Shown here one piece after another: positions 1 to 64,000 of a DNA stretch of 64,000 bases. The DNA is taken from NCBI GenBank assembly GCA_965200865.1, contig CBDAVG010000002.1, positions 1,583,942 through 1,647,941 on the forward strand. The letters run 5' to 3'. How positions within the stretch are numbered: the stretch's first letter is position 1; every line of letters starts with the position of its first letter. A program made the position numbers and the translations under genes. Under the pieces are notes generated by a model, which saw nothing but the letters and a program-made list of their open reading frames with translations, was not told where the DNA came from and did no database searches. This stretch comes from an uncultured candidatus Porisulfidus sp. Its GTDB lineage: Bacteria; Pseudomonadota; Gammaproteobacteria; Poriferisulfidales; Oxydemutatoraceae.

Positions 1-855
1 AGGCAACTTGATGCCCTAAATCTAAACTATGAATTTGTAGAGGCAATTGACAAATATGATCTAAGTTGTAAGGCCGAGCGTGCAGTTATTGCCGATCAAC
101 TGGACATTAGTCAAACCAATATGGAGGCGTTATACGATTATCATTGTAACCAACTTGGACCCCTAGCTTGTTTATTAAGTCATGTTAAGGTTTATAATTT
201 AATCATAAACAACGATATTCCCTATACTTGTGTGTTAGAAGATGATGCCTGTCTATTGCCTGTTTTTACGAAGATACTCGTAGCCTCCCAGGAAATATCT
301 TGGGAGGTTTTAATGCTTTCTAGCCAATCATGGTTTATTCAACGAATAATATATGATTTGTACCATTACAAGTTTCGTAGTTTGTACAAACTACTATGCT
401 ATAAAAAATATTACCCAAAATTAACTTCCTATACCGTTCGCCTAATAATTTCAACAATTATTAAATTTGTTATACTGCCTAACAAAATAATTAAGAAAAT
501 GGCTGCAAAAGGTAAATATATTAGCAAACTACATTATGCAGCATCCTTGCTACTAGATATGGGACATGAGATAGGTGCGATCCCTGATAAAGATACTAAT
601 TCGTGGCGTAAAGTGGCTCCTAATTACTATTTCGCCCCCCTAGGAGGATTATGTTTGGCCTCATGCATGGCGTATATGCTGACAACATCAGCAGCAATTA
701 AATGGAAACAGGAGGCTATTTTGTCGTCAAGCATGCCTATAGATCGTATACCTGCTGCATTGTTCAAAAGAAAGTGCTTAAATCTTTATATTACTGTTCC
801 ACCCTGTGTCAGAGGCACACATCAATTTGAAATAAATTCTGCCAATTGTATCTAG
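1..855 (+). CDS. Glycosyltransferase family 25-like protein (5' end outside window)
   Basis: Frame 1 is open from base 1 (no stop before the ATG at 121) to TAG 853-855. Carries ACLLSHVKVYNLI...CVLEDDACL and later CMAYMLTTSAAIKW, which resemble GT25 (LPS glycosyltransferase) S-H / E-D-D / A-Y motifs. Confidence 0.55.
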   Translation, partial: RQLDALNLNYEFVEAIDKYDLSCKAERAVIADQLDISQTNMEALYDYHCNQLGPLACLLSHVKVYNLIINNDIPYTCVLEDDACLLPVFTKILVASQEISWEVLMLSSQSWFIQRIIYDLYHYKFRSLYKLLCYKKYYPKLTSYTVRLIISTIIKFVILPNKIIKKMAAKGKYISKLHYAASLLLDMGHEIGAIPDKDTNSWRKVAPNYYFAPLGGLCLASCMAYMLTTSAAIKWKQEAILSSSMPIDRIPAALFKRKCLNLYITVPPCVRGTHQFEINSANCI

Positions 856-876
856 GTGTATTGATAACCTAGAACT

Positions 877-1017
877 GGGGTTGTTGAAAAAGTATTTCAT
901 GCACCCGTAAGGGGTAATTGTCTAGTGCAGAACCACCACAACCACCCCGTCAGGCTGCGCCTGCCACCCCTCCAAAGGAGGGGAATGTACTAATGCAGAC
1001 ACTTTTTCAACAGCCCT
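877..1017. repeat. MITE-like mosaic repeat, cluster C1
   Basis: Bounded by inverted termini GGGGTTGTTGAAAAAGT (877-893) and ACTTTTTCAACAGCCC (1001-1016). Contains the CCCCTCC-AAA-GGAGGGG hairpin (967-983). The same modules recur at six other sites in the window. Confidence 0.8.
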
Positions 1018-1062
1018 ATTTCATTTGATAGAATAGACATCTTATTATTCACATTTAATTTT

Positions 1063-1944
1063 ATGACACCTAAAGCAAATACGATTCAGGGCATGTTGTT
1101 ATGCTTACAGCATTATTGGGCAGAACAGGGTTGCGCATTATTACAAGCCTGCGATCTGCCTATGGGAGCAGGCACATTCCATCCAGCAACTTTTCTGCGA
1201 GTGTTGGGCAGCGAACCTTGGCGGTGTGCCTATGTGCAGCCATGCCGACGTCCCGCAGATGGTCGTTACGGCGACAATCCTAATCGCTTGCAACATTATT
1301 ATCAGTTTCAAGTTATCCTAAAACCTTCACCACACGATATACAGCAGCTGTATCTAGATTCTCTAAGCGCATTAGGCATTGAAACTGATCGGGACGATAT
1401 TCGTTTCGTAGAGGATAATTGGGAGTCACCCACGCTAGGGGCTTGGGGTCTAGGTTGGGAGGTGTGGCTCAACGGCATGGAGATTGGGCAATTTACTTAC
1501 TTCCAACAAATGGGTGGGGTAGAATGTGCGCCAGTCACGGGCGAGATTACGTACGGCATAGAACGTCTAGCAATGAGCCTGCAACAAATAGATAATACTT
1601 TTGATTTGCTGTGGGCAGACTCCAAGCACTCACAGCTCCATTATCGTGATTTATTTCATCAAAATGAAAAACAACAATCGGCTTATAATTTTGACGAGGC
1701 AAATGTACCTCAATTGAAGCGACAATTTGACGAAAAAGAGCAAGAGTTTTTGCAGTTGATGGAAAAGGAGTTGGTGTTGCCTGCTTATGAGCAGGTCGTT
1801 ATAGCCTCTCATTTTTTCAACTTACTTGATGCTCGAGGGGCAATATCGGTAACCGAAAGACAACGTTATGTATTGAGAATCGGTAAGCTCGCATATCGGA
1901 TTGCCCAATATGTGAGCGAAAGCGAAACCAAGAATAAACAGTAA
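1063..1944 (+). CDS. glyQ: Glycine--tRNA ligase alpha subunit
   Basis: 293 aa. N-terminus [21 protein letters not shown]...GAGTFHP is typical GlyQ. Immediately followed by glyS. Confidence 0.97.
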
Positions 1945-1983
1945 CTGCTCACCTTATATAGAGGACCAAAATCATACAAGAAA

Positions 1984-4083
1984 ATGCAAAGACAAAATTT
2001 GCTTATAGAAATAGGCACCGAAGAACTGCCTCCTGACGGATTATTGGAATTGGGTGAAGCTTTTGTGCAAACCCTCAGCAAGCTATGCGGCGAAGCTGGC
2101 TTTGACAGCGAGCAAACACATTCTTTTGCAACGCCTCGCCGCATCGCCGCTCGATTAGATACTTTGCTCGAAACACAAGCAGACCGGATAATAAAGCGCA
2201 AAGGACCGCTCATAGAAAAAGCATACGATAAAGACGGAAATCCACTGCCGGCAGCGATTGGTTTTGCTAAATCATGCGAAGTAGAAATATCGGAACTGCA
2301 GATTATTGAAACTAAAGGCGAACAGCGTCTTTATGTTGAGAAGACTGTCAAAGGTCAAAACATAAAAGATTGTATTGCGTTGTTGTTAGAGCAAACACTC
2401 CAACAATTGCCGATGAGTAAGCGTATGCGATGGGGAGATACCGATTATGAATTCATACGCCCGATACATTGGGTGTTAGCTCTATACGGTGAACAGATAC
2501 TTGAATTGGAGGTAGCGGGCATCACATCTGGCAAGCATACTTATGGACACCGTTATCATTTTCCCAACGCTTTGAGCGTGCCGCATGCGGATGACTACGA
2601 AAGCCTGCTGGAACAGCAAGCTAAAGTTATTCCTTCATTCGAAAAACGCTTACAAAAAATAAGTTCGCAAATAGAAGATGCCGCACAACTCGGCAAAGTA
2701 CAAACAAACGAATATCTACTCAAACAGGTCACATCAATCGTTGAATGGCCGATTGCAGTTTCTGGTCGCTTTGACAAGTACTTTTTGAGTCTGCCGGCGA
2801 TAGTGATCAACAAGATACTGGAAAAAGACCAAAAATGCTTTACGGTTTTAGCCGAAGACGGTAATTTGGTACCGGAATTTATAGTGATAGCAAACATAGA
2901 AAGCACCGACCCCGATGCATTGCGCCACGGTTATGAGCGAGTAATAGAACCTAGACTTAAGGATGCGAATTTCTTTATCAGCCAAGATAGAAAACATCCA
3001 CTGGCACATTATGCAGATAGTCTTGATAAATTGGTTTTTCATCAACGATTAGGCAATCTAGCAGATAAGGTTGCGCGCATCACAAATATTTCCCTTGCCA
3101 TCGCACAATACCTATCCAAATCAGGTAGTGACTACGATTTTGATCAACACGACAAAGACGCAATTGAAAGAGCTACTTACTTTTGCAAGGCGGATCTCAG
3201 AACCAGCATTGTTTGCGAATATACTGAACTCGCCGGTTATATAGGTAGCTATTATGCGGAATGTGACGGCGAAACCTCAACGATATGTCGTGCAATAGAG
3301 CAGCATATAAAACCAGTGCGTGCCGGTGATTCTCTACCCAAAGAAAAAATCGCTATCGTGCTGGCGATTGCTGATAGACTCGACACCCTAGTCGGTATTT
3401 TTGGTGCCGGCGAATATCCAAGTGGTAGCCGCGACCCTTATGCGCTACGGCGCGCGAGTCTGGCATTAATACGCATCCTCACCGAATACCAACTGGATTT
3501 GGATTTGGCAATGTGGGTTGAACAGAGCCGACAGCAGTATAACGGAAAAGTCAAAGAGGAAGGTGTTGCACGATTGTTGGATTATTTGCAAGAGCGGCTC
3601 AAACATTATTTCATAGATTGTGGTTTTAGCAGCGATAGAGTAGATGCGGTCGCTACAGACCGGCCTTTGCATTGCCATGATATGCAACAACGTTTGCTCA
3701 AACTACAAAGTTTTATGCAAATGCCTGAAAGCGTTGAACTTGCCTCGGCAACTAAACGAATACGTAATATCCTAAAAAACAATCTTTCTAAAAATATCGG
3801 AGAATTTGATCCGGTAGCTTTATATGACGATGCAGAGCGTAGACTTTTTGAAGCATTTAATAAACGAAGCTCGCAAGTCCAGACCTTGATAGATCAGAAG
3901 GATTATTTAGAAGCACTAAAGATTTTGGCACAGCTGCGCGAACCTATAGACAACTTCTTTGATAAAGTGCTCGTTATGTCTAAAAACGAAGCCGAAAAAA
4001 ATAACCGCCTCGGATTGCTCTACCAAATAGATCGCTTGTTCATGCAGATTGTAGATTTCTCCAAACTTCAATTGGAGGAATAG
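1984..4083 (+). CDS. glyS: Glycine--tRNA ligase beta subunit
   Basis: 699 aa. LLIEIGTEELPP start and FATPRRIA motif. Conserved glyQ-glyS pairing. Confidence 0.97.
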   Translation: MQRQNLLIEIGTEELPPDGLLELGEAFVQTLSKLCGEAGFDSEQTHSFATPRRIAARLDTLLETQADRIIKRKGPLIEKAYDKDGNPLPAAIGFAKSCEVEISELQIIETKGEQRLYVEKTVKGQNIKDCIALLLEQTLQQLPMSKRMRWGDTDYEFIRPIHWVLALYGEQILELEVAGITSGKHTYGHRYHFPNALSVPHADDYESLLEQQAKVIPSFEKRLQKISSQIEDAAQLGKVQTNEYLLKQVTSIVEWPIAVSGRFDKYFLSLPAIVINKILEKDQKCFTVLAEDGNLVPEFIVIANIESTDPDALRHGYERVIEPRLKDANFFISQDRKHPLAHYADSLDKLVFHQRLGNLADKVARITNISLAIAQYLSKSGSDYDFDQHDKDAIERATYFCKADLRTSIVCEYTELAGYIGSYYAECDGETSTICRAIEQHIKPVRAGDSLPKEKIAIVLAIADRLDTLVGIFGAGEYPSGSRDPYALRRASLALIRILTEYQLDLDLAMWVEQSRQQYNGKVKEEGVARLLDYLQERLKHYFIDCGFSSDRVDAVATDRPLHCHDMQQRLLKLQSFMQMPESVELASATKRIRNILKNNLSKNIGEFDPVALYDDAERRLFEAFNKRSSQVQTLIDQKDYLEALKILAQLREPIDNFFDKVLVMSKNEAEKNNRLGLLYQIDRLFMQIVDFSKLQLEE

Positions 4084-4087
4084 TTCT

Positions 4088-4228
4088 ATGAAATTAATGC
4101 TACTCAATCTCTATGGTGTAATCAACAAAAACTCACCAGACTATGTTAAAACCTCTGAGGAATGGGTACCCATCAAAAGGATATTGCCTTGCGGAGGTTA
4201 CCAATCATTTTACGAAAAGCATAAATAA
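4088..4228 (+). pseudogene. gmhB: Relic of D,D-heptose 1,7-bisphosphate phosphatase (N-terminal 46 codons only)
   Basis: My own translation gives MKLMLLNLYGVINKNSPDYVKTSEEWVPIKRILPCGGYQSFYEKHK*. It resembles the GmhB N-terminus (MKL.ILDRDGVIN.dS..Y.ks.eEW.PIpg) but the catalytic DxD is replaced by N-L-Y and the rest is missing. gmhB follows glyS in many proteobacteria. Confidence 0.55.
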
Positions 4229-5172
4229 TGCAGTTGCTTCATAGCCTAGATAGCTTGGTCACATTCAAACAGCCTTGCGTTGCCACCATAGGTGCTTTTG
4301 ATGCCTTACACAGAGGACATCAAGCGATTATACGCAAGACACAAACCATAGCAAAAAATCATTGCTTGCCAGTGGTTGTGGTGATGTTTGAGCCATTGCC
4401 TGGCGAGTTCTTTGCAAACAAAGATACGCCACCAAAACGTATCTACACACTACGCAAGCGCATTGAGCTAGTACGGGAAATGGGTGTTGATTATCTAGTG
4501 TGTCTAAACTTCAACAAAACTTTAGCGAATTGGACGGCAGCTGAATTCGTTCAGGTTGTCATAGTTGATGGATTGCAGGCACGTCATTTAGTCGTAGGAG
4601 ACGATTTTCGTTTCGGTAAAAACAGAGAGGGAGATTATAATATGCTCTGCGATTATGGGAATCATTTCGGCTTTGAGCCTAGCCGTATAAATGCGGTGAC
4701 GGTCGGAAATGTGAGGGTTAGTAGCACTCGGATACGCGAATTGCTACTCGCCGGTGAGTTGGCACAGGCCAATCGTATGCTCGGAAATCCTTATAGTGTA
4801 ACAGGTCGCGTTCGCCTCGGCGATAGATTGGGTACACAATTAGGTTATCCCACTGCTAATTTGAGTTTTAGGAAACGCCAACCGCCGTTGCATGGTGTTT
4901 TTGCGGTTTCGGTAGAAATCCTAGGCATGAAACTTGAAGGTGTCTGCAATGCCGGTACGCGTCCTACCATAGGTGGCGAACAATACCGAATAGAGACTCA
5001 TATTTTTGATTTTGATAAAGATGTGTACGGAGAGCGTATGACCATTTACCCGCAACACTATCTCAGAGCCGAGCAGCGATACAACGATATAGAGCAACTT
5101 AAAAACGCTATATGCAAAGACATAAAAGTAGCAAAGGTATTTTTAGAAAGCGAAGCAAATAACGACACATAG
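4228..5172 (+). CDS. ribF: Bifunctional riboflavin kinase / FMN adenylyltransferase
   Basis: 314 aa. GAFDALHRGHQ and GDDFRFG motifs. Sits upstream of ileS as in the conserved operon. Confidence 0.95.
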   Translation: MQLLHSLDSLVTFKQPCVATIGAFDALHRGHQAIIRKTQTIAKNHCLPVVVVMFEPLPGEFFANKDTPPKRIYTLRKRIELVREMGVDYLVCLNFNKTLANWTAAEFVQVVIVDGLQARHLVVGDDFRFGKNREGDYNMLCDYGNHFGFEPSRINAVTVGNVRVSSTRIRELLLAGELAQANRMLGNPYSVTGRVRLGDRLGTQLGYPTANLSFRKRQPPLHGVFAVSVEILGMKLEGVCNAGTRPTIGGEQYRIETHIFDFDKDVYGERMTIYPQHYLRAEQRYNDIEQLKNAICKDIKVAKVFLESEANNDT

Positions 5173-5202
5173 ACACAATATATGAATAACTAAACATCAG
5201 CG

Positions 5203-7998
5203 ATGGGAGACTATAAAGACACATTGAATCTGCCGAAAACCGACTTCCCAATGCGCGCCAACTTGGCACAACGAGAACCGGAAATTTTGGCTTATTGGGA
5301 ATCGATAAAACTGTACGAGTTGATACGCTCGGATCGGCACGGACGCAAACAGTTCATCCTTCACGACGGCCCCCCCTATGCAAATGGGGACATCCATATC
5401 GGACATGCAGTCAATAAAACGCTAAAAGATATCATAGTCAAAAGTCGGTTGATGCAGGGACTTGACGTGCCTTATGTACCAGGGTGGGATTGTCACGGAC
5501 TACCTATAGAACAGCAAGTGGAAAAAAAATACGGTAAAGCCAAAACCGCACAAGACACCCAGTTGTTTAGAAAACGATGTAGGGAATATGCAGCCAGCCA
5601 AGTTGAAAAGCAACGGCAAGATTTTATACGCTTGGGCGTATTGGGTGATTGGCAAAATCCTTATCTCAGCATGGCGTTTGATACTGAAGCAGATATATTG
5701 AGAACATTAGGTGCATTGCTCACCAAAGGCTATCTGAATCAAGGACATAAACCCGTGCATTGGTGCTTGGAGTGTGCCTCGGCACTTGCCGAAGCGGAGG
5801 TTGAATATCACGACAAAATATCCAAAGCGGTTGATGTCACATTTGCAGTTCGGGACACAGAAGACTTAAACGAAAGGTTACAATTAGAAACCAACACCGC
5901 CTCTCACATAGTGATTTGGACGACCACACCTTGGACATTGCCTGCCAACCAAGCTGTTGCACTGCATCCGGAGTTGGATTATGTAGCTCTACTTCACGAC
6001 AATCAAATCTATATTGTTGCCGAAGGGCTTACCGAACAATGCTGCGAGCGTTACCAATGGAACCCCAAGTTGTTATGCACTTTCAAAGGCAAACGTTTAG
6101 AAGGCTTGCATCTCAAGCATCCTTTTTACGATTATACCGTCCCTATCGTCATGGGCACACATGTCACCTTAGAGGCCGGCACTGGTTGCGTACACATCGC
6201 ACCGGCACACGGGGTAGATGATTACATATTGGGGCAACGCTACGAGCTTCCTTGTCAAACACCGCTATTAGCCAATGCTGTATTCGCGCCTACGGCAGGA
6301 TTTTTAGCCAGCCATCATGTGCGCAAAAGCGACGCGTTGATCATTGAAAAACTCAATGAAAAGCGAAACTTACTACACAGTTGTGATTACAAACACAGTT
6401 ATCCTCACTGTTGGCGGCATAAAACTCCCATCATCTTTAGGGCAACACCACAATGGTTCATAAGTCTAAAAAATGATGGACTGTTGGATAAAGCATCTGC
6501 CGAATGCGATAGAGTGCACTGGACACCAGAGTGGGGACAAGCACGCATTAAAGGGATGTTGGGTTCTAGACCAGACTGGTGTGTGTCTAGGCAACGCTAT
6601 TGGGGTGTACCGATTGCAGTATTCGTACATAAACAATCCGGCAACTTGCATCCTCGTACTGCGGAAATCATAGAACATGTGGCACAAAAAATAGAACAAA
6701 CTGGTATAGAAGCATGGTTTGAATCTGGCTACAAAGAACTCTTGGGTAGTGATGCGAACGACTATAGAAAGGTTGAGGATGTATTGGATGTCTGGTTTGA
6801 TTCGGGTGCCACACACGCTTGCATCCTTGATAAACGCGACGAGTTGAGGCGACCCGCCGACCTCTATTTGGAAGGCTCAGATCAACATCGCGGATGGTTC
6901 CAATCGTCATTGCTCACCTCAGTTGCATACAACGGTAATACACCCTATCTCGGCGTGCTAACACATGGCTTTGTGGTAGACGAAAGCGGTCAGAAAATGT
7001 CTAAATCTAGAGGCAACGTAGTCTCACCTCAAAACGTCATCAAACAATACGGTGCTGATATTCTACGGCTGTGGGTCGCAGCAACTGACTCCAGTGGCGA
7101 AATGACCATATCTGATGAAATTCTAAAACGAATTGTAGATGCATATCGCCGTATCAGAAACACTGCCCGCTTTTTGTTGGCCAACTTGAACGATTTTAAT
7201 CCCGAGCAGGATCAAATAGATCCAAATTCTATGCTTGCATTGGATCGCTGGGCGGTTGCCATTAGTGCCGAATTACAACGCGAGATACAAAACGACTACC
7301 GAAACTATGCTTTTCATCGTTTGTACCATCGGCTACATAATTTTTGTAGCATACAAATGGGTGGTTTTTATTTAGATATTATCAAGGATCGTCTCTATAC
7401 GGTACACCCTCAGGCTTTGGCTAGACGTTCTGCACAAACCGCAATGTACCATATCATTCAAGCACTAGTAAGGTGGATTGCGCCGATTTTAAGTTTTACC
7501 GCAGAAGAAATATATAAATCGCTACCAGGGACCAAATTGAAAAGCGTTTTCTTATCCGAATGGTATGACGGCTTGTTCGATCTATCGGAAAATGAAGCTT
7601 TAAGCATGTCGCAATGGAATCGGGTACTAGATTTACGTGATGCTATCAATAAGCAAATAGAAAACATAAGACAAACTGGTGTCATAGGCTCCTCGCTGGA
7701 TGCCGAAATAAGACTCTATTGCGACGGCGATGATTACCAACTACTTAAACAGCTGGGTAAAGAACTTAAATTCTTGTTTATTACCTCGGCTGCCGAAGTT
7801 TATCCATCGGCACAAGCTCCTGACGATGCCGTACAAATCTCAGATCATATGCGTGTCTTTATATCGGCCAGCCGACATCCAAAATGTCCCCGTTGTTGGC
7901 AGCACTGTGACGATCTTGAGGGAGCCGACAATGGTATAATATGCGCACGTTGCATGTTGAATGTCAATGGCAAAGGTGAAAAGCGCACCTACTTATAA
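5203..7998 (+). CDS. ileS: Isoleucine--tRNA ligase
   Basis: 931 aa. Has HIGH (HIGHAV) and KMSKS motifs and the C-terminal CPRCW...CARC zinc cluster. Confidence 0.98.
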
Positions 7999-8003
7999 AT
8001 ATA

Positions 8004-10556
8004 ATGGAAAACACTCAAAGACTAATCACTGTCGCTTTCCTTATTTTGTTCCAGTTATTCGGAGGAGCGGTAAGCGCGGAAACATCACAATCCTCAAAGC
8101 CTAATATGATATTTATCATGGTGGATGATCTAGGCAAAAACATACTCTCTTTGCCTAGCATGAAAAATGTACTTAAGATGCCTAACCTTCAGCGGCTTGC
8201 TGCAGAAGGGGTAACATTCAAGAATGCTTATGCAACATACCTCTGTTTTTCTACACGCGTAAAGCTAGTAAGTGGAAGAGCTTCATTGAATACGGGAGCT
8301 TATGCAAATCAATTTCCCGATGGTAGTAGAAGTAAGCCATATTTTCACAGAGTTGTAAATCAAGGGCGTACTACAGGATTTTACAAATATTTTTATGGCG
8401 GTGATTCTAATATACACCCTTTTATAGACACTCAATATACATCTAGTTTTGCGCTACCGCTCAAGCACGCAGGTTATACAAACGCGATTGTCGGGAAATA
8501 GCATCTAAACGACTATGTTAAGCAACCTCGAATTTTCAGAACATTCGGTTTTGACCAATGGATGATGTCTAATAGCCACGTAGCCCCGGGTGCTTCAACT
8601 GATAAAGGGTATGTGGTTACCCCTACTAGATCTCATGCCGAAAAATTAGCCGACTTTGTTGTCAATTTCATCACCGAAAATAAAGACAAACCCTTCTTTG
8701 TCTACTATCCCATGCATTTAGTACATTCACCTTATGTAATACCATTCAATCCTATAGGACATCTAACACATACCGTGCTAGAGCGAAATATTGCCATGAT
8801 TGAATATGTAGATTTGATTATAGGCCGTTTAGTAGAAACATTAGAGACATTAAACATAAAGGATCAAACTATTATCTTCTTCTCAGGTGATAACGGCGAT
8901 GCTAATGAATATCGTGCTTTGTACGAACTTATTCAAGGTCCCGAAAAAAGCAAACAACAGCCTTTCTACGGTAAAGGTTCTCTATACGAAGGCGGTGTTA
9001 ATGTGCCTTTGATAGTCAGCGGTGGTCCGGTTGTAAAAAGAGGAAAAACCGAAGCTCTGGTAGATTTCACCGATATCTTACCCACACTTGCCGATCTTGC
9101 CGGTGTCTCCATTATTAGAAAAAATCAGGAAAATAATAGTGATTACAGAGGAATAGCCGATCAATATGTTTCCGTTGCTGGACTATACAAAGGAGACGGC
9201 TATTCCATAGCACCTTTTCTAACCGGACAAAGTGATGACACGCCACGGAAATGGGTGATGTTTTCGGGCTATGACAACATCGTAGTACGTAATAAAAAGT
9301 TTAAGCTATGGGCGAAAATAGTGGGTGACAAATATCAAGGATATAAACTCTATGATTTATACAACGACCCCTACGAACAAACCAATCTATACGACAGCAC
9401 AGACCAAACCATTCTTACAGCTAAGCAACAACTAAGCAAAATATTGGATGGTGTCCCCCGCCCCACACAAATAGACGAGTATTTTGATCCGGTAGATTGG
9501 AATTACGGCATGCTGTCTCATTGGTCTTTTAATCAACCAAAATTTCTAACAAATATAAATAAATTAGCCGATATCGAAAGTGGTTACGATGTGTACGACA
9601 CTAAAATCGTTTTTGACAAACAGGGAAAATTCGGACAAGCAATCAAAGCAAACCGTCTACAAGTTCCTTATTCTGAGGGGCTGTTTTATAACTTTACCAT
9701 TGGTGACAACGAGAGGCTTTTTAACCGACACAATAAAGGTATGTTCTATAAAGCAATCACAAAACTGATAGAAACGAATAAAACATTGATGGAATTTTCA
9801 GACTCTCTCTATACTAAGTGGTCTCCTCCTAGTGAATATCCTTCCAGAAAAGGAGACCGAGAGAAATTTCTCTCCAGCATGACCTTGTCAGCATGGGTGA
9901 AAGCTCCGAAACTCAAACAAGATGTTTATATTCTGAAGCAGCCGTATGCTAACAAAAAAGGTAGTTTAATAAGTTTTTCTATTACCGAAAATGCAACCGT
10001 TAATTTTGAATTGACCACAAATGATAAAACTCAAAAGTTAGAGAGCAAAACTTTAGACCAAACACTTTGGGGACAATGGATGCATATCGTAGCAACATGG
10101 GACGGACGCGACCAGTGCGGCGAAACCATACTTTATGTCAACGGTACGCGTGTTGCCCGAGCATGTTTGGGAAAACCTTTATCAGCAGACGACACCGACA
10201 ACCTGTTGCTGAGTGGCTTTGCTGAAGATCCGACGACCAATCATCCCCAAACATCAATAGACGATATTGCCATATGGCGGCAACCGTTGATGCCGATGCA
10301 AATAGAAGCATTGTATCGGCTTGGCAATCGTTTCTCTTATGATGCCTCGCAAGTTGACGCTTTGTTTAATACACCAGAGAATGATGGCATAACAAAAATC
10401 GGAGACCAAGTGTGGCATCGTGCGGCATTAGAAGAAACGACTGATACAGACCGTTTAGTGATTTTGGACCTTTCCGATGAAGTCAAAGTTCAATTCGGGG
10501 ATGTGATGGCAATCAAAACTATATCTCCCAAATCTGAACTCAGAGTTGAACAGTAA
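8004..10556 (+). pseudogene. Secreted sulfatase-LamG fusion, copy 1, interrupted by a single in-frame amber codon
   Basis: ORFs 8004-8501 and 8562-10556 are in the same frame with no other stop between them. TAG at 8499-8501 aligns with TGG (the Trp of GKWHLN) in copy 2. Signal peptide, DDLG, SGDNGD and the C-terminal LamG-like domain are all present. Confidence 0.8.
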
Positions 10557-10603
10557 TGCATTACAAAATGTAGGAAAAATTTTTTAGCTAATATGTGAGC
10601 TTA

Positions 10604-13132
10604 ATGAAAAATACCCGACAACTGATTTCCATCGCTCTCCTTATTTTGCTCCAGTTATTCGGAGGAACGGTAAGCGCACAAACATCACAACCCGCAAAGC
10701 CCAATATGATATTTATCATGGCCGATGATCTAGGTAAAAACATACTCTCTTTGCCTAGGATAAAAAATGTCATTAAGATGCCTAATCTTCAAAGGCTTGC
10801 CGCAGAAGGGGTGACATTCAAGAATGCTTATGCAACACCATTTTGTTTCTCCACACGAGTAAAGCTAATAAGTGGTCGGGCTTCATTGAATACAGGAGCT
10901 TATGCAAATCAATTTCCCGATGGTAGTAGAGGGGATAAGTATTTGAATAGAGTCGTAAACCAGCGACGTACTACAGGATTTTACAAATATTTTTATGGTG
11001 GTGATTCGAGTATACATCCTTTTATAGACACTCAATATATACCTAGCTTTGCGTTACCACTCAAGCAAGCAGGTTATAAAACCGCAGTTGTCGGAAAATG
11101 GCACTTAAACGACTATGTTAAACAACCTCGCATCTTCAGAACGTTCGGATTTGACCAATGGATGATATCTGCATCACATACAGCACTGGGAGGGCATACT
11201 GATAAAGGGTTTATAGTAACATCCGGTTTCCTTCCCCAAGAGTTGGCCGACTTTGTCGTCAATTTCATCACTAAGAATAAAGACAGACCTTTCTTTGTCT
11301 ACTATCCTATGCACTTGGTTCATTCTCCTTATTTAGCGACACCCTTAGCCTTGAATGCAGAAACCACAGAAGAAAAAATGATTTCAATGATTGAATATGT
11401 AGATTTAATTATAGGCCGTTTGATAGAAACATTGGAGACGTTAAACATAAAGGATCGAACCATTATCTTCTTCTCAGGCGACAACGGAGATGCCGATGCT
11501 TATCGTTCTTTGTACGAACTTATTCAAGGTTCCGAAAAAAGCAAACAGCAACCTTTTTACGGCAAAGGTTCTCTACACGAAGGTGGTGTTAATGTGCCTT
11601 TGATAATCAGCGGCGGTCCGGTTGTGAAAAGAGGAGAAACCGAAGCCTTGGTGGATTTCACCGATATCTTACCTACACTTGCCGATCTTGCCGGTGTCTC
11701 CGTTGTTAGAAAAAATCGCGAAGATAATAATGATTACAGAGGAATAGCCGATCAATATGTTTCCATTGCTGGACTATACAAAGGAGATGGCTATTCCATG
11801 GCACCTTTTCTAACTGGGCAAACCGATGACACACCACGAAAATGGATAATGTTTGCCTCGCGCGGTCAAATCGTAGTGCGCAATAAAGAGTTCAAGCTTT
11901 GGGCAAAAAGAAAGGGTAATAAATATCAAGGACATGAATTCTATAATTTATACAACGACCCTCACGAACAAACTAATCTATACAACAACACAGATCAGAC
12001 TATTCTTACAGCTAATCAACAACTAAACAACATATTGGCTAGTGTCCCCCAACCCACAAGAATAGACGAGTATTTTGATCCAGTAGATTGGAATTACGGC
12101 ATGCTATCTCATTGGTCTATGAACCGATCAAAATTGACCGATACTGAAGGCGGTCATGACATAGAACACAATACTGAGACTATTCTTAGAAAGCAAGGAA
12201 AATTGGGTAAGGCGATTAGTGCAACCCGCTTATATGTGCCCTACTCTAAGGATTTATTTTATAGTTTTGTTATAGATGGAAACGACCGTTTATACGAGAA
12301 ATTAAAGCAGTTATCTATTAATAGACAATTTCCCGGAAGCAGAACTTTCTATATAGGAGTGGGTAATATCATTAGAAGTTTCAATAAACCTTTAAGGGAA
12401 TACGCGAACGCTATCTTTAACCAGATTAGCCCTGATACATACCTTTCCAGAAAGGGAGACCGAGAAAAATTTCTCTCCAGCATGACCGTGTCGGTATGGG
12501 TAAAAACCCCACAACTCAAGGAAGATATTTATATTCTAAAGCAGCCGTACATTGACAAAAAAGGTAGTTTAATAAGTTTTTCTATCACCAAAAATGCAAC
12601 CGTTAATTTTGAACTAACCACCAACGATCAAACCCATAAGCTAGAAAGCAAAACTTTAGACCAAGCATTTTGGAGACAATGGATGCACATGGTAGCAATA
12701 TGGGACGGACGCGATCAGTGCGGCGAAACCATACTTTATATCAACGGGGCGCGTGTTGCCCGAGCATGTTTAGGAAAACCTTTATCAGCAGATGACACCG
12801 ACAACCTATTGCTGGGCGGCTTTGCTGAAGATCCGACAGCCAATCACGCCGAAACATCAATAGACGACATTGCCATATGGCGGCAACCGTTGATGCCGAT
12901 GCAAATAGAAGCGTTGTATCGGCTTGGTAATCGTTTCTCTTATGATGCCTCGCAAGTTGATGCTTTGTTTAATACACCAGAGAATGATGGCATAACAAAA
13001 ATCGGAGATCAAGTGTGGCATCGTACCGAATTAGAAGAAACAACTGATACGGGTGGTTTGATGATTCTAGAACTTCCCAATGAAGTCAAGGTTCAATTCG
13101 GGGATGTGATGGCAATCCGTCTAAAAATATAG
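10604..13132 (+). CDS. Secreted sulfatase (alkaline-phosphatase superfamily) fused to a C-terminal LamG/concanavalin-like lectin domain
   Basis: Signal peptide MKNTRQLISIALLILLQLFGGTVSA. Sulfatase motifs are NMIFIMADDLG, C-F-S-T-R...SGR, GKWHLN, FFSGDNGD and GKGSLHEGGVNVP. C-terminus shows the LamG pattern (SVWVK...ISFSI...WMHMVAIWDG...LYINGARVA...IDDIAIW). ATG 10604 was chosen by homology to the copy 1 start; the track start is GTG 10595. Confidence 0.85.
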   Translation: MKNTRQLISIALLILLQLFGGTVSAQTSQPAKPNMIFIMADDLGKNILSLPRIKNVIKMPNLQRLAAEGVTFKNAYATPFCFSTRVKLISGRASLNTGAYANQFPDGSRGDKYLNRVVNQRRTTGFYKYFYGGDSSIHPFIDTQYIPSFALPLKQAGYKTAVVGKWHLNDYVKQPRIFRTFGFDQWMISASHTALGGHTDKGFIVTSGFLPQELADFVVNFITKNKDRPFFVYYPMHLVHSPYLATPLALNAETTEEKMISMIEYVDLIIGRLIETLETLNIKDRTIIFFSGDNGDADAYRSLYELIQGSEKSKQQPFYGKGSLHEGGVNVPLIISGGPVVKRGETEALVDFTDILPTLADLAGVSVVRKNREDNNDYRGIADQYVSIAGLYKGDGYSMAPFLTGQTDDTPRKWIMFASRGQIVVRNKEFKLWAKRKGNKYQGHEFYNLYNDPHEQTNLYNNTDQTILTANQQLNNILASVPQPTRIDEYFDPVDWNYGMLSHWSMNRSKLTDTEGGHDIEHNTETILRKQGKLGKAISATRLYVPYSKDLFYSFVIDGNDRLYEKLKQLSINRQFPGSRTFYIGVGNIIRSFNKPLREYANAIFNQISPDTYLSRKGDREKFLSSMTVSVWVKTPQLKEDIYILKQPYIDKKGSLISFSITKNATVNFELTTNDQTHKLESKTLDQAFWRQWMHMVAIWDGRDQCGETILYINGARVARACLGKPLSADDTDNLLLGGFAEDPTANHAETSIDDIAIWRQPLMPMQIEALYRLGNRFSYDASQVDALFNTPENDGITKIGDQVWHRTELEETTDTGGLMILELPNEVKVQFGDVMAIRLKI

Positions 13133-13276
13133 AGGTAGTATTCCCCTCCTCTGGAGGGGTGGCAGGCGAGCCTGACGGGGTGGCCTATACGTTTTGTAAT
13201 GCATGCGTTTAACAATACTGTTGAGGTTCTGCACAACGTCACGCCGATTGACCTACTGGCTCAATCGGCGGTTCTA
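13133..13276. repeat. Mosaic repeat cluster C2 (composite unit U, reverse orientation)
   Basis: Contains the CCCCTCC-TCT-GGAGGGG hairpin (13142-13158), the GCATGCGTTTAACAATACTGTTGAGG module, and the GCCGATTGA/TCAATCGGC hairpin (13243-13269). Ends in GGTTCTA, whose CTA is the glmS stop codon. Confidence 0.85.
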
Positions 13277-15118
13277 TTCAACGGTAACTGATTTTGCGAG
13301 GTTGCGAGGTTGGTCTATATCAGTGCCTTTCAATAATGCCGTGTGATACGCAAGTAATTGCAAAGGTATCGTAAATAAAATCGGAGAAACCGCATTCTCA
13401 AAAGCATCCAACCGTATTACCTTCAAGGATGATTTCTCGTCTGATTGAAACCCGGTGCCGGAATCTGCAAAAACATGCAAACGCCCTCCTCTTGCCCGCA
13501 CTTCCTTTAGATTAGATTTAAGTTTAGATAGTAGTCGATCGTTAGGTGCCACTGCAACGACCGGCATATTGAAATCTACTAAGGCTAGCGGGCCGTGCTT
13601 AAGTTCGCCTGCAGCATAAGCCTCAGCGTGGATATAAGAGATTTCTTTCATTTTGAGTGCCCCTTCCATGGCGATGGGATAATGCAAACCTCGCCCTAAA
13701 AATAAGGCATGTTGTTTGTCGGAGTACTCTCTTGCCAACAGACGTATTTCCTCCTCGCAACCTAAAATTTGCTCTAGACGTGCAGGCAGGTTGCGTAGTT
13801 GATCTACAAGATCGGATACTGACGACTTCGTCAAGCATCGCCGTTTACCCAAAAGTATAGTCAATAATAACAAAACGGTAAGCTGTGTTGTGAAGGCTTT
13901 AGTTGAAGCCACACCTATCTCGGGACCTGCATGGGTCATCAATACTACATCGACTTCTCGAGTTAGAGAACTCTCAGGCACATTACAAATAGCCAATGTC
14001 TTGAAATAATCGTGTTGCTTGGCAATCCGTAACGCTGCCAAAGTGTCCGCAGTCTCACCCGATTGAGAAATTACAACCAACAAAGTATTCGGTGGTACAA
14101 AGTGACGGCGGTACCGAAATTCGCTGGCAATCTCGGCACTACAAGACATATTTGCAAACTCTTCTAACCAGTAGCGAGCAACGAGTGCGGCGTGATAACT
14201 GGTTCCGCAAGCAACAATATGCACCTGTTCAATATGATCAAGAAATTCGGTTGCATCTGGAGAAATAATATCATCCGGAATATCATTGGCAAGTAGACGC
14301 CCTTCAAGTGTATCTGCGATAACACGAGGTTGATCGTATATTTCCTTCTGCATATAGTGTTGATATTCGCCCAAGTCGCTGTTGTATGATGCCAACGATA
14401 TCTCATGGCGTTCGCGCACTACAGGTTTCAAATGACTATCAAAAATATTCACTTGATCTTGGCTAATCTCCGCTATGTCACCGTTTTCCAAATGGATAAA
14501 AGTTTGAGTAATAGGCGACAACGCCTGTATATCGGATGCCGCATAGTTGGCGTGCCCTCCGATACCGATTACCAAAGGGCTTCCTTCTCGTACCAACACG
14601 ACGCTTTCAGGATTTTGTGCGTCAAGCACAGCCAAGCTATATGCCCCTTCAAGGTCGTTTATAGTTTTTGATATCGCACCCAATAAATCCTCATTTTGTC
14701 GTAAATAAAATATGATTTGATGTGCTATGACTTCGGTATCAGTTTCCGAGCTGAACTCAAACCCTTCGGATTTTTGCATCTCCTTCAAAACTTCATAATT
14801 TTCTATGATGCCGTTGTGGACGATAGCAATACGGTTATCGGAAATATGCGGGTGTGCATTTGCTTTATCAGGCGCACCGTGGGTAGCCCAACGTGTATGC
14901 GCTATGCCAATATTACTACGGCATGGTGTTGATCTTAGTAACTCTTGTAGTTTTGCTACCTTACCCAAACACCGTACCCGTTGTATAGGAACATCACCGT
15001 CATCGTTCAGAACCGCAATACCGGCGGAGTCATAACCGCGGTATTCTAGTCTGAATAACCCCTCCATTAAAACACTACTCACATCGGATGTTGCGATAGC
15101 AGCTACTATTCCACACAT
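13274..15118 (-). CDS. glmS: Glutamine--fructose-6-phosphate aminotransferase
   Basis: Start placed at the Met preceding the catalytic Cys (MCGIVAAI). Canonical C-terminus NLAKSVTVE. The track's upstream extension to 15172 overlaps glmU. Confidence 0.96.
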   Translation of the reverse strand: MCGIVAAIATSDVSSVLMEGLFRLEYRGYDSAGIAVLNDDGDVPIQRVRCLGKVAKLQELLRSTPCRSNIGIAHTRWATHGAPDKANAHPHISDNRIAIVHNGIIENYEVLKEMQKSEGFEFSSETDTEVIAHQIIFYLRQNEDLLGAISKTINDLEGAYSLAVLDAQNPESVVLVREGSPLVIGIGGHANYAASDIQALSPITQTFIHLENGDIAEISQDQVNIFDSHLKPVVRERHEISLASYNSDLGEYQHYMQKEIYDQPRVIADTLEGRLLANDIPDDIISPDATEFLDHIEQVHIVACGTSYHAALVARYWLEEFANMSCSAEIASEFRYRRHFVPPNTLLVVISQSGETADTLAALRIAKQHDYFKTLAICNVPESSLTREVDVVLMTHAGPEIGVASTKAFTTQLTVLLLLTILLGKRRCLTKSSVSDLVDQLRNLPARLEQILGCEEEIRLLAREYSDKQHALFLGRGLHYPIAMEGALKMKEISYIHAEAYAAGELKHGPLALVDFNMPVVAVAPNDRLLSKLKSNLKEVRARGGRLHVFADSGTGFQSDEKSSLKVIRLDAFENAVSPILFTIPLQLLAYHTALLKGTDIDQPRNLAKSVTVE

Positions 15119-15123
15119 CGTTT

Positions 15124-16503
15124 TTATTTCTTTGTCGGGCGTCGCCAGCCTTTCACCGTAGTCTGTTTGCAACGAGATAATGTCAATTCATCAGCAGGCA
15201 CATCGTGGGTGATCGTTGAACCAGCACCAATAGTAGCATTGGAGCCTATCTCAATGGGTGCAATGATTTGCGTATCCGAGCCTATAAATACATTGTCTCC
15301 GATAACCGTGCGATGTTTATCAGCACCATCGTAGTTACAAGTAATTGTGCCTGCACCTATATTAACCTTTGAACCTATTTCGCTATCTCCCATATAGCTC
15401 AGATGGTTGATTTTAGCGTCATTGCCAGTTGTGGTCTGTTTTATTTCTACGAAATTACCAATACGATTATTATCTCCTATCCGCGTATCAGGGCGCACCC
15501 GTGCATAAGGTCCCACGATGCAACACTTGCCAATGTGTGCGCCTTCTATATGGGAGAAAGACCTAACGACCGTACCTGCTGCAATAGAAACATTTTTCAA
15601 CACACTATAAGCTTCTATCTTGACATCGTCGCCGAGCTTTATTTCACCCTCAAGTATTACACCTACATCAAAGATAACACCTTTGCCGAGTTGTATTGCT
15701 GCGCTACGCACATCTAAACGGTCGGCATCTTGAACTATAGCACCGTTTTCTATCAGTTCCGAAACCCGAATACGCTGTAACAACCGCTCCGCTGCCGTAT
15801 ATTGCTGAGGTGTATTGATGCCGAGGGCTTGCCATGTTTCTTTCAACCCACCAACCCCTATGCTTAAATCTTCATCAACCGCGATCTGTATACAATCGGT
15901 CAAATAATATTCTTGTTGCTTATTGTCGTTTGCCACTTTTTGTATTAATTTGCTTAGGGTCTTCGCTTGTGCAGTCATGATACCTATGTTGACTTCTTCC
16001 ACCTTGCATTCATCAGGCGAAGCATCCGCTTCCTCCACAATACGCATAACCTTCCCGTCATCGGTACGCAGCACTCGCCCGTAACCTTTAGGATCTTTTA
16101 ATTGCGTGGTCATAAAAGTTAGTTCGTGCTGCCCTTGTAAAGCTAGTAACATTTGATAGCTTGATGCATCAACAAACGGCATATCGGTATACGAAACTAA
16201 AACTTGGTCCTCGGGTGCTATAGCGGGTAATGCTTGAGAAACCGCGTGCGCCGTGCCGAGCTGTTCGTCTTGTTGGTGCCAATGAATATTATCCAATCCC
16301 ACAAAGCGACTGGAAACCGCCTCCCGAACCTGTTCTCTGCCAAAACCTACAACGATATGCAACTGTGCCGATGGAAGTTTCCGCAGTTCCCTAAGGACAT
16401 GGGAAATAAGTGGCTCACCACCTAACTCGCAAAGTGCTTTAGGTTTTGTGCCACCCATTCGCCGAGCTTGACCGGCTGCAAGAAGAATTATAGAAAGGCT
16501 CAT
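15124..16503 (-). CDS. glmU: Bifunctional UDP-N-acetylglucosamine pyrophosphorylase / GlcN-1-P acetyltransferase
   Basis: Starts MSLSIILLAAG... at ATG 16503 (the track start 16530 is TTG). C-terminal left-handed beta-helix hexapeptide repeats. Adjacent to glmS. Confidence 0.93.
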   Translation of the reverse strand: MSLSIILLAAGQARRMGGTKPKALCELGGEPLISHVLRELRKLPSAQLHIVVGFGREQVREAVSSRFVGLDNIHWHQQDEQLGTAHAVSQALPAIAPEDQVLVSYTDMPFVDASSYQMLLALQGQHELTFMTTQLKDPKGYGRVLRTDDGKVMRIVEEADASPDECKVEEVNIGIMTAQAKTLSKLIQKVANDNKQQEYYLTDCIQIAVDEDLSIGVGGLKETWQALGINTPQQYTAAERLLQRIRVSELIENGAIVQDADRLDVRSAAIQLGKGVIFDVGVILEGEIKLGDDVKIEAYSVLKNVSIAAGTVVRSFSHIEGAHIGKCCIVGPYARVRPDTRIGDNNRIGNFVEIKQTTTGNDAKINHLSYMGDSEIGSKVNIGAGTITCNYDGADKHRTVIGDNVFIGSDTQIIAPIEIGSNATIGAGSTITHDVPADELTLSRCKQTTVKGWRRPTKK

Positions 16504-16720
16504 TGAATTACCCAAACTTAAAATTTCCAAATAGAAATTGCATGGTTCGGTATTATACCTTAGGGCGAAATGGTCTCTATCACAAAATCATAAATCAGAA
16601 TCGGAGGCCTTAATCTCATATTGTGTCAATATCCTCCTCGCGTACTCGGCGATACATTGTATAATGGGCTATTGATGAATCGTGTTCACTACGATTATAT
16701 CGTCTCAATATCTACTTACT

Positions 16721-17470
16721 ATGTTTAGCAAAAAATTCGTACAAGGCACGGTTATAGAAAATAAGCACTGGACAAAACGATTGTACTCCTTGAAGGTAGA
16801 CGCAGGAATTCAAACCTTCTTGCCGGGTCAATTTGGTCGTCTAGGATTAGAGATTGAGGGCGAAGAAATTGCCCGCCCATATTCTTTTGTCAACGCACCG
16901 ACCGAACCTTATTTGGAGTTTTATTCAATCATAGTACCCGAAGGACTTTTATCGTCTTGTTTGCATCAATTGCAACCGGGAGCTAAGGTTTGGGTCGCTT
17001 CTTCACCCTCAGGATTTTTCACTTTGGACGAGGTTCCCGAAGGACGCGAGCTTTGGATGCTCTCCACCGGCACTGCTTTAGGACCTTTTCTTTCAATATT
17101 AAAAACCGATGAACCATGGCAACGTTTCGATAAAATCGTATTAGTACATGCAGTTCGTAGCGAAGAGGAACTAACTTATAAAGAAACCATAGCGGCTTTT
17201 AAGCAACGCTCCCCTGACCAATTTACAATGATACCTTTTGTTAGCCGAGAACAAACATCTTATGCATTGCCGGGGCGTATACCTGCTGCAATTGAAAACG
17301 GTACTTTAGAAGAACAAGCCAATACTCCGCTGGCTACCGAAAGTTCTCAAGTGATGATTTGTGGCAACCCCGATATGGTAAGCGACACCACCGACATATT
17401 GAAAACCAACGGTTTTACCAAAAACAGACGCCGAACTCCAGGCAATATCACAACTGAGAATTATTGGTAG
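16721..17470 (+). CDS. fpr: Ferredoxin--NADP(+) reductase
   Basis: Gives 249 aa from ATG 16721. WTKRLYSLKV...GQFGRLGL...RPYSFVN (RxYS FAD motif) and the MLSTGTALGPF NAD(P) motif. Confidence 0.88.
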   Translation: MFSKKFVQGTVIENKHWTKRLYSLKVDAGIQTFLPGQFGRLGLEIEGEEIARPYSFVNAPTEPYLEFYSIIVPEGLLSSCLHQLQPGAKVWVASSPSGFFTLDEVPEGRELWMLSTGTALGPFLSILKTDEPWQRFDKIVLVHAVRSEEELTYKETIAAFKQRSPDQFTMIPFVSREQTSYALPGRIPAAIENGTLEEQANTPLATESSQVMICGNPDMVSDTTDILKTNGFTKNRRRTPGNITTENYW

Positions 17471-17492
17471 TATTCAAGCAGTATCTATATCA

Positions 17493-18383
17493 CTATACTG
17501 ATCTAATGCAGTTTTTAATGGTGCCGATTTTTTCTACTTCGCACTCTACCACATCACCGGGACGAAGATATTCGGGCGGCTTTCTGACATAACCGACACC
17601 ACTAGGCGTGCCGGTTGCAATCACGGTGCCTGGCTGCAAGGCAATTACTTTAGATATGGCAGATATCACCGTAGCAACATCAAAAATCTGGCTTGCCGTT
17701 GTATCGTCTTGCTTAATGACTCCGTTTACGCGACTGCGCACAAAAAGTGATTGCACATCACTGATGTCGGAGGCGGTCACGATGCAAGGACCCATCGGAC
17801 AGCTGCCTGGCAGGCTTTTGCCTAGAAAAAACTGCCGATGCCGTTTTTGCAGGTCCCTAGCTGATATATCGTTAACCACGGTATAGCCAAATACATAATC
17901 CATGGCCTGTTCTCTACTTACTTTATGAGCAGTTTTTCCGATCACGACTGCCAATTCGGCTTCCCAGTCTATTTTTTCGGAAACTTCAGCATCGTAAGGA
18001 ATGTTATCGTAAGGACCGATCACCGTAGAAACATCTTTAGTGAACACGATAGGATACTTGGGCAAATCTTTCTGTATAAGCGTATTGCCTTGGGTTTCCT
18101 TGACATGTTCGGAATAGTTCCAACCCAGGCACATAATGTTGCACGGTGGACTAGGAATAGGTGCTTGCAACTTTTGCAGTTCTACTTCCACTTTTGCACA
18201 TTGGGGGGCAACATCAACCCACTGAGATAATTGGACTAAGCCTTGAGAACCTGCGTTAATTAGCGACAACATGTCGGTATAGGGTGCCGACCAATCAGGG
18301 TCAAGAACCGGCAACAAAACTTCCTTAGCCGTCAGTATGCCGATATGCGACTTTTCTTTATGACTATAGTTAACCAACTTCAT
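17493..18383 (-). CDS. Fumarylacetoacetate hydrolase (FAH) family protein
   Basis: 296 aa. WEAELAVVIGK...NDISARD...K and the GTPSGVG pattern are typical of the FAH fold. Confidence 0.85.
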   Translation of the reverse strand: MKLVNYSHKEKSHIGILTAKEVLLPVLDPDWSAPYTDMLSLINAGSQGLVQLSQWVDVAPQCAKVEVELQKLQAPIPSPPCNIMCLGWNYSEHVKETQGNTLIQKDLPKYPIVFTKDVSTVIGPYDNIPYDAEVSEKIDWEAELAVVIGKTAHKVSREQAMDYVFGYTVVNDISARDLQKRHRQFFLGKSLPGSCPMGPCIVTASDISDVQSLFVRSRVNGVIKQDDTTASQIFDVATVISAISKVIALQPGTVIATGTPSGVGYVRKPPEYLRPGDVVECEVEKIGTIKNCIRSV

Positions 18384-18456
18384 TGCTCATCTCTAGCTTA
18401 CATATATCCCAAAGTATGGCTACTTTCTTCATTCTTTTCTCCTTACAAAGTAGGTT

Positions 18457-18858
18457 TCAATCTACATGAGCAACATATTTAGGCGTGTCCGTTAAAATGA
18501 CTTCTAACTCCTTGCCGTTGATTATAAACGGTTGCTCAAGTTGTTCAAAAATCAAACTAAGCCCAACATCCCCGGAAACACGACAAGGCAAACGAATCGT
18601 ATCATGGTAGACAAACACATTATCTTGAAACTCACCACCTTGCACTTTTTTGGGAAATTCAATTTTTGAGGTATCTACACTATCGTCAAAATCGTCTTTG
18701 ACGACGATACGACCACTCTGTCTCCAGCTAGTTCGTTGTCGTGCTGCATCCATCACCTTGATAATGGCAGCATCGGAAAACATCAGTATATATTGATCTT
18801 TTTGGAAGTCCAAATCAGTAATCAGCATGTCTGGTAATTGAAGTAATCTATAACTCAT
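18457..18858 (-). CDS. Hypothetical protein (133 aa), translationally coupled to gshA
   Basis: ORF with no motif I recognise. Its start overlaps the gshA stop by 4 nt (18855-18858). Confidence 0.6.
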   Translation of the reverse strand: MSYRLLQLPDMLITDLDFQKDQYILMFSDAAIIKVMDAARQRTSWRQSGRIVVKDDFDDSVDTSKIEFPKKVQGGEFQDNVFVYHDTIRLPCRVSGDVGLSLIFEQLEQPFIINGKELEVILTDTPKYVAHVD

Positions 18859-20444
18859 ATCAAATCATCCAACTGAGCATAGTAGCTTGCTATATAATCG
18901 TCTAACGATAAATCATCGGTTGTTTCCAGCCGTTCTTGCTCTATTATGCTTTCCTGTGCTATTTTTTCAAACTGCTTCAAGCGTTTCTCATCCATAGTGT
19001 CTTGCATAAAATAATTTTTCTTTTTTATCGCATAGCGTTGCACTAAGTCAACAAAACTTTCTTGGTTTTCTTGCATTTCCTCAAGTAGCAATGCCGAGGG
19101 ACACATTTCAGGGTTCTGAAATTTCTTTATCTGCTCTTGCAACGCTGAACTATATATGGTGGTCGCGCACTGCTCATCCAATAAGCCGCACACCGACTGC
19201 ATTTGTTCGCATAGTTCTATTCCCCATTCTTTTAGCTTTCTATTTTTTCCTAAATCGTTCAACTCTAAATTGGGACGGCGACCTTGATGGGCAACGCTGA
19301 TCTCGTTGCCGTCAATCATTTGCCACTGATTAGTCTCAATCGGCGGGCTGTCGTTAAATAAACAAAAAAGCATCAACGCTTCTATAAAACAAAACTGTTT
19401 TGTCGAGACACCGACATTTTCAAATATATCAACATCAAGCGACCTCAGTTCCACATAGTGAACTCCCTTCTGCTTCAATGCGGCAAGTGGCATGTCGTCG
19501 CCAGTACTTTGAGGTTTGGGGCGCATCGTAGTGTAATATTCATTTTCTATTTGTAGGATATTGGCATTCAACTGCAAATGCTCACCGTCTTTTTTCACCC
19601 CAATACGCCTATAAGGGGCATATTCGGTAGTCACCGCTCGCCATAGACTTAACACATATTGGGCGACATTGTCGTAACACGCTTTGACACCAATTTTAGC
19701 TTCTTGGTTGTTTTGATAACCGATGTCTCCCATGCGCAACGAAGTCGCATAAGGAGCGAACAAGGTGCTATCGTCAAAGTATTCCAGATTGTGCGTATTA
19801 CTCGCTGCAAAGGTTCTGCAAATTGCCGGCGAAGTACCGAACAGATAGGGAATGGTCCATGCCAGACGCAGAAAATTGCGGATTAAACCCATATAATGCT
19901 CAGAGCGGAAATCCTGCATAGACTCGGTGTTGCCTAAATACCGGCCATACCATTCCCAAAATGGCTCACTCAAAGAATAATTGAAATGTACGCCTGAGAT
20001 TACTTGCATAAACCGACCATAGCGATATCCCAAGCCTTTTCTATAAATGGTTTTCATTCTGCCGATATTAGATGAACCATAATAAGCAAGTGGAATATTG
20101 GTATCTCCCCTGACAACACACGGCATGCTTGCACACCATAATAACTCGTCGCCTATATTGGCATACACATAACGGTGTATATCCTCAAGAAATTCTATCG
20201 CTTGTGCCGAGTTGACCTGCGGTGGAGTCACAAATTCCAGCAAAGCCTCGGAAAAATCGGTCGTAATATAAGGATGTGTTAACGCTGAACCCAAAGCCTC
20301 AGGATGCGCAATCCTTGCCAAAGTGCCGTCGGGTGCAACCCGCAAGGATTCTTTTTCTACGCCGACCAAGTGATGTTGCAAAGGCTTGCTTTTCTCGTTA
20401 GCAAGCACACTTATAGTTTTTTCTATTTTGGGGAGCGAAATCAC
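18855..20444 (-). CDS. gshA: Glutamate--cysteine ligase
   Basis: 529 aa, proteobacterial GshA type (VGVEKESLRV..., HFNYSL, MRPK...). Confidence 0.93.
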   Translation of the reverse strand: MISLPKIEKTISVLANEKSKPLQHHLVGVEKESLRVAPDGTLARIAHPEALGSALTHPYITTDFSEALLEFVTPPQVNSAQAIEFLEDIHRYVYANIGDELLWCASMPCVVRGDTNIPLAYYGSSNIGRMKTIYRKGLGYRYGRFMQVISGVHFNYSLSEPFWEWYGRYLGNTESMQDFRSEHYMGLIRNFLRLAWTIPYLFGTSPAICRTFAASNTHNLEYFDDSTLFAPYATSLRMGDIGYQNNQEAKIGVKACYDNVAQYVLSLWRAVTTEYAPYRRIGVKKDGEHLQLNANILQIENEYYTTMRPKPQSTGDDMPLAALKQKGVHYVELRSLDVDIFENVGVSTKQFCFIEALMLFCLFNDSPPIETNQWQMIDGNEISVAHQGRRPNLELNDLGKNRKLKEWGIELCEQMQSVCGLLDEQCATTIYSSALQEQIKKFQNPEMCPSALLLEEMQENQESFVDLVQRYAIKKKNYFMQDTMDEKRLKQFEKIAQESIIEQERLETTDDLSLDDYIASYYAQLDDLI

Positions 20445-20989
20445 AATTCAGAACTTTGCATGAAATTTCTATCAAACAAAGGGCCTGGATCTGTTTTTCG
20501 GCCGGGCGATATGTCGCTATGATAAGTGATACGCGATAGATCTAGCTTAGGATAAGCAACCGTCAAAGCAGACACGATTGAACGAAGACATTCATATTGC
20601 TGCGGTTCGTATGCCTCAGTATCGCAACCTTCGACTTCTATGCCAATAGAAAAATCATTGCAATTCGGTCGTCTTTCAAAGCTTGAACGACCAGCGTGCC
20701 AAGCACGGCGGTGGAATGGAACAAACTGTATTATTTGGCCATCGCGGCGTATTAATAAATGCGCGGATACATGCAGATCTTCCGCTAATTCTAAAGCCCT
20801 AGATTGTTCCGCCGTCATCTGGTTGGTAAATAATTGTTCTATCTCAGAACCTCCGTAGCAACCGGGCGGTAAACTGATGCAGTGAATTACTATAAGTTCA
20901 ATTTCCGTTTTCGGCGGACGAGCATCGTTATTCGGAGAAGGTACATATCGCACACCTTCCAGCAAGTGTCGCGCTAAATCAACTTTCAT
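20441..20989 (-). CDS. ampD: 1,6-anhydro-N-acetylmuramyl-L-alanine amidase
   Basis: 182 aa. Amidase_2 pattern (VIHCISLP...AHLLIRRDG...AWHAG...[11 protein letters not shown]). Confidence 0.9.
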
Positions 20990-21486
20990 TGGTTTTCCAA
21001 AACTGCTAAATAATATCTCAGAATCTCATCATCAAAGCACGCAAAAACAATGTCCATTTCATCCCTGTATTGTTTGCAACTACGCACCGCGATTTGCACT
21101 GCAGAATCTATAGGATAGCCGTAGACACCACAACTGATTGCAGGAAATGCGATGCTATTCAGAGATAGCTCTTGGGCTATGTTCAAAACATTCCGATAGC
21201 AGGCCTCCAATAATTGCGCTTCGTTTGCTCTTCCACCTTTCCATACCGGTCCTACCGTATGTATCACATATCGTGCCGGTAATTGATAGGCTTTGGTCAA
21301 CCGTGCCTCGCCAGTAGGGCATCCTCCCAAAGCTCTACATTGCTCCAGTAATTCGGGACCTGCAGCACGATGTATGGCTCCATCAACACCTCCTCCGCCT
21401 AACAATGTGCTGTTGGCAGCATTGACGATTGCATCAACCTCAAGCCGAGTAATATCTGTTTTAACGGCTCGGAGATCAGGTTTCAT
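20986..21486 (-). CDS. Macro domain protein (O-acetyl-ADP-ribose deacetylase, YmdB-like)
   Basis: 166 aa. [16 protein letters not shown]...[14 protein letters not shown] and [14 protein letters not shown] macro-domain motifs. Confidence 0.9.
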
Positions 21487-21523
21487 TGCAAGATTTAATC
21501 AAAGTAAGCAGAATGAAAAATTA

Positions 21524-22390
21524 TCAATGCTTAATCAATGTGCCTACGCCACCGTCGGTCAACAACTCAAGCAATACCGCATGGGAAGTGCGTCCGTCTA
21601 TGATATGTGCCGATTCAGCCCCTAGACTGATTGCCCGCAGCGCGCAGGAAACCTTAGGTAGCATCCCGCTGTGTATGGTCTCTTGCTCTATCAGTCGGGA
21701 GATCTCCGAACCAGAGGCTTCAATTATCAATTCGCCTTGGTTGTCAAGCACACCCTCGGTATTCGTCATCAAAATCAGTTTTTCGGCTTTCAGATGTTGA
21801 GCAATACTGCTTGCCACCCAATCTGCGTTGATGTTATAACATTCGCCTTCGCTACTGATTCCTAGAGGAGAAACCACCGGGATATTTGTAGAGTGGCGTA
21901 CGAGTTTGTCAAACTTGGCAGAAATATCACTCACTTCTCCCACCATGCCTAAGTCTACTTTTTCCGGTGTGCCTCCTGTGGTCTCAAGTTTAGTTGCCTT
22001 TATCAGTCCGTCTGCCATGATACTTTGCGCTTCACCTCCGTGCTCTTTTATATATTGAGTGATACCAATGTTGATGGTTCGCAAGGTCATAACGATTATT
22101 CGTATCGCCTCTTTACTGGTGATGCGCAAGCCGTGAATAAATTTACTTTCTATGCCGGCTTCTTTTAGGTCTGCGGAAATAGAAGAACCACCACCGTGAA
22201 CGATTACCGGATGCATGCCGACCGCTTTCAATAATACAATGTCCCTCGCAAAACTATGTTTCAATTTCTCCTCAATCATTGCACTACCGCCGTATTTGAT
22301 AACGATTGCCTTGTTGCGAAATTTTTGTATATAAGGCAATGCCTTGCTTAATATCTTAACTGTGTCTTTGTTACTTAAGTTGTCTGTCAT
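21524..22390 (-). CDS. argB: Acetylglutamate kinase
   Basis: 288 aa. IVIKYGGSAM, VHGGG and NINAD motifs. Confidence 0.94.
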   Translation of the reverse strand: MTDNLSNKDTVKILSKALPYIQKFRNKAIVIKYGGSAMIEEKLKHSFARDIVLLKAVGMHPVIVHGGGSSISADLKEAGIESKFIHGLRITSKEAIRIIVMTLRTINIGITQYIKEHGGEAQSIMADGLIKATKLETTGGTPEKVDLGMVGEVSDISAKFDKLVRHSTNIPVVSPLGISSEGECYNINADWVASSIAQHLKAEKLILMTNTEGVLDNQGELIIEASGSEISRLIEQETIHSGMLPKVSCALRAISLGAESAHIIDGRTSHAVLLELLTDGGVGTLIKH

Positions 22391-22402
22391 CGCTTGAGCT
22401 CG

Positions 22403-23773
22403 TCAAAAGGGTATCTGCAAGGCGGGTTCTACTGATAATAATTGTTTTCTAAAAATATCTTTTATTTCGTTAAGCCGCGTATCACTATTGGCTTCAAAGC
22501 GTACAACCAAACACGGTGTGGTATTAGATGCACGCACTAACCCCCAACCGTCCTCGTAATCAACGCGTACGCCGTCGGTATAATCAAGCTGTGCGCCATC
22601 AAAACAAGCCAGTTTTAGAAAGCGGTCCATAAAGGTATGCTGGTCTCCTTCTTCTTTCAGATGCACGTTTAATTCCGGGGTGGCGATACCTTTAGGAAAC
22701 ACTGCGAACATATCGCTACAAGTTTGGTCACCAGCAGCATAGATCTCTAAGAGACGTGCCGCCGTATATAAAGCATCATCAAAACCGTACCAACGGTCAT
22801 TGAAAAAGATATGCCCACTCATCTCGCCTGCCAAAAGTGCGCCGGTTTGTTTGAGTGTGGACTTGACATACGAATGTCCAGTTCTGCATATTTGAGGTTT
22901 GCCACCGTTTTTTGCTATGACTTCGGGTAAGTGGCTTGAAGATTTAACATCGTAGACTATGCAAGCACCCGGTTGCTGTCGCAATAGATCTTGTGCGTAC
23001 AACATCATCTGAAGATCAGGCCATATAATATTGCCCAATTCGTCTACCACACCTAAACGATCTCCGTCACCGTCAAAAGCAATACCTAGTTCCGAGTGAC
23101 TGGTTTTTACTTCGGCTATCAAATCAACGAGATTTTTCTCGTCGCTAGGGTTAGCATGATGATTAGGAAAATTTCCGTCTATATCGCAATATAAACAATG
23201 CAATTTACATCCCAGGGCCTCAAATAACGCAATGACATAAGGACCTGCAACCCCGTTCCCACAATCTGCAACGAGCCGAACAGGACGCGTGATACGAATA
23301 TCCGATACTACTTTGTTTATATACGGTTCTAGCACGTTGAGCTGCTTATAACTGCCTTGCCCTTTTCTGAAACGCCCTTTGACTACATCACGATATAGAG
23401 CCTGAACCTCGTCACCTGCCAGTGTATGACCAGCAACCATCATTTTTATCCCGTTATAATTCGCAGGGTTATGGCTGCCGGTTATCATCAAACCGCAACC
23501 TTCTCCGTATTCATGGGCAGCAAAATAAAGTACTGGTGTAGGTACTTCTCCCACATCTGTTACCTGTACACCTGCCGATTGTAAACCGTCCGATAATGCA
23601 GTAGCAAAACAAGGGCTTGATAATCTTCCGTCACGTCCCACTATAAAGCGCGATACATCGGAATAACGCGTCGCTATCGCACGACCTATATCATAGACCA
23701 GATTCTCATCTAAACCCTCATCCACTATACCGCGCACATCGTATGCGCGAAAAACACGTTGATCTACCGGCAT
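22403..23773 (-). CDS. algC: Phosphomannomutase / phosphoglucomutase
   Basis: 456 aa. Active-site TGSHNP, FDGDGDR metal loop and GEMSGH sugar-binding loop. Confidence 0.92.
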   Translation of the reverse strand: MPVDQRVFRAYDVRGIVDEGLDENLVYDIGRAIATRYSDVSRFIVGRDGRLSSPCFATALSDGLQSAGVQVTDVGEVPTPVLYFAAHEYGEGCGLMITGSHNPANYNGIKMMVAGHTLAGDEVQALYRDVVKGRFRKGQGSYKQLNVLEPYINKVVSDIRITRPVRLVADCGNGVAGPYVIALFEALGCKLHCLYCDIDGNFPNHHANPSDEKNLVDLIAEVKTSHSELGIAFDGDGDRLGVVDELGNIIWPDLQMMLYAQDLLRQQPGACIVYDVKSSSHLPEVIAKNGGKPQICRTGHSYVKSTLKQTGALLAGEMSGHIFFNDRWYGFDDALYTAARLLEIYAAGDQTCSDMFAVFPKGIATPELNVHLKEEGDQHTFMDRFLKLACFDGAQLDYTDGVRVDYEDGWGLVRASNTTPCLVVRFEANSDTRLNEIKDIFRKQLLSVEPALQIPF

Positions 23774-23775
23774 CG

Positions 23776-24234
23776 TTAATTCTTGCCTGAGTGTCCAAAC
23801 CCTTTGTCGCTACGCAGGCTTTGCTCAAAAGACTCTACCCTCTCGAAATCAACCTGAACCGTAGGCACAAAAACAAGCTGTGCGATGCGATCTCCGGGAT
23901 TGATGCTAAAGCAATCGGCACCGCGATTCCAACAAGAAATATAAATTTCTCCTTGGTAGTCGGAGTCTATTAAACCAACAAGGTTACCCAACACGATGCC
24001 GTGTTTGTGTCCTAAACCGGAGCGAGGCAATACGACTGCAGCGAGCGACTGGTCTGCTATATGAATGGCGATACCGCTCGATATCAATTCCACCTGCCCA
24101 GGCTTAAGTTCAAGTACATCGTCTAAGCAGGCGCGTAGATCCACACCTGCCGAGCCTGAAGTCGCATACTCCGGAATCGGGTATTGACTACCTATACGCG
24201 AATCTATGACTTTAAGCTGTATGCGTTTTTTCAT
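23776..24234 (-). CDS. dut: dUTP diphosphatase
   Basis: Start taken at MKKRIQLKV (ATG 24234), giving 152 aa. AGVDLRA, RSGLG and [10 protein letters not shown] motifs. Overlaps the coaBC stop by 23 nt. Confidence 0.94.
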
Positions 24235-25456
24235 AAGCTCGCGTATGTTCGTAATAATCAATAATATGCTTGATGAGGGATTTCCCTAGATTGATCTTTG
24301 AATCTGGGCCAAGTTCTACCTTAGCGTTGCGCTTATATACGATTACTTTGTTATTGGGCGTGTCAAAACCGTAGGGATAATTCGTGCCGACTTTGTTGGC
24401 AACAATCATATCCAAACCTTTGGCAAGCAATTTTTTCTTGGCATTGCGTTCAAGGTCTGAGGTTTCGGCAGCAAAGCCGACCAAAAAGGGGTGCGGCTGC
24501 ATCGCTCCGACCGTTGCCAAAATGTCCGGTGTTTGAACCAACTGCAAACGCATCGCTTGCTCATCTCGCTTGATTTTATGGTTGGAGATTTGTTGCACTT
24601 GATAATCGGCAACTGCGGCACAAGCAATAAAAATATGGGCATCTTGCACAACCCGAAGTATTGTTTGCAACATATCTTCGGCGGATGATACATCGTATCT
24701 TGTAACCCGATTCGGTGTCGTCAACGAGACTGGGCCGGCAATTAAATGCACATCGGCTCCCGATTCGACGGCAGCAGCGGCTAATGCAAAACCCATACGA
24801 CCCGAACTTCGGTTGGTGATATAGCGCACCGGATCTATCATCTCGTGCGTAGGTCCTGCAGTAATAACCACTTTATATCGGCTTAAGGTTTTATTGGAAC
24901 CCAACAATTTAATGACGCGATCAACCAACTCCAATGGCTCCAACATACGTCCTTCACCTTCATCGCCGCACGCCTGCTCGCCACTGTCTGGTCCCCAAAT
25001 CGTAATACCGAAACCGCGTATCTTTTCAACATTGGCTTGCACTGCCGAATGTAACCACATCTGTTTGTTCATTGCCGGGGCAAGTATTAACTTGTTATCA
25101 GAGGCAATACACACCGTGGATAATAAATCGTCGGCGATTCCGTGCGCCAGTTTGGCAATGAAATTAGCCGTAGCCGGGGCAATCATAATCAAGTCCGCCC
25201 AACGAGCCAAGTCTATATGCTTCATTCCGGCTCCTTCAGCCCCAATGAATTGCTGCGATTCAACTGGATGTCCGGACAATGCCTGCAATGTCAAATTTGT
25301 TATAAAAGCCTGCGCCGAGGATGTAGTGATTACGCGAACCTCTGCACCTTGCCCGCGCAACTCACGTACCAAATAGGCACTTTTATACGCCGCGATGCTA
25401 CCGCAAACGCCTAGTAATACTCGTTTCCCGTCTAAGTCTCGCTTATCCGATTGCAT
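24212..25456 (-). CDS. coaBC: Bifunctional phosphopantothenoylcysteine decarboxylase / synthetase
   Basis: 414 aa. N-terminal flavoprotein domain ([10 protein letters not shown]) and C-terminal DFP domain (ITAGPT...NRSSGRMG). Confidence 0.94.
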
Positions 25457-25490
25457 AATCTTTTCTTATGTTTTTGATTTTAACCGTAAA

Positions 25491-27437
25491 TTAAAAAGGT
25501 AATTTTAGCTTATCCTTCAACCCTTCCAATAGATTACCTTTGATTTTATCTTTTATCTTTTGTTCAACCTCATCTATTTTTTCTTCCACCTTTTCCTTAA
25601 CTCCGCTTTTATTCAATAATCCGTCCTTGATTAGACTGCTCAAGTCGGGCTTATATTGCGGAGACTCCAAATCACCCGAAATATGTATAGGTATTTGTAG
25701 ACGCTTAGCAGACTTCAACTGGGTATATAGCATATAGTCAATCGTTGAATTGACTAGGTTCACTTGCCCCGATCCTTTTACATTGAGTAAAGGCATTTGC
25801 ATTGCGAGGTCATCGTTTTTCGCAATACCTTTGTTCAATAATATGCTTGCTTTCATCTCGTCAAAGATTAATTCTTCACCAACAGCGCGACGGCTGCGAC
25901 CTTCAAACAAAGCCACTATCCTTTCAACGATTGCCGCAAGCGACTGGTCTTGCAATGCCCCTTCGGTAATACGCACATCTGCCTTGCCGCTAGATGTTGC
26001 CAGCATTTGATCATAATCGCCTAGAGTTCCTGTTAAAGCCAGCTTGATCTGTGCTTGTCCACGTACGGTTGCTGAGCGGTCGGCACTCAATGCTGATTGT
26101 ATTTTATCTATAGGAACTTGGTTGGCAGATAATCTCATTTGATAGCTATTGGATGCCGGATTCAACTCAGCATTTCCAGAAATTCGGCCTTGATGGAAAT
26201 CGGCTCGTTGCAAATTCAATAATATCCGATCTCCGACCATAGAACTTGTCAACAAAATTTGTTTTAGTTGTAAAGCATCATAATTGAGTGTTGGAACCGC
26301 AATATCAACCTTGGGATTTTCGTATAAATTGCTAAAATTGCTACCTCCCTCCACCTGCATATCACCGTACGAAATCTTGAATCTGTCAACAACAAAGTCA
26401 CCTTTCAATAATGCTTTATTGCTCTCGGCAGTGAGTTGTAGACTCAAACCTTCGTCCAAACCTTCCACCTGTGCCAGTGTGTTTAGATTGTTGAGTTGTA
26501 TAACTGCTGCTGTCTGGTCGGGCAACAATTCGGCTGTAACTTTAAGGCTTGCAGCCAATGCTTTGATATCTTGCGACAATCCGTCGGCACGCGCATCTAA
26601 TGCAATAGGAATCGCTTTATCGGCTAATAGGGCACCGCCTCTCAATTCAAAACCGTCTACTTTGCCATTGACACGAGCAACCAAAGGTGTATCGGATTGC
26701 GTTAATTCCATTTGAACATCCACATCGCCAATTTTTACATCGCCAGTAGATAAATCCGGTAGTACCTCAGTATCCAGTACCACTTGAGCATTTAGACCCT
26801 CTAGACCTCCTGACAACGAATCAACATTTGCGTTTAAGGAAATCGGAGTAGGTTTGTCCAACGATAAAGCACCACTGTTAAAATTCAGATTATCAACCAC
26901 TATGCGTGTATCGTTTAGGCGGTCATCCCAAAGTATGTAGCCGTCTTGTAACACAACACCACCGAAGCTGGTCAATGCTATCGCTTGGGAAGCACCAGTT
27001 GCCGTATCACCGTTTGTTTTTTGATTCTCCCCGACAAGCAGTTTTAGGTCGTCAAAATTGAGTTGACCTTCGGCATTCCTCACAACATTCGCTTTGATCC
27101 CTGTGAGGACGATGCCGTCTACCTGTGCTTCCTGCCTCAACAAAGGTAATAATTTCAACCCTAATTGTATTTCTTGTGCTTCTAAAAAAGGTGCGTTACC
27201 AAAAGCGGGGCTTTCTCCGATTTGTAGCCCAGTTGCCGCAATACCCAAGGATGGGAATAGGCTCAAGTTTAGAGTCTCGAGTTCAACCGAACGTTTACTA
27301 TGTTTTTCAACATAGGAAATAAATTGATCCTTGTAGTCGTTTGCATCAAAGTAATACGCAAAAATAGTACCGAGTGCGACAACCAGTATTATTCCAAACA
27401 ACAGAAATAGGAATATTCCCTTTATTAGTTTAAGCAT
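25491..27437 (-). CDS. AsmA family outer-membrane biogenesis protein
   Basis: 648 aa. Single N-terminal TM helix, a long beta-rich repetitive body and a Lys-rich tail. Overall pattern matches the AsmA family. Confidence 0.75.
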
Positions 27438-27915
27438 TCTCTTGACGACGCCAGATTCCCGAACGTCCCCCGGATTTTTCTAGTAGGCAAACATCACTGA
27501 TGACCATCCCTCTATCCATTGCTTTACACATATCGTAAATAGTCAGTAGTGCAATTTGAACCGCAGTAATCGCCTCCATCTCTACACCGGTTTTTGCATA
27601 AACCTCGACACGACTCCGACAAATGATGGCAGGCGCATCTTGCTTAGGTTCAAAACTAAGATCTATAGAAGAAAGACCAATCGGGTGACACAACGGTATC
27701 AGTTCGGCAGTGCGTTTAGCCGCCATGATACCGGCAAGCCGAGCAACGCCCAACACATCGCCTTTGGCGGATTCTCCAGCTAATATCGTTTGCAAAGTTT
27801 GCTCTTTCAGCAAAATGCGTCCTTCGGCAATTGCCACCCTATGGGTGACAGCTTTATCGCCGACATCAACCATTCTTGCATTGCCTTGTTTATCAAAGTG
27901 CGTTAATTCAGACAT
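27430..27915 (-). CDS. moaC: Cyclic pyranopterin monophosphate synthase
   Basis: 161 aa. LTHFD..G.ARMVDV..K and [17 protein letters not shown]...LIPLCH motifs. Confidence 0.94.
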
Positions 27916-27975
27916 CTCTTTTTTAGTTTCACGCGGTAAAATAATTCGGTTGAGGTATCAAAATAAGAGTATAGC

Positions 27976-28203
27976 ATGATAAAAGTTAGATATTTTGCGT
28001 CGTTGCGCGAACAAATAGGGCGAGACCTAGATATTATAGAAGATATAGACGGAATATCGTCGGTGAGAGAACTAAGGAAAAGTTTATCAAGCATGTTGCC
28101 AGCGCAGACTTTATGCGCGGTCAACTACGAGTATGCCAACGATGATACGCCGATTAAGGACGGCGACGAAGTTGCTTTTTTCCCACCAGTTACAGGCGGG
28201 TAA
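27976..28203 (+). CDS. moaD: Molybdopterin synthase sulfur-carrier subunit
   Basis: 75 aa with a ThiS/MoaD fold pattern, ending FFPPVTGG (C-terminal Gly-Gly). Divergent from moaC. Confidence 0.88.
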   Translation: MIKVRYFASLREQIGRDLDIIEDIDGISSVRELRKSLSSMLPAQTLCAVNYEYANDDTPIKDGDEVAFFPPVTGG

Positions 28204-28209
28204 GAGGAA

Positions 28210-29562
28210 TTATCGCAACACCAAAAACATTGAATAGCTGCCGCGTAGTATTTTCAACAACAAAGGTTTATCTTCGTCTATTAAAGACTCAAAATCATCG
28301 AAATCTCTCACAATTCGACGGTTTGTTGCGACGATAATATCACCTTGTCGCAAACCACTGCGTTGCGCAGCACTACCACCTTTGACTTCCTTGATCTCTA
28401 TGCCGGGTTTTTCCGAATTATCGCTCTCCGACAAAACAGCACCCGAGAGACGTTTATCATAACGATCTCCATCCGCACTCGCTATTTTTCTAGCAGTGAT
28501 ATAAGCGGTTATTTCAAGTTCATCATCATCTCTGAGGACTTCTAATACGACTTTGGATCCCATGCGAAGCAACCCTATATAGTTTCTTATGTCGGCACTA
28601 TCCTCAATTTCTTTACCATTGACCGATAAGATGATATCACCTGGTTCAATGCCCGATTTTTCAGCCGAAGAACCAGGCTCAACTTCAGTAATAACTACGC
28701 CTTTTTCTTGATCTAGACCAAAGGCATCGGCTAAATCTTGAGTGATTGTTTGGACGACGACACCCAAACGACCCCGCTTAACTTCACCGTGTTCAATCAA
28801 TTGTTCGGTGATATTCATTGCCATATTAACCGGTATCGCAAAACCTATGCCGACATTTCGACTGGCTCCTAAAATAGCCGTGTTAATTCCTATCAAGCGA
28901 CCTTCCAGATCAACCAAAGCACCGCCCGAATTGCCGGGGTTGATCGACGCGTCGGTTTGTATAAAGTCTTCGTACGACTCTATCCCCAAGCCGCTACGCC
29001 CTAGTGCACTGACGATGCCTAAGGTCACAGTATGCGCGAGTTGAAAAGGATTACCAATAGCGACGGCAAAATCGCCTACTTTAATCGCTTCCGAATCACC
29101 TATCGATATCTCTACTAGATCTTCGGCATCTATTTCTATCACTGCGATATCAGCTTCTTCGTCAATACCGACTATTTGGGCCGTATAACGTCTGTCGTTG
29201 TCTAAGGTTACGTAGATATTGTCGGCTGCTTTGACTACATGCGCGTTGGTAATGATATAGCCTTCTTCGGCATTGATAATAACGCCCGAACCTGCTCCGC
29301 TACGCCGACGTTCCTGTTTTTGTCCTTCTTCAAATCCAGGAAAGTCAAAAAAACGTCTGAAAAACGGGTCGCTGGAAAAAGGGTGCGGGCGACGATAAAT
29401 TTCTATGACTTCCTCGGTTGCAATATTAACCACTGCCGGCATAGTTCTCTCCAGCATAGGTGCTAAAGTCGGCAGTGCTCCTGCCGATGTTGCAGCATAG
29501 AGCGACATGGTGGCAGAGAATAATGCAAATGCGGCAAATAGAGTAATAAAAGTTTTTTTCAT
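28210..29562 (-). CDS. Periplasmic serine endoprotease, DegP/DegQ (HtrA) family
   Basis: 450 aa. Signal peptide, trypsin-like domain with TNAHV...D...GNSGGAL and two PDZ-like segments. Confidence 0.93.
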   Translation of the reverse strand: MKKTFITLFAAFALFSATMSLYAATSAGALPTLAPMLERTMPAVVNIATEEVIEIYRRPHPFSSDPFFRRFFDFPGFEEGQKQERRRSGAGSGVIINAEEGYIITNAHVVKAADNIYVTLDNDRRYTAQIVGIDEEADIAVIEIDAEDLVEISIGDSEAIKVGDFAVAIGNPFQLAHTVTLGIVSALGRSGLGIESYEDFIQTDASINPGNSGGALVDLEGRLIGINTAILGASRNVGIGFAIPVNMAMNITEQLIEHGEVKRGRLGVVVQTITQDLADAFGLDQEKGVVITEVEPGSSAEKSGIEPGDIILSVNGKEIEDSADIRNYIGLLRMGSKVVLEVLRDDDELEITAYITARKIASADGDRYDKRLSGAVLSESDNSEKPGIEIKEVKGGSAAQRSGLRQGDIIVATNRRIVRDFDDFESLIDEDKPLLLKILRGSYSMFLVLR

Positions 29563-29635
29563 CGGAGGTTCCCAATAGATAATAATAATCCGCGAGCGTG
29601 CTAAACACGCTTGCGGGGTTACGGTGTAGAACAGT

Positions 29636-30070
29636 TTAGTTTACGGCCACCGATATTTTTTTAGGTTGCACCGATTCCTTTTTTGCTACCGAAATCTTTA
29701 GCACACCGTTCTCGTGCTTAGCTGCAACAGTCTGGGTATCGGCAGTCGAAGGCAATGTAAAGCGTCTTTGATAACTACCCGAATGACGTTCGGTATGTAT
29801 ATATTGCTCTTTACTATCACTCACTTCGGATGAATGTTTTGCCGATATCACAAGGCTGTTGTCTTCTACATGCACATCGATATCGTCGGCTTTTATTCCG
29901 GGCAAATCGGCATAAAAAGTCCAACCCGTGTCGCTTTCTTTAACATCTACTGCTGGTATTAACCATTTGCTAAAATCTTCGCCGCTGCCTTTTTCAGGAG
30001 GCCAGGCTAACAATTTTTCAAACGGACCGAACAGTCGATCAAAGTTTGACAATACTAGTGAATTATTCAT
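29636..30070 (-). CDS. Small heat-shock protein (Hsp20 / alpha-crystallin family)
   Basis: 144 aa. Alpha-crystallin core (AVDVKE...ADLPGIKADDIDV...LVISA...F.RRF.LP...NGVL.I). Confidence 0.9.
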   Translation of the reverse strand: MNNSLVLSNFDRLFGPFEKLLAWPPEKGSGEDFSKWLIPAVDVKESDTGWTFYADLPGIKADDIDVHVEDNSLVISAKHSSEVSDSKEQYIHTERHSGSYQRRFTLPSTADTQTVAAKHENGVLKISVAKKESVQPKKISVAVN

Positions 30071-30108
30071 TTTCTATACTCCATAGTTGTGTTAATCGGA
30101 TATTTATA

Positions 30109-30136
30109 ATATAGAGACGCAATATTGATTTTCAAG
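30109..30136 (-). promoter_or_regulatory. Candidate sigma32 heat-shock promoter for the Hsp20 gene
   Basis: The minus strand reads CTTGAAA (30136-30130), a 13-nt spacer, then CTCTATAT (30116-30109). Consensus is CTTGAAA-N13-14-CCCCATNT. The site is ~39 nt upstream of the Hsp20 ATG. Confidence 0.4.
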
Positions 30137-30142
30137 TAACAA

Positions 30143-30625
30143 TTAAACAGCTTCAAAACGACCTTTGTCTCTATTTTTGCGCACCTTATCGGCAGTAAAG
30201 ATTTCTCCGTTCATCGCAATATAAACACCCGACTTCAATAATTGAACCGCAGCCAATGCAAAACCAGTATTGAATTCTGCATCACTATTTTTGAAGCGGG
30301 CAGGTTGCATAGCACCAGTTAAGACAATCGTTTTCCCATCAATGCCTTGCAAGGCGCGCGCAGTTTCTACCATCGTATCAGTACCGTGTATAACGATGAA
30401 ATGTATGTTTGAGTCTTTTGCTATACGCTCACGCAAAACGACACGATCGGCATCGTTAAGGTCTAGACTATCTTTGCTTATGATCGCTTCAACTTGATAA
30501 TCAAGTGCCACTCTCGCTTGCTCCAATATGGAAGACACTTGAGGGTCGCCGATATGATAATCACTCAACGCATCGTAATATACCTTGTCGAAGGTGCCGC
30601 CTGTGGCAAGAAATATAATTTTCAT
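30143..30625 (-). CDS. Short asparaginase-family protein (N-terminal asparaginase domain only)
   Basis: 160 aa. FLATGGTFDK and VIHGTDTM motifs of the L-asparaginase/GatD N-domain. No C-terminal domain. Confidence 0.7.
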   Translation of the reverse strand: MKIIFLATGGTFDKVYYDALSDYHIGDPQVSSILEQARVALDYQVEAIISKDSLDLNDADRVVLRERIAKDSNIHFIVIHGTDTMVETARALQGIDGKTIVLTGAMQPARFKNSDAEFNTGFALAAVQLLKSGVYIAMNGEIFTADKVRKNRDKGRFEAV

Positions 30626-30694
30626 CTAGATATAATCTCAGTCATCGTTTGTTCATCGGTAAATAATGGTTGCTTTCTGATATTATTATAGAAG

Positions 30695-39735: not shown

Positions 39736-40517
39736 TAGCTGCGCCGCTTGTTAGCATAAAAGATCAACCCGACACCAACCGCAACCATTGCCAACGACAA
39801 TAGTTGCCCCATCGTCATCCATCCTAAAGCAACAAAGCCTATATGTGCGTCGGGCTCTCGGGTGAACTCAACCAAGAATCGTAGCACACCATAACCAATG
39901 GCAAAGTACGCAGCGACTCGACCTAAGGGGCGCGGTTTTTTAGAATAGAACCACAACACAATGAATAACACCACACCCTCCAGCAAAAATTCATACAGCT
40001 GAGAGGGATGACGCGGCTCAGAGCCAGCAATAGGAAACACAACTGCCCACGGTAAATCGCTAATCCGCCCCCATAATTCTCCGTTAATGAAGTTACCGAT
40101 TCTTCCCAAGCCCAAACCTATAGGCACAAGAGGTGCGATAAAGTCCATTATCCGCAAAAAGTTAAGCCCACGGGTGCGTGCAAATATCCAAACAGTTATT
40201 AGCACACCGAGCATACCGCCGTGAAAACTCATGCCACCTTGCCATATCATAAATAAACTCAGCGGCTCAGTCAGTAGCGTAGAGAAGTTATAAAATAGCA
40301 TATAGCCCACGCGCCCTCCGACAATTACGCCGATAATTCCGTAAAACAATAAATCGTCCAGCTTAGAGATCGGAACACCGTATAAAGGGTTGCGGGCGCG
40401 CATACGACCCAATATATAAAATATGATAAAAGCGAGTAGATACATCAAACCGTACCAATGTACCTGGACCGGACCTAAGGAAAATGCAACAGGGTTTATA
40501 TTCGGCAGATGAATCAT
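39735..40517 (-). CDS. lgt: Phosphatidylglycerol--prolipoprotein diacylglyceryl transferase
   Basis: 260 aa. HWYGLMY and [14 protein letters not shown] signatures. Conserved lgt-thyA neighbourhood. Confidence 0.95.
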
Positions 40518-40559
40518 GATAAAAGCATTATAATGGTATTGTCAAAGTTATCTACAACA

Positions 40560-42631
<2,072 letters not shown>

Positions 42632-42635
<4 letters not shown>

Positions 42636-43384
42636 GCTACCTAAGGTTATTCGTACGATTCATTCTAGTCGGATCGCATGTTTTGCTGGCGGCCATTATC
42701 GCACCTTTATGCTTTATGTCAGGCAAGCATGGCAAGCTAAAAACTTTCCAAAAGAGGTTAATACAATGGGAGATGAGATTTTGCTTGAAACTGTTGGGTG
42801 TCAAAATACATCAGATAGGACAAGCTACGAAAAAAGTACAATTGATAGTATCCAATCACATCTCTTGGATCGATATACTGGTTATCGGTAGCACGGTATC
42901 ATCGTGTTTTTTATCCAAAGCCGAAGTACGGAAATGGCCGATTATCGGAAAGCTCACAATACGCTACGGCACTATTTTCATTACCCGAGGACAAGACAGC
43001 CACTTGGTTCGAGAAGAAATCACAAGAAGACTCGCCGATGATATCAACGTGGTTTTATTTCCAGAGGGTACAACCTCAGACGGCACATCAGTGCGCCCCT
43101 TCTTTCCTCGACTGATGGCCACTGCAATAGATACCGATACATCAATACAGCCTGTTTCCTTGCGCTACTTTAACGATAACCGAATTAGCGATATTGCACC
43201 GTTCACGAGTGACCGCTCTTTGTTGAGCCACGCCATTCAATTACTAAAACAAAAATCTACCGATGTCATCATTTGCTTCGGACCGCCCATTACGCCACAA
43301 GGAAAAGACCGCAGTAGCCTTGCCAAGCAAGCACACGCCACAGTATTAGACGGAGTTATAAAAACATCGCCAATGCTACCGTGA
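42632..43384 (+). CDS. Lysophospholipid (1-acyl-sn-glycerol-3-phosphate) acyltransferase family protein
   Basis: 250 aa. N-terminal TM helix, HX4D motif (NHISWID) and the FPEGTTS motif. Confidence 0.85.
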
Positions 43385-43463
43385 AACCTATAATCGCTAA
43401 GGAAATGACACGTGGATTCGCATCATGGAACACCTCATTATGTGCTATAGTTATTGACCCAAT

Positions 43464-43540
43464 CGGAGTGTAGCTCAGCTTGGTAGAGCACTGCCTTCGG
43501 GAGGCAGGGGTCGGAGGTTCAAATCCTCTCACTCCGACCA
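43464..43540 (+). tRNA. tRNA-Pro (anticodon CGG)
   Basis: Folded by hand as CGGAGTG/TA/GCTC-AGCTTGGTA-GAGC/A/CTGCC-TTCGGGA-GGCAG/GGGTC/GGAGG-TTCAAAT-CCTCT/CACTCCG-A-CCA. The cloverleaf is complete and CCA is encoded. Confidence 0.93.
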
Positions 43541-43994
43541 TTGGAAAGTAGAACCGCCGATTGACCCAGTTGGTCAATCGGCGTAACGTCGTGCAGACCC
43601 CTAACATGGGTATGTGTGGGTCGGACAAGCTAAGGCTTGTCCTAAATGGTGGGTACGCCATAAAACCACCGATTATCGCCGAGTGTACCCGCCACTTGAG
43701 CCAGTAGGTCAAGTGGCGTAACTTTGTACGAAATCTAAATATTGTGTTCGTTAAAAACAGTACGTATATCAAAATCAATCAGTGTGACATTGTGCAGAAC
43801 CTCAACAGTATTGTTAAACGCATACATTACAAAATGCATAGGCTACCCCGTCAGATAGAACCGCCGATTGAACCGATAGGTCAATCGGCGTGACGTTGTG
43901 CAGAGCCTCAACATGAATGCTAGACGCATAAATTGCAAAGTGCATAGGCCTGCCACCCCTCCAAAGGAGGGGAATACTATTTTTCAACAGTCCC
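43541..43994. repeat. Mosaic repeat cluster C4 (pile-up of units directly after tRNA-Pro)
   Basis: Three TAGAACCGCC / GCCACTTGA-type hairpin modules (43549-43600, ~43679-43730, 43856-43907), two GTTAAACGCATxCATTACAAAATGCATAGG modules, the CCCCTCC-AAA-GGAGGGG hairpin (43956-43972), and the terminal TTTTTCAACAGTCCC. Confidence 0.85.
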
Positions 43995-44133
43995 ACACGC
44001 AGCCAAACCACTGGAACAAGTGGTGGTTCTATCATGCAAAAATACACTTAGTCGGTTATTAATAACCATTCGTCGGTATCCCGAAACTCAGCCGCCTAAA
44101 TACGGCAAAGTAGTATATTTTATGGAGATATCA

Positions 44134-44805
44134 ATGACTATTAAACACTGGCCAAACAAGGAAAGACCACGCGAGAAATTACTAACCTACGGATCAGAAA
44201 ATTTATCCGATGCAGAATTGCTCGCAATCTTACTTAATTCAGGAACATCCGGAATGTCAGCACTTGACCTTGCCCGTCAATTATTGAAAACCTTCGGAAG
44301 CCTGAGAGCGATAACGGAAGCGGACAAAAAAGATTTATGCCTCAACAAAGGCGTAGGCGATGTTTGTTATACGCGACTGCAAGCCGCACTAGAAATTACT
44401 AGAAGGACGCTGATGGAATCTATGAAGAAAAAAGATATGGTTGCCAGTCCCGAGCGAGCACGTAAATATTTAACCTTAAAGATGCGCAATTATCCTTACG
44501 AAGTTTTTGCCTGCTTATTTCTTGACAACCAACATCGCGTCATCGCTTTTGAGGAACTATTCCGCGGCACTATAGACGGTGCGAGTGTGCATCCTAGAGA
44601 AGTCGTTAAGCGAACCTTGCATCATAACGCTGCAGCGATTATCTTAGTTCATAACCATCCCTCAGGATCCAGCGAACCTTCTCATGCCGACCGCCATATC
44701 ACCGAAGAACTAAAAAATGCGTTGTCGTTGATTGATGTACGGATACTTGATCACTTTGTGGTCGGTGAAAAAATAACATCGTTCACCGAATCTAATTTAC
44801 TTTGA
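44134..44805 (+). CDS. radC: RadC-family JAB/MPN domain protein
   Basis: Start at MTIKHWPNKERPREKLL, giving 223 aa. LSDAELLAILL and HNHPSG motifs. The track's N-terminal extension runs into the repeat cluster. Confidence 0.9.
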   Translation: MTIKHWPNKERPREKLLTYGSENLSDAELLAILLNSGTSGMSALDLARQLLKTFGSLRAITEADKKDLCLNKGVGDVCYTRLQAALEITRRTLMESMKKKDMVASPERARKYLTLKMRNYPYEVFACLFLDNQHRVIAFEELFRGTIDGASVHPREVVKRTLHHNAAAIILVHNHPSGSSEPSHADRHITEELKNALSLIDVRILDHFVVGEKITSFTESNLL

Positions 44806-44914
44806 GAACACGCTACCCATGTGTCTGTATCTATTTTAAGCAGATTACACAAAATGAGATTCTCTATATTATAATAAGCGTCATATCTTCTTTGATACTA
44901 CAAAAATCAAAACT

Positions 44915-45391
44915 ATGCGAAAAACACCGATAACCAAATTAGGGGCAGAAAGGCTTAGAGAAGAATTAAAGCACCTCAAAACCGTAGAACGCCGGAAGAT
45001 AATCGCAGCGATTGCAACTGCGCGTGAGCACGGAGACCTTAAAGAAAACGCCGAATATCACGCAGCACGCGAACGCCAAAGCTTCATTGAGGGGCGCATT
45101 AAAGACATAGAATTCCACCTTTCCGAGAGCGAAATTATTGATATCACACAATTAAAACATAATAACAAAATAGTATTCGGAGCAACGGTTGAACTATATG
45201 ACAAGGATGCCGAGACAGAGTGCACATATCAAATTGTAGGAGAAATAGAAGCGGATATTAAGCAAAACAAAATATCCGTCACCTCACCTTTAGCACGAGC
45301 GATGATTGGGAAGGCGGAAGGCGATAGTATTGTCGTCGAGACACCCAGCGGTGAAAAAACATACAAAGTTCTATCATTAAACTACGGCTAG
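44915..45391 (+). CDS. greA: Transcription elongation factor GreA
   Basis: 158 aa. [13 protein letters not shown] coiled-coil motif and the C-terminal FKBP-like domain. Confidence 0.96.
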
Positions 45392-45586
45392 ACTCAGCCA
45401 AAACCAATCGGCTGTGAGATTACTCTTCCCATAGCAATTCTGCTTCTTTTAGTCTCTGCTGATACTTTATCCTTTTTTTTATACCACTCGGCACTTAGCC
45501 CGAGACATACGGCCTCTATAGCGTAAAAATATGACAAATTGCCTCTGAGGCTGCTTTTTTACACATCACAAAAACCATGAACGCTT

Positions 45587-46276
45587 ATGAAAATCTTTAG
45601 CAAATCTATATTTTCCAAACATTGTCCAGTTTGTTTATCTACCACCGAACACACTGGCTTGTGTGAAAATTGTTTATCGAATCTAATTCAACCAAGACAT
45701 AGTTGTCGGATTTGTCTTGTACCGCTTGAACGTCAAACAGGCAATATTTGTATTTCTTGTTCGGCAGGCGTGCCTTTTGATCAAGTTGTTGCACTAGCTC
45801 ATTATACTTCCCCGCTCAGCGATTTGATTTGTAGGTTGAAATACCACAATCATATCTATTTAGCTAAAGTTCTAGGCACACTACTTGCAAATCATATAAA
45901 AAAACACCGACGAACATTGCCCGAATTGTTAATCGCCGTACCTCTGCACAAACAACGCATAAAACAGCGAGGGTTTAATCAAGCCGTAGAAATTGCACGC
46001 ACAGTATCTGCCGAGCTAAACTTGAAAACAGATTATCGGTGCATTGAAAAATCTAAAATAACCCCCTTGCAAACCACACTTAATTCGCATCGGCGCAGGA
46101 ATAATCTAAAAGGTGCTTTTCGTCTACGGAAGCCGGTATATGCGAAATCAATTGCATTACTTGACGATGTGATGACCACTGGGGCAACCGTATCGGAAAT
46201 CGCATCGTTATTGAAAAAAGAGGGTATGCATCGCGTTGAGGTTTGGGTTCTAGCAAGAACTTCCCCTTCGTCTTAA
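45587..46276 (+). CDS. ComF family protein (phosphoribosyltransferase domain)
   Basis: 229 aa. N-terminal CxxC pairs and the PRTase motif ALLDDVMTTGAT. Confidence 0.85.
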   Translation: MKIFSKSIFSKHCPVCLSTTEHTGLCENCLSNLIQPRHSCRICLVPLERQTGNICISCSAGVPFDQVVALAHYTSPLSDLICRLKYHNHIYLAKVLGTLLANHIKKHRRTLPELLIAVPLHKQRIKQRGFNQAVEIARTVSAELNLKTDYRCIEKSKITPLQTTLNSHRRRNNLKGAFRLRKPVYAKSIALLDDVMTTGATVSEIASLLKKEGMHRVEVWVLARTSPSS

Positions 46277-47130
46277 CTAAATAAATCTATAAAAAGTCCA
46301 ATAAAGACAGCCATACCAAAATAGTTATTATTATTAAAAGCCCACAAACACAGTTCTGGAGATCTGTTCCTAAGAAGATACTGTTGGTAGACCAAAAAAA
46401 TCATTGCCACAGCCAAGCCGCCGTAATAAAAACTTCCTAGTGCCTTCAGATAACCTATGATGAACAAGAAAACAAGCGTTGACATCTGGAATACGGCAAT
46501 CAGTGAACGATCGTGCTTCCCAAACAACAAAGCTGAAGATTTCACACCTATTGCTTTGTCGTCGTGGCGATCAGCCATAGCATACATCGTATCGTAAGCA
46601 ACCGACCAACAAATACTGGCTGCATATAATAACCAACCCTCTAGAGGCGGCAATGCATTAGTCTGGGCAGTATACGCCATCGGTATCGCCCAACCAAAGG
46701 CTAAACCTAGATGCACTTGAGGCAAAGAATGTATGCGCTTCATAAATGGATAAGATATCGCCAAAAATAGTGCAACCACAGCCATATATACGGTTAGTCT
46801 GTTAGTCTGTAATACCAACAAAAAAGCTAAAACCAATAACACGATAAATAAAGCAATTGCTTCTGCTGGGGAAACATGACCTGAGGCGATAGGGCGATTT
46901 TTAGTTCTGGCAACTAAAGGATCTATTTTACGATCGACGTAATCGTTAACCACACAACCTGCCGACCGCATCAGCACTACGCCGATGATGAAAATCAATA
47001 ATATCTGTTGTTCAGGAAAACCGCCGCCAGCAAACCACAAAGCCCATAACGTCGGCCATAACAATAAGTAGATACCAATGGGGCGGGAAAAACGCATCAG
47101 CACCAAATAATTTTTGATACGCTCACCCAT
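46273..47130 (-). CDS. ubiA: 4-hydroxybenzoate octaprenyltransferase
   Basis: Start at MGERIKNYLVLMRF. NDYVDRKID motif and multiple TM helices. Its stop overlaps the comF stop within the palindrome TTAA (46273-46276). Confidence 0.92.
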   Translation of the reverse strand: MGERIKNYLVLMRFSRPIGIYLLLWPTLWALWFAGGGFPEQQILLIFIIGVVLMRSAGCVVNDYVDRKIDPLVARTKNRPIASGHVSPAEAIALFIVLLVLAFLLVLQTNRLTVYMAVVALFLAISYPFMKRIHSLPQVHLGLAFGWAIPMAYTAQTNALPPLEGWLLYAASICWSVAYDTMYAMADRHDDKAIGVKSSALLFGKHDRSLIAVFQMSTLVFLFIIGYLKALGSFYYGGLAVAMIFLVYQQYLLRNRSPELCLWAFNNNNYFGMAVFIGLFIDLFS

Positions 47131-47251
47131 TATGGAACTACCATTTTTCACAGTACACAACAGTGCTGGTATTAAAAATGTATGAAATGTTTATACAACC
47201 GCAACCTAAACTGCATTTGTAGGGACAGACTGAGGCTGTTGGAAAATAAAG

Positions 47252-49471
47252 TTATTTATCGGCTTTCTTGGCTGCCTTTCGTTGAGCCCTTCTTTCGGCT
47301 AAAAATCTAGCTCTTTTTTCTGCTTTTATGCGGGCTTGTAATTGTGCTTGCTCTACCGCATCCATAGCCTGATACAGCTTTTGCAAAATGCTTTCTATCC
47401 TCTCTTTGGTTTGCTCACTGCCGGGAAGGTTTCTGGCTTCTTCCAATACGGCAATCGCCTCTCTCGGATTATCCCTACGAATCTCCGAGATCGCTTTAGT
47501 GAGCATTACTGAAGCCGAGCGTGCACGTGATGTGGACCATGCTCCGACTAGCGAATCAAATTCATCGGTTTTACCCAGTTCTAGATAAACACCAGACAAT
47601 GCGTTCAATACCTGCCGTCGGTACGGATAGTCTTTACGTATTTCTTCAAATAAAGGAAGTGCTTTTTCGTACTCTTGATTTCTGTAATAATAATTGCCAA
47701 TATAATACATAGTCCTTTTTCTTATTGGGAATTCTTTATACGATTCTTGGGCAGCCTCAAACGAGGTTTTATAGTTGCCGGCACTATAATTTGATACAGC
47801 CTTAAAGTACAAGTTATCGGACTTGTACCAAATAACTTGGATGGCTAACATAGCAACAGTTGCCACAGTCATCGCAGTGGCAGTGGCTATTTTCAAAACA
47901 GGTGATGGCAAAGCCCAACGATAAAATGTACGCTCGCTTGAATCAGATGCCTGCCAAACAGCACCGGCAAGTATACCGACATAAAGCATAGTGATTGCTA
48001 TAGTAATAGGTTGCTGTAATGGGAAACTGACAAATGCATTCCCGGCGATGCCTAATATAGCCAAAACGACGGCCATCACCATCAGTTGATCTTCCTGGCG
48101 AAGTTCGCTTTTAAGTGAAAACACGCGCACTATGCCAATAAGTACTGCAAAGGCTACCCACAACATTAATAGTAGTCCGACTAGACCTAGTTCGCATATA
48201 AACTCTACATAATCATTATGCGCATTAATATGGAAGAGTGTCTCACCTCTCAGTGCAGGGTCAACCGCGTAGGACTCTTGATATTTCGGATAATAAACCA
48301 TCCAATTACCAATACCTACGCCTAGAAACCAATAATCCTTGAACATATTATAGGAATTTCTCCACATAATAAGACGCTGATTCTTAGTTCCTTCATAACT
48401 TCCCTTAGCAGATTCAATTAATTCAGAAGCCGAATCGGCTTGTACTGCACCTCCACGCGGATTCGTTGAACTATCAATTCCTCCAGTGTTTTCTTCTAAA
48501 ACTGGAACACTAGCGACGAAAAACTGTGGTGTCGTATTAACCAACATGACTGTTGCCACAATAAATGCTACTAAAGCCAATATTTTAGGAAGTCCCCAGT
48601 TATATTTGTGAACCAAGCCGTACTTAAAATAAACTAACAATGTAGCTAATATAACCATTTCAACTATCCATGAGAGCCATGAACCGCGCGTACGACCATA
48701 AAATAAAGCAGCCAGTGCGAAAGCAGAACCTAGAGCATAAAACCATGATGCCACAGGCTTACGGCTGTTTATGAAAAGCCCCACACCTAATATCCAAGTT
48801 AAAATCAGGAATTCTCCATTCATATTTTTATTGCCGAATGTGGCCGCCGGCGAGGCATGTTGGGCGACCCAGTCTATAGAAAGCAGATATTGCCCAACAC
48901 TCAATAAAGCGATAAGCACTAAACTACAAAACATGCAAAATATCATTGGGAATATGGAGCGCCTGTCGCGTAAACACATCAACACCAAAAAGAAAATAAT
49001 AAATCCTGCTCCCCAATCCAATATCTTGACTATTGCTTCATAAAAGTTATGCGCCCAAAATAAAGATAAAACCATCCATAAATAAAAAGCTATGACGGGA
49101 TATAACAGTAGCGGAACATGCGGGATCAAGATACCGGCACTTTTATTCTTATACACCAAAAACAAATAAACGGACAAAAATACTAAAGCACCCACTTGCA
49201 ACATTGATGCCATATAAAGATCAGGGTTATAACCGTATGCAGTCTGACCCAAAGGTGCGACGATAGCAACTAAAGCAATAAAGATAGAAAGTGCCCACAC
49301 ATAAGATTGAGGTATCTCCGATATTACTTCTAATTGATAACGTCCTGATATTGAATTCTCAGGCACGCCGCTTGCCGACAAACCTGCTTTGTTATCAATA
49401 GATTTAGGGGGTGGTCGCTTTGGTGAAGTCTTAGCAACAACGGTTCCCTTTTTCTTTTTTCTAGTAGCCAT
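47252..49471 (-). CDS. Polytopic membrane protein, O-antigen ligase (Wzy_C)-like, with C-terminal TPR repeats and a basic coiled tail
   Basis: 739 aa. Lys/Pro-rich N-terminus, more than 10 predicted TM helices, a GRTRGSWLS segment, then TPR-like NYYYRNQEYEKALPLFEEI... and the tail KAEKRARFLAERRAQRKAAKKADK. Confidence 0.5.
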   Translation of the reverse strand: MATRKKKKGTVVAKTSPKRPPPKSIDNKAGLSASGVPENSISGRYQLEVISEIPQSYVWALSIFIALVAIVAPLGQTAYGYNPDLYMASMLQVGALVFLSVYLFLVYKNKSAGILIPHVPLLLYPVIAFYLWMVLSLFWAHNFYEAIVKILDWGAGFIIFFLVLMCLRDRRSIFPMIFCMFCSLVLIALLSVGQYLLSIDWVAQHASPAATFGNKNMNGEFLILTWILGVGLFINSRKPVASWFYALGSAFALAALFYGRTRGSWLSWIVEMVILATLLVYFKYGLVHKYNWGLPKILALVAFIVATVMLVNTTPQFFVASVPVLEENTGGIDSSTNPRGGAVQADSASELIESAKGSYEGTKNQRLIMWRNSYNMFKDYWFLGVGIGNWMVYYPKYQESYAVDPALRGETLFHINAHNDYVEFICELGLVGLLLMLWVAFAVLIGIVRVFSLKSELRQEDQLMVMAVVLAILGIAGNAFVSFPLQQPITIAITMLYVGILAGAVWQASDSSERTFYRWALPSPVLKIATATAMTVATVAMLAIQVIWYKSDNLYFKAVSNYSAGNYKTSFEAAQESYKEFPIRKRTMYYIGNYYYRNQEYEKALPLFEEIRKDYPYRRQVLNALSGVYLELGKTDEFDSLVGAWSTSRARSASVMLTKAISEIRRDNPREAIAVLEEARNLPGSEQTKERIESILQKLYQAMDAVEQAQLQARIKAEKRARFLAERRAQRKAAKKADK

Positions 49472-49619
49472 GCTGTTCTATATTTCGAAAATAAAAATTA
49501 AGTCCTTATAATAACATGACATAGCATTGGATAGCATAAATAACGCAATCATAGTGACAGAGGTCAAGGGTTAAACTATGGCGCAGATTCTATATGTTTA
49601 TGAACATTTATTGCAACAA

Positions 49620-49706
<87 letters not shown>

Positions 49707-49736
49707 GAAAAACCGTTGCAAAGTTTAACACACTGT

Positions 49737-50669
49737 CTATTCTTTAGATACTTGAGATGTTTGCTCCAGCACCTCGTCTGCAAAACTTCCTGCTACATTA
49801 ATATCTACAGGATCAAGCGCATCTCTCTCTGTGGATGTTGCAAATGCGTCTACTCGGCTTTGTAAATCACTGATATAGCTTTCGGATTGCACTCTTCCCT
49901 GACATAGTATTTGCTCTTGTATATTGATTAGTTCAGTGCCAAGATTTAACCCGTTTTGAACCCATGCTCTGATTGCATGGTCTTGTTCTGGATATTTTTC
50001 CAGTGCCTCAGTATAACCTTTGCTACTCGTTCCGTATTGGGTGAGCTCTTGCGTGCTATCGCGGAATGTTGAATTTCGGACAGTATCTACCATTTGCACA
50101 ATCTGTGTTGACTGCTTTTCCAAAGTTTCTAGAGACCCGGCAGGCATTTTCTGTTTTTCTGCCTCACTTAAATACCTAAAAGACACCATATCAGCTACAT
50201 TTCTAAGTGCAGTCGTGCCTCTGCGTAGGGCTTTATCACCTGAATTGAAAAACGAAGCGACCTCGCTACTACTTTTTGCGGCGGCTAATCCTTTTGCAGC
50301 ATTCTCTTTAGCAACCAATATCCCGGATGTGGATGCTATGATTAAACCATGCACTCGCCCTTGCAAGAGTGCATCTACAGCATTATTCGCCGGACTAGTA
50401 GTAGCAGTGGCAGGCGATGATATTTGTTGACGACGACTCTGTGAACGCCTTCCAAAACACGATCCTAACGCGCTAAATAAACCCTTACGTTCACTATGTG
50501 TAGGCGAACGCGCCGCTCTACTGCGTATGCTTTTCCTCGAAATATTGGGACTAAGGTTAGCACTCACTCTATCATCATTGGCGACAGTTTTACTAACGCG
50601 GCCATCGTTTTGGGCAGCTTGCTCAATGTTGGTCGGTTGTGGGGGACGATTAGTTGAATTTACTAGCAT
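49737..50669 (-). CDS. Orphan protein (310 aa) with a disordered S/R/P/T-rich N-terminal third and a helical remainder
   Basis: Start at ATG 50669, preceded by AAGGAGGG (50677-50684) with a 7-nt spacer. No signal peptide, TM helix or motif I recognise. Confidence 0.7.
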   Translation of the reverse strand: MLVNSTNRPPQPTNIEQAAQNDGRVSKTVANDDRVSANLSPNISRKSIRSRAARSPTHSERKGLFSALGSCFGRRSQSRRQQISSPATATTSPANNAVDALLQGRVHGLIIASTSGILVAKENAAKGLAAAKSSSEVASFFNSGDKALRRGTTALRNVADMVSFRYLSEAEKQKMPAGSLETLEKQSTQIVQMVDTVRNSTFRDSTQELTQYGTSSKGYTEALEKYPEQDHAIRAWVQNGLNLGTELINIQEQILCQGRVQSESYISDLQSRVDAFATSTERDALDPVDINVAGSFADEVLEQTSQVSKE

Positions 50670-50858
50670 AACAATACCCTCCTTTATCTTTATCGTTACT
50701 ACTATGGCATAGTATAACATACTGTAAGGACCAAGGCTGCAACTTAGCACAACATGGTTAGCAACACAATATAATTCATCAAAACAATGGGTAGGAGGGA
50801 ATTATATGTCGGTGTTGCGTTATAATGAGTTCGTCGTTTGTACTTTCAGGTTGTCTTG

Positions 50859-51032
50859 ATGGAATATAAAAAATATATGTGTGTGGTTTGTGGCTGGGTC
50901 TACGATGAGGAATACGGCGTGCCGGAAGACGGCATAGAACCCGGAACACGTTGGGATGACATCCCGTTGAATTGGACTTGTCCGGAATGCGGCGCGCGTA
51001 AATCCGACTTTGAAATGGTTGAATTGGGTTAG
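50859..51032 (+). CDS. Rubredoxin
   Basis: Starts [17 protein letters not shown]. Two CxxC knuckles (CVVCG, CPECG) with conserved aromatic residues. Confidence 0.93.
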
Positions 51033-51035
51033 CCG

Positions 51036-51974
51036 ATGTCTATCTTGGTTTGCGGTTCCGTTGCTTTTGATAACATCATGGTCTTTAACGACCGCTTTAG
51101 AAATCACATTTTAGCCGATCAGTTACATATCTTAAATGTTTCCTTTTTGGTCCCCGACATGCAACAACAGTACGGCGGTTGTGCAGGAAATATTGCGTAT
51201 AACTTATCTTTGCTCAACTGCGAATCTTACGTAATGGCAACCGTGGGAAAGGATTTCGGTGATTACGGTAGATGGATGGATCGTTGCGGTATAAACCGAG
51301 ACTACATAAAAGTTATTACAGACAGCTATACCTCGCGAGCCTTTATCATTACTGATATGGACGACAATCAGATTACTGCATTTCATCCAGGGGCGATGGA
51401 ACAGTGCCATATAAACCAAGTGCCTGCCGGTGAAGGCATTATTTTAGGGATTATTTCACCTGACGGACGCGAGGGGATGCTCCAACACGCACAACAATTT
51501 AAGGATGCCAGTATCCCGTTCATTTTTGATCCCGGTCAAGGAACACCAATGTTCACAACAGAAGAACTGGATCATTTTATAGACCAGGCTGATTGGCTGG
51601 CATGCAACGATTACGAGGCACAGATGATTTGTGAACGCACTAATAACTCAATGGAACAGATTACTGAACGAGTGCGAGCATTCATTGTCACCCAAGGCGA
51701 TAAAGGTTCTATGATTTATACAAAGGAAAAGGTTCATACAATTCCTGTTATACGCGCCGAAAAACCGAAAGATCCGACAGGCTGTGGCGACGCTTACCGG
51801 GCAGGATTACTCTACGGCTTATCCAAAAATCTTGATTGGGAAACAACCGGGCGTATCGCATCGCTACTGGGAACTTATAAGGTTGAATGTTCGGGCGGGC
51901 AACAACACTCTTTTTCTAAAGCAGAGTTTAGACAGCGTTATGCGGAAGTCTATGGCATTAACATCGCTATATAA
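51036..51974 (+). CDS. PfkB-family carbohydrate/nucleoside kinase
   Basis: 312 aa. GGCAGNIA and DPTGCGDAYRAG (PfkB signature 2). Confidence 0.85.
   Translation: MSILVCGSVAFDNIMVFNDRFRNHILADQLHILNVSFLVPDMQQQYGGCAGNIAYNLSLLNCESYVMATVGKDFGDYGRWMDRCGINRDYIKVITDSYTSRAFIITDMDDNQITAFHPGAMEQCHINQVPAGEGIILGIISPDGREGMLQHAQQFKDASIPFIFDPGQGTPMFTTEELDHFIDQADWLACNDYEAQMICERTNNSMEQITERVRAFIVTQGDKGSMIYTKEKVHTIPVIRAEKPKDPTGCGDAYRAGLLYGLSKNLDWETTGRIASLLGTYKVECSGGQQHSFSKAEFRQRYAEVYGINIAI

Positions 51975-64000: not shown

Follow-up and report, generated by a model that had tools for sequence, protein, structure and literature searches.

Two conserved genes in the 64,000-nucleotide stretch of DNA analysed here (the window), glmS and hemL, end on a TAG that is at the same time the 5' tag of a small hairpin module. 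The module, a REP-type repeat, consists of a short imperfect palindrome preceded at its 5' end by an unpaired tag; the explanation that we consider likely overall is that the tag is carried by the element and becomes the stop codon whenever a copy comes to abut the end of a gene.

The window is a segment of a gammaproteobacterial chromosome (GC ~43%), and the public runs in which its sequence occurs bear either the label sponge metagenome or a coded host name. For comparison we used three sponge-associated gammaproteobacteria, OZ241323.1 (a MAG named 'uncultured Candidatus Porisulfidus sp.'), OZ244779.1 ('Ca. Oxydemutatoraceae') and OZ244052.1, together with the sponge metagenome runs X1, X4 and X5. 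The GlmS and HemL proteins of the window are 96-97% identical to those of OZ241323.1 and 92-93% identical to those of OZ244779.1 and OZ244052.1. At the level of glmS DNA, the window and OZ241323.1 form one clade (A, 94%) and OZ244779.1 and OZ244052.1 another (B, 92.5%); between A and B identity is 87-88%, and for the next relatives it is only ~63%. The features discussed below are, in window coordinates:

13133..13273, minus strand: composite repeat cluster reaching from glmS to a sulfatase-like gene; a relative's contig skips 13132-13275
13242..13270, minus strand: glmS hairpin, stem CCGCCGATTGA(G)CC / GGTCAATCGGCG, loop AGTA; dG -21 kcal/mol, z -3.2; covariation
13274..13276, minus strand: TAG, stop codon of glmS and 5' tag of the REP-like module; TGA in relatives without the module
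13274..15172, minus strand: glmS ORF (NCBIfam TIGR01135, profile positions 1-607 of 607)
39432..39461, minus strand: relic duplicate of the last 9 lgt codons with the native TGA (ATCTTTTATGCTAACAAGCAGCAAAGCTGA); partner in use at 39735-39764
39484..39736, no strand assigned: MITE-like composite bounded by GGGATTGTTGAAAAA and TTTTTCAACAGCCC, containing REP copy 39499(+)
39735..39737, minus strand: lgt stop TAG, which shares bases with the outer end of a MITE-like element's inverted repeat, (T)GGGCTGTTGAAAAAG
43549..43587, plus strand: REP copy 8 nt past tRNA-Pro
43856..43894, plus strand: REP copy nested in a CCCCGTCAG module
44000..44031, minus strand: REP copy (TAGAACCACC, ACTTG stem), tag 3 nt from the ATG of radC on the opposite strand
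53895..53922, minus strand: hemL hairpin, perfect 12-bp stem, GTTTGT subfamily, loop 4 nt; dG -21.1 kcal/mol, z -5.7
53927..53929, minus strand: TAG, stop codon of hemL and REP tag
53927..55216, minus strand: hemL (NCBIfam), ending ...QAFHR*
58376..58414, minus strand: REP copy (TAGAACTGCC) directly inside the left inverted repeat of a MITE

The tag end of the module, TAGAACCGCC, is present exactly at 13276(-), 39499(+), 43549(+), 43856(+) and 53929(-) and with one mismatch at 58414(-), where it reads TAGAACTGCC, and at 44031(-), where it reads TAGAACCACC. These seven matches compare with 2.6 expected, and none of 100 shuffles got to seven. The first-pass annotation had given the same terminus for six copies, all of which are present; five are exact as it had them, the one at 58414(-) carries its mismatch, and the copy at 44031(-) was left off the list. 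The module runs from (A/G)TAG through AAC to a stem of 10-13 bp with a loop of 3-5 nt and is usually followed by GTRAC-NTTGTKCAGAACCT (99 of 122 copies). When 65 distinct copies from the window and its relatives are aligned, T1 A2 G3 A4 never vary and A5 C6 reach at least 90% conservation; the TAG is unpaired, and behind it lies a stem of 12 pairs with one bulge and a 4-nt loop in which 97.1% of the cells are paired. Compensatory change has altered 6 of the 12 stem pairs on both sides (61 cells), with a covariation score that none of 500 shuffles equalled and that slid controls came nowhere near. The stems fall into the subfamilies GATTGA/TCAATC (98 copies), GTTTGT/ACAAAC (31 copies) and ACTTG/CAAGT, and as RNA the hairpins fold with dG of -19 to -24 kcal/mol (z -3 to -5.7). 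In 23 unique contexts the base preceding TAG is A in 16, G in 5 and T and C in one each. The module closes every reading frame within 38 nt, by the TAG at 0 and by TGA at +13 and +35.

More than 140 copies lie in the ~0.8 Mb sampled from the window and the three related genomes. Since a 14-base pattern gave mostly chance matches, a longer gapped pattern was used instead to scan one genome per species across ~185,000 species; at least 89 blocks matched, and among the matches listed (89 blocks) all but one come from the three related genomes. At the gathering score, Rfam has no family for the hairpin and matched only three tRNAs in the window. Most of 171 copies are single, and within 300 nt there are 20 same-strand neighbours versus 4 inverted pairs.

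At glmS the stop is CTA on the given strand at 13274-13276, as annotated, and the protein ends ...NLAKSVTVE* with TIGR01135 matched to its last position. As the profile match begins at ORF residue 19-20, translation probably starts close to 15118. The hairpin stem begins 3 nt past the stop codon, and the cluster to which it belongs (13133..13273), composed of the REP hairpin, GTGAC..GTGCAGAACCTCAACA, ..ATGCATTACAAAACGTATAGGC and CACCCCGTCAGGCTCGCCTGCCACCCCTCCAGAGGAGGGGAATA, occupies the entire space separating the convergent glmS and sulfatase-like genes. In both the window and OZ241323.1 glmS ends GAA TAG and the element follows directly, with no spacer. OZ244779.1 and OZ244052.1, which have no copy of the element at glmS, read GTAGAG TGA, a 14-nt spacer and the stop of the convergent sulfatase-like gene, and a contig of run X4 (~91% identical) skips 13132-13275 to give GTTGAA TGA, 13 nt (GTAAGTATCAACC) and the neighbour's stop (TTA on the given strand, that is, TAA). 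Because three element-free lineages use TGA, the simplest reading of these alleles is that the element's TAG replaced the glmS TGA together with the spacer. Given that 7 of 8 distant outgroups without the element (63-68% amino acid identity) have TAG, the ancestor of clade A could instead have had TAG at glmS, the tag falling on an existing stop; with three TGA lineages this is less parsimonious.

The neighbouring region has features of its own. Positions 8004-13132 comprise two tandem units of ~2.6 kb, 84-89% identical, the second of which encodes the 845-aa sulfatase-like protein converging on glmS. The 14-nt glmS/sulfatase spacer of OZ244779.1 (L001 4897-4916) reads TAGAACCGACAATTCGC on the opposite strand; its TAG is the sulfatase-like gene's stop and 13 of the first 17 bases fit the module head, a resemblance that may be due to chance or to the remains of an earlier, oppositely oriented copy.

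The stop of hemL is CTA at 53927-53929, and past it stands a stem of 12 bp without a mismatch that closes a loop of 4 nt, again in agreement with the annotation. OZ241323.1 has the same copy as the window and OZ244779.1 has TAG AACCACCG followed by a decayed hairpin, so the hemL copy is older than the split of the two clades. In OZ244052.1 the last two codons are replaced by a different module, and the resulting ORF tail takes the protein to 440 versus 429 aa. HemL of the window is one residue shorter than the ..FKRL end usual in Methylococcales outgroups. No clean empty hemL site was found among the relatives and the metagenome contigs, which break at repeats.

A third gene, lgt (39735..40517(-), NCBIfam-confirmed, ending ...KRRS*), is related to the hairpin cases in outcome, not in element. 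Its TAG at 39735-39737 is indeed contiguous with the other repeat terminus, the G of TAG being the first G of GGGCTGTTGAAAAAG; the annotation took the hairpin terminus together with the TAGGGCTGTTG terminus as a single phenomenon, but these are two different elements that arrive at a similar result by different routes. The MITE-like composite next to lgt contains REP copy 39499(+), which has a ~93-nt insertion (39518-39610) in its loop; other hairpin copies in the metagenome runs skip ~39518-39610 (91-94 nt). On the minus strand the working end of lgt reads ATCTTTTATGCTAACAAG CGG CGC AGC TAG and passes directly into GGCTGTTG, and the relic end 303 nt downstream reads ATCTTTTATGCTAACAAG CAG CAA AGC TGA. 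Contigs in X1, X4 and X5 skip these 303 nt, with a joint that is ambiguous over a 19-nt direct repeat, and since the empty alleles retain TCA (= TGA) at 39432-39434 the native lgt stop was TGA.

The gene end is present twice, as an imperfect direct duplication of ~30 nt (39432-39461 and 39735-39764) that brackets the 303-nt lgt insertion and has the look of an att-like or long-target-duplication signature. On the strength of this insertion, its duplication and the relic TGA, an att-like or long-duplication mechanism might carry clusters into gene ends and supply replacement last codons together with a stop of their own. We regard this as quite improbable; a search for a second gene-end duplication flanking a repeat cluster left lgt as the sole case. 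If true, it would mean non-autonomous mini-elements specialised for harmless insertion into the 3' ends of essential genes. The inverted-repeat end has the consensus YRT-GGGRCTGTTGAAAAAG and bounds MITE-like units of 125-175 and 200-275 bp. A stop codon stands at its TGG position in four cases (TAG in lgt and L281, TAA in L287, TGA in L303), and four putative ORFs run through TGG GGC TGT to the TGA within GTTGAA. The TGGGRCTGTTG elements have inverted repeats and show no TA duplication.

The hairpin junction recurs at other genes. In blocks chosen solely for holding the repeat, the tag is the stop codon of fur (L285), trkH (L289 and L301, in two genomes), gatB (L344) and a 94-aa gene (L205), and copies with decayed hairpins stand at the stops of sctD (L335), a sctP-like gene (L297) and probably an L,D-transpeptidase gene (L247). 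The tag-ended proteins reach their native C-termini, TrkH covering profile positions 2-483 of 483 and GatB extending to 474 of 475 (NCBIfam); Fur extends to 141 of 148 and SctD to 410 of 413 (NCBIfam). In two verified genes, a fur ortholog (L340) and a gene common to L206 and L288, the reading frame continues into the module as far as its +13 TGA; an automatic tally at -13 holds 4-5 ORFs in all, two of them verified. In L334 the gene has a TGA immediately 5' of the element's own TAG. As a side observation, the related genomes encode type III secretion components, with SctD at L335 1639-3054 and an SctP/YscP-like needle-length protein at L297 2797-3591.

Could so many repeats in a compact genome simply abut some stops by chance? 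Short spacers are everywhere in these sequences, and at the end of the MITE-like inverted repeat gene spacers of 1-14 nt are common, with no sharp spike, which speaks for coincidence. The hairpin module behaves differently, and the junctions exceed chance. By hand count, 10 of ~18 copies with the tag side at unique DNA are fused to a gene 3' end; among such copies a spacer of 0 is far commoner than one of 1-15 nt, of which there are only three (3, 7 and 12 nt) among 146 copies. For 139 copies placed uniformly in intergenic DNA, ~0.3-0.6 exact stop coincidences would be expected; the unbiased blocks yield at least 5 verified ones and the window adds 2. The same type of junction is also repeated at unrelated genes in three other genomes, so that we consider coincidence very unlikely. 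Null models run on crude ORF calls either over-counted ORFs (expected 0.98) or dropped real genes (k=2); because automatic gene calls are noisy, the enrichment rests on the hand-verified junctions and the expectation is given as a range. That spacers pile up sharply at 0, few being intermediate, would also be expected if the element chose TA or TAG as its target, duplicating it in the manner of TA-duplicating MITEs or, like IS200/IS605 elements, inserting 3' of a fixed one; TAG stops would then serve as harmless targets and the TAG would be host sequence. This model gains from the frequency of TAG as a stop in the window (15 of 52 genes), from the TAG of most distant glmS outgroups, from a pair of paralogs (L205/L350) that share gene-TAGAAC with and without the hairpin, and from an empty allele (L330) with a native TAG near the tag position of L334. 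Several lines of evidence speak against it, and we judge it unlikely. The sequence CTGTTGAAAAA continues with TAGAACC in 27 of 182 copies, and its other common continuations begin with G (GTRT.., GTAC..), not TAG; CCCGTCAG continues with GCTTCGC and similar when uninterrupted and with ATAGAAC (30) or GCTGAATAG (13) when interrupted by the hairpin. No TA or TAG direct repeat flanks the hairpin units, which are also without a matching inverted end. Since uninterrupted host modules lack the TAG and no such repeat brackets the unit, the tag is the element's own and moves with it, and it is not a duplicated target. In L334, TGA is followed at once by the element's TAG, and native stops are TGA at glmS, in three element-free lineages, and at lgt. 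The suggestion in the first-pass annotation that the elements target TA or TAG at gene ends, as TA-duplicating MITEs would, thus fails both on the lack of flanking repeats, with nested empty sites that have no TAG, and on the comparison of orthologous gene ends, whereas its suggestion that insertions replace native stops finds support at glmS and lgt. Among specific element types, we rejected an IS200/IS605-type element with a fixed 5' host target (nested sites without TAG; TGA at empty glmS sites) and a TA-duplicating MITE of the IS630/Tc1 type (no flanking duplicated TA at the hairpin unit), and dropped integron attC-like cores as a poor fit.

A different kind of explanation places the cause in the RNA, the hairpin being retained next to stop codons as a 3' stabiliser, terminator or ribosome brake, with selection giving the zero spacer. 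We think this rather unlikely as the source of the junctions, and it can coexist with the preferred reading of an element-borne tag. The hairpins are as stable as their folding energies indicate, compensatory changes maintain the stems, and the hemL copy has been retained across both clades (~87% nucleotide identity). In all seven clusters of the window the flanking genes are convergent or co-directional, never divergent, and in E. coli, according to Liang, Rudd & Deutscher (2015, cited in PMC12306157), REPs within 15 nt of a stop stall ribosomes and lower translation. On the other side, a DNA-level recognition site predicts maintenance of the palindrome equally well, and ~110 of the 146 copies are nested in other repeats and not adjacent to genes. 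There is also no T-tract 3' of the hairpins on the sense strand, where they continue into GTGACGTTGTGC or ATAACCTTTTGC, so they are not classical intrinsic (Rho-independent) terminators; a terminator scan likewise found no terminator-like site at the glmS or hemL hairpin on the sense strand, and the one weak minus-strand match in the vicinity of glmS, at 13147-13131, falls at the cluster's far end. By analogy with the stop-proximal REPs of E. coli, a REP-like role of the hairpins in RNA is nonetheless plausible, in which a hairpin 3 nt past the stop could shield the 3' end or hold up ribosomes as they terminate. Recoding, in which UAG and hairpin direct read-through or the insertion of a non-standard amino acid, has only this geometry to commend it: a stable hairpin 3 nt beyond a UAG. 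We give this hardly any credence: glmS, trkH and gatB end at canonical C-termini, read-through would add 6 residues before another TAG in the loop, and the module lies mostly outside genes.

The preferred reading, that of an element-borne tag, can be put as a sequence of steps. A copy would reach the last sense codon of a gene either by inserting over the stop or by later loss of a short spacer; the tag, lying against that codon, would then be read as the stop and the native stop would be lost. In genes such as glmS only junctions that leave the C-terminus intact would survive, which would explain why the observed junctions are exact, and junctions that are out of frame would survive with short tails because the module closes all three frames within 38 nt. 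At the MITE-like inverted repeat, the outer TGG would become TAG, TAA or TGA, or alternatively the gene would continue through TGG GGC TGT to the TGA in GTTGAA. What the sequences show directly is the anatomy of the element, its ownership of the tag, the native TGA at glmS and lgt, and the repetition of the junction at other genes; the order of events, direct replacement as against insertion followed by spacer loss, the mobilising enzyme and any effect at the RNA level are what we infer here.

The module is one component of an intergenic mosaic in which MITE-like elements, with the inverted repeat YRTGGGRCTGTTGAAAAAG, are combined with further palindromic modules of small size. On its 5' side lies another repeat in most copies (~110 of 146): among the 146, the 5' context is the inverted repeat GGGACTGTTGAAAAA in 32, CCCCGTCAGA in 32, GTCAGGCTGAA in 37, GGCAGGCGCAA and CTGCACAAG in 13 together, and other, 'unique' sequence in 32. 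The hairpin unit also occupies the loop of another module's CAGGC-NNN-GCCTG palindrome, in either orientation, and a complete MITE of ~150 bp at 58283-58430 hosts the copy at 58376..58414(-).

Tag-as-stop behaviour is already described for bacterial REPs, and the sponge-symbiont module is a new example of it, as the tags of GTAG-tagged REPs are known often to be the TAG stop of the flanking ORF (Di Nocera, De Gregorio & Rocco 2013; PMC3733652). Those repeats have stems of 6-13 bp with subfamilies that differ by complementary changes, lie mostly <20 bp from ORF 3' ends between convergent or co-directional gene pairs, insert into other palindromes, and permit degeneracy of the tag at positions 2-3, not at position 1 (PMC3733652). 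The two families are alike in being short imperfect palindromes with an unpaired terminal tag that contains TAG, in their stem subfamilies with complementary changes and high copy number, in their position near 3' ends between convergent or co-directional genes, in their nesting in palindromes and mosaics, and in the frequent service of the tag as the flanking ORF's TAG stop. They differ in that the first tag base of the sponge-symbiont module is mostly A and not G, the unpaired AAC between tag and stem is 3 nt long compared with 2 nt in GTAG-1/2, copies are mostly single or head-to-tail and not inverted doublets, a conserved ~25-nt extension lies 3' of the hairpin, and the host is an uncultured sponge symbiont clade. 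The module also differs from REPINs, as inverted pairs do not predominate (4 versus 20 same-strand neighbours). In 818 kb (the genomes being 2.2-2.9 Mb each), we found no tblastn match to a RayT probe and no ORF with HUH...Y..NP; a REP mobilisation model is unconfirmed because no RAYT-type transposase was found in these 818 kb, and RAYT is absent from some REP-bearing genomes (PMC3733652). As to the stop-proximal REPs of E. coli (Liang, Rudd & Deutscher 2015, cited in PMC12306157), both they and the present hairpins place a stable stem within the footprint of the terminating ribosome, and the spacing here is more extreme, with the stem 3 nt past the stop.

Among repeat mosaics, E. coli BIMEs and Neisseria NIMEs (dRS3/RS) are likewise intergenic assemblies of small palindromic modules in variable order, with IS110-family elements inserting into the palindromes; the module sequences are unrelated and there is no evidence of common enzymes. 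The ATTCCCCTCC-N3-GGAGGGGAAT module recalls Neisseria dRS3 (ATTCCC-N8-GGGAAT). The TGGGRCTGTTGAAAAAG elements resemble Correia, ERIC and RU MITEs (Delihas 2007, PMC2759123) in being bounded by inverted repeats, with lengths of 125-275 bp, and in overlapping or extending ORF ends, to which they supply stops or short tails. They differ in having no TA duplication, and the lgt insertion comes with a ~30-nt duplication of the gene end and not a short fixed one.

The finding opens no new class of mechanism. It adds a new REP-like family, together with the modules that share its mosaic, from an uncultured sponge-symbiont clade and provides clean before-and-after alleles in which a repeat insertion swaps the stop (TGA to TAG) and leaves the protein unchanged. 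For annotation, it means that a conserved gene can owe its stop codon or a short C-terminal tail to a repeat. The repeats could be of use as strain markers, and a hairpin 3 nt past a stop codon offers a natural test of effects on termination.

Further observations concern other parts of the mosaic. At 44000-44037 the likely ribosome-binding GGTGG of radC (plus strand) lies within a hairpin arm, an arrangement conserved in OZ241323.1 (L352). An IS110-family IS (Pfam DEDD_Tnp_IS110 and Transposase_20) occupies 58548-59871, with its ORF at 58811-59812(+), and sits in the loop of a palindromic module between TACTTTAGGGAGG and CATGTTAGCCCTCCCC; an uninterrupted copy of that module is at 53765-53805. 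The IS is 96.7% identical to the OZ241323.1 copy (L205), above the genome average, and the ~260-nt non-coding stretch 5' of its ORF could encode a bridge/seek RNA. Three paralogous genes of ~350-364 aa lie at 32619-36378 with repeated segments 74-89% identical, and the stop of one, 33981..35075(-), is followed directly by TAGAACCGG, with no hairpin. The CCCCTCC-N3-GGAGGGG module (13141-13171 and 39682-39708) has a k-mer depth ~1,000-3,000x that of flanking genes in sponge-run contigs, which points to a very high copy number in sponge communities. Finally, a tandem array of four hairpin-containing units with a 215-nt period is found at L308 7273-7951.
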